A stretch of DNA of 64,000 nucleotides from Spirochaetia bacterium (lineage in GTDB: Bacteria > Spirochaetota > Spirochaetia > SZUA-6 > Bin103). Of this stretch, positions 1 through 64,000 are shown piece after piece. The position numbers and the translations under genes were made by a program. The notes under the pieces were generated by a model, which saw only the letters and a program-made list of their open reading frames with translations, did not search any database and was not told the origin of the DNA. Numbering within the stretch: position 1 is the stretch's first letter; each line of letters opens with the position of its first letter. The DNA lies in the NCBI GenBank assembly GCA_965203905.1, contig CBDBDQ010000005.1, forward strand, positions 384,001 to 448,000, written 5' to 3'.

Positions 1-1
1 C

Positions 2-1423
2 GTTCGCGAGTTCAAGCTCAACGGCATCATGGGAGTGATGGAGAAGGTCGACGACTACCAGCTCCGCATCACCTTCCCGGCGAAGTTCGGCTACTTTCCG
101 GAGCAGATCGCGATCTTCCGTCCCGGGCCGTTTCTTCCCAGGCACTACATGACCCAGTTTCACCCGGAGTACGCGTCCGAGGAGCAGCTCAGCGCAACGC
201 TCAAGGAAGAGGGGTTTACCGACTGGAAGAGCATGTGGACCTCCAAGCGTACCCACTGGGCGGTGGAGAACCCTGACATGCCGCACATCCGGCCGTGGAT
301 CATGGAGACCGACGGACGCGCCCAGGTGAACACCATGATCCGCAACCCCTACTTCTGGAAAATCGACACCGCGGGCAACCAACTACCCTACATCGACGGC
401 GTGGAAAGCATTCTGGTGGGGGACCAGGAGGCGAAGAAGCTGCAGGTGATATCAGGGGATGCCGACTACATCTACGGCGAGATGCTCGGCAAGACCGCGG
501 AGACGTTCGCGCTGCTCAAAGAAAATGAGCAACGCGGCGGGTACACTCTTATCTCGACGCGGGGCACGTTGAACAATCAGGGAACCGTCAACGTGAACAT
601 GGCCCACGACGACATGGTTCTACGCGAGCTGTTCCTTGAGAAGGACTTTCGCATTGCCCTGTCTCTGGGATTGGACCGCGACGAAATCAACCAGGTTATT
701 CACCGGGGCGCCTATATTCCCTCCCAGGTAACTCCCAATACACCATTCGGCAATGACGATACCTTCAAGCAGTACATCCGGTACGACCCGGATGCCGCCA
801 ACCGACTGCTCGACGGTCTCGACCTGGCCTGGAACAGCGACAAGACCATGCGCCTGCGGCCGGACGGAGAGCCGCTGCAACTGGTGATGTTCGTGTACAC
901 CGCGCGCGGGCCCTGGATGGTGGAGATGGCAGAGATGTACAAGCAGTATTGGAGCGACTTGGGTGTCGACGTGTTACTCAAGCCATTTGGTGAAGGCGTA
1001 TGGAACAAGATCTTTGTCGAGTCAGATTGGCACTTGGCAATGAGTCAGGCGTTCGGTGGCATGAAGGGCTACCCGGCTATCAGTCGAGGTGAGATCGTAC
1101 CGATTCACGCTCGCTTCGGGGTCACGCCGCGCTGGGCTCAGTGGATCGTCACCGACGGGGCAGAAGGCGTTGAGCCGCCCGCAGACGTGAAGCGGCTGGC
1201 CGAGATTCCCAATCTTTTCATGCAAGAGGCGGATCCCGCGAAGCGGGCTCAGATCGAGGAGGAAATCTTTCACATACACCTCGACAACATGTGGATCATC
1301 GGCGGCATGAACGCCAATCCGGATCTCAACTTCAGCCCCTTCTCGAACAGGATAAGAAACCGCGTCGGCACCGTGTGGGCGACTTATCACCACGTCGCGT
1401 CGGCCTGGTACTTCGACGAGTAA
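2..1423 (+). CDS. ABC transporter substrate-binding protein, family 5 (DppA/OppA-like), 5' truncated by window edge
   Basis: RNPYFWKIDTAGNQLPYID and FRIALSLGLDRDEIN motifs; frame open to window start; close paralog of 46821-48842. Confidence 0.92.
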   Translation, partial: VREFKLNGIMGVMEKVDDYQLRITFPAKFGYFPEQIAIFRPGPFLPRHYMTQFHPEYASEEQLSATLKEEGFTDWKSMWTSKRTHWAVENPDMPHIRPWIMETDGRAQVNTMIRNPYFWKIDTAGNQLPYIDGVESILVGDQEAKKLQVISGDADYIYGEMLGKTAETFALLKENEQRGGYTLISTRGTLNNQGTVNVNMAHDDMVLRELFLEKDFRIALSLGLDRDEINQVIHRGAYIPSQVTPNTPFGNDDTFKQYIRYDPDAANRLLDGLDLAWNSDKTMRLRPDGEPLQLVMFVYTARGPWMVEMAEMYKQYWSDLGVDVLLKPFGEGVWNKIFVESDWHLAMSQAFGGMKGYPAISRGEIVPIHARFGVTPRWAQWIVTDGAEGVEPPADVKRLAEIPNLFMQEADPAKRAQIEEEIFHIHLDNMWIIGGMNANPDLNFSPFSNRIRNRVGTVWATYHHVASAWYFDE

Positions 1424-1452
1424 GGACGCTTCCGTTATCGTAAGATCGTACC

Positions 1453-1492
1453 CGGGACTCGGTGGGCGACCGCCGGGTCCCGTTCGTTTTTT
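1453..1492 (+). terminator. Intercistronic GC stem-loop with T-run after SBP gene
   Basis: CGGGACTCGGTGG-GCGA-CCGCCGGGTCCCG followed by TTCGTTTTTT. Confidence 0.6.
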
Positions 1493-1508
1493 GGGCGAAC
1501 GAGAATAA

Positions 1509-2495
1509 GTGATTATCCTCATCTTCCGGCGCGTGGTACTGGCTTTGCCGACGTTGCTGTTCATCTCCATCGTCTCTTTTGCAATTATCCAGCTCCCGCC
1601 GGGAGACTTCGTCACCACCAGGGTCTCGCAGTGGATCGCCCAGGGAGAGTCGGTGGATGCCGAGACAGAGACCATGCTGCGCGCTCGCTACGGCGTCGAT
1701 CAACCGGTCGCGCTGCAGTACCTGAAGTGGTTACGCAACCTCATCCGCGGCGATCTCGGGGTGTCGTGGGCATGGGCCAAGCCCGTCGGTGCATTGGTCG
1801 CGGAGCGACTGCCGTGGAGCTTGCTGGTCTCCTGCATCTCGCTGGTGTTCGTGTATCTGGTGGCGATCCCCATCGGGGTGTTGTCGGCCACGAGGCAATA
1901 CACGTTATCCGACTATGCGTTTACGTTCGTCGGATTCGTCGGTCTCGCCATCCCCAATTTTCTGTTTGCATTGATCTTCCTGTGGCTGTTCTTTCTGGCC
2001 ACGGGTAACTCCGCGATAGGTTTGTTCTCGAGGGAGTATCTGTCGGCGCCGTGGAGTGTGGGCAAGGTTCTCGACCTGCTCAAACATCTCATCATTCCGG
2101 TTATCATCGTAGGCACGGCGGGTACTGCATCGCTGATCCGCGTGATGCGTGCCAACCTCCTGGATGAACTCAAAAAACAGTACGTCATAGTTGCCCGAGC
2201 CAAGGGACTGGCCGAGGGGAAACTGCTGTTTCGTTATCCGGTGAGGATGGCGATCAACCCCATCGTGAGCACCGTAGGATGGACGCTCCCGGCCCTGGTA
2301 AACGGTGAATTGCTCACCTCTATCGTGCTCGGTTTACCTACCTTGGCGCCGGTACTGCTGCAGTCATTGCTGACCGAAGACTTGTACCTGGCAGGCAGCA
2401 TCATCTTCATCCTCAGCATTCTTACCGTCGTGGGTACTCTGTTGTCTGATTTGCTCCTGGTGTGGGCCGATCCGCGTATTCGAGACGCCGTATGA
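1509..2495 (+). CDS. ABC transporter permease (DppB/OppB-like)
   Basis: IIQLPPGDF N-terminus, ARAKGL EAA loop, DPRIR C-terminus. Confidence 0.93.
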   Translation: MIILIFRRVVLALPTLLFISIVSFAIIQLPPGDFVTTRVSQWIAQGESVDAETETMLRARYGVDQPVALQYLKWLRNLIRGDLGVSWAWAKPVGALVAERLPWSLLVSCISLVFVYLVAIPIGVLSATRQYTLSDYAFTFVGFVGLAIPNFLFALIFLWLFFLATGNSAIGLFSREYLSAPWSVGKVLDLLKHLIIPVIIVGTAGTASLIRVMRANLLDELKKQYVIVARAKGLAEGKLLFRYPVRMAINPIVSTVGWTLPALVNGELLTSIVLGLPTLAPVLLQSLLTEDLYLAGSIIFILSILTVVGTLLSDLLLVWADPRIRDAV

Positions 2496-3613
2496 GTTCC
2501 ATTCTGATCCGCGACGAGGCTGCACAGGAACGCTACTTCCTGGCCTCTCAATGGCAGCTCGCGCGGTGGCGCTTCTTCAAGCACAAGATGGCTGTGATCG
2601 CGCTGGTGATCCTGGCGGGGTATTATCTGGTTGCCTTGCTTGCCGAGTTCGTCGCGCCCTACGATCCTCACAACTTTGACAAGGATCTGGTGCTGGCGCC
2701 GCCCCAACTGCCTAAATTTATCGACGATGATGGCCGTTTTCGTCTGCGACCCTTTGTCTACAAGATGGAGAAGGCGATCGACCCTGCGACGTGGCAGATT
2801 TCCTATACCGAGGTGCGCTCCGTTCGCTATCCGATTCATCTGTTGGTGCGCGGGGCGCCGTACAAGATGTGGGGATTGATTGCCGGTGACCTGCACCTGT
2901 TCGGCACCAAGGAAGGAGTGTACTCACCGCTGGGCAGGGACCGCGGCGGGCGCGACCTGTTCACCCGCGTCGTCTACGGCAGCCGGGTGTCGGTGTCCAT
3001 CGGTCTGCTCGGCGTCGTGGTAAGTGCCATCATCGGGATCGCCATCGGCGGAGTCTCAGGCTATTACGGCGGCCGCGTCGATTTGGCCATCCAGCGCACC
3101 ATCGAGGCGATTCGATCGATTCCGACGTTGCCGCTGTGGATGGGGCTGAGTGCTATGCTGCCGTTGACATGGTCGGTGACCAAGGTCTACTTCGCCATCG
3201 TGCTCATCGTCTCGCTGGTGGGATGGACCGAGCTGGCTCGGGTCGTACGGGGCAAGTTTCTGGCCCTGCGCCGTGACGACTTCGTCCTCGCCGCAGCGAT
3301 AGCCGGCAGCGGCGATGCGAAGATCATCTACCGTCACATGCTCCCGTCGTTCCTGAGCCACGTGATCGCTACCCTGACTCTCGCCATCCCCCACATGATC
3401 CTGGCGGAGACGGCGCTGAGCTTCATCGGCCTGGGGATGCAGGCTCCGGCGATAAGTTGGGGAGTGTTGCTCAAGGCCGCCCAGAACCTCGAGACGCTGG
3501 CCAAGGCGCCGTGGATCCTGACGCCGGCGCTCGCGGTAGTCGTCTGTATCCTGTCGTTCAACTTCGTCGGCGACGGGGTGCGCGACGCCGCTGATCCGTA
3601 CTCCCACGGTTGA
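2492..3613 (+). CDS. ABC transporter permease (DppC/OppC-like)
   Basis: ATGA overlap with upstream stop; GRDLFTRVVYG, ETALSFIGLG, GDGVRDAADPY motifs. Confidence 0.93.
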   Translation: MSSILIRDEAAQERYFLASQWQLARWRFFKHKMAVIALVILAGYYLVALLAEFVAPYDPHNFDKDLVLAPPQLPKFIDDDGRFRLRPFVYKMEKAIDPATWQISYTEVRSVRYPIHLLVRGAPYKMWGLIAGDLHLFGTKEGVYSPLGRDRGGRDLFTRVVYGSRVSVSIGLLGVVVSAIIGIAIGGVSGYYGGRVDLAIQRTIEAIRSIPTLPLWMGLSAMLPLTWSVTKVYFAIVLIVSLVGWTELARVVRGKFLALRRDDFVLAAAIAGSGDAKIIYRHMLPSFLSHVIATLTLAIPHMILAETALSFIGLGMQAPAISWGVLLKAAQNLETLAKAPWILTPALAVVVCILSFNFVGDGVRDAADPYSHG

Positions 3614-3652
3614 GGAATTCGTGCGCAAAGGGCGGCGACATCAACGTCGTTT

Positions 3653-3965
3653 TCATGTGCTTTCTGGAATGACGCGGGCCACGTCTCTGTCGGCGTCCTG
3701 AAGCAGATCTTCCAAACGGGAAAACAGCCTCAATGTGTGGGGACGTAGTCCTTCCTCCTTGGCAAGATCAGGTGCGAGTCCATTGTTATAGTCTCTGTCC
3801 TTGAAGAAGGCTTTGTCCCCCGTAACCAGACAGACATCCGCTTCCTCAAGCAACTCAAGACAATTGGCCCAAATGTGATTCTTGGCCTCTATCCCGCGAG
3901 CGGACTTCAATCCGCGCTGCGAGATCCAGATGTTGCTATCGAAGACTACGAACAAGGCGCTCGCG
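3653..3965 (-). pseudogene. Internally deleted PIN-domain-like protein remnant
   Basis: FVVFDSNIWIS (PIN strand 1 with Asp) joined almost directly to IWANCLEL...VCLVTGDKAF (PIN C-terminal T-x-D motif); the middle of the domain appears to be missing. Confidence 0.5.
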
Positions 3966-4520
3966 CGAGTCGGCGGAATGCTGCTGAGCGTTCCCGCCAT
4001 GAAGATCACCGTGATCCTCGGAACTCACCATCGCGTTCAGCAAAATGGGTTCCCGAGGCGGGATGTCGTCCTTCGGGGGGATTCGACAGGCAAGTCTTGC
4101 AGCAGGTCCTCGCGACATGCAGCACAACCCCAGCGGCACTACTTCGACCTCGAACGAAACGCCATATTCCGGTATCTTCATGGCGATCCCCAACCCATCG
4201 GAATTGGGCTTATTGCCCGGCGTATACCCATAGGAATGGTCGACTGCCCAGCGCTTCCACACGCCATCGAAAGCGTACCTGTACGCTACGCCACCGACGA
4301 ATGAGGCTGGATCCCAACTCCAACCCCAACGCACGTGGATGTCGTCTTCCCATCCTTCAACGTGGATACTCAGCTTCGATACCATTCCGGGCCGAAATAC
4401 GCGTGAGAACTTGGCCAATCCTTGGACGACGTCGTCGTGAACGCTGATTTCGGTTCTTGGCTCTACGGCCAGTTCCCCATTAGCTTCAATCCATCGGTCC
4501 TCCAGGTGAGGAGTACTCAT
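3936..4520 (-). CDS. Hypothetical protein (aromatic/Gly-rich)
   Basis: 194-aa ORF with upstream GGAGG; no family recognised. Confidence 0.45.
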   Translation of the reverse strand: MSTPHLEDRWIEANGELAVEPRTEISVHDDVVQGLAKFSRVFRPGMVSKLSIHVEGWEDDIHVRWGWSWDPASFVGGVAYRYAFDGVWKRWAVDHSYGYTPGNKPNSDGLGIAMKIPEYGVSFEVEVVPLGLCCMSRGPAARLACRIPPKDDIPPREPILLNAMVSSEDHGDLHGGNAQQHSADSRERLVRSLR

Positions 4521-4702
4521 GTGACAGTGCCTCCTGTCTGCCGCCGGTCATCCGCCAAGTTAGCGGCACCCCCTGCCTATACGCAGGGGCACGCGCGATT
4601 ATATCCGAGCAAATGGCAACCTTCCAACGCCCCATCGGCATCGTGCGGCATCGTGCTGCTGCTCAAGGTCACCGCCCTCCATTCGCTCCGAATCCGCTCT
4701 GC

Positions 4703-4924
4703 CTACGTCCTCGGGATGAAGCCGCGGCGGGACTCAGGGGCCGTTCGGGTAGCGGCAGGAGACGTCGATCTCCACTCGCTGAGCACCAGCCGCATTCCTT
4801 GGCGAGGCGCGGGTGGCGTTCCGCGCGCACGCTGATGAGGTTGACGGCGGAGCGCGGCGGCGCCTGCCTGGTCGGCCATCAGGTACTTGAAGGCGGCGTC
4901 GTACATCGGGTTGGCGATCCGCAT
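4703..4924 (-). pseudogene. Remnant of Rpn/PD-(D/E)XK transposase-like protein N-terminus
   Basis: Starts MRIANPMYDAAFKYLM, typical of this family's N-terminus, then degenerates. Confidence 0.5.
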
Positions 4925-4964
4925 CGCTTCAGATTAATTCGCCGCCCGCGGGCCGGCAAGCGCC

Positions 4965-6110
4965 CTATACGCTGCAGGCGACCGAGCCGTCGCTGCGGAG
5001 CAGCGGTTCGCGCGGCGGGAGCTCGGCGCGGGTGGATGCCTGTGCCCGCTCCAGTGCCGCGGCGTCGAGATCGATTCCCAGACCGGGCGCCTCGGGCACG
5101 GAGAGAAACCCGCCGGCCCGCCGGAGGGCGGTGCGGTACACGGCATTCGCAGGCGCCTCGTCCTGCCTGGTGTACTCCTGGGTGACGAAGTTGGGGATGC
5201 AGGTGTCCAGGTGTACCGAGGCCGCGGTCAGCACCGGGCCGAGGAAGTTGTGGGTCACCACGGCGCAGTGGAAGGATTCGGCGATGGCGGCGATCTTCTT
5301 GCAGTGAGTCAGGCCTCCCGCCAGGCCCACGTCCGGGCGCACGTACTGCGGCCCGCCGCAGGCAAGCAGCTCCCGGAACTCCCAGATCGAGTGCAGCCGT
5401 TCGCCGTTGGCCACCGGGATGGAGATGCGGCGCGCGACCTCCGCCTGCGACACGATGCTGTCGATCTGGATCGGGTCTTCGTAGAACAGGGGACGGAACT
5501 CGGCCACGGCCTCCGCCAGCGGCACCGCGACCAGCGGCGTGAGCTTGCGGTGTATCTCCAGGATCAGGTCCACGTCGTCACCCACCGCCTCCCTGGCCGC
5601 CGCCACCAGGTCGCGGACCGACGAGATCTGGCGCGCGTGAGTCATATCCTGGTATCCGTCCGGGAGCGGATCGAACTTGACCGCCGTGAACCCTTCCGCC
5701 GCGGCCGCGCGCGCATGAGCGGCCACCTCGTCCGGGGTGTCTCCCCCCTCCATCAGCAGGTGCAGACGGACCCGGTCCCGGCATCTGCCACCCATCAGCT
5801 CCCAGACCGGCGCCTGGAAGTGCTTGCCCTTGATGTCCCAGAGCGCGATGTCCACCGCGCTCACCGCCCCGGAAAGCGCGGAGCCGCGGAACGGCCCGGT
5901 GCGGTAGTTCGCCTGCCAGTGGTGCTCGATGCGGAACGGGTCCTGCCCCACCAGGTAGGACGCGAACCGCTCCACGATCTGCTGCACCGCTTCCGGGTAG
6001 CCCCAGCACGCCGTCTGCCCCAGCCCGGTCAACCCGGACTCGGTGCGGATCCGCACCACGTAGGTCTCGCCAACCCGAATCGATTCGACCTGCTCGATCT
6101 TCGTCGCCAT
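4965..6110 (-). CDS. Mandelate racemase/muconate lactonizing enzyme family protein (galactonate dehydratase-like)
   Basis: AVDIALWDIKGK, KFDP, EDP, GERL, PDVGLAGG, HN motifs of enolase superfamily. Confidence 0.9.
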   Translation of the reverse strand: MATKIEQVESIRVGETYVVRIRTESGLTGLGQTACWGYPEAVQQIVERFASYLVGQDPFRIEHHWQANYRTGPFRGSALSGAVSAVDIALWDIKGKHFQAPVWELMGGRCRDRVRLHLLMEGGDTPDEVAAHARAAAAEGFTAVKFDPLPDGYQDMTHARQISSVRDLVAAAREAVGDDVDLILEIHRKLTPLVAVPLAEAVAEFRPLFYEDPIQIDSIVSQAEVARRISIPVANGERLHSIWEFRELLACGGPQYVRPDVGLAGGLTHCKKIAAIAESFHCAVVTHNFLGPVLTAASVHLDTCIPNFVTQEYTRQDEAPANAVYRTALRRAGGFLSVPEAPGLGIDLDAAALERAQASTRAELPPREPLLRSDGSVACSV

Positions 6111-6216
6111 CTGTCACTTCCCTCCTCCTGAGAAATACTTGCCCAGAACGGCATCGGGTGCCAGGACGTCGCGCCCGATTCCCGTTACTGTGCAGATCCA
6201 GGAGGAAGGATCGCCG

Positions 6217-7593
6217 ATGCTGCCCCGGATCGAGGACCTGAAGGTGGTGCTGCTCGACGTCATCGCGGACCGTGCCGAGCGCGGCTACGAGGTGGCCGGA
6301 TTCCGCGAACGGGTCCAGGCCGCGCCCGCGAGCTACGACGAGCTCGCGGCCATTCATCGCGCGCTGGACGAAGCGCCGCGGCGGTCGGATTGGCCCTACG
6401 TGGAGCCCGACGACCTGGAAGCGATCTGGGACCAGTGTCCGGATCTGCCTGCCGATCCGCTGCAGCAGGTCGACCTCGACGCTGCGGGCCGGAGGGCGGA
6501 GGCCGGGTTTCTGGGGTCGGTGTGCGGCTGCGTGCTGGGCAAGCCGGTGGAGGTGCGCACCACCATGGAAGCCCTGCAGCGTGCCGCCGAGGCCGCCGGC
6601 GAGTGGCCGATCCGGGACTACCTGAGCGAGGCCCTGCTCGACGCCCTCGGCGACCGCCACCGGAGCTGGCGGGAGGCGGTACGCGGCCGGATCCGCTTCG
6701 TCGCCCGCGACGACGACATCAACTACACCGTGCTGGGGATGCTGATCCTGGAGCGGCACGGCATCGGCTTCAGCCGGGGCGACGTGATGCAGATGTGGCT
6801 GACCAACCTGCCGCTCTCCTATACCTTCGGGCCGGAGCGGATGCTGCTGACGCGCGCGTCCGCGGTCGGCATCGCCGAACGCCTGCGCCAGGGCCGCGGC
6901 CTGGACGGGATCGGCGACGACCCGGAGCCGGTCCTGGCGGAGTTGGTGGCGAGCTGGAACCCGGGCGACGAGCTGTGCGGTGCGCAGATCCGTGCCGACG
7001 CCTACGGCTACGCCTGTCCCGGCCGGCCGCGGCTGGCCGCCACCCTGGCCTGGCGCGACGCGGGCTGGACCCATCGCGGCACCGGCGTCTACGGCGCCAT
7101 GTTCGCCGCCGCGGCCATTGCCGGCGCCTTCGTCATCGACGATCCGCTGGAGCTGTGCCGCATGGCGCTGCGCTGTGTCCCACGCCGCAGCCGCTTCCAC
7201 GAGCGCGTCGGCGACTGCCTGGAGCAGGTCGCGCAGGCGAGCGACTGGCACGACGGCTATCGCCGGATCCACGACCGCTATGGCTGCTACGGGCACTGCC
7301 GGATCTACCAGGAGACCGGCACCCTCATCAACACCCTGCGCTTCGCCGCCGGGGTGGAGGAGGGCATCTGCATGCAGGTGAGCCAGGGCAACGATACCGA
7401 CAGCTACGGCGCCACGGCCGGTTCCTTGCTGGGGATCCTGCACGGCCGAGCGCCGGAAGCGCGCTGGCTGGCGCCCTTCCACGACGAGATCCGCACCACC
7501 GTGGCCGGCCTGTACGAGTCCTCGCTGAGCAAGGTGGCGCAGCGCATGGGCCGGCTGCCGCAGCTCGTCGCGGCGCAGCTCGCCGAACGTTGA
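6217..7593 (+). CDS. ADP-ribosylglycohydrolase family protein
   Basis: G(S)xCGCxLGKPVE, DDDINYT, GAQIRAD, GNDTDSYGATAGS motifs; SD GGAGGAAGGA before ATG 6217. Confidence 0.88.
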   Translation: MLPRIEDLKVVLLDVIADRAERGYEVAGFRERVQAAPASYDELAAIHRALDEAPRRSDWPYVEPDDLEAIWDQCPDLPADPLQQVDLDAAGRRAEAGFLGSVCGCVLGKPVEVRTTMEALQRAAEAAGEWPIRDYLSEALLDALGDRHRSWREAVRGRIRFVARDDDINYTVLGMLILERHGIGFSRGDVMQMWLTNLPLSYTFGPERMLLTRASAVGIAERLRQGRGLDGIGDDPEPVLAELVASWNPGDELCGAQIRADAYGYACPGRPRLAATLAWRDAGWTHRGTGVYGAMFAAAAIAGAFVIDDPLELCRMALRCVPRRSRFHERVGDCLEQVAQASDWHDGYRRIHDRYGCYGHCRIYQETGTLINTLRFAAGVEEGICMQVSQGNDTDSYGATAGSLLGILHGRAPEARWLAPFHDEIRTTVAGLYESSLSKVAQRMGRLPQLVAAQLAER

Positions 7594-7625
7594 CGCGCAG
7601 GTCGTGCTATCGTGGGGTTTCAGCG

Positions 7626-8681
7626 ATGGGAGATCAGGTAGCGCAGAAGTTCCGGGTAGCGGTAACGGCGGACGCCTTCGATGCCGACGGCGAGCCGCGC
7701 TTCGCGGAGATGGGGCTGGAGATCCTCGAACGGACGCCGGGGGTGGAGTATCGGCCGCTGGACGAGTACCGCCCGGTTCTCGAAGCCCGCCAACTGGAGG
7801 GGCTGCAGGGCCTCTTGGTGCTCGACGGCGGCGTCGACGCGGCGACGCTGAGCCGGAGCGAGGAGTTTCTGGCGCTGAGCCGGTTCGGCGTCGGCTACGA
7901 TCAGATCGACGTTCCCGCCTGCACCGAAGCCGACGTCGTGTTGCTGATTGCCGCCGGCGCGGTGGACCGCTCGATGGCGGAGGCGACCGTCGGCTGGATG
8001 ATCGCCATCACCCACCACACGCTGCTCAAGGACCGCATGGTGCGCCGGGGCGACTGGGAGCGGTCGCGCTGCGTCGGGGTGGAGTTGCGCGACCGTACTC
8101 TGGGGGTGATCGGACTGGGCGGCATCGCGCGTGAGACCATCCGCCTGCTGGCGCCGTTCGGCATGCGGCCGCCGCTCGCCTGCGACCCGTACGTGGACCC
8201 GGCCGTCGGCGCGGCGCTGGGGGTGGAGCTGGTGGATCTCGCCACCCTGCTCGCGGGCGCGGACTTCGTGTCGCTGCATTGCCCGTTGAACGACACCACC
8301 CGCGGCCTGCTGGGCGCCCGCGAGCTGGCGTTGATGAAACCGGACGCCTACCTGATCAACACCGCGCGCGGCGGCCTGGTGGACGAGGACGCCTTGCTTG
8401 CAGCGCTCGGCGAGGGCCGCATCGCCGGTGCCGCCCTCGACTGCTTCGCCGACGAGCCGCACACCGATCCGCAGCGGTGGCAGGGACTGGACAACGTGAT
8501 TCTGGCGCCGCACTGCATCGGCTGGACCGACGAGCTGTTCCGCGACATGGGCAGGGCGGCGTGCCGCGGGATCGTCGACCTGGCCCAGGGGCGCCGGCCA
8601 CACGGCATGGTGAACCCGGAGGTGCTGGCCAAGGCCTCGTTCCAGGACAAGTGGCGGCGCCTGCGCATCGCACCCGGCTGA
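7626..8681 (+). CDS. D-isomer specific 2-hydroxyacid dehydrogenase (SerA-like)
   Basis: RFGVGYD, GLGGIA, SLHCPL, INTARGGLVDE, APH motifs. Confidence 0.9.
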   Translation: MGDQVAQKFRVAVTADAFDADGEPRFAEMGLEILERTPGVEYRPLDEYRPVLEARQLEGLQGLLVLDGGVDAATLSRSEEFLALSRFGVGYDQIDVPACTEADVVLLIAAGAVDRSMAEATVGWMIAITHHTLLKDRMVRRGDWERSRCVGVELRDRTLGVIGLGGIARETIRLLAPFGMRPPLACDPYVDPAVGAALGVELVDLATLLAGADFVSLHCPLNDTTRGLLGARELALMKPDAYLINTARGGLVDEDALLAALGEGRIAGAALDCFADEPHTDPQRWQGLDNVILAPHCIGWTDELFRDMGRAACRGIVDLAQGRRPHGMVNPEVLAKASFQDKWRRLRIAPG

Positions 8682-8749
8682 GCCGGCGCGCCGCCCCGAG
8701 GAGGGAGCATGAACCGTAACTTGCGCCGCACGGGCGCCGGAGCCGCGTG

Positions 8750-9625
8750 ATGGCGCCGGCAACCGCCCCCGCGGCCACCGAGCTGCTGCCGGCTGTCAAC
8801 GCCGACGGCCTGCCGGTGGTGCCGATGAGCGACGAGCAGAAGTACCTGTTCGACTTGAAGGGCTGGATCACCCTGCCGGGTCTGCTGGAGGAGCGGCGGT
8901 TGGAGCGGATCCGCGCCCACCAGATGCAGTTTCTCTATCACCCCGAGACGCTGCCGCCGGAAGAACGGGACAACCACGGCGGCCCCTCGCAGGTGCTGCT
9001 CGATGCGCCGGCGGTGGTCGGCGTGCTGAACGAGATCATTTCCCATCAGCCGCTGGCGGCGGAGGACTGCTACGGGTTCCGTTTCGACCACACCTATACC
9101 AGCCACCGGCAGGCCGGCCACGACAATTTCAACCCCCACGGCGGCGGCGGGCTGTTCAACTTCAGCGGCAACTCGCACCTCTACCAGATGCACCCGGGCA
9201 GGGTCCACGCCGGCCTGGTACGGGTGGTGTGGGAGCTGAACCAGGTGGCCGCGGGAGAGGGCGGCACGCTGTTCCTGTCCGGCAGCCACAAGAGCGCGTT
9301 CGCGCGGCCCGAGTCGCTCTCCGGCCGCGACAGTGCGTTGTGGGAGACCTACTCCTGTCCGCCCGGCTCGGCGGTGATCTTCACCGAGGCGCTGTGCCAC
9401 ACCGGAACGCGGTGGAGCAACACCAGCCGCGACCGCTTGAGCCTGTTCACCTGTTACAATACGGTGAACGCGAAGTGGGGGAAGGCGTGTCCGCCCCCCG
9501 CAGTGATCGCAGCCATGCCACCGCTGCGGCGCACGCTGTATCGCGGAGTGTGGCACGGCATGCGCGAGGTGCCGAACATCAACAAGTACCATGACGAAGC
9601 CAACACCGGACGCTTTGTGGATTGA
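8750..9625 (+). CDS. Phytanoyl-CoA dioxygenase (PhyH) family protein
   Basis: EQKYLFDLKGW, GGTLFLSGSHK, FTEALCHTG motifs. Confidence 0.82.
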   Translation: MAPATAPAATELLPAVNADGLPVVPMSDEQKYLFDLKGWITLPGLLEERRLERIRAHQMQFLYHPETLPPEERDNHGGPSQVLLDAPAVVGVLNEIISHQPLAAEDCYGFRFDHTYTSHRQAGHDNFNPHGGGGLFNFSGNSHLYQMHPGRVHAGLVRVVWELNQVAAGEGGTLFLSGSHKSAFARPESLSGRDSALWETYSCPPGSAVIFTEALCHTGTRWSNTSRDRLSLFTCYNTVNAKWGKACPPPAVIAAMPPLRRTLYRGVWHGMREVPNINKYHDEANTGRFVD

Positions 9626-10457
9626 CGGCGCCGTCTCGGACTACCCCGCCGACCTCTACCGCTTCGCGGGGACGGCCGACGGGGTCACCGGGTTCGCCGC
9701 GGCGGACGACGCCGCGGTGGCTCACTTCCAGCGCCACGGCTACCTGGTGATTCACCAAGCCTTTTCGGAGCGGGAAGTGGCGGGCGCCCTGGACGAGATG
9801 CTGGATCTGCTCACCCACCCGCGCCCCGCCTTCACCGGCGTGCAGTTCGAGCGCACGGCGCCGCAGGAGAAGCTGGAGGCGATGGCCCCGGCGCTGCGCC
9901 AGGACTACGTGCGCAAGTTCTTCCACTTCGTCGAGTTCGCACCGCGGATGAAGGCGCTGTCGGAACACCCCGAGCTGCTGGACGTGGTCAGCCGCGTGAT
10001 CGGCGCACGGCCGGCGCTGTTTCAGGACATGGCCCTGCTCAAGCCGCCGCGGATCGGCCGCGAGAAGCCGTGGCACCAGGATCACGCCTACTTCGACCTG
10101 CCGCTCGATACGCCGGTGGTGGGGGTGTGGATCGCCCTCGACCGCGCCACCACGGACAACGGCTGCATGACCATCATTCCCGGCTCACACCGCCGCGGAC
10201 CGGTGGTCCACTTCCAGCGCCGCGACTGGCAGATCTGCGACACCCACGTGGACAACCGCGGCGCCCTGGCGGTCCCCCTGGAGCCGGGCGGCTGCCTGCT
10301 GTTCTCCAGCTTCATGCACCACGGCACCCCCACAAACACCGCCGCCGAGCGCCGCCGCGCCCTGCAGTTCCACTACGCCCCCGCCGGCGCTCCAGGTATC
10401 TGCAAAGAACAGCGCATGGCCGTGTTCGGCGCCGAGGGCAAGTCCGTCACCTGCTGA
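9591..10457 (+). CDS. Phytanoyl-CoA dioxygenase (PhyH) family protein
   Basis: KPWHQDHAYF (HxD), NGCMTIIPGSH, HGTPTN...RRAL. Confidence 0.92.
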   Translation: MTKPTPDALWIDGAVSDYPADLYRFAGTADGVTGFAAADDAAVAHFQRHGYLVIHQAFSEREVAGALDEMLDLLTHPRPAFTGVQFERTAPQEKLEAMAPALRQDYVRKFFHFVEFAPRMKALSEHPELLDVVSRVIGARPALFQDMALLKPPRIGREKPWHQDHAYFDLPLDTPVVGVWIALDRATTDNGCMTIIPGSHRRGPVVHFQRRDWQICDTHVDNRGALAVPLEPGGCLLFSSFMHHGTPTNTAAERRRALQFHYAPAGAPGICKEQRMAVFGAEGKSVTC

Positions 10458-10552
10458 CGCCCCGGGGAGACGCCGCGATCAGTCGGCAGGTCGCCACGAC
10501 GGCATATTGATTACGTGACACGTTGCTTCCATATTAGGCGGGCGGAGGAAGG

Positions 10553-10783
10553 ATGATGCCGGAACGTCAGCTACAGTGGGACGACGATCTAGAGCCTGAA
10601 CCGCCGCGCAGTTTCCGCGGCCAGTTCGTGTTTGGGTTTGCGCTTGAGCCGAGACTCGCTCCAGCGGACTTCCATGCGCTGAATGCCGAGTATCGGTCGC
10701 GGCCGCCGCGCCAGCCGCGTGGCCCTGCCGACGAGACCCGCACGTTGAACTGGGAAGCAGACGAAGCGGACGCCACCGAGTAG
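10553..10783 (+). CDS. Small hypothetical protein
   Basis: 76-aa ORF with strong SD GGAGGAAGG; no recognised family. Confidence 0.45.
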   Translation: MMPERQLQWDDDLEPEPPRSFRGQFVFGFALEPRLAPADFHALNAEYRSRPPRQPRGPADETRTLNWEADEADATE

Positions 10784-10799
10784 CCGGTACACCACGCAC

Positions 10800-10990
10800 A
10801 CCGCCGCCGCGGTCGGCGGCGTCCGCCGGCAGCACCGGTGCCCACGCGGCCTCGACCTCGGAGCCGGAACGATACGGCTTCACGTCCGCCGCCAACAGCC
10901 CGAAGCGGCCGTCGTTGTCGAAGTCCCCCGCGGCGAATGGCCATCGTGTTGTAGGTGGTCTGCCGGAACGGCGTAGCCGGCACCCAACGT
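10800..10990 (-). pseudogene. Frameshifted fragment of FG-GAP/CRTAC1 (ASPIC-UnbV)-type protein
   Basis: PFRQTTYNTMA in one frame continues as FAAGDFDNDGRFGLLAADVKPY (FG-GAP D-x-D-N-D-G loop) in another. Confidence 0.5.
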
Positions 10991-11044
10991 CGCGCCCGGT
11001 TGAGGTACTTGCATAACGATACTTGGCCACGTATGTTCCCCCTA

Positions 11045-11265
11045 TGGCACAGGTCACGGTGTACCTGCCCCAGGACGTGTTGGATGCGGCGCGCAAGCTG
11101 GCCAAGGAACAGAACAGCAGCCTGTCGGCGTGGCTCAGTGGCTTGGTGCGCCGGGAAAGCGTTGCGGAGTGGCCCAAGAGCCTGGTCGACCTGTTGCATC
11201 ACGGCAGCGCGGACCTGATCGAGCCTGAAGACCCGCCCCCCGAAGATGTCGAGACGTTCCGGTGA
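11045..11265 (+). CDS. vapB: Type II antitoxin, ribbon-helix-helix (VapB-like)
   Basis: MAQVTVYLP...SLSAWL RHH pattern; GTGA overlap with downstream PIN toxin. Confidence 0.78.
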
Positions 11266-11657
11266 CGTGGTTGCTCGACACCAGCGTCTGCGTGCCTCTG
11301 ATCAATCGCTCGGATGAGAACTTGGCACGCCGGCTGCTCAACCACGCGCCCGGATCGATTTACCTCTGCAGTGTCGTCAAGGCGGAGCTCCACTTCGGGG
11401 CCCAGAACTCGCAACGAGTGGCAGAGAACGTGCGTCGATTGGAGACCTTCTGCGAGGCGTTTCCGTCACTTCCGTTCGATGACGAGGCGGCGAAGCACTA
11501 CGGAGCCGTACGAGCCCAGCTGCGCCGGGAAGGCCGCCCGATTGGGGCGAACGACTTGATGATCGCATCGATCGCACTTGCCGGTGCCATTACGCTCGCT
11601 ACGCGCAACGTGGACGAATTCAGCCGCGTTGCGGGCCTGAACGTGGAGGGCTGGTAG
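11262..11657 (+). CDS. vapC: Type II toxin, PIN domain VapC
   Basis: LLDTSV, ELHFG, IGANDLMIASIAL, TRNVDEFSRV motifs. Confidence 0.93.
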   Translation: MTWLLDTSVCVPLINRSDENLARRLLNHAPGSIYLCSVVKAELHFGAQNSQRVAENVRRLETFCEAFPSLPFDDEAAKHYGAVRAQLRREGRPIGANDLMIASIALAGAITLATRNVDEFSRVAGLNVEGW

Positions 11658-11673
11658 CGCCTGCCACTCCGGG

Positions 11674-12795
11674 CTACTGCTTGTAGGGGTCGGCGGCGTC
11701 GCGCAAGCCGTCGCCGAGGAAGTTGAAGGCCAGCACCACCGTTACCACGAACAGGCCCGGGATCAGCAGCCACGGGTTCTGCACCACGGTGCGCACGTTC
11801 TGGGCCTCCTTCAGCAGCGCACCCCAGCTCACCGAAGGCGGCCGAATCCCCAGCCCCAGAAAGCTCAGCGAGGTTTCCGCCAGGATCATGCCGGGAATCG
11901 ACAGCGTCAGGCTTACGATCAGGTAGCTCATGAACGACGGCAGCAGGTGTCGCCCGATGATGGACGGCTCGCCGGTGCCGCTGATCTTCGCCGCCATCAC
12001 GAAGTCCTCCTCGCGCAGCTCCAGCAAGCGCCCGCGCACCACCCGCGCCAGGCCGGTCCAGCCGACGATGGAGAGTATGATGGTGATGCCGAAGTAGACC
12101 CGTATCGGCGGCCACAGCGGCGGCAGTGCAGCGCTCAGCGCCATCCACAGCGGGATGGTGGGAATGGAGATCAGAAACTCGACGATGCGCTGAATCACCG
12201 CGTCGGTGGTGCCGCCGTAGTAACCGGAGATACCGCCCAGGATGCAGCCCAGGACGAAGCTGATCGCCACCCCCACCAGGCCGATGGTGAGCGAGATGCG
12301 GGACGCGTACACCACCCGCGAGAACACGTCCCGGCCCAGCTTGTCGGTGCCGAACAGGAACACTACGCCGTCTCGCACCCCGAAGAAGTGCAGGTCTGAC
12401 GGGAATCTGCTCCACAGCTTGTATTCCACGCCGCGCACGAAGAAGTGGATCGGGTGGCGGACCGTTACGTCGTCCTGGTACTTCCAGCGCAGCGTGACCG
12501 GGTCGCGCTCCGGCTTCAGGCCGTAGACGAACGGCCGCAGGTGAAACCGGCCCTCGGCATCGAAGAAGCGCACCTGTTGCGGGCGGGCGAAGGTGTAGTC
12601 GGGATGGCGCGTGGCGGTGTCGTAGGGGGCGAAGAACTCGCAGCAGAGAGCGCCGACGTAGAACACCAGCAGGAAGCCGCCGCCGAACAGGGCCAGCTTG
12701 TGCTTGCGGAGCTTGCGCCACATGAGCTGCCACTGCGAGGCGACAAACTCGCGCTCCTGACGGTCGACCTCCTGCTGCCTCGTTCGCGCCAGCAC
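11674..12795 (-). CDS. ABC transporter permease (DppC-like)
   Basis: GTDKLGRDVFSR, ETSLSFLGLG, GDGLRDAADPY. Confidence 0.93.
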   Translation of the reverse strand: MLARTRQQEVDRQEREFVASQWQLMWRKLRKHKLALFGGGFLLVFYVGALCCEFFAPYDTATRHPDYTFARPQQVRFFDAEGRFHLRPFVYGLKPERDPVTLRWKYQDDVTVRHPIHFFVRGVEYKLWSRFPSDLHFFGVRDGVVFLFGTDKLGRDVFSRVVYASRISLTIGLVGVAISFVLGCILGGISGYYGGTTDAVIQRIVEFLISIPTIPLWMALSAALPPLWPPIRVYFGITIILSIVGWTGLARVVRGRLLELREEDFVMAAKISGTGEPSIIGRHLLPSFMSYLIVSLTLSIPGMILAETSLSFLGLGIRPPSVSWGALLKEAQNVRTVVQNPWLLIPGLFVVTVVLAFNFLGDGLRDAADPYKQ

Positions 12796-12799
12796 CGCT

Positions 12800-13795
12800 T
12801 CAGGCCGCCTTGCTCTCGTACCTGATGCGCGGGTCGACCCACACCAGCAGGATGTCGGACAGCAACGTGCCGATCACGGTCAGGAACGTGAGAAACATCA
12901 CCGTGCTGCCGGCCAGGTAGGTGTCCTGGGAGATGAGTGCCCGGAACAGCAGCGGGCCGGTGGTGGGCAGACTCAGCACGATGGCGGTGATGGTCTCGCC
13001 GGACACGATGCCGGGCAGGATCCAGCCGATGGTGCTGATGATCGGGTTGATCGCGATCCGGACCGGGTACTTGAACAGCAGGGACGGCTCCGCGACTCCC
13101 TTGGCGCGGGCGGTGATGACGTACTGCTTGCTCAGCTCGTCGAGCAGGCCGCCGCGCATGACGCGGATCAGGCCGGCCGTCCCCGCGGTGCCGATCACGA
13201 TGATCGGCACCGGCAGATGCTTGAGCATGTCCCACACCTTGGCCAGGCTCCACGGCGCCAACTGGTACTCCAGCGAGAACAGGCCGCCGGGGCTGACGCC
13301 GAAGAACTTCGACAGGATCAGCATCAGGATCAGCGCCAGCAGGAAGTTGGGCGTCGCCAGGCCGGCGAATCCGACCACGGTGAAGGCGTAGTCGCCGAGC
13401 GAATACTGGTGGGTGGCGGAGTAGATGCCGATCGGGATCGACACCACGTACACGAACACCAGGGTGACCATCGAGATGGCGACGGTGAGCGGCAGGCGCT
13501 CGGCGAGCAGGGCACTCACCGGTTGGTTCATCTCGAACGATCGACCCAGGTCGCCCTGCAGCATGTTCCACACCCACTTCAGGTACTGCATGTGCGGGGG
13601 CCGGTCGAGCCCGTACTGCCGCTCCAAAGAGCGGATGCGTTCCTCGTCGATGTTGATGCCGCGCGCTCGGAGGTTCTCCAGCATGGTGGTCAGATAGTCG
13701 CCCGGCGGGAGCTGGATGATGATGAACGCGACCACCGACACGGCTATCATCACCACGATCATCACCAGCACGCGGCGGCCGATGTAGGACAGCAC
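12800..13795 (-). CDS. ABC transporter permease (DppB-like)
   Basis: IIQLPPGDY, TARAKG, DPRIRY. Confidence 0.93.
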   Translation of the reverse strand: MLSYIGRRVLVMIVVMIAVSVVAFIIIQLPPGDYLTTMLENLRARGINIDEERIRSLERQYGLDRPPHMQYLKWVWNMLQGDLGRSFEMNQPVSALLAERLPLTVAISMVTLVFVYVVSIPIGIYSATHQYSLGDYAFTVVGFAGLATPNFLLALILMLILSKFFGVSPGGLFSLEYQLAPWSLAKVWDMLKHLPVPIIVIGTAGTAGLIRVMRGGLLDELSKQYVITARAKGVAEPSLLFKYPVRIAINPIISTIGWILPGIVSGETITAIVLSLPTTGPLLFRALISQDTYLAGSTVMFLTFLTVIGTLLSDILLVWVDPRIRYESKAA

Positions 13796-13802
13796 GATCA
13801 GA

Positions 13803-13834
13803 GACGGCGGGGGGCGATGCGCTCACCCCCCGTC
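13803..13834 (-). terminator. Intercistronic stem-loop between SBP and permease
   Basis: GACGG..GGGGGG pairing with CCCCCCGTC. Confidence 0.4.
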
Positions 13835-13859
13835 CGGTATGGCCGCTGTTGCGGCGTGT

Positions 13860-15830
13860 CTACTTCTTCCAGAAGAACTGCTGCGCCTCGTAGTACAGCT
13901 CCAGGCCGTGCTCGGCGTCGGCGCCGAAGCGGTCGGGAATGTTGCGCAGGTTGTTTTTCGCGATGTGCAGCTTGGGCGCCAGGCCGATGGTGCCCATGTG
14001 GTAGAGGTACTCGGCGTTGTAGTCGTAGATCTCCTGCATCAGCACCTTGTAGTCCTCCGAGCCCAGCGGGAATGAGGTCGCCTTCTCGACCCGGTAGTAC
14101 TGCTCCTTGATGTGCTCCGGCGGTTCCTCGCCCGGGAACTTGCCATCCTCGAAGTCGTCCACCGTCTTGGTGCCGAGATAGTTCACGTCGCGGTCGGCAT
14201 TCATCCACCGCGCCCAGGCCGGCGCCTCCTTGACGCCGTGCACGCGCGGCCGGAACGGCTCCACCAGGAACGCGATCTCGCCCACCGTCTGGTAGGGGTG
14301 CACCATGATCATGTGGTCGAGCGCGGCGGTCCGCTGGCCGAACAGCGCCCATGCCAACTCACCCTTGATCTGGATCTTAAGACCCACGTCTTCCCAGTAC
14401 TCCTTCATCAGCTCGAACATGGTGGGATCCGGGAACGACTCGGGGTACTCCAGCAGCAGCACCAGCGTGTCGCCGCCGGGGACGAGCCGGAAGCCGTCCG
14501 CATCGCGCGCCGTCAGACCCATCTCGTCGAGCAGCTCGTTGGCCTTGTCGGGACCGTAGGCGAGGTAGGGGTGCGCCTCGCCCCACTCCGGCTTGTAGAA
14601 GCTGGCGTTGGCCAGCGTGGTCGCCTGGCGCGGGGTGCCGAGGCCGAAGTAGACCGTCTCGTTGATCTCGTCGCGGTTCAGGGCGGTGGACAGCGCGCGC
14701 CGGAAGCGCACGTCGTTGAAGATCTCGCGCAGCGCCGGATCGGGATGGTTCTGGTTGATGCTGAACGCCGCCTCGGAGGCGTTGACCCCCGGCACGGCGA
14801 TCACGCGGTACCCGCCGGCCTGTTCGTTCTCCTTGTACAGCGAGTAGTTCTCCATGCTGGTCAGGGCCACGGCGATGTCCGACTCGCCCGACATGATCTT
14901 GGCCTGGTAGACCTCCTTGTTGACCGCGGTCACCACCACGTCGTCGATGTAGGGAAGCTGGTTGCCGGCCGGATCCACCTGGTAGAAGTACGGGTTGCGC
15001 TTGAAGTACTTCACGGTGGCCGTCTGCTCCTCGAACTCCCACGGCATCGTGGTCGGCTGGTTGGTGTCGGTGGTGGGATAGAAGATCTGGTGGCTGTTGA
15101 AGGCCTCCCACCAGTTGTCGAAACCTTCCTCCTTGGCGAGCGCCTCGGCGTCTTCGTTGTACTTGATGTGCCACTTCTTGAGGTAGTGCTTGGGCGCGTA
15201 GGACGCGATCTCGCCGCCCGGCCAGGTGACCATCACCACCGGCAGCACCGGGTAGGGATTGTCCATCTCGAACTGCACGGTGTAGTCGTCGATCTTGCGG
15301 ATCCGGTTCACCCGCCCGTACAGGTTCCAGGTGCTGACCTCGTCGTTCCAGTGCATGTCCTCGAACATGAACACGATGTCGTCGGCGGTGAACGGATGCC
15401 CGTCCGACCACTTGGTGCCGGGCCGCAGCGACAGCGTCATGCTCTTGCCGTCCGGGGCGAGCTCGTAGCCGGCCGCGAGATCGGGCACGATCTCGTTGTC
15501 AGGGGTGATGTCGAGCAGGAACGAGCTGCCGCCGATCACCTCGCCCATGTCGTTCCACGAGTCCATGTTGATGGCGAAGGCGTTGATGGTGCCGCCGTAC
15601 TGGCCGATCTCCTCGACCACCTCTTTCACCTTGGGGTCGTCCGGCAGCCGTTCGTCCACCGGCGGCAACTCGCCGGCCGCCACCAGCTCGGCCAGCATCG
15701 GCGCCTCGTTGTACTTGCCGGTGCTCATCGTGGTGGTGGTGGAGGCCGTCCCCTCCTCGGTGCCGCCGGCTACGGCGAAACCCGCCACGATCAATGACAG
15801 CCCCACACCCAGTGCGAGTGATTTTCTCAC
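13860..15830 (-). CDS. ABC transporter substrate-binding protein, family 5
   Basis: Signal peptide, EAPMLAELVAAGELPPVDERLP, KWSDGHPFTADD, GNQLPYID. Confidence 0.93.
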   Translation of the reverse strand: MRKSLALGVGLSLIVAGFAVAGGTEEGTASTTTTMSTGKYNEAPMLAELVAAGELPPVDERLPDDPKVKEVVEEIGQYGGTINAFAINMDSWNDMGEVIGGSSFLLDITPDNEIVPDLAAGYELAPDGKSMTLSLRPGTKWSDGHPFTADDIVFMFEDMHWNDEVSTWNLYGRVNRIRKIDDYTVQFEMDNPYPVLPVVMVTWPGGEIASYAPKHYLKKWHIKYNEDAEALAKEEGFDNWWEAFNSHQIFYPTTDTNQPTTMPWEFEEQTATVKYFKRNPYFYQVDPAGNQLPYIDDVVVTAVNKEVYQAKIMSGESDIAVALTSMENYSLYKENEQAGGYRVIAVPGVNASEAAFSINQNHPDPALREIFNDVRFRRALSTALNRDEINETVYFGLGTPRQATTLANASFYKPEWGEAHPYLAYGPDKANELLDEMGLTARDADGFRLVPGGDTLVLLLEYPESFPDPTMFELMKEYWEDVGLKIQIKGELAWALFGQRTAALDHMIMVHPYQTVGEIAFLVEPFRPRVHGVKEAPAWARWMNADRDVNYLGTKTVDDFEDGKFPGEEPPEHIKEQYYRVEKATSFPLGSEDYKVLMQEIYDYNAEYLYHMGTIGLAPKLHIAKNNLRNIPDRFGADAEHGLELYYEAQQFFWKK

Positions 15831-15880
15831 GATCAGTTACTCCTTTGGCCGCTCATCCGCAGCCCGATAGTGTGGAGCGC

Positions 15881-15909
15881 ATTGTAGAGCCGCCGCGAAC
15901 GGCTGTCAA
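15881..15909 (-). promoter_or_regulatory. Sigma70-type promoter of ABC operon
   Basis: TTGACA-17 nt-TACAAT on minus strand about 50 nt upstream of the SBP start. Confidence 0.75.
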
Positions 15910-15982
15910 AAGAAAGGCGCGGAGGCGCGGACGGACAGAACACAGGGGTACAAGAGAGCAGTGAAAGAACCTGTCGTTCGGC

Positions 15983-16324
15983 CTATGCCGACCCGCTCGA
16001 TTGTCTTTCGCCCACCTTCACCAGGGTGCGCGGTTCGAGTCGATCGAGCCGGTTCAGCAACTCGGGCAGGAGCGGGCGCAAGGCGTCGAGGCGGTTGGTC
16101 ACGGCTACGAGCACTACCACGGCCATCGGTAATTCGCGTAGATTCTGCTGGTATTCGATGTTCTGATCGGCGGTCAGAAAGAGGTCGAACTGACCCGCCG
16201 CGGCTCGAAGCAATTCACCGTTATCGAGACCGGACCACCCGTTGTCGGTTACCGTGGAGACTATATGCCCAGGCAGCTCACGGGCGAGTCTTCTTGGTAA
16301 CGATTCATCGAGCAGTATTCGCAT
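15983..16324 (-). CDS. DUF5615 family PIN-like toxin
   Basis: MRILLDESLPRRL, GWSGLDNGELL, TADQNIEYQQNL. Confidence 0.88.
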   Translation of the reverse strand: MRILLDESLPRRLARELPGHIVSTVTDNGWSGLDNGELLRAAAGQFDLFLTADQNIEYQQNLRELPMAVVVLVAVTNRLDALRPLLPELLNRLDRLEPRTLVKVGERQSSGSA

Positions 16325-16526
16325 TGGCGCCCAGAGCTGCCCGCGCCATCTCCAGCGCGGCGATTGCCTTGGCGCGATCTACAGCGGGGAAGTCGATCAG
16401 GAATTGATCAAGAGTATCCCCCGCCTCCAGATAGTCGAAGAGGTTCTTCACCGGAATGCGCGTCGCAGTGAATACCGGTACCCCCCCCTGGATCCTGGGA
16501 TTCCTGTGTACGACTGTTTCTTCCAT
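16305..16526 (-). CDS. DUF433 family antitoxin
   Basis: GGVPVFTATRIPVKNLFDYLEAGDTLDQFLIDFP; overlaps toxin gene. Confidence 0.9.
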   Translation of the reverse strand: MEETVVHRNPRIQGGVPVFTATRIPVKNLFDYLEAGDTLDQFLIDFPAVDRAKAIAALEMARAALGANANTAR

Positions 16527-16536
16527 AGGTCAGCAG

Positions 16537-16612
16537 GGTCACTCCGTGACACGGAAGACCATGAAGACGGCGCATGGGGCAGTGCACGGTGGCCGCCACT
16601 TTCGGACCAGTC
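16537..16612 (+). repeat. 76-bp dispersed repeat, copy A
   Basis: 74/76 identical to reverse complement of 30174-30249; contains palindrome TCCGTGACACGGA. Confidence 0.9.
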
Positions 16613-16689
16613 TTCCCATCATACCCCATCATACCCGGTTCCCGCGGGCGAGACAGCAGCGCCGCCCCGCGGCTCGCACGCCACCGGCA

Positions 16690-17526
16690 TTATGCACCTC
16701 GCGGCGTGCGGTACACCACCGTGTTCAGCTCGCTGTCGGCGAGTTCGCCCGGCTTGCGGCCGCCTAGAAACACCCGCGCGTCGTTGACCCGCGACGGGTT
16801 GCTGAGAGTATCGACCCGGGTCCCGTCGGGGTAGAAGGTGACGATCATCGCCTCACGCATGGCGTCCGAGTGGTTGGCCGGCGCGCCGTGCACGGTCCAG
16901 CCCAGGTGAAAGGTGCAATCGCCCGCGGCCAGTTCCTCGGTCTGATGGATCTCGAGTTGCTCGCGGGCAATGAACCGATCGAAGTGGTGCGCCGACTCGT
17001 CGCTGATCTGCTGGCCCTCCAGGTCGCCGTAGCAATGCGAGCCGCGCACGAAGCGGATCGAGCCCATCTCCCGGCTGCAGTCGACCAGCGGCATCCACAG
17101 CCCCAGCGACCGGTCGGTGGCCAGCGGCCAGTAGTACTGGTCCTGGTGCCAGTGGGAGTCGCTGCCGCCGGGCTGCTTGAACAGCGCCTGCTCGTGGAAG
17201 ATGCGCACCGCCGGCACCCGCAGCAGACGGGCGGCGATGGCGCCGAAGCGTGGTGCGAGACAGAAGCGGCGCACCCCCTCGGAGTCGAAGCGCAGACCCA
17301 GGGTCTGCAGGAACGCGCCGTGGGCGGCGGCCTGCATCTGCCTGGCCGCGAAGCGGCGCATCGCAGTCTCCCGGATCAACGGGGCGTAGGCGCGGATCTC
17401 CCGCGGGGTCAGCACCGCACGCAGGACGATGAAACCGTCGCGCCAGAAGCGTTCCACCTGCGCGTCCGAAATCGCGTAATTGGCTTCCAGCGACGGCAGC
17501 TCACCGCGGTCGGCCGGCGTGCTCAT
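16690..17526 (-). CDS. Phytanoyl-CoA dioxygenase (PhyH) family protein
   Basis: HWHQDQYYWP, GSIRFVRGSH, HGAPAN...REAM. Confidence 0.92.
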   Translation of the reverse strand: MSTPADRGELPSLEANYAISDAQVERFWRDGFIVLRAVLTPREIRAYAPLIRETAMRRFAARQMQAAAHGAFLQTLGLRFDSEGVRRFCLAPRFGAIAARLLRVPAVRIFHEQALFKQPGGSDSHWHQDQYYWPLATDRSLGLWMPLVDCSREMGSIRFVRGSHCYGDLEGQQISDESAHHFDRFIAREQLEIHQTEELAAGDCTFHLGWTVHGAPANHSDAMREAMIVTFYPDGTRVDTLSNPSRVNDARVFLGGRKPGELADSELNTVVYRTPRGA

Positions 17527-17540
17527 GTGTAGCTTCTCCT

Positions 17541-18227
17541 TCAGCGGACGACTGCGACGCCCTCTCGCGGCTTGTCGGGCGGCTGGTTGTGGCTGCTCCA
17601 GAACAACCCTTCGATGACCCCCTCGACCTTGGACAGTCGGTCTCCGATGTTGACCACGCGCGCCGTGAGTTCCTTGAAGCCGGCCTGCATCTCCGTCCGC
17701 AGCCCACCTTCGACGGCCTTGGTGTCGTCCCGCAACCCGTTGCCAACGTCCTTCATCTCGCTCCGCAGACCGCTGTCGAGCGCCTTCATCTCGTCACGCA
17801 AACCGCCGTCGAGCGCCTTCATCTCGTCACGCAAACCGCCGTCGAGCGCCTTCATCTCGTCACGCAAACCGCTGCCGAGCGCCTTCATCTCGTCGCGCAG
17901 ACCGCTGTCCAGCGCCTTCATCTCGCCGCGCAAACCGCCGTCGAGCGCCTTCATCTCGTAGCGCAGACCGCTGTCCAGCGCCTTCATCTCGTCGCGCAAC
18001 CCACCGTCGAGTGCCTTCATCTCCTCTCGCAGACCGTCGTCGAGCGCCTTCATCTCCTCTCGCAGACCGCTGTCGAGCGCCTTCATCTCCTCGCGCGACC
18101 CGCTATCGACGGCCTCTATCTTGTCGCGCAACTCGTGCAACTCCCGACGGATCCCGCGATTGGACGCCAATATCACGGCGCCAAGGGCGATCGCCGCCGT
18201 GATGATCCCTATCAGCTCCAGGCTCAT
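17541..18227 (-). CDS. Membrane-anchored coiled-coil protein with 11-aa repeats
   Basis: ATG at 18227 after GGAGG; N-terminal hydrophobic helix; about 13 copies of LRDEMKALD(G/S)G. Confidence 0.8.
   Translation of the reverse strand: MSLELIGIITAAIALGAVILASNRGIRRELHELRDKIEAVDSGSREEMKALDSGLREEMKALDDGLREEMKALDGGLRDEMKALDSGLRYEMKALDGGLRGEMKALDSGLRDEMKALGSGLRDEMKALDGGLRDEMKALDGGLRDEMKALDSGLRSEMKDVGNGLRDDTKAVEGGLRTEMQAGFKELTARVVNIGDRLSKVEGVIEGLFWSSHNQPPDKPREGVAVVR
17675..18132 (-). repeat. 33-bp coding tandem repeat (about 13-14 units)
   Basis: Head-to-tail GCGCCTTCATCTC-containing 33-nt units, no spacers. Confidence 0.9.
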
Positions 18228-18473
18228 GTACACCCCTCCGGCGCCCTCCGCTCCCTGCTGGCAGTCTACCGCTCCGGCGGCCATGATGTCACCAAACGGC
18301 GTTCCGGTTGCCCCGTAGCGGGCATCTCCCCCGGGAACCGAGGCCAACGTTGTCTGAACACACATTACAACTGCGGCGTATCGGCGCTGCTTCAGAGGCG
18401 GTGTCGCTGCCTGCCGGTGCTTGCCGCGAGGCGCTCGACCAGGAGCGGTCCCGTGCGTAGGGTAGCCAATACC

Positions 18474-20234
18474 ATGGGAAACGGATCGAACAACGGTGTG
18501 GCCGCTCCGCTCGACCTGGAGCAGCGCGCCGAGCTTGCCCTCAACGCGCTCACCCGCAACGTCGATCCCGCGTTGCGTTACACCCCCTACTTCGACTGCC
18601 GCCTGGAGCTCGATCCGCCGGTGCTCAGCCATCATCCCTACTGGGACCACTGCGACGGCACCGGCCGCGCCGTCTCCGCCCTGCTGCTGGCACGCGAGAT
18701 GACGGGCAGCGGCTACCGTAGCGAGACCGACGCTCACCTCGAACGACTGGTCGCCTCCTATCAGGGTGCGCAGGGCCTGTGCTGGATCCCCGCGCCCGAC
18801 TATCCCCCCGCCCCTACCCGGCGGCCGCGCCCGCCGGTGGCGGAGTTCTGGGGCCAGCGCGGCTGCCTGATGGCGTTTGTGACCGCCTACCAGCGCAGCA
18901 CCGACGATGAGGAACGCGCCGCCCTGCGGCAGCGGATCGACGCGCTGATCCACGGGCTCAAGGGCATCGCCATCGAGCGCGACGGATACTGCTACTATCC
19001 GGTGCCGGCGGATGACCGTCCCGTCGACGCCGATGAGCTTTTCTACCCCCGTGGCGGGTGGGCAGGGGGCGAGGAGCCGGACGGCACCGGCGTGATGTGC
19101 GCGACGGCTCCCATCATCCGGCCGATCGTGCAGTACCTGATGACCGGCGCCGGCAATCCCGAGGCCCGCGCCCTGTGCGACGGGTTGGCGCGCTACGTGG
19201 TGGAACGCGGCGGCGACTACGGAGCCGACGGCAGCTTCCGCGGCCATTTTCACAGCCGGGTGGCCACCGCCGCCGGGATCCTGCGGTGGGGGCGGTACTC
19301 GGGACAGGCCGACCTGGTGCGGTGGGCGCACCAGGTCTACCGCTACGCCCGCGGCATCGGCACCCGGTTCGGCTGGTTCCCCGAGTTCGTGGGCCAGCAC
19401 GCCTGCGAGACCTGCTGCATCACCGACATGATCGACCTGGCCATCCTGCTGGCCGGCGCCGGATACCGGGAGTACTGGGGCGACGCGGAGCGGTTCGGGC
19501 GCAACCACCTGGTGGAATCGCAGTTCCTCGATGCCGCCTGGGAGCGCCAGGTGCCGAAGCTCTCCCCCACGGCCGCCGCCGAGTACATCGCCGCGTGTCC
19601 GCCGGCGCAACTGAAGCGCGCCGGTGTGCGCGACGTGTTGCCCGGGGCATTCTCCGGCGGCAGCGCACCCAATGCTGTAGTCGACACGCGCCGCGGCCAC
19701 TGGTGGATGGGCTGCTGCAACGCCCATGGCGTGCACGGCCTGTACCTGCTGTGGCAGCACGCGGTGCGCGCAACGCCGGCCGCGGTGCGGGTCAACCTGC
19801 TGTTCAGCCGCTCCACGCCGTGGGCCGACGTCCGCAGCCATCTTCCACGGGCGGGCACGGTCGAAGTGACCATGCGCCAGCACGGAGCGCTGTCCGTCCG
19901 CATTCCTGACGATGTCCGGCATGACGAGATCACCGTCGATTCGCCCAACCGCTGGGCCTGGAACGACGGGTCCGTGGAGGTCGACGGCCTGGTGCCGGGG
20001 CAGGAGGTGGCGATCAACTTCCCGCTGACGGAACATGACGAGACGGTGCGCGTGCTCGGTGACGAGTATCGCGTGTCCTGGTGCGGCGACACGGTGCTGG
20101 CGATCGACCCGCCGGGACGCGCCGGACCTCTGTATCAGCGCCGCACCGGGCCACCCGCAGCCGGCGTGCCGCGCGCGAACGGAAACGGTAGTCGCGCCTC
20201 GCGCCCACCACGCTGTTCCCGAATCGAGTGGTAG
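18474..20234 (+). CDS. GH127/GH146-like (beta-L-arabinofuranosidase-type) protein
   Basis: CETCCITDM and GCCNAHG Cys motifs, C-terminal VRIPD beta-sandwich. Confidence 0.65.
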   Translation: MGNGSNNGVAAPLDLEQRAELALNALTRNVDPALRYTPYFDCRLELDPPVLSHHPYWDHCDGTGRAVSALLLAREMTGSGYRSETDAHLERLVASYQGAQGLCWIPAPDYPPAPTRRPRPPVAEFWGQRGCLMAFVTAYQRSTDDEERAALRQRIDALIHGLKGIAIERDGYCYYPVPADDRPVDADELFYPRGGWAGGEEPDGTGVMCATAPIIRPIVQYLMTGAGNPEARALCDGLARYVVERGGDYGADGSFRGHFHSRVATAAGILRWGRYSGQADLVRWAHQVYRYARGIGTRFGWFPEFVGQHACETCCITDMIDLAILLAGAGYREYWGDAERFGRNHLVESQFLDAAWERQVPKLSPTAAAEYIAACPPAQLKRAGVRDVLPGAFSGGSAPNAVVDTRRGHWWMGCCNAHGVHGLYLLWQHAVRATPAAVRVNLLFSRSTPWADVRSHLPRAGTVEVTMRQHGALSVRIPDDVRHDEITVDSPNRWAWNDGSVEVDGLVPGQEVAINFPLTEHDETVRVLGDEYRVSWCGDTVLAIDPPGRAGPLYQRRTGPPAAGVPRANGNGSRASRPPRCSRIEW

Positions 20235-20249
20235 GCCGGGATGCTCCGG

Positions 20250-21311
20250 TTACCGGATGACCGTCACCGTCTGCGGGCGTAGTTCGGCGAGGGGCGCGGT
20301 GGCCAGCGTCGACAGGTAATTGGGAATGCTGCCCGCCGGTGACAGCCCGTTCTCGATGCGCCAACGAGCCTGATCCTCCATGGCGAGCAACAGTGCCTGC
20401 GGGAGCTCGACCAGGAAGTCATGTCGCGGCCATGAGTAGTCCACGTACGCCGCGTCGTAGCCGAAGCGGCGGGCCAGGCGCGCTTTGCTGTCCTCCGGAT
20501 CTTCGCCGGCGCGTTGCTCGCTTGCCAGCACCGCTTCGAGCAACGCCCGCGCCGCCGCGGGATGCTCGGCGAGCCACCGATCGGTGGTAACCAGTACGAA
20601 GTAGTATTGCTGCCAGCGCTGGCCCGGCCAGCCAACTGCGTTGTCCGCCAGCTCCTGGCGCATCCGGTACACGTTCGGGTCCCAGGTGAAGCCGGCATCG
20701 ATCGTGCCCGCCAGGAGATCCGTGACGATCGCGCTCGGCGGAAGATCGACCAGCTCCACGTCGGACACGTTCAACCCGTTCAAGGTCAGAAACACGCCGA
20801 GCAGGAACTCGCCGGCACTCTTGCGCGTGACGCCGATCCTCCGGCCGACGAGATCCTGCGGTTCACGGACGCGATCGCGCCGGGCCACCAGCTCGTTGTT
20901 GTTCGCGATGGCCACCGTGGCCAGGATTCGCAACTCGGGGTGCTCGAATGAGTTGCTCACGACCACGAATTCCGCGGCCGTGGCCACGTCCACGTCGCCG
21001 GCGAGCAGTGCATCTACCGCCAGCTTGCCCGCCTCGAACGGCACCATCTCGACGTCCAGGCCGTGCGCGGCGAACAGGCCATGCTCATGGGCCAGCCACG
21101 CGAGCGCCCCGGTGTCTCCGGCGTAGGCCCCGAGTCGCAACGACCCGACCTCGGTCGCGGCCCGGCCGCCGCCGGATGCGATCATGGGCACGGCGACCAG
21201 CACCAGCAGCGAGATGCCCCAACGGAGGACGGCGCTCGGCCAGGTGGTCCTCACCCGGCGGACGCAGCACGCGTGGGCTCCGCCGGCCACGCCGTGGGCC
21301 GAACGGGACAT
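20250..21311 (-). CDS. NMT1/SsuA/NrtA-type substrate-binding protein (start uncertain)
   Basis: GLFAAHGLDVE, DLVGRRIGV, DAGFTWDP motifs; hydrophobic segment near N-terminus. Confidence 0.85.
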   Translation of the reverse strand: MSRSAHGVAGGAHACCVRRVRTTWPSAVLRWGISLLVLVAVPMIASGGGRAATEVGSLRLGAYAGDTGALAWLAHEHGLFAAHGLDVEMVPFEAGKLAVDALLAGDVDVATAAEFVVVSNSFEHPELRILATVAIANNNELVARRDRVREPQDLVGRRIGVTRKSAGEFLLGVFLTLNGLNVSDVELVDLPPSAIVTDLLAGTIDAGFTWDPNVYRMRQELADNAVGWPGQRWQQYYFVLVTTDRWLAEHPAAARALLEAVLASEQRAGEDPEDSKARLARRFGYDAAYVDYSWPRHDFLVELPQALLLAMEDQARWRIENGLSPAGSIPNYLSTLATAPLAELRPQTVTVIR

Positions 21312-21321
21312 CCGGGTTCCC

Positions 21322-21819
21322 CTATCCGTGCCTGCCGAACAAGCCTCGTTTCTTCGTCGGCTCCTGCTCCGGCTCCGGCGCTCGACGGGGCGCCATCGAG
21401 GCGGCAGTCGGAGCATACCGCAGACCGTGGACGAGGCGATTGAACCGCTCCACGTCCAGGGGCTTCCTGGCCCACCGGCTCGGGTGCATCCCGAGATTCG
21501 TCAGCAGGTCCGATTCCTGTTCCCGGCTGGTCAGAATGAGCACCGGTATATGGCTCAACTCCGGGTCCGCCCTCATCTCCTCCAGCACCTGCAAGCCGTC
21601 CTTCTTCGGCATGTTCAGGTCCAGCAGAATCAGGTCCGGGCGCGGCGTACCGGCGTGAGATCCCTGCTGGCGCAGGCACTCCATCGCTACTTCGCCATCC
21701 TCGGCGACAGTGAAGTTGAGCGGCGTATCCACGTCCCGCAGGAGGCGCTGCGTCAACTGCACGTCACCGGGATTATCCTCGACCAGAAGGATCTCGATCT
21801 TGTCAGGTTGTTCCGCCAC
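21322..21819 (-). CDS. Single-domain response regulator with C-terminal extension
   Basis: ILLVEDNPGD, PDLILLDLNMPKKDG, VLILTS, KP; SD GAGGAGG. Confidence 0.9.
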   Translation of the reverse strand: MAEQPDKIEILLVEDNPGDVQLTQRLLRDVDTPLNFTVAEDGEVAMECLRQQGSHAGTPRPDLILLDLNMPKKDGLQVLEEMRADPELSHIPVLILTSREQESDLLTNLGMHPSRWARKPLDVERFNRLVHGLRYAPTAASMAPRRAPEPEQEPTKKRGLFGRHG

Positions 21820-21874
21820 CAGTTCCTCCTCCGCGTTGTCGGCTTGCAGGCCAAGCCACCGCGCTTTCCATCAA

Positions 21875-22111
21875 TCAGGTACGCGGGTGCACCACGACGT
21901 TGTCTTCCACGTCGTAGTCGTCGCCGGCGTGCCGCGTAGCGACCCGCAGGACAGCCTGTTTCTCAGATTCGGAGCGCACCGCGCCAAACACGTCGAGGAG
22001 CTGTCGCCGATTGAAGAGTCCTTTTGCGCGTCTGATCTCCACGCCCAGGTGGGACGTATCGATGTTCTGACCGGAAAGATCGCTGAGGATAGTCTCGGAA
22101 ACGTCCGCCAT
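21875..22111 (-). CDS. Small hypothetical protein, possibly BON-domain-like
   Basis: LDVFGAVRSESEKQAVLRVA...VEDNVVV resembles the BON beta-alpha-beta pattern. Confidence 0.5.
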   Translation of the reverse strand: MADVSETILSDLSGQNIDTSHLGVEIRRAKGLFNRRQLLDVFGAVRSESEKQAVLRVATRHAGDDYDVEDNVVVHPRT

Positions 22112-22262
22112 TTGGGTGCCACCTCCGCAACCGTGGGTGCCCGATCGGCGTCCGCAGCCACGTGATTGTCATTCCATCGTGGCCCACACGGGCACTCACG
22201 TCAACCACGATCGCGGAGTTGCTCGGAGTTGCGCGGTCGCGTGCCGTCGAAACGGGTACCCG

Positions 22263-23376
<1,114 letters not shown>

Positions 23377-23384
<8 letters not shown>

Positions 23385-23835
23385 CGGAGTGTACCGACGG
23401 CAGCTTCACCACGGTCAGCCAGAAGTCCTCGAGCGAGCGGACGATCCTCAGGAACTGCTCCATGTCTACCGGCTTGGAGATGTAGCAGTTGGCGTGCAAC
23501 CGGTAGCTGCGCACGACGTCCTCCTCCGCTTTCGAGCCGGTCAGCACGACTACCGGAATCTGCTTCAGGTGATCGTCCGCCTTGATCTCCCGCAGCACCG
23601 AGCGGCCGTCCTTGCGCGGCAGGTCGAGGTCGAGCAGGATGAGGTCCGGCTCCGGCGCGGTGGCGTAATCACCGGTGCGCCGCAGGAACTCCAGCGCCCG
23701 GACCCCGTCGCCCACCACGTGCAGCCGGTGCAGGACGCAGCCCTCCTTGAGTGCCTCGGTCGTCAACTCGGCATCGTCGGGTGAGTCCTCCACCAGCAGG
23801 ATTTCCACCGGTCGCACCTGCGCGCTGTCAGTCAT
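23377..23835 (-). CDS. Single-domain response regulator (Rcp1-like)
   Basis: ILLVEDSPDD, LLDLDLPRKDG, SYRLHANCYISKPVD. Confidence 0.92.
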
Positions 23836-25339
23836 GGTCTTCGCCCTCCTTCGGCGTTGCGGGCACGGTAAAGAAGAAGGTGGCGCCGGCGCCCGGCCTC
23901 GACTCCACCCAGATGCGGCCACCCATGCTCTCCGCCGCTTTCTTGCACACCGCCAGCCCGATCCCGGTACCGGAGTATTCCGCTCGCGTGTGCAGCCGCT
24001 TGAAGATGTCAAAAATGCGGCCGGCGTGCTCCGGCGGGATGCCGATGCCGTTGTCGCTGACCGCGAACTCCCACTCCTGCGCCCGGCGCCGGCAAGAAAT
24101 CTCGACTTCAGGGGGCCGCTCGGCGCGAAACTTCAGCGCATTGCCGATCAGGTTGCGCAACAACTGTGCCAGCAGCGCCGGATCGGCGCGCACGTTCGGC
24201 AGCGCGCGCCAGGTGACCGACGCTTCCGACTCGCGCGTCGTGCGTTCCAGATTGGCCAGCTCTTGCGCCACGATCGCTCCGACGTCGACCGGCGCCAGAG
24301 CGGCGGCGTCACGGCCCACCCGTGAGTACTGGAGCAGGTCGAGAATCAGCTTCTCCATGCGTGCTGCCGCGGCCACGATGCGTTGCAGGTAGCGCTCGCC
24401 GTCACCACCGATGCGGCCCTGGTAGCGGCGCGTCAGAAAACCCGCGAACCCCGTGATGGAGCGAAGGGGCTCCTGGAGGTCGTGGGATGCCACATACGCG
24501 AACTGCTCCAGTTCGGCATTGGACCGTTCGAGCTCGCGCGTGCGCCTCTGCAGGAGGGATTGCGCCCGCATGGTTCGGTTCACCTCGGCCTGCAACTCCT
24601 CGCGGGAAACGGTCAGACTGCGCAGACGCCGAGTCATCTTGTCGAAGGCCTGCGACAGCTCCCCGATCTCATCCTGTGCCGCCATCCCGACTCGATGGTC
24701 CAACTGACCGGCACCGACGATCTCGGTACCGGCCTGCAGCTTGCGCAACGGCCGCACGACGCCAACCAGAACCAGGGCCAGCAGGCCGCCGACGATGCCG
24801 ACCATCACCACCAGGGCGGACATGACCAGGCGCGTGGTACGAGCCTGGGTACGAGCCAGCCGACCGCGGGTACGCGCGGCCAGCTCCAAGGACCCGGCCG
24901 CCGCCTCCTGCAGGCGCACCGCCAAGTGACTGGCCAGACGTGCCCGCAATTCCGGGGAGGCGCCACGTTCCTGCACCGCGTCCGCGGCGTTCGCGAGTCG
25001 CTCGAACAGCTCGGCGGCCGCGCTGTGGTCGAGCTCGATTCGTGCCACGATGTCGCGGTCACCGGGTTCCTGGAAACGCTCCTGTGCCGTCGCGAGCAGC
25101 GCCGCTGCGCTCTGGTAGCCGATCTCCCATTGCTGACGCGGTCGTTCGCCCCCGTACACGGCAAAATCGTTGGCCACCAGCGACAGGTTCAGGGCCGCTT
25201 CGACCACCTCGACGGCAACTCGCTCGCGCTCCAGGGCGTCGTTCATGTCGCGGCGAAGCTGCACCAGGACGCCGACGCCGAATACCGCCAGCAGCGTGCT
25301 CGCGGCGAACGCGATGTTGAATTTGCGTCGCAGGCTCAC
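23828..25339 (-). CDS. Membrane sensor histidine kinase with HAMP domain
   Basis: Two TM helices, HAMP (DEIGELSQAFDKM), VASHDLQEPLR, HATPase boxes. Confidence 0.93.
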   Translation of the reverse strand: MSLRRKFNIAFAASTLLAVFGVGVLVQLRRDMNDALERERVAVEVVEAALNLSLVANDFAVYGGERPRQQWEIGYQSAAALLATAQERFQEPGDRDIVARIELDHSAAAELFERLANAADAVQERGASPELRARLASHLAVRLQEAAAGSLELAARTRGRLARTQARTTRLVMSALVVMVGIVGGLLALVLVGVVRPLRKLQAGTEIVGAGQLDHRVGMAAQDEIGELSQAFDKMTRRLRSLTVSREELQAEVNRTMRAQSLLQRRTRELERSNAELEQFAYVASHDLQEPLRSITGFAGFLTRRYQGRIGGDGERYLQRIVAAAARMEKLILDLLQYSRVGRDAAALAPVDVGAIVAQELANLERTTRESEASVTWRALPNVRADPALLAQLLRNLIGNALKFRAERPPEVEISCRRRAQEWEFAVSDNGIGIPPEHAGRIFDIFKRLHTRAEYSGTGIGLAVCKKAAESMGGRIWVESRPGAGATFFFTVPATPKEGEDHD

Positions 25340-25367
25340 CGACTACCCCCGCACCACCGAAGCACCG

Positions 25368-25395
25368 ATTATAGCGGAACTGCGCCGCGCGTCAG
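25368..25395 (-). promoter_or_regulatory. Putative promoter of the signalling operon
   Basis: CTGACG-16 nt-TATAAT upstream of the kinase start. Confidence 0.5.
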
Positions 25396-25399
25396 TGAG

Positions 25400-25980
25400 T
25401 CACCACCGGACGATGTGCTTGCGGGGCACGAATCCGGTCGCTGCCTTGATCGGCGCCTCGTCGCGACGCAGGTGGCCGCGCCGGTACAGCGGATAGCTCG
25501 CCGGCCTCTCGTCACGGGGCTCGATCTCCACCAGGGTGCTGCCGCGAAAGGTGCAGGTGAAGCGCCGCTCCATCTCGGTGCGGGAGTTCACGGTATAGCT
25601 CGCGGTGGACTCGTGAACCGGAAACCGGAGCGTGATCTCGGCGCCTGGCCGCAGGTCTTCGAACACCACGTACCCGCCCAGCCACCCGGGCGCCACCTCG
25701 CGGCCGGACACGAGGAACGCGATCCGATGGTGCCGCGCCCAGTGGGGAATCCGGACCGCAATCCGCCGTTTGCACCTGTTGCGAATGATCACCTTGCCGG
25801 CAAACGGGAGATGGCTCGCAACCTCGAGCCCGGCCGCGACCCGGTTGAGCAGCAGGTTCACGGTGGCGGAGTCGCCTCGCTCGCGCACGGCCCCCTCCCA
25901 CGCATAGTAGAGACCCTGCGCCGCCGTTCCCGTGCAGCACTGCATCGACCACACCCAGCCGTCGGGAATGCAGTCGGGCC
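25400..25980 (-). pseudogene. C-terminal fragment of a GH127-like protein
   Basis: MQCCTG, VNLLLNR, VRIPHW, YPLYRR match the C-terminal part of 18474-20234; no start or N-terminal domain. Confidence 0.7.
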
Positions 25981-26694
25981 GAGGCTGAGGATGAACAGGA
26001 TGATGATGGTGGGGAGGATGGATGCCACCGAGACGTGGATCATGCGCTGCACCCGATTGGCGCCGTCGACCAGCGACGCCTCGTACAGCTCCGGATCCAC
26101 CCCGGACAGCGCGGCCAGAAATATGATGCTGTTCCAGCCCACCGTCTGCCACACGCCGGAGCCGATGAAAATGGTGCGGAACCAGCCGGGACGGGCGAAG
26201 AAGTGCACCGGCTCCAGGCCGACACTGGCGATCAGATCGTTGACGATCCCGTGCAGGGAGAGGAGTTCCTTCAGCAGTCCGACGATGATCACGGTGGAGA
26301 TGAAGTGGGGCAGATAGGAGATGGTCTGCACCACCTTCTTGTAGGCGCCGTTGCCGATCTCGTTGAGCAGCAGGGCCAGCAGGATCGGGGCGGGAAAGGT
26401 CCACAGCAGCGAGTACAGGCCGAGCAGAAAGGTGTTCTTGAGCAGCCGGCCCATGTAGGGGCTGTCGAAGAACAGCTCGAACCAGCGCAGGCCGACCCAC
26501 GGACTGCCGAGGATTCCCCTGCCGATGCGATAGTCCTTGAAGGCCAGCACGATGCCGTAGATCGGCAGGTAGTGGAACAGGATCACCAGGGTCACCGCGG
26601 GCACCGCCATGGCCAGCAGGTACTTCTGCGCCGCCAGGTCCCGTAGCAACCCCCGCTTCTTGCCGGCTGCCAGGATGACCCGATCCGTCGCCAT
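25981..26694 (-). pseudogene. Carbohydrate ABC permease (LplB-like), 3' truncated
   Basis: Aligns with 59533-60510 (SPWVGL, ELYEA, IIILFIL) but stops before the GFEKV...DVI region. Confidence 0.8.
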
Positions 26695-27678
26695 CTACTC
26701 GTAACGGATGCGCGGGTCGATGATCGCCAGGATGATGTCGGAGATGAGGATGCCGGCGACCGTCATTATGCCGATCAGGACCACGAAGGCTCCCGCCAGC
26801 GCCATGTCCTCGCTGCGCAGCGCCTGCAGGAAGACCGGCCCCGCCGTGGGCAGGTCGAGCACCACGGCGGTGATCACCGCGCCCGAGATCAGCGACGGCA
26901 GCACCCAGCCGACGCTGGAGACAAAGGGGTTGACCGCAATGCGCAACGGATACCGGATCACCAGCCGAATCTCGTTCAGCCCGCGGGCGCGCGCCGCCTC
27001 CACGTAGGGCTTCTTCAACTCGTCGAGCAGGTTGGCGCGCAGCACCCGGATCAGGCTCGCGGTGCCGGCCGTGCCCACCACCACCACGGGAATCCACAGG
27101 TGCTGCAGCAGGTCGAACACCTTGGCGAAGCTCCACGGCGCCTCCTGGTACTCGGGCGAGAACAACCCGCCGATGCCGGCACCCAGGTACTTGAAGGACA
27201 CGAACATCAGCACCAGGGCAAGCAGGAAATTGGGAATCGACAGGCCCAGGAACCCGGCGAAGGTCCAGAAGTAGTCGCCCGCCGAGTATTGGCGCAACGC
27301 CGAGTAGAGGCCGATCGGGAACGCCACCATCCAGGAAAACAGCAACGCCGACACGGTCACCAGGACGGTGCCGGCGAGGCGCGACAGCAGCACCTCCCGC
27401 ACCGGCACTCCCAGGTCGTGGGAGAGACCGAAGTCTCCCGTCACGAAGTTCCTCGCCCAGAAGAAGTAGCGCACGTAGGCGGGACGGTCGAGGCCCCAGC
27501 GGTGGCGCAGCACCTCCTCCATCTCCGGGGTGACTTCGCGGCCCGCCCACTGCTGCCGCATCACGTAGGTGCTGGCATAGTCTCCCGGCGGCAGCTCGAT
27601 GACGATGAAGGCGATCACCGAGATGGCGATGATGGTCGGCACCGCCAGCAGCAGGCGGCGCACGATATAGCTCAGCAT
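26695..27678 (-). CDS. ABC transporter permease (DppB-like)
   Basis: IELPPGDY, AARARGL, DPRIRYE. Confidence 0.93.
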   Translation of the reverse strand: MLSYIVRRLLLAVPTIIAISVIAFIVIELPPGDYASTYVMRQQWAGREVTPEMEEVLRHRWGLDRPAYVRYFFWARNFVTGDFGLSHDLGVPVREVLLSRLAGTVLVTVSALLFSWMVAFPIGLYSALRQYSAGDYFWTFAGFLGLSIPNFLLALVLMFVSFKYLGAGIGGLFSPEYQEAPWSFAKVFDLLQHLWIPVVVVGTAGTASLIRVLRANLLDELKKPYVEAARARGLNEIRLVIRYPLRIAVNPFVSSVGWVLPSLISGAVITAVVLDLPTAGPVFLQALRSEDMALAGAFVVLIGIMTVAGILISDIILAIIDPRIRYE

Positions 27679-27694
27679 GCGCCCGCGGAAGCAG

Positions 27695-27723
27695 TGCGGA
27701 GCGCCGGTTTCCGGCGCCCCGCA
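27695..27723 (-). terminator. Intercistronic stem-loop after SBP
   Basis: TGCGGAGCGCCGG-TTT-CCGGCGCCCCGCA inverted repeat. Confidence 0.5.
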
Positions 27724-27756
27724 GTAGCGAACATCACAACATCAGGAGGCGAATCC

Positions 27757-29775
27757 TTACTCGAGGTACCACAGCCAGGGCCGGCCGTTGTCGCCGCGGT
27801 TCCACATGGCGAACTCGGTCGGGATGTTGCGCAGATCGGGGTTGTAGGTCACCACGAACCCGCCCGGGCTGAGGATGCCGATCACCCACAACGTGTCGGC
27901 CGCGATGTCGGTGATGGTCTTGAACTGCGCCTTGCGCTCCTCGGGGTCGAAGGAGTTCAGGATCACCTGGTACGCCTCCCACACCTGCAGCAACTCGGGG
28001 ATCGGCTGCTCGCCGGTCTCTCCGTTGCTGCGCAGCCACCAGTTCCACTGCGGCGCCCAGAACGTCACCGGACAGGGTATGCCGAGCTGGCACGAGAACT
28101 GCGGGACGCCCTCGTTGCCGAACCAGGTAAAGCCGTTGATGAACACGTCGATCTCGTTGTTCTTGACCAGCTCCTGGCCGTGCCCCCACTCCACCATGCG
28201 GATGGTGGTGAACAGCCCCACCTCCTTGAGGTTGTCGACGATGATCTCGGCGGTCTTGTCGAGCGCCCAGGGGATCATGCTGATCATGTTGAGCTCCAGG
28301 CGGGTGCCGTCGGGGCGCAGCCGCCAGTTGTCCGCGTCACGCTGGTCGAGTCCGGCCGCATCCAGCAGCTCGTTGGCCTTGGCCTGGTCGAACTCGATGG
28401 CGGTGGTGCACAGCCGTTCGTTGTAGTAGGGGGAGCGCTCGCTCTCGCACGCCTGCTGCGGTTCCAGCATGCCGCTGTAGACCAGCTCGTTGAGCAACTC
28501 GCGATTGATGGCGTGCGACACGCCGAAGCGGAAGCTCTTGTTCTGGAAGATCTCTCTCGTCACGGGATCGGGCGCGGTGAGGTTGAACTCGATGGTGGCC
28601 ATGTTGTACTGCGAGTGCGCCCAGCGGGTGACCTTGATCTTGCCGCCGCTCTCCTCCTGCTTGGCCACCGGGAAGAAGTCCAGCGCGCCGGTGGCGAACA
28701 TGTCGTCCTGGCCGGCCAGGGCGCGCAGCTTGGCGGTCTCGATGTCGGCCACCACCTCTTTCCGCACGATGTCGAAGTAGGGAAGCTGGTTGCCGGCGAT
28801 GTCCACGGCGTGGAAGTAGGGGTTGCGGTGGTAGATCTCGGTCTTGGCCGGTGCCCCCTGGATCAGCATCCACGGGGTCATGACCGGCTTGTCGACGTTG
28901 GCGTTCTGGCTCCAGCGGTTGGTCTTGTTCTCCAGCAGGTCGACCCAGCCGGTGAACCCGCCCTCCTTGATGAGCGCCGCCAGCTCGTCCGCGTCCGCGT
29001 AGTCGGGATGGAACTGCTTCAGGTACTCCTTGGGATAGAGCGGCGGCAGGGTCATCAGGTCCTCGACGTTCTCCTCCAGGTGGTAGGGAGCGTCGGCGAC
29101 GATCTTCCAGGTGATGTCGTCCACCGCTTCGAACACCAGCGGCGCGCCGCCGGTCAACAGCACGTAGTTGGTCTGCGGCTGGAACTCCTTGTTGTTGGCC
29201 AGGTCGTCGTACCAGAACATCACGTCGCCGGTGGACCATGGGGTTCCGTCCGACCACTTGAGGCCGCGGCGCATGGTGATGATCCAGGTCTTGCCGCCGT
29301 CCGGCGACTCGAACGACTCCGCCAGGTTTGGAAAGATGTTCTGGGTGTACTCCTTCTCGGCGCTGATGAAGTGCTGCTTCTCGGCGCTGGTCGGCCCCAT
29401 GTAGGGGGTCCAGGAGTTGATCTGCAGGGTGCCGCCGTACTTGCCGATGCTCCTGTCCGTGGAGAACGGGAGTTGCACCAACGGCTGCTCGGGAAGCCGC
29501 TCCTCCACCGGCGGCAGCTTGCCCTCGGCCACCAGCGCCGCCGTCATCGGCGACTCATTGTACTGCGCGATGGTGCGGCCGGTAAGGCGTTCGAATTCCG
29601 CCACCGTGAAGTAGGTGTCACGGTCGAGGCCCGCGAAGTCCGCCGTTGGCGCGGCGGCCTCCGGGCCGGCCGTGGATGCGGCGCCCTCGGACTCCCCTCC
29701 CGCACTGACCGCTACTGCGGCCAGAACCAGGAATGCCGACGCGATGAGACAGATGCCTGCTGCGGATCGATTCAT
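27757..29775 (-). CDS. ABC transporter substrate-binding protein, family 5
   Basis: Signal peptide from ATG 29775, GKLPPVEERLP, KWSDG, GNQLPYFD. Confidence 0.92.
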   Translation of the reverse strand: MNRSAAGICLIASAFLVLAAVAVSAGGESEGAASTAGPEAAAPTADFAGLDRDTYFTVAEFERLTGRTIAQYNESPMTAALVAEGKLPPVEERLPEQPLVQLPFSTDRSIGKYGGTLQINSWTPYMGPTSAEKQHFISAEKEYTQNIFPNLAESFESPDGGKTWIITMRRGLKWSDGTPWSTGDVMFWYDDLANNKEFQPQTNYVLLTGGAPLVFEAVDDITWKIVADAPYHLEENVEDLMTLPPLYPKEYLKQFHPDYADADELAALIKEGGFTGWVDLLENKTNRWSQNANVDKPVMTPWMLIQGAPAKTEIYHRNPYFHAVDIAGNQLPYFDIVRKEVVADIETAKLRALAGQDDMFATGALDFFPVAKQEESGGKIKVTRWAHSQYNMATIEFNLTAPDPVTREIFQNKSFRFGVSHAINRELLNELVYSGMLEPQQACESERSPYYNERLCTTAIEFDQAKANELLDAAGLDQRDADNWRLRPDGTRLELNMISMIPWALDKTAEIIVDNLKEVGLFTTIRMVEWGHGQELVKNNEIDVFINGFTWFGNEGVPQFSCQLGIPCPVTFWAPQWNWWLRSNGETGEQPIPELLQVWEAYQVILNSFDPEERKAQFKTITDIAADTLWVIGILSPGGFVVTYNPDLRNIPTEFAMWNRGDNGRPWLWYLE

Positions 29776-29989
29776 GACGATCCTCCTCGCCTTGGTATAC
29801 CTGCCACCCGGCAGGTGTGCCGCGCGCCCCGGCTCGCCGTGCATTACGGCCTCGCCGTCCGGTCACGCAGCGTAGTCCCCATTCAGTACCGAACCGCCGC
29901 TCCTGTCAAATGAGTGTCGCGCGCCGCACGCACAGTGCGCACGGCAGGTCTTGGCGTAGCGCACTTCTGGCGAACGCCATGGTGGACTC

Positions 29990-30080
29990 GGTATCGCGCG
30001 GCCCAGACCAGATAGCTGACGATCAGCTTGCTATCGGTATACAGCGCCGTGAACGTCCAAGCGTCGCCAGCTTGCTGCGG
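29990..30080 (-). mobile_element. IS1-family-like transposase fragment
   Basis: AGDAWTFTALYTDSKLIVSYLV resembles the GDxWTxxAxDxDSKLIxSxLVG DDE segment; only about 30 codons remain. Confidence 0.6.
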
Positions 30081-30173
30081 CACGGCCTCCGCGCTCCGTA
30101 CTTACCCTCCTCCGCTCGAGAGCAGCCGCGCAAGCCCCACTCCGATAGCGCCAGCTATTCCCATGCCTGAAAG

Positions 30174-30249
30174 GACTGGTCCGAAAGTGGCGGCCACCCT
30201 GCACTGCCCCATGCGCCGTTTTCATGGTCTTCCGTGTCACGGAGTGACC
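30174..30249 (-). repeat. 76-bp dispersed repeat, copy B (inverted relative to A)
   Basis: Reverse complement matches 16537-16612 with 2 mismatches. Confidence 0.9.
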
Positions 30250-30292
30250 GTGGTGACTCCCCCGAGAACCCACGCCTTCGTGGCGGTATGGT

Positions 30293-30564
30293 TCAGCCGT
30301 TCCCTGATGCCAGCGAGATCCACCTGACGAGCTTCTCTACGAGGTCGGACGGGCCCACACCGTCATAGTACTGTGCAGACACGACTATCCCGCTCTTGGT
30401 TTCCATCCCTATTCCGAGATCCTTCACGACATCCGAACTGGACACGCGCGGGCTTTTACGAACCAGACGCCTGCTGCAGCTTTCGAGCGGCTCTGGTCGT
30501 CGAACACCCTTGCTACCTCCGAGTCAAGGGGCTCCCCCGTAGCGATCACGACATAGACTGACAT
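30293..30564 (-). pseudogene. Frameshifted small hypothetical protein
   Basis: MSVYVVIATGEP...GVWFVKA continues in another frame as SSSDVVKDLGIG...GIVVSAQYYDGVGPSDLVEKL; shift lies in a CGCGCG run near 30445. Confidence 0.45.
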
Positions 30565-30771
30565 CGTCTTACAGTATATCTCTCCGGTCTCTCGCCGTCG
30601 AAGTCAGGAACAGGGCCATCACATGCTGAACGACGTCTGAATCCCGTGTCGGCGGGTGATGTTCTAAGATCGCGTGCAGGGTGCGTAGTTCGTTCGCTGT
30701 ACGACGTGTCCAGAAAAGCGGGTTGCCGCCCACCTGCAACGCCGGTCTCCACGATGCGTTGCTTCCATGTC

Positions 30772-31010
30772 GGTGCCGCGCTGCAGGATTCTGTGAGAAG
30801 GTGCCAAAAAAGTGCGCTGAGCACTTGACGGGTTTGGCGCTGCTCGTAACGGCCCCCTGCCGCACGTTCGGGCCCCTCCGACCCTTCGAATATCCCGCCA
30901 CGCCCTCCAGGCCCTCCAGCACCCCGCCAGCGCCGGCCTGCACTCTTCCAGGTGCCCGTCCCGGGACTTGCAGAAACCGGTCATTTCTCAACCATGATTA
31001 TATTTACGCC
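30772..31010 (+). promoter_or_regulatory. Conserved 5' leader of HNH gene, copy 1
   Basis: Collinear with 57474-57708 (CACTTGACG, CCTCCGAC, GCCCGTCC, TATATTTACGCCATG). Confidence 0.7.
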
Positions 31011-32699
31011 ATGGCTGCCGCGACCAGCTTCGCCTCCTCGCTCTCCGGGCTCCCCGACCAGGTGCTGCTGGCGCACACCAGGTTCCTCGTCCTGCACGAG
31101 CAGGCACTGCAGCTCGCCGTCCTCGACCACCTGCGCGAGATCCACGCCCGCCACCTCCACCTGCGCCTCGGGTTCTCCAGCCTGTTCGACTACGCCGTGC
31201 GCGAGCTGGGCTACAGCGAAGGTGCCGCCTGGCGCCGTATCAAGGCTATGCGCCTGTGCTCCGATACCGCCGGGACACGCGAGCGGCTGCAGGACGGCTC
31301 GCTCACCCTGAGCGCGGCGGCGCAGTTGCAGAACACCTTCGATCTCCTGCAGCGCACGGCGACCGCCGCCGCGGACCCCGGCGAGGCACCCGCGGCAGCG
31401 GAGCTGCTGCCGGGCGGCACGGGGTCGGCGCCGGAGGCGGGGGCTGCGGGGACCGCGGCAGCGGCGGCAGCGCGACCGGTGCCGGCGCTCGACGCGGCGC
31501 AGCGGCAGGAGCTGGTGGCGCAGGCGAGCGGCAAGAGCACCCGCGAGGTGAAGCAGTTGTTGGCCGGGGTGGCTCCCGAGCTGGCGCGCCCGGCCGATCG
31601 CATGCGGGCGCTGGGCGAGGGCCGCTGGGAGTTGAAGGTGGTGATCGACTCTGCCTGTCAGTGCGGGATCGAGCAGCTACGGGCACTGCTGTCGCACGTG
31701 GACCCGCACCTGACGCTGGGGCAGCTGGTGGAGCGGCTGGTGCATGACGGCCTGCAGCGCTACGACCCGGGGCGACCGCCGCGCGGGCGCAGAGGTGGGC
31801 GCCGGGAGGCAAGCGCGGGCCAGGCGCCGGAGCCGCAGGCGCAGCAAGGGCCGGCGCGCGGGGCGGCTTCGCCGGCGAAGCGGGGCGTGCAAGAGCAACC
31901 CGGAGTGCCGGCGCCGCCGGAGGGCACTAGCGCCGGTGGCAGCGCCCCGGCGCCGGCAGCGCTGCCAGCAGCGGAATGTGCGCGCGGGATTGGCGGCGCC
32001 CGCACCTCGGCGGTGGCAGCGCTGTCCGCGCCGCCGTCGGGGCGCGAGACTTGGGGCGGCAGCACCCCCGTGCGTGCCAAGCCAGCGGCGGGGGCGCCCG
32101 GCACCACTACTTCGGCGCCGAAGTTGGTGGCTGGTTGCGGGTCCCGCGCCTCCGTACCGACGGCGCCGGCCGACCAGAGCTTGCCGACCGCGCGGGCAGC
32201 GGTGGACCGCGGTCGCAGCGCTCCTTCGCCAGCGAAGCGGACAGGGGCCGCGCAGCGGACAGGGGCGGCGCAGCGGGCAGGGGCGGCGCAGCGGGCAGGA
32301 GCGGCGCAGCGGGCAGGAGCGGCGCAGCGGGCAGGAGCGGCGCAGCGGGCAGGAGCGGCGCAGCGGGCAGGAGCGCAGCTCGATGGCCGTTCGCGGCAGC
32401 AGGCGGCGGCATCCGACCCGTCCTCAGGCAGCGCGCAGCCGTCCCACCGGACGCGCCGATCCCGCTACATTCCGGCACCAGTGCGGCGCGAGGTGTGGCG
32501 CCGCGACGGTGGCTGCTGCAGTTACGTCGATCCGCACAGCGGGCGGCGCTGCGGCTCCCGCTTCCTGCTGGAGCTCGACCACATCGTTCCCTTCGCGCTC
32601 GGCGGCAGCGCCGAGCCGGGGAATCTCAGAATTCGCTGCACTGCCCACCACCGGTTCCGGCATCGGCAGTACGGACCGCCGCCAGACGGGGCCCCGTGA
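31011..32699 (+). CDS. HNH endonuclease with helical DUF222-like N-terminal domain, copy 1
   Basis: LGFSSLFDYAVRELGYSEGAAWRRI N-domain; C-terminal VWRRDGGCCSY...C...LELDHIVP...GG...NLRIRCTAHH. Confidence 0.88.
   Translation: MAAATSFASSLSGLPDQVLLAHTRFLVLHEQALQLAVLDHLREIHARHLHLRLGFSSLFDYAVRELGYSEGAAWRRIKAMRLCSDTAGTRERLQDGSLTLSAAAQLQNTFDLLQRTATAAADPGEAPAAAELLPGGTGSAPEAGAAGTAAAAAARPVPALDAAQRQELVAQASGKSTREVKQLLAGVAPELARPADRMRALGEGRWELKVVIDSACQCGIEQLRALLSHVDPHLTLGQLVERLVHDGLQRYDPGRPPRGRRGGRREASAGQAPEPQAQQGPARGAASPAKRGVQEQPGVPAPPEGTSAGGSAPAPAALPAAECARGIGGARTSAVAALSAPPSGRETWGGSTPVRAKPAAGAPGTTTSAPKLVAGCGSRASVPTAPADQSLPTARAAVDRGRSAPSPAKRTGAAQRTGAAQRAGAAQRAGAAQRAGAAQRAGAAQRAGAAQRAGAQLDGRSRQQAAASDPSSGSAQPSHRTRRSRYIPAPVRREVWRRDGGCCSYVDPHSGRRCGSRFLLELDHIVPFALGGSAEPGNLRIRCTAHHRFRHRQYGPPPDGAP
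32238..32378 (+). repeat. 18-bp coding tandem repeat (R(T/A)GAAQ, about 8 units)
   Basis: CGGGCAGGAGCGGCGCAG units head to tail. Confidence 0.92.
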
Positions 32700-32802
32700 T
32701 CGGCGCTCGCCGGGGTGCGAGTTGGGCGGTTGGCGTCGGTCCGAGGGCTACGGTAGTGACGATTGCAGCCGGCTTGTCGCGTAGCGTGGGATAGTCCTGA
32801 AG

Positions 32803-33855
32803 TCAGGAAGGGCGCTCCGTTACCGTGGCGGTCAGAAGGGCGGCGCGGAATTCCTCCAGCGAGAGGTGCTCTTCCGCCATGATCAGGGTCGAGTGGTACG
32901 GGGTGAAGACGCCGCTGCCGACGCTCATGGTCACCGGTCCGCGGTTGGGCTCCGCCCACAGGCCGCGGGCGCGGGCCACCTCCACGCCGAACAGGTCCAC
33001 CTCACGCACCGATCCCGCGGGAAAGTCGACCGTGACCAGGTGGGCCGGGTCCATGATGCCGCGAATGCCCTCCCAGTACTGGGCCAGGTAGCGGCCGCGC
33101 ACGTCCGGACTGGGCGTCGCCGCCATCGGTCCGAGGTGGCCGTTGCGGAAGAGGTACAGCAGCACCTGGTCGCCGACGGGCAGGTTCTGCGCGACCGGGT
33201 CCGCGGCCAGCAGCAGGGGGCTCCAGTCGGGGTTGCTCAACTCGAAGCGCCGCTGCATGGGGTGGGTCAGTCCGAACGCGCGTGCCATCTGAATCGCATA
33301 AGTGGCGCCGCAGCCGACCCAGTTGGCGCCGAAGGTCACGAACTCCACGGACTCGGGGTCGTAGCGGTACCCGGCGGCGGCGAGCTGGCGATCGAGATCC
33401 GCCGCCCACGCCTTCGATCGCTCCCAGGCCGCCAGCTCGTACGCGGAGACCGGGGCGCCGTGCGCCGCGGCGGCCGCGGCCCGGTCCGCCTCCAGCCCGC
33501 GGCCGAACTCGGCTCCCAGAGCGCGCCGGTTTTCCGCGAGGTCGCCGCCGAGGCGGCATACCAGGCAGCGCGGACCCAGGTGGGCGCGGGCAAACTCGAT
33601 CAGCTCGCGGTTGCCCCTGAGGCCGGTGGGCAGGATCAGGAACGCTTCGTCGTCGCGGTCCGCGATCTCGCGGATCAGCCGCTGCTTCTTCCGCCGCAGC
33701 ACCAGGTCCAGCTCGCGACACGCCGCGGTGCGTCCCGGCCAGTGCTCTCCCCCGCCCCACAGCAGCTCCCGCCGGCGCTGGTCCGCGGGCGCGATCTCGA
33801 TCCAACTGAGGGCGTGCACGCACAGATACAATCGGTTCAAAGCCTTCGGCTGCAT
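32803..33855 (-). CDS. Hypothetical protein
   Basis: 350-aa ORF with genome-typical codon usage and SD AAGGAG; no family recognised. Confidence 0.75.
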   Translation of the reverse strand: MQPKALNRLYLCVHALSWIEIAPADQRRRELLWGGGEHWPGRTAACRELDLVLRRKKQRLIREIADRDDEAFLILPTGLRGNRELIEFARAHLGPRCLVCRLGGDLAENRRALGAEFGRGLEADRAAAAAAHGAPVSAYELAAWERSKAWAADLDRQLAAAGYRYDPESVEFVTFGANWVGCGATYAIQMARAFGLTHPMQRRFELSNPDWSPLLLAADPVAQNLPVGDQVLLYLFRNGHLGPMAATPSPDVRGRYLAQYWEGIRGIMDPAHLVTVDFPAGSVREVDLFGVEVARARGLWAEPNRGPVTMSVGSGVFTPYHSTLIMAEEHLSLEEFRAALLTATVTERPS

Positions 33856-33906
33856 CGGCTGCTCCTTCGCTTGACGGGCGTCGCCTCACGGTAGACGCTG
33901 TGCGCC

Positions 33907-34806
33907 ATGTCTGCTACCGACGGTGACGCACTGAAGTACTCCGTGGTGTTGCGCACGCTGCACGGCTTCGGGGAATATCTGGCGGCCGACGCCAACGTCT
34001 GGGAGCACCCGCACGAGGTGCTGGAGGCGGTGGCGGCGGCGGGGTACGACGCCGTGGATCTGGATGCGGAACCGGATCGCATACCCCATGAGCGCTTCGA
34101 GGAGGTGCGGTCCATCGCCCGTTCGCTGGGTTTGCACACCCCGGCACTGCTGGCCGCCTGGGGACGCGGGCACGCCGGGGAAGCGCGCGACCTGGGCTCG
34201 GCGGACGAGGCGCAGCGCGCCTACGCGGTGAACTACGCCAGGAAGTGCGTCGAGTTGTCGGCGCGGGTGGGCCGGCCGGTGTTCGAGATCGCCGCGGTAC
34301 CGGGGCTGAGCGAAGAGTACATGCAGCCGGCCACGCTGCTGCACCAGGCGCGTGCCAACTTCCGCCGCTCGGTAACCGAACTGGCGGCGCACGCGGAGCA
34401 ACACCAGGTGCCGGTGGCGATCGAGCCGATCAACCGCTTCGAGGGCTACCAGGGCTTCATGAACAGCGTGGCGGAGGCGATGGAGCTGGTGGACGAGATC
34501 GACTCGCCCTGGCTCGGGGTGATGGCCGACTGCTTCCACGTCAACATCGAGGACAGGTCGTTGGTGGACGCGCTCGCCAGGGCCGGAGACCGGCTGCTGC
34601 ACGTGCACCTGGCGGACAGCACGCGCTACGCGCCCGGCACCGGCCACCTGGACTTCCTGCAGCTCGTTCGCACGCTCAAGAGCATCGGCTACGGCGGCTA
34701 CCTGGCGCTCGACTGCGTACCGCATCTGCCCGACTGGAGAAGCTCGCTGAGCCACTCCATCGCCTTCATGAAACAGATGGAGCGCGCGCACGCGCTGCTG
34801 CCTTAG
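33907..34806 (+). CDS. Sugar phosphate isomerase/epimerase (xylose isomerase-like TIM barrel)
   Basis: IEPINRFE, DCFHVNIED, HVHLADSTRYAPGTGHLDF. Confidence 0.9.
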   Translation: MSATDGDALKYSVVLRTLHGFGEYLAADANVWEHPHEVLEAVAAAGYDAVDLDAEPDRIPHERFEEVRSIARSLGLHTPALLAAWGRGHAGEARDLGSADEAQRAYAVNYARKCVELSARVGRPVFEIAAVPGLSEEYMQPATLLHQARANFRRSVTELAAHAEQHQVPVAIEPINRFEGYQGFMNSVAEAMELVDEIDSPWLGVMADCFHVNIEDRSLVDALARAGDRLLHVHLADSTRYAPGTGHLDFLQLVRTLKSIGYGGYLALDCVPHLPDWRSSLSHSIAFMKQMERAHALLP

Positions 34807-34820
34807 GGGGACGGAACGTT

Positions 34821-35501
34821 ATGGGTAACGCGATCGAGGAACTGCGCGGCTTCGACAGCGCCACCGTCTCCAACGCCGTGGAGCACTTCGCCGCCCGCGA
34901 TCCCACCACCGGCTTCGCCAACAACGAGCTGCGCTGCCTCACCCCCGAGGTGACCGCGCCGATGGTCGGTTACGCGGTGACCGCCACCGCCGACTCAACC
35001 ACCCCCGGCGACCGCCGCACCTCGCGCGTCGACGACGTGGTGAGCCTGATCCACGACGCGCCCAAGCCGGTGGTCCTGGTGGTCAAGCACGTCGGCCACG
35101 ACCGTACCCGCTGCTGCCTGTTCGGGGACATGTTCTGCACCGTGCTGAGCCGGCTCGGCGGGGTCGGGATCGTGACCGACGCCAACATCCGCGACCGCGC
35201 CGCCATCCGCGAGCGCACGCCCGACCTGCACGTGTTCGCCACCGGCCAGGTGGTCTCCCACGGCTACCCGGCGTATCTCGAATTCGGCGTTACCGTGTCG
35301 TTCTGCGGCATGACCTTCGCCCCCGGCGACCTGCTGCACGGCGACGAGAGCGGACTGGTCGCGATTCCCACCGGGCTGGCGGACGCAACCGCGCGCCGCG
35401 CGCGTGAGGTACAAGCGGAGGAAGCGGAGTACTTCGACTTTCTCGCCAGCGATCGTTTTTCCCTGGAGGAGTTGCGGCGCCGCATCATCCCCCACGAGTG
35501 A
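34821..35501 (+). CDS. RraA family (HMG aldolase-like) protein
   Basis: DSATVSNAVE, PMVGYAVT, GIVTDANIRD, PGDLLHGDESG. Confidence 0.88.
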   Translation: MGNAIEELRGFDSATVSNAVEHFAARDPTTGFANNELRCLTPEVTAPMVGYAVTATADSTTPGDRRTSRVDDVVSLIHDAPKPVVLVVKHVGHDRTRCCLFGDMFCTVLSRLGGVGIVTDANIRDRAAIRERTPDLHVFATGQVVSHGYPAYLEFGVTVSFCGMTFAPGDLLHGDESGLVAIPTGLADATARRAREVQAEEAEYFDFLASDRFSLEELRRRIIPHE

Positions 35502-35596
35502 ACACAGGTGATTCCGTGACACGGAAGGCGACGAACGCTGATGCGCAGGCATCCGCCGCTGACCAATGACGTTCGGACAGTGACCAGGAGGCCGTC

Positions 35597-36451
35597 ATGA
35601 CCGCTGCAGACCGCAAACGGCATGTGCACCAGCTCGAGCGGGAGGGCTACACCATTCTCCCGGAAGTGCTCTCGAGCGCCGAGATCGAACGCACCAGGAG
35701 CGCCATCGACGAGACCCTCGACGCGGAGGCCGAGATCGCGCGCAAGTACGGCCTGCAGAACGAGGACCTGCAGATGGCGTACAACGCCCAGGGCAAGCAT
35801 CCTCACTTCTACGGCCTGCTGGTGCGCAACCCGGAGCCGGTGGAGGTGGCGCGCGGCGTGCTGGGGGAGGACCTGTTCGCCCACGACGTCGCCATCCGCA
35901 AACCGCTCCCCACCGGCAACAAGGACTGGACCAGGCTGGGCGGCTACCTGCATGCCGACTGGCACCATTTCACGGTCACCCCGTTCCTCGGCGGCAAGCA
36001 CTATCCGATGGCGGTGCAGTCCGCCTGGTGCATTTCCGAGTTCACCGTGGAAAACGGCGCAACGCTGATCTGGCCGGGGTCGCACCTGTCGCTGGAGGTG
36101 CCGCCGGAACAGCCCGAGACGCTGCCGCCCGGATACCTCCACACCGAGGCCCCGGCCGGGTCGGTAATCCTGTGGGACTCGGCCCTGTGGCATACCAGCG
36201 GCACCAACTGCGGCAGCGCCCCGCGCTACTCGCTGGTGTTCTACTTTCACCGCTGGTGGCTCAAGGGATTCAATGACTCCTACCGCCTGGTGCCGGCTGA
36301 GGTGCGCGAGGCCATGAGCCGCGAGGAGCGGCGCCTCTGGGGACTGGAGGCGGCGGTTCCCCCCAACACCCACTTCCGCGGCATGAGCGCACAGCAGATC
36401 GCGGCACTCACCCCCGAGGAAAAGGCGGTGCTCAACATCGCCGCCTTCTGA
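35597..36451 (+). CDS. Phytanoyl-CoA dioxygenase (PhyH) family protein
   Basis: LHADW, FTVENGATLIWPGSH, LWHTSGTN...RYSL. Confidence 0.9.
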   Translation: MTAADRKRHVHQLEREGYTILPEVLSSAEIERTRSAIDETLDAEAEIARKYGLQNEDLQMAYNAQGKHPHFYGLLVRNPEPVEVARGVLGEDLFAHDVAIRKPLPTGNKDWTRLGGYLHADWHHFTVTPFLGGKHYPMAVQSAWCISEFTVENGATLIWPGSHLSLEVPPEQPETLPPGYLHTEAPAGSVILWDSALWHTSGTNCGSAPRYSLVFYFHRWWLKGFNDSYRLVPAEVREAMSREERRLWGLEAAVPPNTHFRGMSAQQIAALTPEEKAVLNIAAF

Positions 36452-36453
36452 CC

Positions 36454-37566
36454 ATGGCTGCCACCGCCGGCGGCGAAGTCCAGTTCAGTCTCACCCAGAC
36501 GCAGCTCATCTGGCGCGACTTCAGGCGCCACCGCGCCGCGCTGGCCGGCGGCATCGTCATCGCCCTGCTCTACCTGATGGCGCTGGGCGCCGAGTTCATC
36601 GCCCCGTACGATCCCTACTTCCGGGAGATGCGCTCGCCCCTGGTGCCGCCGATGCGCGTGCACCTGCGTGACGCCGAGGGCCGGGTCCGCTTCCCGTTCG
36701 TCTACGGCCTGGAGCAGAAGCGCGACCCGGAGACCTTCAGCCCGTTCTACGAGCCGCAGACGGATCGGCGTTATCGTGTCGGCCTGCTGGTGCGCGGCGA
36801 CGAGTACCGGTTGTGGAATCTGATCTCTTGGGACGTGCACCTCTTCGGGGTGGCCGGGGAGCAGCGCCTGCACCTGTTCGGCACCGACGATCAGGGCCGC
36901 GACCTGCTGTCGCGGGTGATCTTCGCCACCCGGCTGTCGATGAGCATCGGTCTGGTTGGCGTGACCATGAGCTTCCTGCTGGCGGTGACGCTGGGCGGTC
37001 TCTCCGGCTACTTCGGGGGCGCCGTGGATCTGGTCATTCAACGCCTGATAGAGATCCTCACCTCGATCCCGAGCCTGCCGTTGTGGATGGCCCTGGCGGT
37101 GGCCATCCCCCTTAACTGGCCGATTACGCGGGTCTACTTCTTCATCACCGTGATCCTGTCGCTGATAAGCTGGCCGGGCCTGGCGCGCGAGGTGCGCGGC
37201 AAGTTCCTGTCGCTGCGCGAGCAGGACTTCGTGGTGGCGGCGCAGTTGGACAACGCGGGCAGCGGGCGGCTGATCTTTCGCTACCTGGTGCCCTCCTCCC
37301 TGAGCCACATCATCGCCTCCGGCACCCTGGCGATCCCCAACATGATCATCGGCGAGACCGCGCTGAGCTTCCTCGGCATCGGCCTGCGGCCCCCCGCCCT
37401 GAGCTGGGGCGTGCTGCTGCAGACGGCGCAGAACGTGCAGAGCGTGGCGCTGTCACCATGGCTGCTGCTGCCGGTGGTGTTCGTGGTGATCGCCGCCCTG
37501 GCCTTCAACTTCCTGGGCGACGGCATCCGCGACGCCGCCGACCCCTACCAGACGTCAGCAGCGTGA
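36454..37566 (+). CDS. ABC transporter permease (DppC-like), no adjacent DppB
   Basis: GTDDQGRDLLSR, ETALSFLGIG, GDGIRDAADPY. Confidence 0.93.
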   Translation: MAATAGGEVQFSLTQTQLIWRDFRRHRAALAGGIVIALLYLMALGAEFIAPYDPYFREMRSPLVPPMRVHLRDAEGRVRFPFVYGLEQKRDPETFSPFYEPQTDRRYRVGLLVRGDEYRLWNLISWDVHLFGVAGEQRLHLFGTDDQGRDLLSRVIFATRLSMSIGLVGVTMSFLLAVTLGGLSGYFGGAVDLVIQRLIEILTSIPSLPLWMALAVAIPLNWPITRVYFFITVILSLISWPGLAREVRGKFLSLREQDFVVAAQLDNAGSGRLIFRYLVPSSLSHIIASGTLAIPNMIIGETALSFLGIGLRPPALSWGVLLQTAQNVQSVALSPWLLLPVVFVVIAALAFNFLGDGIRDAADPYQTSAA

Positions 37567-37641
37567 CCCAGGAGACGTCCGTGGGCCCGCGCCCAGCCAC
37601 TCCAGCCAGCCGACCCAGCCGACCTCAGCCGATACTTCTCC

Positions 37642-37670
37642 TTGACAACGGTAGGAGAACCTCTCATGGT
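37642..37670 (+). promoter_or_regulatory. Putative sigma70 promoter of SBP gene
   Basis: TTGACA-17 nt-CATGGT. Confidence 0.5.
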
Positions 37671-37794
37671 TCTGGATTGCACCTCGCGGTGTACGCTTTC
37701 GGACAGGGGGTCAGTTGGTAGGAGATCAGATAAGTACAGGGCGGATTCCCTCGATTGAATCCGCGAGCGCAGGTCAACTTAGAAAGGAACCATT

Positions 37795-39747
37795 ATGGGA
37801 CGAACGTTAGTCCTTTTCACGGTAGCGCTGGTGCTATTGAGCGTGAATGCGTGGGCGGGCGGCACCGAAGAGGGTGCCGCGACCACCACTACGGCGATGG
37901 GCGAGTCGAAGTACAATGAGTCGCCGATGCTCGCAGCCCTGGTGGCCGAAGGCAAGCTGCCACCGGTGGACGAGCGACTCCCCATCGAGCCGCTGGTCCT
38001 TACCCCGCCCGAGATCGGGAAATATGGCGGTACCGCGACCACTTTCGCGTTCGCCAGTTGGGCGGTCGAGATTGGTGGCTGGTGGCACGCCACCTGGACC
38101 CTGGAGGTGGACAAGGAAACCTTCCAAGTCGCCGCCGGCATGGCCAAGGGATACGAGCTCTCGGATGATGCCATGACCTTCACCCTGTTCCTGCGGGAAG
38201 GGATGAAATGGTCGGACGGACACCCGCTGACCTCGGAGGACTTCCTGTACCGCTATGAAGAGAGTCTGGCGGGCAGGCAGGGCTACCGGCTGGAGCCGAT
38301 CGAATCCATCGTGGCCCCGGACGACTACACGGTGCGCATCAACCTGAGCAAGCCGTTTCCCAGAATAGTCATCAACATGGCGAACCAGAACGGGGCCGAC
38401 TGGTTTCGCTGGCTACCCAAGCATTACCTCATCAAGTGGCACGCCGACTACAACGAAGATGCTCAAGAAATAGCCGAGGAAGAGGGCTTCGAGACGTGGG
38501 AACAGGCGCTTGCCTTCCATCGCGCGACCAACAACTTCAACGATCCTGAGCTGCCGAGTCTGCGGATGTTCGTGCCGCGCGAGATCGGCGACGTCAATCG
38601 ACTCTACGAACGCAATCCGTACTGGTACGCGGTCGACCCGGCCAACAATCAGCTCCCCTACATCGATCGGGTGCAGTCGGTTCAGGTGGATTTCGAGACC
38701 TACAAGCTCAAGGTGTTGAACGGGGAAGCGACCATTGCGCAATGGACCCGTTTCCCCAACTTCACGCTGTTCAAGGAGAACGAGGCCGCCGCGGACTACG
38801 AGGTAGTGTTGATCCCGGGTACCGTGGGGTCGCAGCACACCTACCATGTGAACCAGACCCAGGCGGATCCAGTGATTCGCGAGATCTTTCAGGACATCCG
38901 CTTCCGCCGCGCCCTGTCGCTGGCGATCGATCGCGACGAGATCAACGAGACGGTCTATCTGGGCATGGGCGTCCCGCGTGCGGGAACGCTGGTACCGAGC
39001 GTAAGCTACTACAAGAGCGAGTGGGGGGAGGATCATCCATACGCCCGCTACGACCCGGCCGAGGCCAACCGTCTGCTCGACGAGATGGGCCTGACCGACA
39101 GGGACAAGGACGGATTCCGAACCTACCCGGATGGGCGCACCATCAACCTCTCCGTAGTGCAGAATGGCGGGAAACTCCCGGATGAGGGACACGAGCTGGT
39201 CAAGGACTACTGGGAAGAGATCGGTATCAAGTTCACCTTGAGAAACGTGGAGGGCGGTTTCTACTGGGACTTCACCCTGTCCAATGAATACATGATCACC
39301 ACCAGACCGCTGACCAATGCCATGGAGATGGCAGCCGATCGTGGTATCGTCGAAGGCTCGTTCGCTAGCCCGCTGAGTGGACCATCGTGGGCGCCTGCAT
39401 GGGCCCACCGCCTCAAGGCCGAGCTTGCCATCGAAGAGGGTCGGGCGACGCTCGACGACTATGAAGGCGGAGTATTGCCCGGCGAAGAGCCACCTCCGAG
39501 AGTCCGAGAGCTGTGGGACGCGATTCTGGAAGCGCACAATACCATCTTCGGGACTGAAGAGTACCGGCGCGCGAACCAGAAGGTTCAGGACATCTTTGCC
39601 GAGGAGATGTGGGTCATCGGGACAGTCGGCCTTGTCCCCAGTCCCATCATCTACAAGAATAACATTGGGAACCGCATGAGCGCCGACTTTCTGTATCACG
39701 ACTGGCCGGGGGAACTCGACTGGGCGCTCTACTTTACGGACCTGTAG
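37795..39747 (+). CDS. ABC transporter substrate-binding protein, family 5
   Basis: Signal peptide, ESPMLAALVAEGKLPPVDERLP, KWSDGHP, NNQLPYID. Confidence 0.93.
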   Translation: MGRTLVLFTVALVLLSVNAWAGGTEEGAATTTTAMGESKYNESPMLAALVAEGKLPPVDERLPIEPLVLTPPEIGKYGGTATTFAFASWAVEIGGWWHATWTLEVDKETFQVAAGMAKGYELSDDAMTFTLFLREGMKWSDGHPLTSEDFLYRYEESLAGRQGYRLEPIESIVAPDDYTVRINLSKPFPRIVINMANQNGADWFRWLPKHYLIKWHADYNEDAQEIAEEEGFETWEQALAFHRATNNFNDPELPSLRMFVPREIGDVNRLYERNPYWYAVDPANNQLPYIDRVQSVQVDFETYKLKVLNGEATIAQWTRFPNFTLFKENEAAADYEVVLIPGTVGSQHTYHVNQTQADPVIREIFQDIRFRRALSLAIDRDEINETVYLGMGVPRAGTLVPSVSYYKSEWGEDHPYARYDPAEANRLLDEMGLTDRDKDGFRTYPDGRTINLSVVQNGGKLPDEGHELVKDYWEEIGIKFTLRNVEGGFYWDFTLSNEYMITTRPLTNAMEMAADRGIVEGSFASPLSGPSWAPAWAHRLKAELAIEEGRATLDDYEGGVLPGEEPPPRVRELWDAILEAHNTIFGTEEYRRANQKVQDIFAEEMWVIGTVGLVPSPIIYKNNIGNRMSADFLYHDWPGELDWALYFTDL

Positions 39748-39797
39748 TATCGCGGAAACCGGGATCACCGCCCCCAAGACGGCGTTGATCTCGACTC

Positions 39798-39823
39798 GGG
39801 GGCTGCCTTTCGGGGCAGCCCTC
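39798..39823. terminator. Stem-loop between convergent genes
   Basis: GGGGGCTGCCT-TTCG-GGGCAGCCCTC. Confidence 0.65.
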
Positions 39824-39844
39824 TCTGTATCCGCCTCTCCGTTG

Positions 39845-40981
39845 CTACTTGTACGGGTCGGCGGCGTCGCGCAAGCCGTCGCCGACGAAGTTGAACACCA
39901 GCACCGTTACGATCACCCAGATTGCCGGAAGCAGCAGCCACGGGGTGTTGACGATCGCGCGTACATTCTGCGCCTGCTGCAACATCACTCCCCAACTCAC
40001 CACCGGAGGCTGGAGGCCGATGCCGATGAAGCTGAGGCTGGTTTCGCCCAGGATCATGGCCGGCACCGCCAGCGTCAGGTGGACAATCAGGTAGCTCAGG
40101 AACCCCGGAAGCATGTGCCGGACGATGATGCGAAGTTCTCTGGCGCCGGCGATACGAGCCGCCATGATGTGATCCTCCACGCGGAGCTGCAGCAGCTTGC
40201 TGCGCACCGTTCGCGCCAGGCCGGTCCAGCCGATGATCGAGAGAATGACCGTGATCATGAAGTAGATCCTCAGTGGCGGCCAGGTGAGCGGCACCGCTGC
40301 TGCCAGAGCCATCCAGATCGGCAGCGAAGGGAGCGACCCGAGGAACTCGATGACCCGCTGGATCAGCATGTCCACGGCGCCGCCAAAGTAGCCCGAGATG
40401 CCGCCCAGGAGACATCCGAGCACGAAGCTGATGGCCACGCCGATCATTCCTATTGACAGCGAGACACGGGCGCCGTGGAGAACACGAGAAAACATGTCCC
40501 GTCCCAGGCCGTCGGTGCCGTAGAGGAACAGCTGAGCCGGTTCGTCGACCCCCATCAGGTGCAGGTCGGTCTTGAACAGGCCCCAGAACTTGTACTCATC
40601 GCCGCGCACGAACAGATTGATCGGGTACGGCTGCGACTCGTCGTTCACGTAGGTGCGGCGCAGCGTGACCGGATCGCGGGAAGAACTCAGCGCGTAGACG
40701 AACGGCCAGCGGAGCATCCCCTCGTGGACGATTCTCACCTTGGTCGGAGGAGCCAGCAAGTGGTCGGGGTGGCGCTCGAAGATCTCGTGCGGCGAGAGAA
40801 AGCCGGCGAATATGGCACTCACGTAGATCACCAGCAGGATCGCGCCACCGACGACCGCCAGCTTGTGCCTGAGGAAACTGCGCCACATGAGGGCCCAACT
40901 GGAGAGCAGGTAGTACCGTTCCAGGCCACGCTCCGCGGCCACAGTCTGTAGCTCGGTCGAGCGAGTTCCGGCGTCGCTCAT
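39845..40981 (-). CDS. ABC transporter permease (DppC-like)
   Basis: GTDGLGRDMFSR, GDGLRDAADPY. Confidence 0.93.
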   Translation of the reverse strand: MSDAGTRSTELQTVAAERGLERYYLLSSWALMWRSFLRHKLAVVGGAILLVIYVSAIFAGFLSPHEIFERHPDHLLAPPTKVRIVHEGMLRWPFVYALSSSRDPVTLRRTYVNDESQPYPINLFVRGDEYKFWGLFKTDLHLMGVDEPAQLFLYGTDGLGRDMFSRVLHGARVSLSIGMIGVAISFVLGCLLGGISGYFGGAVDMLIQRVIEFLGSLPSLPIWMALAAAVPLTWPPLRIYFMITVILSIIGWTGLARTVRSKLLQLRVEDHIMAARIAGARELRIIVRHMLPGFLSYLIVHLTLAVPAMILGETSLSFIGIGLQPPVVSWGVMLQQAQNVRAIVNTPWLLLPAIWVIVTVLVFNFVGDGLRDAADPYK

Positions 40982-41976
40982 TCGGTAGCCTTCGCCTCGA
41001 ATCTGATGCGTGGATCTACCACCACCAGCAGCAGGTCGGCAATCAGCGCCCCCGACAGACCCAAGGCGCTCAACACCATGACCATGCTGCCGGCCAGGAA
41101 CATGTCCTGGCCGAGCAACGCCTCCAACAGCAGCGGGCCGATGGTAGGCAGGCTGAGAACGATCGCGGTGATCGTTTCTCCGGAGACGAGGGCAGGCAGA
41201 ATCCCACCGATACCGCTGACGATCGGATTGAGGGCAATCCGGACCGGGTACTTGAACAGCAGGGCTCTCTCGCCCACTCCCTTGGCTCGAGCCGTCACCA
41301 CGTACTGCCTGGGCAATTCATCCAGCAGCGTTGCCCGCAGCGTGCGAATGATTCCCGCGGTACCGGCGGTGCCGATAACGATGAGGGGAACCGGCAGGTG
41401 CTTGAGCAGGTCTACCAGCTTTGCCAAGCTCCAGGGCTCAAACGCATAGCGCGCGGTAAACAGACCGCCCACGCTCCAGTTCGTGAACCGGTAGATGAGG
41501 TACAGGAGGAGCAGTGCCAGCAGGAAGTTCGGCGTCGCCTGGCCGATGAAGCCGAAGGTGGTGGCGGCGTAGTCCTCGACGGAGTATTGGTGAGTGGCGG
41601 AGTAGATACCGATAGGGATCGCGATCATGAAGGTGAGGATCATGGTGGCGAAGGTCAGACAAACCGTGAGCATAAAACGCTCACCGATCAGCCGCGCCAC
41701 CGGCTGACCATAGATGATCGACTGGCCCATGTTTCCGCGGAGAAGATTGCCCGCCCAGCGGAGATAGCGCACGTGAAACGGCTTGTCCAAGCCGTAGCGC
41801 TCCTCCAACTCGCGAATGTCGTCCATGGCTACGGCCCGTCCACTCTGGCGCCACTGGTTGACCATCGTTGCTATCGCGTCCCCAGGGGGCAACTCGATCA
41901 GCACGAACGACACGAAGGAGAGGACCATGAGGAGCAGGATCATGTAGATGATCCTGCGGACAATGTAGCTCAGCAT
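40978..41976 (-). CDS. ABC transporter permease (DppB-like)
   Basis: IELPPGD, TARAKG, DPRIRF. Confidence 0.93.
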   Translation of the reverse strand: MLSYIVRRIIYMILLLMVLSFVSFVLIELPPGDAIATMVNQWRQSGRAVAMDDIRELEERYGLDKPFHVRYLRWAGNLLRGNMGQSIIYGQPVARLIGERFMLTVCLTFATMILTFMIAIPIGIYSATHQYSVEDYAATTFGFIGQATPNFLLALLLLYLIYRFTNWSVGGLFTARYAFEPWSLAKLVDLLKHLPVPLIVIGTAGTAGIIRTLRATLLDELPRQYVVTARAKGVGERALLFKYPVRIALNPIVSGIGGILPALVSGETITAIVLSLPTIGPLLLEALLGQDMFLAGSMVMVLSALGLSGALIADLLLVVVDPRIRFEAKATE

Positions 41977-42204
41977 GCCGGAGCCTCCTCGGGTACGGCC
42001 CGTCCTATGGGCGCCAGCGCCACAGTGATGCCGTGACCGCGGTCGATCCGTAACTCAAAGGCTCGATTCCGCACCGCGGCCGGTCTGGCGCCCGGTCCAT
42101 GCGGTGGCCAGCATATCAGATCAAGTCGGTTGGACGAAGAACCTGGCCCGGCGGAGCCCGGCGGAGATGCCCTCACAGTGATCACCGTCGTCGCGGAGGA
42201 TAGT

Positions 42205-42390
42205 CGGGCCACGTGGGGTGAGCTCCAGAATGTACTCGATGCACCTCCCGAGAGAGTTGCTGCGCGCCAGCCGGCGCGCCTCCTCGGTGCTGTCGGCGAC
42301 GAACACGTTGCGCGATACGCACCAGTCGGCCGGATGTGCACTGCGTCCCGTTGCCGCCGCTGCCCGCACGGTAGGTCTCCCGGTGGTTGC
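42205..42390 (-). pseudogene. Fragment of a second LLM-class monooxygenase gene
   Basis: About 185-bp direct repeat of 43692-43876 (DWCVSRNVFVADSTEEARRLARSNSLGRCIEYILELT). Confidence 0.85.
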
Positions 42391-42408
42391 GTGGGCCGTT
42401 GGGCGTGT

Positions 42409-43443
42409 TTAATGACGCCCGTCAAGGCCTCTCTTGCGGAGGAACAGGCCGAGCTGGTCGGCGACCTCGACGTTGTTCAGATCGGAAAACATGAAGTGTG
42501 AGTTGCCGCGAATCCCGGCGTCGGGAAGGCACAGTATTTCGGCATCGCCCCCGTGCCGATTGACGGTGTCACAAAACAACCGCGAAAAAACCATCTGCGC
42601 ACGGCGCGTGTCGGTTACGTGATCGGAAGGACTCGATGGTATGTTGTCGCCGTAGACTATTTGCAGCGGAACCTTGACCAGGAGATCGAAGTCGGCCTCG
42701 GAAACGGTTGTGCCGCCTCGATAAGTTCCCTTGAATAGCGGAATCGGTTCCGGCAGGGCACCATCGGGAAAGATGCAAGTGGGTTCGTAGCTCACAATTG
42801 CCTTCACGAGATTCGGCCGGCGAATGGCGGTGAACCATCCGATACGGCCGGATTGCGAGTGGGTGACAAGAATCATCGGTCCGATTTTGTCGAGCAGTGC
42901 CACCAGGGCGTCGGTGATGACGCTCTCGTCATCGGAAATAGTGGGGACGAGCGCCTGGAAGAACTGGTCAATGCTCGCTCGGTCTGCCGGGAACTGCTGC
43001 ACCGAAAAGACGTCGGGATACCTCGGACCGATGCGCCAAATCGTCCAGGCTGACTCGATTGCATGCTTCGCGGTATGGTTGGGGACCACCTGCTCTCCAT
43101 CAAGATTGCCAAAGGCACCATTGAAGGTGGGCAGACCGGCACGTCCACGGCGCGGGAAGTCGACGATGTATACCGAGTAGCCGCGGCGCAGGAATATCGT
43201 GTTGTAGCCTTCACGGCCGTCAGGGGTCGATTCCCATACGCGACCGGTGCCGGCGCCTCCATGAACCAGCAGAAGCGGATAGACCCGCGGTTTGACCGGG
43301 ATCTGGTACTGCACATACATCTGATCGACCCATGTAGTCTGTCCCGCGCTCGTGCCGGCGCCCCGCAGCAAACGACCGCCTACGGAAAAGCTGCCCTGCC
43401 TGGCAATTTCAAGGGCGTCCGCGGGCGCAGCCTCTGGTCTCAC
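42409..43443 (-). CDS. Alpha/beta hydrolase family protein
   Basis: LVHGG, WESTPDGREG, THSQSG nucleophile elbow, GNSHFMFSDLNN. Confidence 0.88.
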   Translation of the reverse strand: MRPEAAPADALEIARQGSFSVGGRLLRGAGTSAGQTTWVDQMYVQYQIPVKPRVYPLLLVHGGAGTGRVWESTPDGREGYNTIFLRRGYSVYIVDFPRRGRAGLPTFNGAFGNLDGEQVVPNHTAKHAIESAWTIWRIGPRYPDVFSVQQFPADRASIDQFFQALVPTISDDESVITDALVALLDKIGPMILVTHSQSGRIGWFTAIRRPNLVKAIVSYEPTCIFPDGALPEPIPLFKGTYRGGTTVSEADFDLLVKVPLQIVYGDNIPSSPSDHVTDTRRAQMVFSRLFCDTVNRHGGDAEILCLPDAGIRGNSHFMFSDLNNVEVADQLGLFLRKRGLDGRH

Positions 43444-44531
43444 GGTTCCGCCGTCAGGGCCGGGATTACCTCAGTCCCGAACAGTTCCAGGCTGCGCGTC
43501 CAGCGCTGCTTGTCGTCCCAGTCGTGGGCCACCAGCACCAGCGTGCCGAAGTCGCCGATCCGGGCGCGCAGGTCGTTGATCTGCCGCGTCACCGTCGCCG
43601 GATCGCCGGCGATCACCACCTCGTCCATGAAGTAGTCCAGCCCACATTCGGCGTCGCTCATGGCCGGGTTGCGCTTCCACATATCCACGCCCGGGCCACG
43701 CCGGGTGAGCTCCAGAATGTACTCGATGCACCTGCCGAGAGAGTTGCTGCGCGCCAGCCGGCGCGCTTCCTCGGTACTGTCGGCGACGAACACGTTGCGC
43801 GATACGCACCAGTCGGACGGATGCGCGCTGCGGCCCACTGCCGCGGCCCCCGCACGGTAGGTCTCCCAGTGGTCGCACAGCGTCTCCTCCGACACCATGT
43901 GATGGCTGATCAAGCGAAAGCCGCGACCCGCCGCCTTCCTGACGCCCACCGAGCCGCGCGTGATGGCGGGCACGAAGATCGGCGGGTGAGGTTGCTGCAA
44001 TGGCCGGTGCAGCGCCCCAAGCCCCATTTCCGGGTCGATGCTGTCCTGCAGCGTCACGCTCCAGAACTGCCCGTCGATACGATAAGGTGGATCGCCACTC
44101 CAGATGTCGAGAATCATCTCGATCGCCTCGCTCACGCGGGCACCGGACTCCTGCGGCGTTACCCCGAAAAGCTCCATGTCACTGGGAATCGCGCCCGGGC
44201 CGAAACAGACGTTCAAGCGCCCGTGGGACAGATGATCCAGGAACGCCAGCCGACCGGCGACCTGAGCCGGGTGATGGTACTGCAGGCACACGGGAGCGGG
44301 CCCGAACCTCATGGAATCCGTCATACCGAATGCCTTGGCGATGAAGATCTCGGGCATCACGATGTTCTCGTAGGTGGAAGAGTGATGCTCCCCCACCCAG
44401 AAGTCGGCGAACCCGAGCTGCTCGCAGCGTTGCGCCAGTTCCAGGTCCTCGTCGTAGCACTGCACCAGCGGTTTCTGCGGATCGTGCACCGGCATCAGAA
44501 ACATGCCGAACCCGAGCTCGTTACCCATCAT
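43440..44531 (-). CDS. LLM class flavin-dependent oxidoreductase
   Basis: FLMPVH, WVGEHH, HHPAQVA..LDHLSHGRL, QQPHPPI. Confidence 0.92.
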   Translation of the reverse strand: MMGNELGFGMFLMPVHDPQKPLVQCYDEDLELAQRCEQLGFADFWVGEHHSSTYENIVMPEIFIAKAFGMTDSMRFGPAPVCLQYHHPAQVAGRLAFLDHLSHGRLNVCFGPGAIPSDMELFGVTPQESGARVSEAIEMILDIWSGDPPYRIDGQFWSVTLQDSIDPEMGLGALHRPLQQPHPPIFVPAITRGSVGVRKAAGRGFRLISHHMVSEETLCDHWETYRAGAAAVGRSAHPSDWCVSRNVFVADSTEEARRLARSNSLGRCIEYILELTRRGPGVDMWKRNPAMSDAECGLDYFMDEVVIAGDPATVTRQINDLRARIGDFGTLVLVAHDWDDKQRWTRSLELFGTEVIPALTAEP

Positions 44532-45694
44532 GAGCGACTCCTTGTATCAATCGCATACATCTGCCGGGAGCCTTCGTGAGTGGAGTCGAAGACAACCCAG
44601 CGATCATGCCGGTCCCAGCGGGGATGCAGGTCACACTTCCACTCCGCGGCGGCATAGGGAGGTTGAAAGAAGCGTCCCATCACTTCCAGGTGCTGTTGCT
44701 GCATGTCCCAAAGAAACAGCGTTTGCATCCTGTCCGGCGAATTCGACGCATAGGAATCCACCACCAGTCGCCTGCGATCCCCAGAAAAAGCGCAGTGCCC
44801 GTCCTGTAGGATATCGTCGCGGGCAACCGCCTCACTCTCCCCGCTCACTACGTTCAGCAAGTTGAAGCACTCGCCCCTCCCGTCCAAATCGGTCCACACC
44901 AGGATACGTTCCGGATCGAGCCAGTCGTGGTGAGACACATTGCCGTACGGGATCAGAAATTCCGGCCCGGCACCGTTCAGGTCTGCCACCAGGAAAGCTG
45001 ACTTGGCAATCCACGGCCCATCCTCTGTCAGATAACGCACCACCCACGTAACCCGTGAGTCGTCGGTGTTGACCGTCGGATGGTTGAACCACATGGTCGC
45101 GTTTCTTGCCTCTTCCACTGGATTCATTTCAAATAACTGCTCGTAGGAACAAAGCAGCCGGTAATCTCCGGATTCCAGATCAAGCGCGAACAGACCGTCG
45201 TCGCTCGGGTGCGGCACATGGGAATTGGGATCGTCCAGCCCGGAGTATCCGACGGTGCGCCGGCACTGTCGCAAACGCGCGTAGTTGAGAGACAGTGCCA
45301 TGTGCCCGTCGTTGGTCAAAGCGGCAACCGGCATTGGCAGCATGCGCTTCTCGCCCGAAAAGACATCCAGAACGACAGCTACGAACCGATCGCCATCTCT
45401 GTCGTTGTAGATGATCTTGCGGTCGGGCGCCGTGGGCAGCCAGTGCAGCATGCAGCCTTGCTGCGGGTTCCATGCGCGGGTTTCCGTGAGCGGATGGAAT
45501 CGCTTCGTCTCCCACTCTACCATGCCGATGGTGGCAGTATCGTCCGCCCTTGGAAAATGGTCGTCGAAATCGCTCTCCATGGCGAGCACGTAACTACCGG
45601 TCGAGTCGCAGGTCTGAATATCGAAGTATCCAAAAAAATGGTGCCGCGGGCCTTGGGTCAGGGCGACTACGTCGAACCCGTACTCGTTTTTCAT
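44528..45694 (-). CDS. Beta-propeller protein (oligogalacturonate lyase/TolB-like)
   Basis: HHFFGYFD, AWNPQQGCML, FNH, DGHC, CDLHPRW motifs. Confidence 0.7.
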   Translation of the reverse strand: MKNEYGFDVVALTQGPRHHFFGYFDIQTCDSTGSYVLAMESDFDDHFPRADDTATIGMVEWETKRFHPLTETRAWNPQQGCMLHWLPTAPDRKIIYNDRDGDRFVAVVLDVFSGEKRMLPMPVAALTNDGHMALSLNYARLRQCRRTVGYSGLDDPNSHVPHPSDDGLFALDLESGDYRLLCSYEQLFEMNPVEEARNATMWFNHPTVNTDDSRVTWVVRYLTEDGPWIAKSAFLVADLNGAGPEFLIPYGNVSHHDWLDPERILVWTDLDGRGECFNLLNVVSGESEAVARDDILQDGHCAFSGDRRRLVVDSYASNSPDRMQTLFLWDMQQQHLEVMGRFFQPPYAAAEWKCDLHPRWDRHDRWVVFDSTHEGSRQMYAIDTRSRS

Positions 45695-45702
45695 CTACTC
45701 AT

Positions 45703-46734
45703 CTACAAGGTATAGTCGACACCCAGTTTTATGGAGCGCCCCGGATGCTCGTTGATCGCCTGAAGAGCTGTCGTGACTTGCCCGAGGGGCACGATCGGCT
45801 CGATCAGGTCATCGGCCTGGAGGCGACCCTCGACCAGGAGGGCCAGCGACTCGGCTTGAATCCGCGCGTAGTCCCAACCATAGTCCTGGAGAGGTTCGCT
45901 GTTGGCCCGGCTCGAGATGATCCGGATTCGGTTGCGGTGCCACTCCCCGGCCAGGTGCAGTCCTTGCCGGCCCGCGTAGTAAGCCGTCGAGACGACCGTT
46001 CCCCGGTAGCGCGTGGCACGCAAGGCGTCTTCGAGCGCGGCATAGGAGCCGCTGGTTTCAAAGGCGACATCCACTCCGAGGTTCCCCGTCCGCTCCTTCA
46101 GTTCCAATCCGACGTCACTCTCCGTTGGATCCAGTGCCAGATCCGCCCCGTGGCGCTCAGCCGCTGCCCGACGGACTCGAACAGGGTCGATCACCGCCAC
46201 CCACCGGGCCCCGGAAAGTCGTGCCGCCTGCGCTACCATCAGTCCTATGGCCCCCAGGCCGAAGACGGCCACCCGATCCCCCAGTCGCACGGGCCCATCC
46301 TGCATCGCCCCCACCGCGCAATCGGCCGGGTCCGCGTACATGAGCGCTTGCGGCGTGATCCCTCGTGGGACGCGCTCCAGCCGGCCGGCATCGACGGCAT
46401 GGGTCTCGCGCACGCGCAGGTGGCCAAACACGCGGTCGCCCACACTGAAGCGATCCACACCTGCCCCCACCTCGGTCACTTCCCCCATGCACATGTCGCC
46501 CAGAGCCATCGGAAAGCCGGCTGCGGCCGCTTCGCCGCGCCGGTGCAGCCGGAGCTCAGCATCCCAACGGTCGGATGCATCGGGCGAATCCGCTCTGAAG
46601 TAGCGTAGCTCGGTGCCATGTTTCACCGCGCCGAAGAGGCTGCGCACGCGAACTTTACCAGGCCCGAGGGCGACCTCGTCGTACTCCCGCAACACCGCGT
46701 GTCCCGGCCGGTCGGCGATCAGTTCCTGTGGCAT
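45703..46734 (-). CDS. Zinc-binding alcohol dehydrogenase family (MDR) protein
   Basis: HGTE, GEVTEVGAGV, VFGLGAIG, FETSG. Confidence 0.9.
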   Translation of the reverse strand: MPQELIADRPGHAVLREYDEVALGPGKVRVRSLFGAVKHGTELRYFRADSPDASDRWDAELRLHRRGEAAAAGFPMALGDMCMGEVTEVGAGVDRFSVGDRVFGHLRVRETHAVDAGRLERVPRGITPQALMYADPADCAVGAMQDGPVRLGDRVAVFGLGAIGLMVAQAARLSGARWVAVIDPVRVRRAAAERHGADLALDPTESDVGLELKERTGNLGVDVAFETSGSYAALEDALRATRYRGTVVSTAYYAGRQGLHLAGEWHRNRIRIISSRANSEPLQDYGWDYARIQAESLALLVEGRLQADDLIEPIVPLGQVTTALQAINEHPGRSIKLGVDYTL

Positions 46735-46758
46735 AGCAAAGCTCCTTTGTAACAGTCA

Positions 46759-46788
46759 GGAGCCCCGGCAGTCTTCCACCGGGGCTCC
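46759..46788 (-). terminator. Intercistronic stem-loop after SBP
   Basis: GGAGCCCCGG-10 nt-CCGGGGCTCC perfect 10-bp stem. Confidence 0.55.
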
Positions 46789-46820
46789 CATGAATACCTT
46801 GTTGGCTTACTCGGTCTGAC

Positions 46821-48842
46821 TTACTCTGCGAGATACCAGGCCGAGGCAACATGATGATACCGAGCCCATATCTTGCCGACCTGATTCCTCAACTTCTTCG
46901 AATAGACGGCGAAATTGATGCTTCCATCTTCATCCATGCCGCCGATGAGGTACAGATTGCCGATCATGATCTCGAAGATCTCGTGCTCCATCGCCTCGCG
47001 TTTGGCGGGGTCTCCTTCCGCATAGTAGGCTGCCGGAATCTCGGCCAGCCGCTTGATCTCGTCAGGCGGTTCGACACCCTCCTGGCCGTCCGAGAACAGC
47101 CATTTCCCCCAGCCCGGAGCGGGATAGTACAGCTTCTGTATGGGCACGACATTGTGCCTCGAAACAATCGGATATCCTCTCCCTCCGCCAAAGGCCTGGG
47201 CGAACATGAGGTCGTACTTGTCGGCCTCGTAGATCTTGTTTATGGTGGCTTCGTCGTAGGGCTTCAAGGTGAGGCCTATACCCAGATCACTATAGTACTG
47301 CTGGTACATTTCGGCCGACTGCATCTGGATTGGACCGACCGCCGTGTAGACCCCCATAATCAGATCCAGGGGCTTCCCGTCTGGCCGCAGACGCTTCGTT
47401 CTGCCGCTGTTCCAGGTGAGGCCGATGCCGTCGAGAAGCCGGTTGGCTTCGTCAGGATCGTACTCCAGATACGTGTCGAACAGAGGATCGGACATGCCAT
47501 ATGGCGTATTCGGCCTTACCTGGGTGGGGGTTCGAGAGCCTCTGAAGAGGACCTCATTGACCTCGTTCCTGTCGATCCCGATAGACAGCGCAATGCGGAA
47601 GTCCTTCTCCAGGAAAATCTCACGCAGAACCATGTCGGGGTGGGCAAGATTCACGAAAATGGTGTGCTGGTTGCCTACGGCACCGGGTGAAGACACCACA
47701 TTGTATCCACCCTTGCTCTCGTTCTCCTTGAGCAGCGCGAAGGTTTCTGCGGTCATTCCCAGAACTCCGCCGGTGATGTAGTCGATGTCACCCGCGATGA
47801 CACTCAGCTTCTTGCCTTCCTGATCGCCGATCAGCACACTCTCCACTTCATCGATGTAGGGAAGCTGATTGCCGGCCGTGTCGATCTTCCAGTAGTAGGG
47901 ATTGCGAAACATCCGGTTCACCGGCGCCCTGCCGTCGGTGGTCATTATCCAGGGCCGGATATGCGGCATATCCGGATTCTCGACCGTCCAGTGAGTTCGT
48001 TTGGCGGTCCACAGGCTCACCCAATCGGAAAACCCTTCTTCCTTGATGGTCGCATTGAGATCATCGTCGGTAGTGTAATCCGGATGAAACTGCTTCATGT
48101 AGTGCGCCGGCAAAAAAGGACCGGGCCGGAATATGGCGATTTGCTCGGGGAAGTAACCAAAGGGCCCGGGAAAGGTAATCTTGAGCTGGTCTTCAGCAAC
48201 CTTCTGCATGGTCCCCATGACGCCGCCGGATTTGAATTCGCGTATTCCGCCAGGCGCCAGATCCTTGTTCAGCGCCACGGCTTCATACCAGAACATGTAG
48301 TCGTCGGCGGTCATCGGCATACCGTCGCTCCACCGCATTCCCTTGCGAAGATGCCAGATGAATTCGGTGCCACCCGGCAACAGTTCACTCTCCAGCAGAA
48401 TGTTCGGCCCGAGCCTGTCGTAGTCGGGGTCGTAGGTGTACGGCATCTGCTCCATGAACTTGTTGATGGTCCGGACCACGTCGGAAGCCCCACCGTCGTG
48501 GGAGGTCCGCAGGGTGCCGCCGTACCTGCCGATCTCGTTGCGGACGATTACCAGCGGCTGCTCCGGAAGCCGCTCCTCGACGGGATCCAGCTCACCCTTG
48601 GCAACCAGCGCGGCCAGCGCCGGCGACTCGCCGAATTCGGTGATCTTGATGCCCGTCTTCTCCTCCATCTCGGTAAGCGAGGCAAACTGATAGAACTCCG
48701 GGTAAAGCCCCAGGGCCTCACCCATGTCCACACCCATGTCCACCTCTGTCGAGGCCGCCGTGCCTTCCTCCGCGGTCGCTCCCGCAAACGCAAAGGACAC
48801 GGAAATCACGAGGGACAGTAAAACCAATAGTGGTTTCCTCAT
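46821..48842 (-). CDS. ABC transporter substrate-binding protein, family 5
   Basis: Signal peptide from ATG 48842 (SD AAGGAG); paralog of 2-1423 ending YHHVASAWY. Confidence 0.93.
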   Translation of the reverse strand: MRKPLLVLLSLVISVSFAFAGATAEEGTAASTEVDMGVDMGEALGLYPEFYQFASLTEMEEKTGIKITEFGESPALAALVAKGELDPVEERLPEQPLVIVRNEIGRYGGTLRTSHDGGASDVVRTINKFMEQMPYTYDPDYDRLGPNILLESELLPGGTEFIWHLRKGMRWSDGMPMTADDYMFWYEAVALNKDLAPGGIREFKSGGVMGTMQKVAEDQLKITFPGPFGYFPEQIAIFRPGPFLPAHYMKQFHPDYTTDDDLNATIKEEGFSDWVSLWTAKRTHWTVENPDMPHIRPWIMTTDGRAPVNRMFRNPYYWKIDTAGNQLPYIDEVESVLIGDQEGKKLSVIAGDIDYITGGVLGMTAETFALLKENESKGGYNVVSSPGAVGNQHTIFVNLAHPDMVLREIFLEKDFRIALSIGIDRNEVNEVLFRGSRTPTQVRPNTPYGMSDPLFDTYLEYDPDEANRLLDGIGLTWNSGRTKRLRPDGKPLDLIMGVYTAVGPIQMQSAEMYQQYYSDLGIGLTLKPYDEATINKIYEADKYDLMFAQAFGGGRGYPIVSRHNVVPIQKLYYPAPGWGKWLFSDGQEGVEPPDEIKRLAEIPAAYYAEGDPAKREAMEHEIFEIMIGNLYLIGGMDEDGSINFAVYSKKLRNQVGKIWARYHHVASAWYLAE

Positions 48843-48918
48843 TGCACTTTTCTCCTTCGTATATGATCGAAACGAATTCTCACGAACCTGCTGTTCTCTC
48901 TCGACACCTCCTCTCAGC

Positions 48919-50037
48919 TCAAAGATCCGCATACGGATCGGCCGCATCGCGCAAGCCATCTCCCAGAAAATTGAAGGCCAGGATACTCGCCACCACGAAC
49001 AGCGCCGGCGTCAGCATCCAGGGCGCCTTGGAGAGGACCTCCACACTTTGTGCGTCCTTGAGAAGAACACCCCAGCTTATCGCGGGCGCCTGCATGCCCA
49101 GACCGATAAAGCTCAAGGCGGTCTCGGCCAGGATCATGCCCGGTACCGCCAGTGTGATCGTCGCGATTATGTGACTGATGAACGAGGGCAACAGGTGGCG
49201 AAATATTATCGCCATATCACCGCACCCGGAAATCTTCGCGGCAATGACGAAGTCCTCGGCGCGCAGTGCCAGGAATCTTCCTCTGACCACGCGCGCCAGC
49301 CCGGTCCATTCTACCAGCGAGAGGATCAACACGATCGCAAAGTAGACCCTGATCACCGGCCAGTCGTGGGGCAGCGCCGCGCTCAAGCCCATCCACAGCG
49401 GCAACGTCGGAATGGACCTGAGCGCCTCGATGAGCCGCTGGATCAAGAGATCGAGTTGTCCCCCATAATATCCCGAGACCCCTCCAATGACAACGCCGAT
49501 GAACAGACTCAGTGCGATTCCAAGCAGCCCGATAGACAGCGACACGCGACTGCCGTATACCACCCGAGAGAAGAGGTCGCGTCCTCCCCGGTCCCTTCCC
49601 AGTACCGAGAACGCTCCTTCCTTGGTGCCAAACAGATGCAGATTACCGACAAACAGGCCCCACAGACGGTAGGAGTCTCCACGCACCAGAAAATGAATTG
49701 GAAAGCGCGTCGACCGGTCCTCGGCATAGGACAATTGCCAGGTCGTCTTGTCGATACTCTTTTCCAGTTTGTAAACAAACGGTCGCAGATGGAATTTGCC
49801 TTCGTCATCTCTGAAGTGAATCCGTTGTACCGGCGCCAGCACCAGTTCCTTTTCGAAATCACGCGGATCGTTGGGCGCTACGAACTCGGCAAATATTGCT
49901 ACCAGGTAGAACACCCCGATTACCGCCAGTGACACCAGCGCCAGTCTGTGCCTGAAGAACTTCCGTGTGACGAGCTTCCACTGCGATGCGACGTAGTAGC
50001 TCTCCTCGGAGATCCTGGCGCTTCTTGCCGGTCTCAT
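48919..50037 (-). CDS. ABC transporter permease (DppC-like)
   Basis: Close paralog of 2492-3613; ATGA overlap with DppB. Confidence 0.93.
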   Translation of the reverse strand: MRPARSARISEESYYVASQWKLVTRKFFRHRLALVSLAVIGVFYLVAIFAEFVAPNDPRDFEKELVLAPVQRIHFRDDEGKFHLRPFVYKLEKSIDKTTWQLSYAEDRSTRFPIHFLVRGDSYRLWGLFVGNLHLFGTKEGAFSVLGRDRGGRDLFSRVVYGSRVSLSIGLLGIALSLFIGVVIGGVSGYYGGQLDLLIQRLIEALRSIPTLPLWMGLSAALPHDWPVIRVYFAIVLILSLVEWTGLARVVRGRFLALRAEDFVIAAKISGCGDMAIIFRHLLPSFISHIIATITLAVPGMILAETALSFIGLGMQAPAISWGVLLKDAQSVEVLSKAPWMLTPALFVVASILAFNFLGDGLRDAADPYADL

Positions 50038-51020
50038 ACGGCGCCTCGTATGCGCGGATCGCTCCAGGCGAGCAGCAGGTCCGAGAGCAGTGTCCCCAGC
50101 ACCGTCAGCGCGCTCAGAACAAACACGATGCTGCCGGCCAAGTACATGTCTTCGGTCAGCAGGGATTTGAGAAATATCGGTGCCAGCGTGGGCAGCCCCA
50201 GCACCAACGAGGTGAGCAGCTCGCCGTTGACCAGTGCCGGCAGCGTCCATCCGACCGTGCTGATGATAGGATTGGTCGCGATACGTACCGGATACTTGAA
50301 CAGCAGCTTCCTTTCGGTCAACCCCTTGGCGCGGGCGACGATGACATACTGTCGCTTCAGCTCATCCAACAGGTTGGCCCGCATGATTCTGATAAGGGCT
50401 GCAGTACCGGCGGTTCCGATGACGATAATCGGCACTATCAAGTGCTTCAGCAGATCAACGAACTTGCCCAAGCTCCAGGGCGCCGACAGGTACTCCCGCG
50501 AAAACAGACCTAGCACAGCGTTGCCGGTAATCAAGTAGAAGATCCAGATGAATACGAGCGCGAACAGGAAGTTCGGTATGGCCAGGCCGATGAATCCCAA
50601 AGAGGTGAAAACATAGTCGGCCAGCGAATACTGGTGGGTGGCGGCGAGCACGCCCACGGGAATCGCCACGGCATATACGAACAGCAGCGATATCGAGGAA
50701 ATGAGCAGACTCCACGGCAGCCGTTCGGCAATCAACGTTCCTATCGGCTTGTTCCACGCCCAGGACACGCCCAGATCCCCCCGCAGGATGTTGCGGAGCC
50801 ACTTCAGGTACTGAACCTGCACCGGCTGATCTACCCCGTAGCGGGCTCTGAGCATCATCTGGGTTTCCTCGGAAATAATCTCGCCCTCTGCCATCCAATC
50901 GGCCACGGTGGTGGTCACGAAATCTCCCGGCGGAAGATGAATAATGACGAATGATACGATCGAGATTATGAGAAGCGTCGGGAACGCAAGCAGAACGCGC
51001 CGAACTATAAAGATCAGCAT
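50034..51020 (-). CDS. ABC transporter permease (DppB-like)
   Basis: Close paralog of 1509-2495. Confidence 0.93.
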   Translation of the reverse strand: MLIFIVRRVLLAFPTLLIISIVSFVIIHLPPGDFVTTTVADWMAEGEIISEETQMMLRARYGVDQPVQVQYLKWLRNILRGDLGVSWAWNKPIGTLIAERLPWSLLISSISLLFVYAVAIPVGVLAATHQYSLADYVFTSLGFIGLAIPNFLFALVFIWIFYLITGNAVLGLFSREYLSAPWSLGKFVDLLKHLIVPIIVIGTAGTAALIRIMRANLLDELKRQYVIVARAKGLTERKLLFKYPVRIATNPIISTVGWTLPALVNGELLTSLVLGLPTLAPIFLKSLLTEDMYLAGSIVFVLSALTVLGTLLSDLLLAWSDPRIRGAV

Positions 51021-51064
51021 TCGACTGCCACCCGCATCAACCGCCTCCGGGAGCCCATCACGTC

Positions 51065-51160
51065 GTTGCCAAGCGCGCCTTGCAGCCAACGCCGGATGTG
51101 CTGGTGTGCCGTCGCCTCCAGCGTCTCCCAGCACACGCTGGACGGTGTGCTGTCCCGAAC
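51065..51160 (-). mobile_element. Possible IS256-family transposase N-terminal remnant
   Basis: STPSSVCWETLEATAHQHIRRWLQGAL resembles the N-terminal helix of some IS256 transposases; short and uncertain. Confidence 0.3.
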
Positions 51161-51308
51161 GCACCAGTCTCGCTGTCGCCGAGCTACGCCAACGTCCGGG
51201 TGCAGTCGTCTCGGCATCATCGACAATCGCGTTACTCTGGCAATCCCCACGAGGAATAGTCAAGGGCTCAAGGGGCTCGTGGGCACCTGCTCGGCGAGGG
51301 TGTCCGCT

Positions 51309-52340
51309 TCAGGTCAGGAGAAAGTCCTCGTCGCGCAGGCTGTAGCCCCTGATCTGCGCCTTGGGGGCATCGTCGACGAGGTAGTTGACGACGTAGATCT
51401 CGCCGTCCGGGAACTGCACCCAGCCCGAATAGCCCACGTCCGATACCGGACTGCGGTCGAAGTCGAGCGGCATGATCCGGGTCCAGGCGCGGTCCCGCTC
51501 CGTGGCGGCGGCGGAGGTCACGTCGGTCAACGCCGCGAAGAAGTTCTGCGTCCAGTAGCCGAACCCCGGCTTGCCACCCTGCATGAAGCGATAGGTGATC
51601 ATCACCCGGCCGCTCTGCAACAGCCCGGCGACCGGCCGGTGGCAGCCGGGCAGCGGGAACCGGTAGAGGCCCTCCCAATGTTCGCCGTCGTCGTGGGAGA
51701 CCGCCTTGTAGCAGTCGCGCCCCTCGCCCGAGTTCTCGCGCAGGAAGGCGACCAGGACGCCGTCCGGCAGCCGCAGGATCGACGCCTCGCAGAGATGCAG
51801 ACCGCGCTGCTCGGCAACGCTCACCGGACCGTGCCACGACCGCCCCCGGTCATCGGAGTACCACAACCGCTGCTGCCAGTAGTTCACGGGAGGGTTGTAG
51901 TACTGGCAGCTCACGAGCCAGCGCCCGGAGGGAAGTTCCTGCAGCTTGTCGGGAACGCAGCCCAGCGCGGGCAGCGCGTGCGGGCCGTCCCAGGTCGCGC
52001 CCTGGTCCCCCGAGAACCAGACGAACACCGGCAGCAGCTTCTCGTCGACCAGCTCCTCGGCGCAGCGGTTGGCAATGGCCACGATGCGGCCGTCGCCGAG
52101 CAGCGACAGCCGCGGCGCACCCCAGCCGTTGCCGGGAGCGCTCAGCGGATGTTTCGGAGTCCAGGTGCGTCCGCGGTCGTCGCTCTCGGTGAGCATGACG
52201 CGGGAGTAGCGGCGGTCGGTGTGGAAGGTACCTTCCCAGAATATGCAGATCAGGCGCCCCGAAGGAGTGAGCAGCAGGTCCGGCCACGCCTCGTATATGT
52301 CGTCGTCGCGACTCACGGTGAATGTTGCAACCGGCTTCAT
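51309..52340 (-). CDS. Asp-box (BNR) sialidase-like protein
   Basis: Repeated SDDRGRTW / SGDQGATW / SHDDGEHW Asp boxes; DVGYSGWVQ. Confidence 0.85.
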   Translation of the reverse strand: MKPVATFTVSRDDDIYEAWPDLLLTPSGRLICIFWEGTFHTDRRYSRVMLTESDDRGRTWTPKHPLSAPGNGWGAPRLSLLGDGRIVAIANRCAEELVDEKLLPVFVWFSGDQGATWDGPHALPALGCVPDKLQELPSGRWLVSCQYYNPPVNYWQQRLWYSDDRGRSWHGPVSVAEQRGLHLCEASILRLPDGVLVAFLRENSGEGRDCYKAVSHDDGEHWEGLYRFPLPGCHRPVAGLLQSGRVMITYRFMQGGKPGFGYWTQNFFAALTDVTSAAATERDRAWTRIMPLDFDRSPVSDVGYSGWVQFPDGEIYVVNYLVDDAPKAQIRGYSLRDEDFLLT

Positions 52341-52511
52341 CGGCGAATTCGGATACTCATCATGCCCGCTTTCCGCTGCATTGCAAAGCCGAACCGCGTC
52401 TCGCGCGTCACGCACGTCACGGCACAGCATGTGCAGGGGCCGCTCCGACACGGGCACGCACGCGGTTGACTCCCGCGCTGCGCCGGGGTTCATTAGTCGG
52501 AAGGAGGAGCC

Positions 52512-53393
52512 ATGGCGCCCAAGAAGATCGATCCCCGCATCTATGACCTGTACGACGACTACACGCACAGTCGCATCAGTCGCAGGCAGTTCCTGTCGCG
52601 CTCGGCGGCCATCACGGTCGGCGGAGTATCGGCGCTGGCGATGGCGCAGGCACTGCTGCCGCGCTACGCCGAAGCGCAGACCATCTCGTTCAACGACCAG
52701 CGCATCAAGGCGCGCTACGTCGACTACCCCTCGCCGGGTGGCACCTCCGGCGAGATGCGCGGCTACCTGGTGCAGCCGACCAACGACGGCCCGTTCCCCG
52801 CGGTATTGGTGATTCATGAGAACCGCGGCCTCAATCCCTACATCGAGGATGTCGCACGCCGCGCCGCGGTAGCCGGATTCCTGGCCCTTGCGCCGGACGG
52901 CCTGGCGCCGATCGGCGGCTATCCGGGCAACGACGACGACGGCCGCGCCATGCAGCGCTCCCTGGATCAGCAGGAGTTGCGCCAGGACATCGTCAACAGC
53001 GCCCACTACCTGAAGAACCACGAGCTGTGCACCGGCAAGCTGGGGGCGGTCGGTTTCTGCTGGGGTGGCGGCATGGTGAACGTGCTGGCGGTCAGGCTCG
53101 GCGCCGACCTCGACGCCGGCGTGCCGTTCTACGGACCCGCGCCGCCCACCGGGGAGGTGGGCAACATCCAGGCGCCGCTGCTGATCCACTACGCGGAAAC
53201 CGACAACTTCGTGAACCGGGGACGCTCCGCCTACGAGGACGCCCTCAAGGAACACGGCAAGAACTACCAGATGGTCAGCTATGCCGGCACCCGTCACGGT
53301 TTCCACAACAACTCCACGCCCCGCTACGACGAGGCAGCCGCCGACCTGGCGTGGGAACGCAGCGTCGCGTTCTTCAAGCAGCACCTCGGCTGA
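52512..53393 (+). CDS. Dienelactone hydrolase family protein (YghX-like)
   Basis: LYDDYTH..ISRRQFL, HENRGLNPYIEDV, GFCWGG, HGFHNNSTPRYD. Confidence 0.92.
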   Translation: MAPKKIDPRIYDLYDDYTHSRISRRQFLSRSAAITVGGVSALAMAQALLPRYAEAQTISFNDQRIKARYVDYPSPGGTSGEMRGYLVQPTNDGPFPAVLVIHENRGLNPYIEDVARRAAVAGFLALAPDGLAPIGGYPGNDDDGRAMQRSLDQQELRQDIVNSAHYLKNHELCTGKLGAVGFCWGGGMVNVLAVRLGADLDAGVPFYGPAPPTGEVGNIQAPLLIHYAETDNFVNRGRSAYEDALKEHGKNYQMVSYAGTRHGFHNNSTPRYDEAAADLAWERSVAFFKQHLG

Positions 53394-53398
53394 CCGCC

Positions 53399-54475
53399 GT
53401 GGATCACGTCACGATCGCTCGCAACGACGGTCTCTACGAGGCGTTCCCCGACCTCTGCCTGCTGCCGGGCGGCAAGCTGCTGTGCCTGTACCGGGAAGCG
53501 GACGTCCACGTCGCCAGCACCTCGCGGGTCGTCTTGGCCGAGAGCGAAGACCGCGGCCACACCTGGACCAACTTCCGTACCTTCGACCGGCCGCGCACCT
53601 TTGCCGAGCACCGTTCGGTGTGGAACGCTCCCCGCATCGGCCTGCTGCCCGACGGCCGGGTGGTGGCCAACTTCGACGCCTTCGTGTTCCCCGACGAGGC
53701 GGACTCCTGGAACTGGCCGCAGAGCCGCACCTGCAACCATACCTTCCTCTGGTTCAGCGAGGACCAGGGCCGCACCTGGAGCGACCCGCAACTGACCGAG
53801 GTGCAGGGCATCTGCCCGGACAAGGTACGGGTCCTCGGCGACCGCCACTGGCTGATGGTCAGCTCGCACTGGAGCATCCGCTTTCCCGGCGCCTTTCGCG
53901 TGCACGCCGCGCACTCCTTCGACGGCGGCCGCACCTGGCCGCTGAGCGCGCTGGTGGCCGAGCAGGCCGGCCTGCAGCACGACGAGCCGGCCGTGGTCCG
54001 CCTGCCCGACGGGCGCCTGCTGTGCGTCATGCGCGAGAACGTGCACATCAACCGACCGTCGCACTACGTGCTGTCCAGCGACGAGGGGCGCACCTGGTCC
54101 ACCCCGCGGCCGACTCCGTTTTTCGCCGATCGGCCCGCCGCTGGATCGCTGGCCGGCGGCCGCCTGCTGGTGACCTACCGCAACGTGGAACCGGCTCCCG
54201 ACGAGCGCACGATGCGCAGAGGGCGCAATCCCGGCACCTGGGCCTGGCTCGGCGACCTGGCCGGGCTCACCGGAGAGGGCGGTGAGTCACGCTTCCTGGA
54301 ACTGGAGCACGATTCATGCGAGAGCCCGGGCGACTACGGCTACAGCGGCTGGGTGCAGTTCGACGACGGCGAGATCTTCTGCGCGTACCATCACCGCGAC
54401 GCCGCGCCCCACTCGTACCTCCGCGGCTGCTGGTTCCGGGAGGATGACTTCACGGAGAGGCCTGCTGACGGGTGA
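53399..54475 (+). CDS. Asp-box (BNR) sialidase-like protein
   Basis: SEDRGHTW, SEDQGRTW, SFDGGRTW, SSDEGRTW; paralog of 51309-52340. Confidence 0.85.
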   Translation: MDHVTIARNDGLYEAFPDLCLLPGGKLLCLYREADVHVASTSRVVLAESEDRGHTWTNFRTFDRPRTFAEHRSVWNAPRIGLLPDGRVVANFDAFVFPDEADSWNWPQSRTCNHTFLWFSEDQGRTWSDPQLTEVQGICPDKVRVLGDRHWLMVSSHWSIRFPGAFRVHAAHSFDGGRTWPLSALVAEQAGLQHDEPAVVRLPDGRLLCVMRENVHINRPSHYVLSSDEGRTWSTPRPTPFFADRPAAGSLAGGRLLVTYRNVEPAPDERTMRRGRNPGTWAWLGDLAGLTGEGGESRFLELEHDSCESPGDYGYSGWVQFDDGEIFCAYHHRDAAPHSYLRGCWFREDDFTERPADG

Positions 54476-54490
54476 TCGCTACACCGCGGC

Positions 54491-54783
54491 TTATTCTCGG
54501 AGCAATCGTCGCAGGAGGATGTCCTCGACGTTGCGCCTGCCGTCGATGACGGCGAGTACGTACACTTGTCCCTGGTCGATCCGGTAGAACAGACGCCACG
54601 GCGCGATTACGAGCTCTCGGTAGCGGCCTATGTTGTGCCACGAGGTTGGGAGGCCAGTCTTGTGACTGCATCATCGACCCGATCCGCGAACCTGAGCGCG
54701 GCGCTCGGTGAATCCAGCCGCAACCAGTCGACGACATCCTGGATGTCGCCGAGCGCAGGCCGCGCCCAGATGATGCCGCTCAC
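54491..54783 (-). pseudogene. RelE/ParE family toxin, frameshifted
   Basis: IIWARPALGDIQD...RLASQPRG ends in a stop; HNIGRYRELVIAPWRLFYRI...VIDGRRNVEDILL lies in another frame. Confidence 0.8.
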
Positions 54784-55058
54784 GCGGTGGTCAGACGCCT
54801 CCGCAGCTCGCCCATCACCTCCTCGTGCGTCGTGACATCGTCGAGCTCAATCGACCGTTCGCTCTGCGAGATCAGCTTCAGGATGGCCAAGGCATCCACC
54901 ATCTCCTGGTAGCTGCGAGGATCGACGAGCACGCCCCGCGCCTCGCCGTTTTGAGTGATCACGATCGGCTTGTGGGTCTCGTTGATCTGACGAATAAGGG
55001 CGGCGGCGTTGCTCTTGACATGGGAAATGGGGCGAACGGCTGTTCTAATGTCTACCAT
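54780..55058 (-). CDS. Phd/YefM family antitoxin
   Basis: VRPISHVKSNAAALI...KPIVITQNGEARGVL; GTGA overlap with toxin. Confidence 0.9.
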   Translation of the reverse strand: MVDIRTAVRPISHVKSNAAALIRQINETHKPIVITQNGEARGVLVDPRSYQEMVDALAILKLISQSERSIELDDVTTHEEVMGELRRRLTTA

Positions 55059-55082
55059 CGTGACCTCGGATCCAAAAAAGGT

Positions 55083-55104
55083 GCCATGAAAAGACTGGCA
55101 TGGC
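55083..55104. promoter_or_regulatory. Possible TA autoregulatory operator
   Basis: GCCATG-10 nt-CATGGC inverted repeat just upstream of antitoxin. Confidence 0.35.
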
Positions 55105-55153
55105 AACCGTTCCTACAGCCCTACAGCCGCGCTGAAGACAGTCGCGTTCCCGC

Positions 55154-56200
55154 TCAGCTCACCGTCACGCCGACCAGCGCTCCAGCCTCGACGACCGTCT
55201 GCCAGACGTCGTCCTCGATCGGGATGCCGTCGCGGCGGCGGGCGGCGCGGGTGCGCGCCTCGGGGTCGCCCGGAACCAGCACCTCGGCGAATCCCGGCGC
55301 CGGCGGTACCGCACGGATGCGCTCGGCGAACCCTGCCGAACCCGTCTCGAACTGGTCCAGGGGCTGAAACAGGTCGGCCTTGATGGCGATCATCGTGGCT
55401 CCCTCGTGGCGCACGATCCCGCCGCGGCCCGGGTCGGCGAAGGCGTCGGCGCCGGCGAAGATCCGGCCCAGGTATTCCACCATCAGCATGATGGCGTAGC
55501 CCTTGTGGCCGCCGAACGGCGCGTGACCGCCGCCGGCGAAGAACTCGCGCGGATCGTCGGTCGGGCTGCCGTGCCGGTCGACGATGTAGCCGTGCTCCAG
55601 CTTCTGCCCGCGTCGCTCGGCATTGGTCACCTTGACCCCGGCGGTGGCCGAGGTGGCGAAGTCGAACATCAACGGATGGTCGGCCACGCCGGTGGGAAAG
55701 GCCACCGCCAGCGGATTGGTGTGCAGCAGCTTCTCGGCGCCGCCGTAGGGCACCGCCGCGGGATCCGCCACGCCCTGGCCGGCGGCGAGCGCCAGGCCGA
55801 TCATGCCCCGCTCGGCGGCCATCTCCACGTAGTGCCCCAGGCGGCCGATGTGATGCTTCTGCACCACGGAGGTCACCGCCATGCCGTGCTCCGCGGCCTT
55901 GGCAATCGCCGCCTCCATGGCGTAGGCGCCGACCGGGTGACCGAAGCCCCAGTTGCCGCTGATCAGCGCACTGCCCGGAGTTTCCTGCAGAATCTCGGGG
56001 TGCGCGGCGGGCACGATCGAACCCTCCTGCACCTCCTCCACGTAGCGGCACAGGTGCCACACGCCGTGGGAGTCCACACCGCTCAGGTTGGCGCGCACCA
56101 GGTGGGCGGCGACAGCGTCGGCGTTGTCCTGGTCGGCGCCCACCGCCAGCAGCACGCGCCGCACCAAGGCGTACAGATCGCCTTCAGCCTTATAGACCAT
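55154..56200 (-). CDS. Ldh_2 family (type 2 malate/L-lactate) oxidoreductase
   Basis: GVDSHG, HIGRLGHY, TNPL, FDFATS, GGHKGY. Confidence 0.92.
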   Translation of the reverse strand: MVYKAEGDLYALVRRVLLAVGADQDNADAVAAHLVRANLSGVDSHGVWHLCRYVEEVQEGSIVPAAHPEILQETPGSALISGNWGFGHPVGAYAMEAAIAKAAEHGMAVTSVVQKHHIGRLGHYVEMAAERGMIGLALAAGQGVADPAAVPYGGAEKLLHTNPLAVAFPTGVADHPLMFDFATSATAGVKVTNAERRGQKLEHGYIVDRHGSPTDDPREFFAGGGHAPFGGHKGYAIMLMVEYLGRIFAGADAFADPGRGGIVRHEGATMIAIKADLFQPLDQFETGSAGFAERIRAVPPAPGFAEVLVPGDPEARTRAARRRDGIPIEDDVWQTVVEAGALVGVTVS

Positions 56201-56206
56201 GCCAGC

Positions 56207-56950
56207 CTACCCCGCCGCCTCGGCGTGGCCGGTAACCCAATCGACGAACTTCCGGCGCATGATCGGCGAAAAGGCGTGCCCCACCTCCGGGTCCACGAAG
56301 TGCTCGGCCTGCCCGCCGCGGGCATTGATCAGCCGCACCGTCTCCGCGTTGGTGGCCGCCGGGCAGTCGGTGTCGAGACCGCCGTCGATGAACAGCACCG
56401 GCCGGTGGATGAACCGGTCCGGATGCGACTGGGTGGCATATTCCGCGCACCAGTCGTCGCACCAGGTACCCTGCTGCGCCTGGCGGCACCACTCGTCGGC
56501 CTGGAAGAAGCTGGAACGCCCGACCACCGACACCATCGACACGTACGCCTGGTTCTCGGCGAACACCATCTGCGCGATCAGGCCGCCCATCGAGGTGCCG
56601 GTCACCTGCGGCTGCCGGGCTGAGCTGAAGGGCAGGGCCATGGCCGCCTCCAGCAGCCCCGCCGCCTCCCGGCGGGTCCGGTCCATGGCCTGACACACGA
56701 AGGCCCAGCCGTTGAACCGGGCGCGAAACCAGGCATCGGTCCTGCGCTCGCCGTGCTCGTGGCAGTCGGGGGCCACGATCAGGAAGCCGGCCGACGCCAG
56801 TTGCACGAGGGACTGGTCCGGGCTCTCGACCGTCCCCTTGCTGCCGGTCCAGCCATGGTAGTGCACCACCACGGGAGCCGCGCCCAGGCGCGTGTCGCGC
56901 AGCACGATGCAGGGAATCCCCGCAATCTCTTGTCTCGCGATCTCGATCAT
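56207..56950 (-). CDS. Alpha/beta hydrolase (YjfP-like esterase)
   Basis: YHGWT, PDCHEHGER, GTSMGG, D and GH catalytic residues. Confidence 0.85.
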   Translation of the reverse strand: MIEIARQEIAGIPCIVLRDTRLGAAPVVVHYHGWTGSKGTVESPDQSLVQLASAGFLIVAPDCHEHGERRTDAWFRARFNGWAFVCQAMDRTRREAAGLLEAAMALPFSSARQPQVTGTSMGGLIAQMVFAENQAYVSMVSVVGRSSFFQADEWCRQAQQGTWCDDWCAEYATQSHPDRFIHRPVLFIDGGLDTDCPAATNAETVRLINARGGQAEHFVDPEVGHAFSPIMRRKFVDWVTGHAEAAG

Positions 56951-56997
56951 CGCCTGGCAGACTGGCACAACCGCCAGTGACCGTCTACCTTTGCGGG

Positions 56998-57456
56998 ATG
57001 CTGATCCGGCGCGCGCAACGCGAAGACCTCGAGGCGATCTGCGCGGTCGACGCGCGCGCCTTCGGCACCGGGCCCTACGCCGCGGCCCGCGACCGCGCCG
57101 GCGACGCCGCCTGGCGCGACCAGCGCCGCGCCGAGATCACCTCGTGGTACCGCGACCACTACCGCGAGACCTTCGTCGCCATCGTCGACCGCCGCGTCGT
57201 GGGACTGGCCGGCTACCGGCCGGTCGCGGGCAGCACCGGGGTGATCCACAACAACGCGGTGGATCCCGACTACCAGGGCCGGGGCATCAGCACCCGGCTG
57301 GTGCGGCGGGTGATCGAGGAGCTGAAGGCGCTGGGAGTGGCGCGGATCGAGGTCGTCACCGCCCACGTCCCGGCCGCCCTCCACCTGTACCGGAAGGTGG
57401 GGTTCACGATCCGCGACCGGCGCGGCGCGCACCACATCCTGGACCAGGAGGTCTGA
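56998..57456 (+). CDS. GNAT family N-acetyltransferase
   Basis: AVDPDYQGRGIS motif A, ALHLYRKVGF. Confidence 0.9.
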   Translation: MLIRRAQREDLEAICAVDARAFGTGPYAAARDRAGDAAWRDQRRAEITSWYRDHYRETFVAIVDRRVVGLAGYRPVAGSTGVIHNNAVDPDYQGRGISTRLVRRVIEELKALGVARIEVVTAHVPAALHLYRKVGFTIRDRRGAHHILDQEV

Positions 57457-57473
57457 GAACCGGCCCACGCCAT

Positions 57474-57708
57474 GCTGCCGGCCGACGATCCCGAAGAAAA
57501 TCCCAGAAAGTTGCAGGAAATCACTTGACGCTTTTTCACCCGCTCATGGCGGCCTTCCATGGGCCGTTCCGGCGCCTCCGACTCTCCAGAGAACACTTGA
57601 CGCCCGCTGGCTCGACAGCGCGCTGCTACGCTCGTCCTGAAGCCTCTCCGACGCCCGTCCGAGACCTGACAGATCATGGTAGTTTCAATCTAATGGTATA
57701 TTTACGCC
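57474..57708 (+). promoter_or_regulatory. Conserved 5' leader of HNH gene, copy 2
   Basis: Collinear with 30772-31010; TGG-TATATT extended -10-like box 6 nt before ATG. Confidence 0.7.
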
Positions 57709-59256
57709 ATGACTAACGTGACCATATCAGCCTCCGAAGAGCTCTTCTCCACCGTGGCCGCGCTCCCCGATCAGGTGTTGCTGGAGCAGACCAGGATGCT
57801 CGCCCGCCACGAGCAGGCGCTGCAACTCAGCGTCCTCGACCACCTGCGCGAGATCGAGGCCCGTCGCCTCTATCTGCACCTCGGCTACTCCAGCCTGTTC
57901 GACTACACCGTGCGCGAGCTGCACTATACCGAGGCAGCCGCCTGGCGGCGTATCAAGGCCATGCGCCTGTGCCGTGAGACCCGCGGCGTCCGCGAGCGGC
58001 TGCAGGACGGCTCGCTGAACCTGAGCAACGCCGCCCTGTTGCAGAACTCCTTCGAGCGCTGGGAGCGCAGTGGAGGCGGTCCGGTCGCTGCCGGATCGGC
58101 GGGAGCCGGACAGGGCGCCGCGGAATCGGCGACAGCCGGCACCAACGCCGCGCCGCGCGCCGGCTCGGCTCCCGCGGCGGCGCCCGGCGAGGCGGCGGGT
58201 GCGCCCTTGCCGGTGCTGGATGCGCACGCCCGGCAAGAGCTGGTGGAGCGCGCGATGGGCAAGAGCACGCGGCAGGTGCAACAGATGCTGGCCGAGGTGG
58301 ATCCCGAGGCGGCTGCGCCCGCCGAGCGGCTGCGCGCGCTGGGGGACGGGCGCTGGGAGTTGAAGGCGGTGATCGACGCCGAATGCCAGCGCGGACTGCA
58401 GCAGTTGCGGGAGCTGCTGTCGCACGTGGATCCACACCTGACGGTCGGGCAACTCGTCGGGCGGCTGGTGCGGGAGGGAGTGGAGCGCTACGACCCGAGC
58501 CGACCCCCGCGCCGGAAGCGGAGGAAGTCCGATCCTGCCGGTGATGAGTGTTCCGCGGAGACAGCGGGACGGGAGACGGCAGATCGCGTTGCCGCTGCGG
58601 CGGAGAACCCGCGCCGGGCCGGGAAGTCTGCGGCGCCGACGACCTCCCCGTCCGCACCTAACCGATCCGTGAAGCCGACGGCAGTGGGCACTTCGCCGGC
58701 CGTCTTGCCAGCAGGCGGAGGCTCTGGGGAAGCTTCGCCCAAGAGAGGCCTCGGGCCGCCGCCGGGCAGCCGTACTCCGGCGCCGAGATACGTAGCGCCG
58801 CGTGCAGAGCGCGCCGGGAGCGCCGGCGATGCGGTGGCGACAGAGCCGACTTCGGCGCCGAAGGTCCGCGTGGCAGCCGGCAGTTCGATCGCGGTTCCGA
58901 GCTCCCACAGCGCGGGATCGGCGGAGCAGACTTCGGCGGCGAAGCTTGACGGGGCCGGCGGCGCGGGATCGACCGCGCGGACTGCGGCGGCGAAGTCAGG
59001 AAAGTCGTCCGGCAGATTGATTCCGGCTGCGGTCAGGCGCGAGGTTTGGCGGCGGGATTCAGGCTGCTGCAGCTACGTCGACCGGCATACCGGGAGGCGC
59101 TGCGGCTCGCGCTTCTTCCTGGAGATCGACCACATCGTGCCGGTCGCGCGGGGCGGCGGCGCGGAGGCGGGGAATTTGAGGCTCCGCTGTGCGGCTCATC
59201 ACCGTTACCGGCACGGTCGGCGGCAGCGCTCCGCGCCGCGAGACTCGGTGACGTGA
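57709..59256 (+). CDS. HNH endonuclease with helical DUF222-like N-terminal domain, copy 2
   Basis: Same three conserved blocks as 31011-32699; C-terminal LEIDHIVP...GNLRLRCAAHH. Confidence 0.88.
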   Translation: MTNVTISASEELFSTVAALPDQVLLEQTRMLARHEQALQLSVLDHLREIEARRLYLHLGYSSLFDYTVRELHYTEAAAWRRIKAMRLCRETRGVRERLQDGSLNLSNAALLQNSFERWERSGGGPVAAGSAGAGQGAAESATAGTNAAPRAGSAPAAAPGEAAGAPLPVLDAHARQELVERAMGKSTRQVQQMLAEVDPEAAAPAERLRALGDGRWELKAVIDAECQRGLQQLRELLSHVDPHLTVGQLVGRLVREGVERYDPSRPPRRKRRKSDPAGDECSAETAGRETADRVAAAAENPRRAGKSAAPTTSPSAPNRSVKPTAVGTSPAVLPAGGGSGEASPKRGLGPPPGSRTPAPRYVAPRAERAGSAGDAVATEPTSAPKVRVAAGSSIAVPSSHSAGSAEQTSAAKLDGAGGAGSTARTAAAKSGKSSGRLIPAAVRREVWRRDSGCCSYVDRHTGRRCGSRFFLEIDHIVPVARGGGAEAGNLRLRCAAHHRYRHGRRQRSAPRDSVT

Positions 59257-59476
59257 GCAAAATGGCAGCGCCGGAGATCGGCTCAGCGCGCGACACATCT
59301 CCTGGGCGCCGAGCCGCGGGCGCCGGGTGTCGCAGCGCTGGTGGCTGTACACGCTGTGGCGTTCGTGTGTGGACTCTTCGCGTGGCAATGCGCCGCCGCC
59401 ATCGCCTCCAGGGTCAATGACTTCCTCCTGCCGCGTTCGGCGTTCGCAGCGCCCGAGCACCCGGAGCGCCCTCGGC

Positions 59477-59505
59477 TTGACACCGGTCCGGCGCCGCTCT
59501 AGGCT
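59477..59505 (+). promoter_or_regulatory. Sigma70-type promoter of sugar ABC operon
   Basis: TTGACA-17 nt-TAGGCT. Confidence 0.65.
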
Positions 59506-59532
59506 CGCCACGCTGCGAACCGGGCGCAGCCC

Positions 59533-60510
59533 ATGAGTGCAAGTTCTCCCATGAGTACGCAGACCGCATCGACAGCTACCTCGAACACGCTGCACGGTTC
59601 CGGCAGGATCGCGGACATCCGCAAGCGGGTACGGCGGCACCGGCAGCTCTACCTGGTGGTGTTTTTCCCGCTTGCATTCGTGGTGGTGTTCCGCTACCTG
59701 CCGATGTACGGGCTGCAGCTCGCATTCAAGGACTTTCTGATCCTGGACGGAATCTGGGGCAGTCCATGGGTCGGATTCCGGCACTTCGAACTGTTCTTCA
59801 AGTCCTACCACTTCAACCGCCTGCTGTCCAATACCATCGGCCTCAGCGTGTACAGCATCGTGGCCGGGTTGCTGCCGCCGATTCTGATCGCAATCGCGCT
59901 CAACGAGACCCGCAACGTCATGTTCAAAAAGAGCGTGCAGATGGCGGTCTACGCACCCTATTTTCTCTCCACCGTGATCGTCACCAGCATGCTGATCCAG
60001 ATTCTTTCGATCAGCGGCATCGTCAATCAGTTCATCGAACTCTTCGGGCTGCCGCCGATACAGTTTCTCGGCGAACCGCGCTCATTCAAGTCGATCTACG
60101 TGTGGTCCGGAGTGTGGCAGTACTCCGGTTATGGAGCGGTGATCTACCTGGCTGCCCTGGCCGGCATCAATCCGGAACTGTATGAGTCTGCCCGTGTCGA
60201 CGGCGTTTCCAAGTGGCAGCAGATCCGCTACATCGACATTCCCGGCATCCTGCCGGTGGCGATCATCCTGCTGATCCTGGAGACCGGACGCGTGTTCGAC
60301 GTCGGTTTCGAGAAGGTGCTGCTGCTGCAGAACCCGATGAACATGAGCTCCTCGGACGTCATCGACACCTTCGTCTATCGCCAGGGCCTGGTCAACTTCG
60401 AGTACTCCTACTCCACCGCCGTCAACCTGTTCAAGTCGGTTGCCAATCTGATCCTGCTCAGTGCCGTGAACTGGGTAGCGCGGCGCTACAGCGAGACCAG
60501 CCTGTGGTAA
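59533..60510 (+). CDS. Carbohydrate ABC transporter permease (LplB-like)
   Basis: YLPMYGLQLAFKDF, SPWVG, ELYESARVDG, GFEKV. Confidence 0.93.
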   Translation: MSASSPMSTQTASTATSNTLHGSGRIADIRKRVRRHRQLYLVVFFPLAFVVVFRYLPMYGLQLAFKDFLILDGIWGSPWVGFRHFELFFKSYHFNRLLSNTIGLSVYSIVAGLLPPILIAIALNETRNVMFKKSVQMAVYAPYFLSTVIVTSMLIQILSISGIVNQFIELFGLPPIQFLGEPRSFKSIYVWSGVWQYSGYGAVIYLAALAGINPELYESARVDGVSKWQQIRYIDIPGILPVAIILLILETGRVFDVGFEKVLLLQNPMNMSSSDVIDTFVYRQGLVNFEYSYSTAVNLFKSVANLILLSAVNWVARRYSETSLW

Positions 60511-61415
60511 GCTTGCCGGGCCGCCGTCAGCGGGTGCGGGTCGGCTTCACCGACCGCGTCTTCTACCTCGTCATCGGCCTGTTCCTGCTCGTTTGTTTCG
60601 TCGTCGTGATCCTGCCGCTGGCCAACGTGCTGAGCAATTCGCTGAGCTCCGCAACCGCGGTGGCGCGCGGCGTGGTGTGGCTGGTGCCGGTCGAGTTCAC
60701 CCTGGGTTCCTACCTGCGCATCCTCGAGGACGGGCAGATGCTGCGCGGGATGTACAACTCCCTGTTCTACACCACCATCGGCACCGTCCTGAACGTGACC
60801 CTGACCATCATGGCGGCCTATCCGCTGGCCCGGAAGACCTTTTACGGCAGGAAGTTGATCACCATCATCCTGGCCTTCACGCTGCTTTTTTCCGGTGGCA
60901 TCGTGCCGCGGTTCCTGATGGTCAAGTCGCTTGGCATGGTCGATACGCGATGGGCCATGATTCTGCCGGAGGCGGTGCTGGTGTGGTATGTGATCATCGC
61001 CCGTACCTTTCTGCAGAACACCATTCCGCAGGAGCTGTACGACGCCGCCGAGATCGACGGTGCCAGCGACGTGCGCATCATCACCAGCGTCGTAGTACCC
61101 CTGTCCGGGCCCATCGTCGCGGTGTTGAGCCTGTTCTACGCGGTAGTCCACTGGAACCGCTACTTCGACGCCCTGATCTTCCTGAAGTCGGAGCACCTGT
61201 GGAATCTTCAGCTCGTGTTGCGCAACATCATCATGAGCGCCGCCAGGCTGATCGGCGAGGAGCAGGACATCGGCAATGCCATGCTGATACAGGAGCAGAT
61301 CGAGGTGATGAAGTACGCCGTGATCGTATTTGCCGCAGTGCCCATCATGCTGCTGTATCCGTTCGTGCAACGCTATTTCATCAAGGGAATCATGATCGGT
61401 TCGCTCAAGGGATGA
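60504..61415 (+). CDS. Carbohydrate ABC transporter permease (LplC-like)
   Basis: FSGGIVP, ELYDAAEIDGAS, YPFVQRYFIKGIMIGSLKG. Confidence 0.93.
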   Translation: MVSLPGRRQRVRVGFTDRVFYLVIGLFLLVCFVVVILPLANVLSNSLSSATAVARGVVWLVPVEFTLGSYLRILEDGQMLRGMYNSLFYTTIGTVLNVTLTIMAAYPLARKTFYGRKLITIILAFTLLFSGGIVPRFLMVKSLGMVDTRWAMILPEAVLVWYVIIARTFLQNTIPQELYDAAEIDGASDVRIITSVVVPLSGPIVAVLSLFYAVVHWNRYFDALIFLKSEHLWNLQLVLRNIIMSAARLIGEEQDIGNAMLIQEQIEVMKYAVIVFAAVPIMLLYPFVQRYFIKGIMIGSLKG

Positions 61416-61479
61416 GTCGAATTCGCACCCGACCGGAGAGAAGGCCGCGAACAACGGCGAGCCTTCCAAGGAGGAGAAT

Positions 61480-63168
61480 ATGAAGAGTCTGCTGACATTC
61501 GCGTTGACCGTGATGCTCAGTATGGTTATGGTGGCTGCCGCCTTTGGCGGTGCCGAAGGTGAAGCCGCGGCGACCGGCGGCGTCACGCTGACGGAGCCGG
61601 GGACGTTCCCGATCACGGAGGAGCCGAGCGAGATCTCGCTGTTCACCTACGGCGGCGCCGCCGAGGGCGACCTGCCGAACAGTTGGCTGACCGCCTTCCT
61701 GCAGGAGAAGACCAACGTTTCGATCGATTTCCACCTGACGCCGACGGAACGGTTCAAGGAGCAGATGAACCTGATGATCGCCAGCGGCGAGTTCGTCGAC
61801 GTGATCATCGCCCAGGGGAATTCGCTCACCCAGTTGTCGCGGCCCGAGGAGATGCGCTTGATCCAGCAGGGCATTCTGATGCCGCTGGACGATCTCATCG
61901 AGACCCAGAGCGTCTGGTACAAGCAGCGCCTGGACGAGCTGCCCGGCTTCCGCGAGGCGGTCACGGCCCCGGACGGCCACATCTACGACTTCGGCACCGT
62001 CGGTGGCTGTTTCCACTGCAAGTACGGGCAGAAGATGTGGATCAACCAGACCTGGCTCGATCGCCTCGGCCTGGAAATGCCTACCAATACGGACGAGTTC
62101 TACCAGGTGATGAAGGCGTTCAAGGAACAGGACGCCAACGGCAACGGCGACCCCAATGACGAGTGGCCGATCAACACGGCAAAGGCCGGCGCCTGGGTCC
62201 AGATCGACGGCTTCCTGATGATGCCGTTCCAGTTTTCGGACGTGCGTCAGAGCCAGGTGCGCCGCCTGTACGTGGATGACGGCACCATCAAGGCCGCCTA
62301 CATGCAGCCCGGCTACCGCGACGGCCTGCGCTACCTGAAGCGGATGTGGGACGAGGGCTTGATCTACCCCGATTCCTTTACCCAGGACCGGAACCAGTCG
62401 AAGCGGCTCAACCAGTCGGGCGAGCACGCCATCTTCGGCGCGGTCCCGGCGATGCACCACGGTTACTTCTCGGTGGGCAGCGGACCCGAGGTGCGCTGGC
62501 GCGAGTACTCCGGCGTGCCGCCGCTGGACGGGCCCATGGGGCGCGAGACGCCCTACTACGGCTATCCGTTCAACACCGGCACCACCTTCCTGACCAGCCA
62601 GGCGCGGCTGCCGGAAGTGGCGTTCCGCCTGATCGACTGGCTCTACTCCGACGAGGGCTCAACCGCGGGAGCGTACGGCCAGGAGGGCAAGAGCTGGCGC
62701 AGCCCGGAACCGGGTGAGCTGGCGGTCAACGGCAAGCCCGCCAAGATCGCCCCGCAGGCGGTGCCGGAGGACGATCCCTACTATCAGAACTTCACCTGGG
62801 GCAACCGCAGCAGCTACTACTCGTTCCTGCACAGTTGGCGCAGCTCCCATCAGGACTACATGGTCCCCGGACCGGGAGACTCGGAGCGGTTCCTGTACGT
62901 GTTCAGCGAAGTGTACGAGCCGTTCGGCGCGGCGCTGGAGAAGATGATGCCGCCGTTGTGGTATTCCATGGACAGCATCTCCGAGCTGTCGCAGATCTAC
63001 GCCACCCTCGACGAGTTCGTGTACGAGTCGGCGGTCGCGTTCATCACCGGCACCAAGGACATCGAGACCGAATGGGACGACTACCAGGACGAGCTGCGCG
63101 CCATCGGCGTGGAGCGCTACCTGGAGATTACCCAGGAGGCATACGACAGCAGCGAGTTCGCCAAGTAG
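61480..63168 (+). CDS. Carbohydrate ABC transporter substrate-binding protein (LplA-like)
   Basis: Signal peptide, WINQTWLDRLGLEMP, KAFKEQDANGNGDPNDE. Confidence 0.92.
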   Translation: MKSLLTFALTVMLSMVMVAAAFGGAEGEAAATGGVTLTEPGTFPITEEPSEISLFTYGGAAEGDLPNSWLTAFLQEKTNVSIDFHLTPTERFKEQMNLMIASGEFVDVIIAQGNSLTQLSRPEEMRLIQQGILMPLDDLIETQSVWYKQRLDELPGFREAVTAPDGHIYDFGTVGGCFHCKYGQKMWINQTWLDRLGLEMPTNTDEFYQVMKAFKEQDANGNGDPNDEWPINTAKAGAWVQIDGFLMMPFQFSDVRQSQVRRLYVDDGTIKAAYMQPGYRDGLRYLKRMWDEGLIYPDSFTQDRNQSKRLNQSGEHAIFGAVPAMHHGYFSVGSGPEVRWREYSGVPPLDGPMGRETPYYGYPFNTGTTFLTSQARLPEVAFRLIDWLYSDEGSTAGAYGQEGKSWRSPEPGELAVNGKPAKIAPQAVPEDDPYYQNFTWGNRSSYYSFLHSWRSSHQDYMVPGPGDSERFLYVFSEVYEPFGAALEKMMPPLWYSMDSISELSQIYATLDEFVYESAVAFITGTKDIETEWDDYQDELRAIGVERYLEITQEAYDSSEFAK

Positions 63169-63253
63169 GCGGCGACCGCTTCGGCGCTCGCGTGGCGGAA
63201 GTTCCGGCTTTCGCCGCGCGGTGCGCTCAACAAGGGCCGGGAGGAATACCGCA

Positions 63254-64000
63254 ATGATGACGGCCGAGCAACGCTACCTGTTCGACCTGCACGGTTATCT
63301 GCACCTGAGAAACGTGCTCTCCGCCGACGAGCTGGCCGCGGCGCGGGCGGCGGCCGAGCGCTACGTCGACTCGCCGCCCGACGAGCTGCCGGAGGGGTTC
63401 CGCGTCGACGGCAGGCGCTACGAGCACGGCTTCGCCTTCGACCGCGCCCTGGAGCGGCTCACCATGCACCCGGCGACCTGGCCGATCGTCACCGAGCTGA
63501 CCCGCGGCCGCCCGCGGCTGGTCAGCGGCACGCTGCAGATCAACGCCGCGGCGACCGACCAGGTGCAGCCCCTGCGCCTGCACTGCGCCCGCGACGACTA
63601 CGGCTGGGACGCGATCCGCTACGAGGTGCGCGACGGCCGCATCTTCTGCGACCACACGGTGGTGTTTCCCTACCTCACCGACGTCCATCCCGGCGACGGC
63701 GGGCTGGTGGTGGTGCCCGGCTCCCACAAGTCGCTGTTCGAGCGGCCGCGGGAACTGTTCAACAACGGGGTGGTCGAGTCCCTCGAGCAGTTCCCGGCGG
63801 GGGTGGAGAACATCACCCCGCGCGCCGGCGACATGGTGGTGATGAACGAGCTGGTGACCCACGGCGCGCTGCCGTGGACCCCGCGCGACCGCAGGCGCAT
63901 GATCCTGGTGCTGCGCTACATGCCGCAGTACAGCCACGCCCCCGACATCCCCGAGGCGGTGCAACGGCGGCTCACCCCGGAAGTACTGGAGCTCACCAGC
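63254..64000 (+). CDS. Phytanoyl-CoA dioxygenase (PhyH) family protein, 3' truncated by window edge (absent from ORF track)
   Basis: SD GGAGG then MMTAEQRYLFDLHGYLHLRNVL, YLTDVHPGDGGLVVVPGSHK, ELVTHG. Confidence 0.88.
   Translation, partial: MMTAEQRYLFDLHGYLHLRNVLSADELAAARAAAERYVDSPPDELPEGFRVDGRRYEHGFAFDRALERLTMHPATWPIVTELTRGRPRLVSGTLQINAAATDQVQPLRLHCARDDYGWDAIRYEVRDGRIFCDHTVVFPYLTDVHPGDGGLVVVPGSHKSLFERPRELFNNGVVESLEQFPAGVENITPRAGDMVVMNELVTHGALPWTPRDRRRMILVLRYMPQYSHAPDIPEAVQRRLTPEVLELTS

Follow-up and report, generated by a model that had tools for sequence, protein, structure and literature searches.

The two HNH nuclease loci of the window, by which we mean the whole 64,000-nucleotide stretch of DNA analysed here, probably belong to a large family of selfish HNH genes in which the first locus (copy A) is a non-autonomous transposon with ISAs1-type ends, the second (copy B) is an older unit, the conserved leader is not a guide RNA and the nuclease has been kept by selection. 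They lie in a Spirochaetia MAG from a marine spirochaete, 8 Mb in size and 98.7% complete. The first-pass annotation had proposed a self-propagating unit of leader plus nuclease; a multi-copy mobile family (54 full copies) whose ~210-nt non-coding stretch travels with the ORF was indeed found, whereas neither a new mechanism nor a partner RNA was borne out. Its description of two ORFs with three shared blocks and two non-alignable linkers held: the proteins of copies A and B are 46% identical (E 3e-132) across an N-terminal block, a middle block (ERLRALG.GRWELK...LLSHVDPHLT) and a C-terminal HNH block, separated by two poorly alignable low-complexity linkers. At the nucleotide level the homology begins ~210-240 nt 5' of the ATG and fades at the stop codon, in agreement with the ~240 bp of upstream homology reported earlier.

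Copy A is a complete element of 2,189 bp (window positions 30611-32799) bounded by imperfect 24-nt terminal inverted repeats (TIRs; CAGGGCCATC.CATGCT...), the left one at 30611-30634 on the plus strand (CAGGGCCATCACATGCTGAACGAC, ISAs1 type) and the right one at 32776-32799 on the minus strand (reverse complement CAGGACTATCCCACGCTACGCGAC), with 17 of 24 positions complementary by our own count. Directly outside the TIRs stand two identical 10-bp copies of AAGTCAGGAA in direct orientation (30601-30610 and 32800-32809), which form the target duplication. These repeats, which had been thought absent, lie ~400 nt 5' of the ATG and ~100 nt 3' of the stop codon, outside the stretch homologous to copy B. 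The left TIR is followed on the plus strand by a sub-terminal spacer specific to the A lineage (30635-30802), which differs by many indels between copies and is absent from copy B and from the ISAs1 transposon, and then by the conserved leader (30803-31010), which is common to copies A and B and to copies in the genomes G001, G004, G006 and G007. A -10 hexamer, TATATT (30999-31004, plus strand), stands 6 nt 5' of the ATG. The ORF itself (31011-32699, plus strand; 562 aa) encodes the N block, a linker, the middle block, a long low-complexity linker and the HNH nuclease; it is the sole ORF of the element, and no transposase match was obtained for copy A in NCBIfam or Pfam.

A 17-nt core, CAGG[AG]C.ATCCCA[CT]GCT, is present at each end of copy A and likewise at each end of transposase-bearing elements in two sister genomes. 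These are a 2,164-bp element in G001 (four copies) and one element in G004, which have A-type ends and encode an ISAs1-family transposase of 603-605 aa (148 bits against NF033564, cut-off 70). The ends of copy A are thus those of an ISAs1-family DDE transposon that is intact in sister genomes, although the first-pass annotation had seen no link to a DDE enzyme. Duplications measure 10 bp in copy A, 9 bp in most other copies, 9 bp at the G001 ISAs1 element (that of the ISAs1-family DDE element reads TCCCAACAT) and 8-9 bp at MITEs of 140-141 bp with the same ends in G008. The ends seen here agree with those of ISAs1 elements in ISfinder, namely CAGGG termini with 8-10-bp repeats. Copy A encodes no ISAs1-family DDE transposase, as an autonomous member of that family would, and it has the matching TIRs and the like-sized target duplication of an ISAs1-derived non-autonomous element; judged by its sequence, it is a non-autonomous transposon with an HNH passenger. 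Because its TIRs and duplication are those of the intact sister-genome transposon, its spread would need no new mechanism.

The same kind of end surrounds other genes as well. The right end of copy A recurs on the G008 MITEs and on cargo elements of G004, where a DUF222-HNH gene and a PD-(D/E)XK-like gene each lie between ISAs1-type ends, and in the spirochaete MAG itself a Transposase_31 (Rpn-like) gene is enclosed in this way. The DDE and HNH elements have only the outer 19-24 nt in common, and similarity between the interior of the G008 MITEs and the A element is limited to ~22 nt at the left and 45-55 nt at the right. An intact ISAs1-family transposase gene was not found in the MAG, which contains only fragments matching aa 417-513 and aa 560-593, and we therefore infer trans-mobilisation from the sister genomes: an ISAs1-type transposase acting in trans would have pasted copy A into its present site, leaving the 9-10-bp target duplication. 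In another sister genome, G010, most of the 25 HNH loci examined end in GGGCGCAYTTCCAA, and these ends are identical to those of a 1,523-bp G010 element present in at least eight copies, whose transposase is 54% identical to an ISKra4-family transposase of the MAG (NF033572, 240 bits). One subgroup of the MAG, B1, likewise lies between ISKra4-type ends like those of G010.

With the copy B protein as query, 89 matches representing 67 loci were found in the MAG, and all three blocks are present at 54 of them (our own count). The family occurs in tens of copies in 15 of 18 genomes of the same taxonomic family, and no member was found at E 1e-10 in any of 12 genomes from other families of the order. 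The first-pass annotation had named as the contrary case only two copies at syntenic positions with no sharp boundaries; what we found instead were these 67 loci, sharp ends and a related genome, G003, that lacks copy B. In ~40 A copies the homology is sharply bounded by CAGGGCCATCCCATGCT... and ...AGCGTGGGATAGTCCTG. The MAG contains 24 pairs of these repeats, spaced 1,290-4,717 bp apart, which enclose an HNH gene in 23 cases and the Rpn-like gene in one; no pair is shorter than 1,290 bp, that is, there is no empty MITE with A-type ends. Perfect 8-10-bp direct repeats flank 13 of the 23 TIR pairs around HNH genes and repeats with one mismatch flank three more; for chance pairs the best likeness was 4 of 9.

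Near-identical copies are scarce. Among 925 pairs of A copies, 2 reach 95% identity, and none of 300 HNH pairs does so in G010, although copies of the G010 DDE element share identical match scores, indicating that mobilisation is rare or long past. With no intact ISAs1 transposase and no young copies, the ~40 A-type copies are therefore taken to be old insertions. Comparison of the A copies gave 301 informative and 324 singleton sites, and 30-36% of site pairs failed the four-gamete test, which indicates gene conversion or homoplasy. A star-like tree of the A copies, considered as a sign of selection on every resident copy, was dropped; since the four-gamete test makes the tree reticulate, we do not claim per-locus selection.

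Copy B was delimited on the plus strand by comparison with G003, in which it is missing from between the same two genes (flank 91% identical). At its left edge (57461-57492) the homology to the orthologous G003 region stops right after the stop codon of a GNAT gene, and the first 18 nt of the edge appear, by eye, to resemble the ISAs1-type repeat at 14 positions. The conserved leader (57493-57708) carries TGG-TATATT (57694-57702) 6 nt 5' of the ATG, and the ORF (57709-59256; 515 aa) encodes the same three blocks as copy A, with an HNH domain above the Pfam cut-off. A stretch of ~200 nt 3' of the ORF (59257-59465) is missing from the G003 site too and is not common to other copies. At the right end of copy B we found no convincing inverted repeat and no target duplication, and the left ends of the G004 and G006 copies bear no recognisable transposon repeat; part of the family therefore moves, or moved, in some other way. 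Copy B would have inserted separately and earlier, and its transposon ends, if ever present, are no longer recognisable.

The leader, a conserved non-coding stretch of ~210 nt, accompanies the ORF in several genomes, five in all. The first-pass annotation had cast it as a possible partner RNA of the nuclease, a proposal that the following results speak against. RNAalifold gave -0.33 and -2.06 kcal/mol for the two strands of 29 non-redundant leaders, with no conserved fold on either, and a comparison with Rfam at E up to 1 returned no match beyond chance level. A motif TATA[CT]T, followed after 5-7 nt by ATG or GTG, precedes nearly all copies in the MAG and in the sister genomes, and copies from a second genus are without the long leader and have the compact promoter only. 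A promoter scan found a full promoter, TTGACT-17-TATACT, at locus L038 and none with two hexamers in the leader of copy A or of copy B. The long leader has the appearance of the compact promoter, split by ~150 nt. Because the -10 box lies 6 nt 5' of the ATG, the leader is probably outside the mRNA, and it would probably serve as the holder of a promoter for a leaderless mRNA. Each gene of the family would thus have its own promoter together with the conserved ~210-nt upstream region, which would act as promoter or regulatory DNA rather than as guide RNA, and the predicted mRNA start is most likely the ATG itself. Two further candidates in the leader were rejected. In the long leader, an upstream TTGACG precedes hexamers of the TAACGG/TGGCGG type, which are without the usual final T, and a small ATG-started ORF of 27 codons seen in some copies has an ATG that is not kept in others, single-base indels being common.

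The C-terminal domain is a recognisable HNH nuclease. Against PF01844 (cut-off 21.4 bits) copy B scored 23.9 bits and copy A 18.7 bits, below the cut-off; the motif C..C...C...DH..P...GG....N...C..HH is complete in both, and PHROG HNH families gave matches of 2e-9 to 4e-9 (copy A, 3.8e-9). Sequence comparison with the PDB returned HNH domains only (ZRANB3, a group II intron maturase, Cas9 and McrA; E 0.004-0.94), and the sole PADLOC hit was a weak one of the HNH region to the model of a type II restriction enzyme (E 6e-4 to 3.5e-3; 15-18 bits). Within NCBIfam the HNH region matched the IscB model best, at 21.8 bits against a cut-off of 175 and over the HNH part only, and neither Pfam nor NCBIfam revealed a RuvC domain. 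For the N-terminal 260 residues there was no Pfam match in the two window proteins or in 30 of 30 distant relatives; a profile of these residues matches 11,808 representative proteins in metagenome sequence clusters (>11,000). Membership of the DUF222/REP13E12 group, as had been suggested, was not supported: PF02720 gave no match at E up to 1 in either window protein, and 0 of 30 distant relatives carry DUF222, whereas the model finds nine other genes in the MAG, and the profile-profile match (hhalign) to these DUF222 genes aligned 70 columns, confined to the HNH region. The coverage method gave no clear boundaries for these nine DUF222 genes.

The folded domains of the protein are under purifying selection in tens of copies. 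Estimates of dN/dS were 0.11 for the N block, 0.22 for the middle block and 1.08 for the linker; pooled pN/pS was 0.20-0.27 in the domains and 0.93-1.46 in the linker; the HNH motif is kept in 40 of 45 long ORFs (our own reading), and only 4.7% of copies remained free of stops in a neutral simulation at 7% divergence. Since the folded domains are under purifying selection, the nuclease presumably works. Selection of this strength is unexpected for a mere passenger. We suggest that the protein is a sequence-binding DNA nuclease that serves its own persistence, whether of a toxin or defence type (Rpn-like) or of a break-inducing homing type, and that it may take part in the spread of the gene; we do not take it to be a transposase.

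Several other explanations were weighed against this one. The HNH protein might be the transposase itself, its N and middle blocks binding the TIRs and its HNH domain cutting ends and target as a new non-DDE cut-and-paste enzyme. Its position as the sole ORF of the element, the presence of ~40 copies in a genome where no ISAs1 transposase was found and the purifying selection on the protein would all fit, but the ends and the 8-9-bp duplication belong to a DDE transposon and its protein-less MITEs. Moreover, the same protein family lies between quite different ISKra4-family ends in G010 and the B1 subgroup, indicating that the repeats follow the resident DDE element and not the HNH lineage, and copy B and the G004 and G006 copies are without such ends. 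HNH nucleases are not known to catalyse strand transfer, and we regard this explanation as improbable. It is more improbable still that leader and gene form a unit of the IscB/HEARO kind, in which a structured upstream RNA guides or regulates the HNH protein. Conservation of ~210 nt upstream of proteins that are only 46% identical, and across five genomes, would favour such a unit, as would the rank of IscB as the best NCBIfam match, albeit far below its cut-off; against it stand the lack of a consensus structure on either strand and of an Rfam match above chance level, the -10 box that places the mRNA start behind the leader, the second-genus copies that have only the compact promoter, and a protein without a RuvC domain. 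The chance that A and B are simply paralogues of a host gene, inherited vertically in synteny, is negligible. Contigs of three runs contain the junctions of copy A, so that this insertion is old and shared, but copy number (54 full copies, sharply bounded and with target duplications) and the empty orthologous site of copy B in G003 already refute this explanation, and no member of the family was found at E 1e-10 in the 12 genomes from other families of the order.

Two further possibilities give the nuclease a part in the spread. In a homing-type process, which we consider unlikely, the HNH nuclease would cut a site within resident MITEs, IS elements or defective sister copies, and break repair or gene conversion would then copy the gene into it, the ends and duplications being older than the gene at each site. 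The occurrence of the same gene unit with ISAs1 ends, with ISKra4 ends and without ends is consistent with this process, as are the site patterns of the A copies, which indicate gene conversion or homoplasy, the continued selection on the nuclease in a genome where no intact ISAs1-family transposase was found, and the ~40 empty MITEs with the same ends in G008, a genome without any HNH match, although G008 is 88% complete and fragmented, so that the lack of matches weighs little. However, no empty MITE of these ends exists in the MAG, the comparison of G008 MITEs with the A element revealed no shared backbone with a fixed insertion point, and a MITE-only allele was found at no A site. Also unlikely, and put forward only tentatively, is a reading in which the nuclease works actively with the transposon ends rather than being cargo: the HNH family together with Rpn-like, Uma2-like and other PD-(D/E)XK nucleases would team up repeatedly with the TIRs of unrelated DDE transposons (ISAs1, ISKra4) and stay intact in tens of copies per genome through breaks made by the nuclease and gene conversion or through addiction or defence. 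If true, this would be a protein-guided counterpart of the role of TnpB/IscB in IS200/IS605 and would define a class of 'nuclease-armed non-autonomous transposons'.

As a non-autonomous transposon with an HNH passenger, copy A resembles known non-autonomous IS derivatives (MITEs and passenger-carrying 'transporter' IS) in that its TIR core is identical to that of an ISAs1-family DDE element, its duplication is of the 8-10-bp class, it has no transposase of its own, and protein-less 140-bp MITEs with the same ends exist. It differs from them in that the A-type passenger is a nuclease gene under purifying selection in ~40 copies, and in that no intact autonomous partner was found in the assembly, only ~20 nt being common to the sister-genome partner. 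Among the papers searched, none was found to report an IS-derived element of bacteria that carries an HNH gene as passenger.

The REP13E12/DUF222-HNH genes of Mycobacterium and other Actinomycetota are also multi-copy, and their products combine a helical N-terminal part with an HNH domain of the same subtype at the C-terminus (R..IP...RR....RD..C...DH...GG...N...C..HH); in G004 the same ISAs1-type ends enclose a true DUF222-HNH gene; the window proteins differ by the absence of PF02720, as described above. In the DIVE paper these genes are described as multi-copy, of unknown function and suspected of mobility (PMC10589994). The spread of such genes has lacked an explanation since the 1990s, and the window family offers a clean case of one route of multiplication, a sister family lying between DDE-transposon TIRs with target duplications in at least 40 copies. 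Here the nuclease is not junk: purifying selection has acted on its domains well beyond the latest transposition that can be detected. Genes for four other kinds of nuclease, the Rpn-like gene among them, are borne by these transposon ends, which links nuclease families annotated as 'putative transposase' to real transposons; this suggests that selfish or defensive nucleases ride transposon ends as a general habit, and it makes the roles of these proteins testable.

The Rpn proteins (YhgA-like, Transposase_31) are encoded by multi-copy nuclease genes long mislabelled as transposases and are toxic nucleases with an antiphage role; according to PMC10400941, gain and loss of rpn genes involve single genes as units, the ends of which vary, and the genes contain segments of variable repeat number. 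An Rpn-like gene lies between the same ISAs1-type ends in the MAG; the Rpn fold, however, is PD-(D/E)XK and not HNH, and that paper describes no inverted repeats or duplications at rpn genes, whereas copy A and the Rpn-like element of the MAG have both. IscB with its HEARO/omega RNA, from relatives of IS200/IS605, likewise combines a transposon-borne HNH gene with a conserved non-coding stretch just 5' of it, but the window family shows no RuvC domain, no score near the IscB cut-off, no Rfam match and no conserved fold, and it is bounded by inverted repeats of the DDE type, flanked by target duplications. KolobokP, a eukaryotic DDE-type transposon lineage, also carries an HNH-superfamily (His-Me finger) nuclease, regarded in PMC9587614 as a likely second, break-based route of spread; it differs in encoding both transposase and nuclease, in its long terminal direct repeats and in having no sequence relation to the window family.

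The copy A site was also followed in other assemblies. Three runs, which come from different studies, yielded contigs with its junctions: X16 and X4 bridge the left one and X1 the right one. An empty site was sought in G003, where no orthologous flank was present (76% over 215 nt). One X1 contig joins position 30580 to 32888 with 22 other letters in between, skipping the copy A element; this single contig, with 30 letters on its shorter side and placed at 90% likeness, gives only a hint of an empty site. Within the second linker of the copy A ORF, an 18-nt unit is repeated eight times in tandem (32232-32375, plus strand; GAAQRA repeats), and contigs from other runs skip 69-123 nt there, indicating that the repeat number varies.

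The open reading frames of the two HNH units, copy A (31011–32699, 562 aa) and copy B (57709–59256, 515 aa), were confirmed. Their proteins aligned over the full length with 46% identity (E 3e-132), as three well-conserved blocks and two poorly aligning low-complexity linkers, and the DNA likeness ran from ~210–240 nt before the ATG through the stop codon. These alignments bore out the description in the first-pass annotation of two units with three blocks, two linkers and conserved upstream DNA. The further copies that it proposed to collect were numerous: a search of the own genome (7.99 Mb, 66% G+C, 5 contigs) with the copy B protein gave 89 matches, and block-wise tblastn gave 59 hits each with the N and middle blocks and 63 with the HNH block. 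These fell into 67 loci, 54 of them with all three blocks by our own count. Two main lineages were recognized, 'A' with ~40 copies (including 31011) and 'B' with ~11 (including 57709). At E 1e-10, the family was present in 16 of the 31 genomes searched, including 15 of 18 from the same family, and was not found in any of the 12 genomes that represented the order's other families; the genomes carrying it had between 1 and 76 matches each. Each of the 80 loci retained from a species-representative collection was titled 'MAG: Spirochaetia bacterium', and the metagenome runs containing the stretch included sponge, coral and biofilm. The HNH genes are a mobile, multi-copy family.

Pfam recognized only a C-terminal HNH in the two proteins (copy B 23.9 bits, copy A 18.7, cut-off 21.4), and no DUF222 match was obtained for either at E up to 1. 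The complete HNH motif was read by eye in 40 of 45 long ORFs, with AHN replacing AHH in three of the 40. In a profile–profile comparison with the DUF222-HNH genes of the own genome, only the HNH region aligned (probability 94.8%, E 5.5e-8). Those genes form a separate family of nine canonical members, ~70% identical to one another (for example, C5:764618–766264 and C5:7321984–7323681 on contig C5). At an E threshold of 0.001, a profile of the first ~260 residues retrieved 11,808 representative proteins, of which 622 also passed 1e-30. Among 30 distant relatives scanned, none had a Pfam match over the N-terminal ~260 residues and 24 had a C-terminal HNH; the only source name seen for relatives was 'HNH endonuclease'. 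The second linker of ORF A contains a tandem repeat (32232–32375, 18 nt × 8) encoding GAAQRA repeats, the number of which varies between strains, since contigs from other runs skip 69–123 nt within it.

The first-pass annotation had seen no terminal repeats, but aligning the flanks, as it suggested, revealed sharp homology edges on both sides of the A copies. The left edge, CAGGGCCATCCCATGCTGAACGAC, lies ~400 nt upstream of the ATG and the right edge, ...GCGTAGCGTGGGATAGTCCTG, ~100 nt downstream of the stop, and the two are imperfect inverted repeats of each other. In copy A, these terminal inverted repeats occupy 30611–30634 and 32776–32799 (17 of 24 positions complementary) and are bordered on both sides by the direct repeat AAGTCAGGAA (30601–30610 and 32800–32809). 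When the own genome was searched with the 17-nt core pattern, allowing 2 mismatches, 24 inward-facing end pairs were found, spaced 1,290–4,717 bp and none closer; 23 enclosed an HNH gene, three of these with a further element nested inside, and one an Rpn-like gene. Of the 23 HNH pairs, 13 had perfect 8–10-bp direct repeats, 3 had one mismatch and 7 had none, and chance pairs from the same search gave direct repeats of at most 4/9. Copy A is therefore a transposon bounded by ISAs1-type ends and flanked by a target duplication, and the earlier proposal of a mobile element holds for it as it does for the multi-copy family. Two A-type elements (C5:4667874–4672278 and C5:7575718–7580434) are broken by the same insertion, whose two copies match at 100% over 1,785 nt and have the end GTAGACCGAAT..TTAC, and both outer elements retain perfect target duplications; this insertion is a younger insertion sequence within old HNH elements.

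The core of the copy A ends also terminates a 2,164-bp element with four copies in the related genome G001 and one in G004. It encodes a 603–605-aa protein that matches the NCBIfam ISAs1-family transposase (148 bits, cut-off 70) and is flanked by a 9-bp duplication; only the outer ~20 nt of this DDE element and copy A are alike. The same ends delimit 140–141-bp MITEs with 8–9-bp duplications in G008 (83 pattern hits), two genes in G004 (a true DUF222-HNH gene at locus L135 and a PD-(D/E)XK-like gene), and 2–3 own-genome copies of a Transposase_31 (Rpn-like) gene. An intact ISAs1-family transposase was not found in the own genome: PF13808 gave no match, and a search with the G001 transposase gave only N-domain matches within other elements plus two C-terminal fragments, one of which (aa 560–593, 82% identical) adjoins a repeat-like site. 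This site, CACGGCGATCCCATGCT, lies in C5:4210700–4213760 (L119), and an HSDR_N domain (restriction-enzyme N-terminal, nuclease fold) is present in a 376-aa protein encoded nearby. We infer that copy A was moved in trans by the DDE enzyme.

Homology among B copies extends from about −240 to −275 nt through a few bases beyond the stop. Copy B is flanked by GNAT and ABC permease genes; in the relative G003, where the flanking gene is 91% identical to that of the window, ~80 nt of unrelated sequence separate the GNAT stop codon from the ABC permease gene. An empty site of the kind sought in relatives was thus found, and because the two genes are nearly adjacent there, copy B is a ~2.0-kb insertion (~57461–59465). 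By eye, its first 18 nt are similar to the ISAs1-type repeat (14/18), and no right inverted repeat or duplication was found for it. In G004 and G006, too, no transposon repeat was seen at the left ends of HNH copies. Part of the family therefore moved by another route.

A second transposon family also bounds HNH genes. Most of the 25 HNH loci examined in G010 start with GGGCGCACTTCCAA... and finish with its inverse; this 14-mer occurs 95 times in G010, versus 1 for a control, and the termini of a 1,523-bp element with at least 8 copies there carry it too. The transposase of this element is 54% identical to an own-genome transposase of the ISKra4 family (NF033572, 240 bits, cut-off 205). A subgroup of 5–6 B copies in the own genome is flanked by a solo left end of the ISKra4-type element on one side and by its 225-bp MITE, or a full copy of it, on the other, and ISKra4-type ends also carry a Uma2-like PD-(D/E)XK nuclease gene. 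The resident ISKra4-family insertion sequence has ends GGGTGCATTC... (loci C5:2122481–2124038, L117, and C5:1243292–1244795, L116), with MITE derivatives (225-bp forms such as C5:3698948–3699172) and the Uma2-like-carrying derivative. Because the ends of two DDE families flank HNH genes in different genomes, the terminal repeats track the resident DDE element of each genome rather than the HNH lineage, which speaks against a transposase role for the HNH protein itself. The HNH unit represented by copy A is a non-autonomous insertion sequence derivative with a passenger gene; its unusual features are a passenger that is an uncharacterized nuclease under selection, and the recurrence of nucleases as passengers.

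The folded parts of the HNH protein are under purifying selection. Among A copies, dN/dS was 0.11 for the N block, 0.22 for the middle block and 1.08 for the second linker, and pooled pN/pS was 0.20–0.22 for the three domains together, 0.20–0.27 for the HNH block alone and 0.93–1.46 for the linker; simulating substitutions alone to 7% divergence left 4.7% of copies stop-free, whereas the real copies are mostly intact. The copies are old, given a median pairwise identity of 87.6% among A copies and almost no pairs at ≥95% identity (2 of 925); in G010 there were 0 of 300 such pairs. The A-copy tree is star-like (terminal branches sum to 2.49, internal to 0.36). Given 301 informative versus 324 singleton sites and failure of the four-gamete test by 30–36% of site pairs, selection on each locus was not concluded from this tree. 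The four-gamete failures point to gene conversion or homoplasy, and the main alternative for the nuclease is a role in homing or gene conversion. In our reading, the passenger nuclease of the non-autonomous element would contribute to its own persistence.

Functionally, the closest parallel is Rpn. As described in PMC10400941, these are multi-copy nuclease genes formerly called transposases, with single-gene gain and loss, ragged ends and variable repeats, since recognized as encoding toxic nucleases that act against phage; the linker repeat of copy A, whose length differs between runs, would be comparable to those variable repeats. The view published there is that rpn genes are without inverted repeats or target duplications, whereas the Rpn-like element of the own genome has ISAs1-type inverted repeats. 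This element (C5:5515052–5516341, L021 553–1842, and C5:3261700 onward) is 1,290 bp long, and its Transposase_31 gene encodes 342 aa, with 2–3 copies at 88% identity.

The leader common to A and B (30803–31010 and 57493–57708) also precedes copies in G001, G004, G006 and G007. RNAalifold yielded no consensus fold for 29 non-redundant leaders (−0.33 kcal/mol sense, −2.06 antisense), and an Rfam search of the leaders returned chance-level hits only. With copy A lying between insertion sequence ends, the new leader-plus-nuclease mechanism proposed earlier was not upheld. TATA[CT]T followed by 5–7 nt and ATG/GTG precedes nearly every copy in all genomes; because this −10 box sits so close to the start codon, the HNH mRNA is predicted to be leaderless. 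A textbook TTGACT-17-TATACT promoter precedes HNH copies in a second genus and in G010, and a promoter scan found it at locus L038, where 6 nt separate the end of the −10 from the ATG. The scan found no two-hexamer promoter at the window copies, and copy B has a TGn extended −10. Judged by sequence, the clade of the window copies has a long leader that looks like the TTGACT-17-TATACT promoter split by ~150 nt.

To the left of copy A, an intergenic 84-bp repeat (30176–30259, also at ~16529–16612) has 41 matches in the own genome and showed a depth spike and loose ends in 4 of 4 runs, and probably represents a small MITE-like repeat from a different family.
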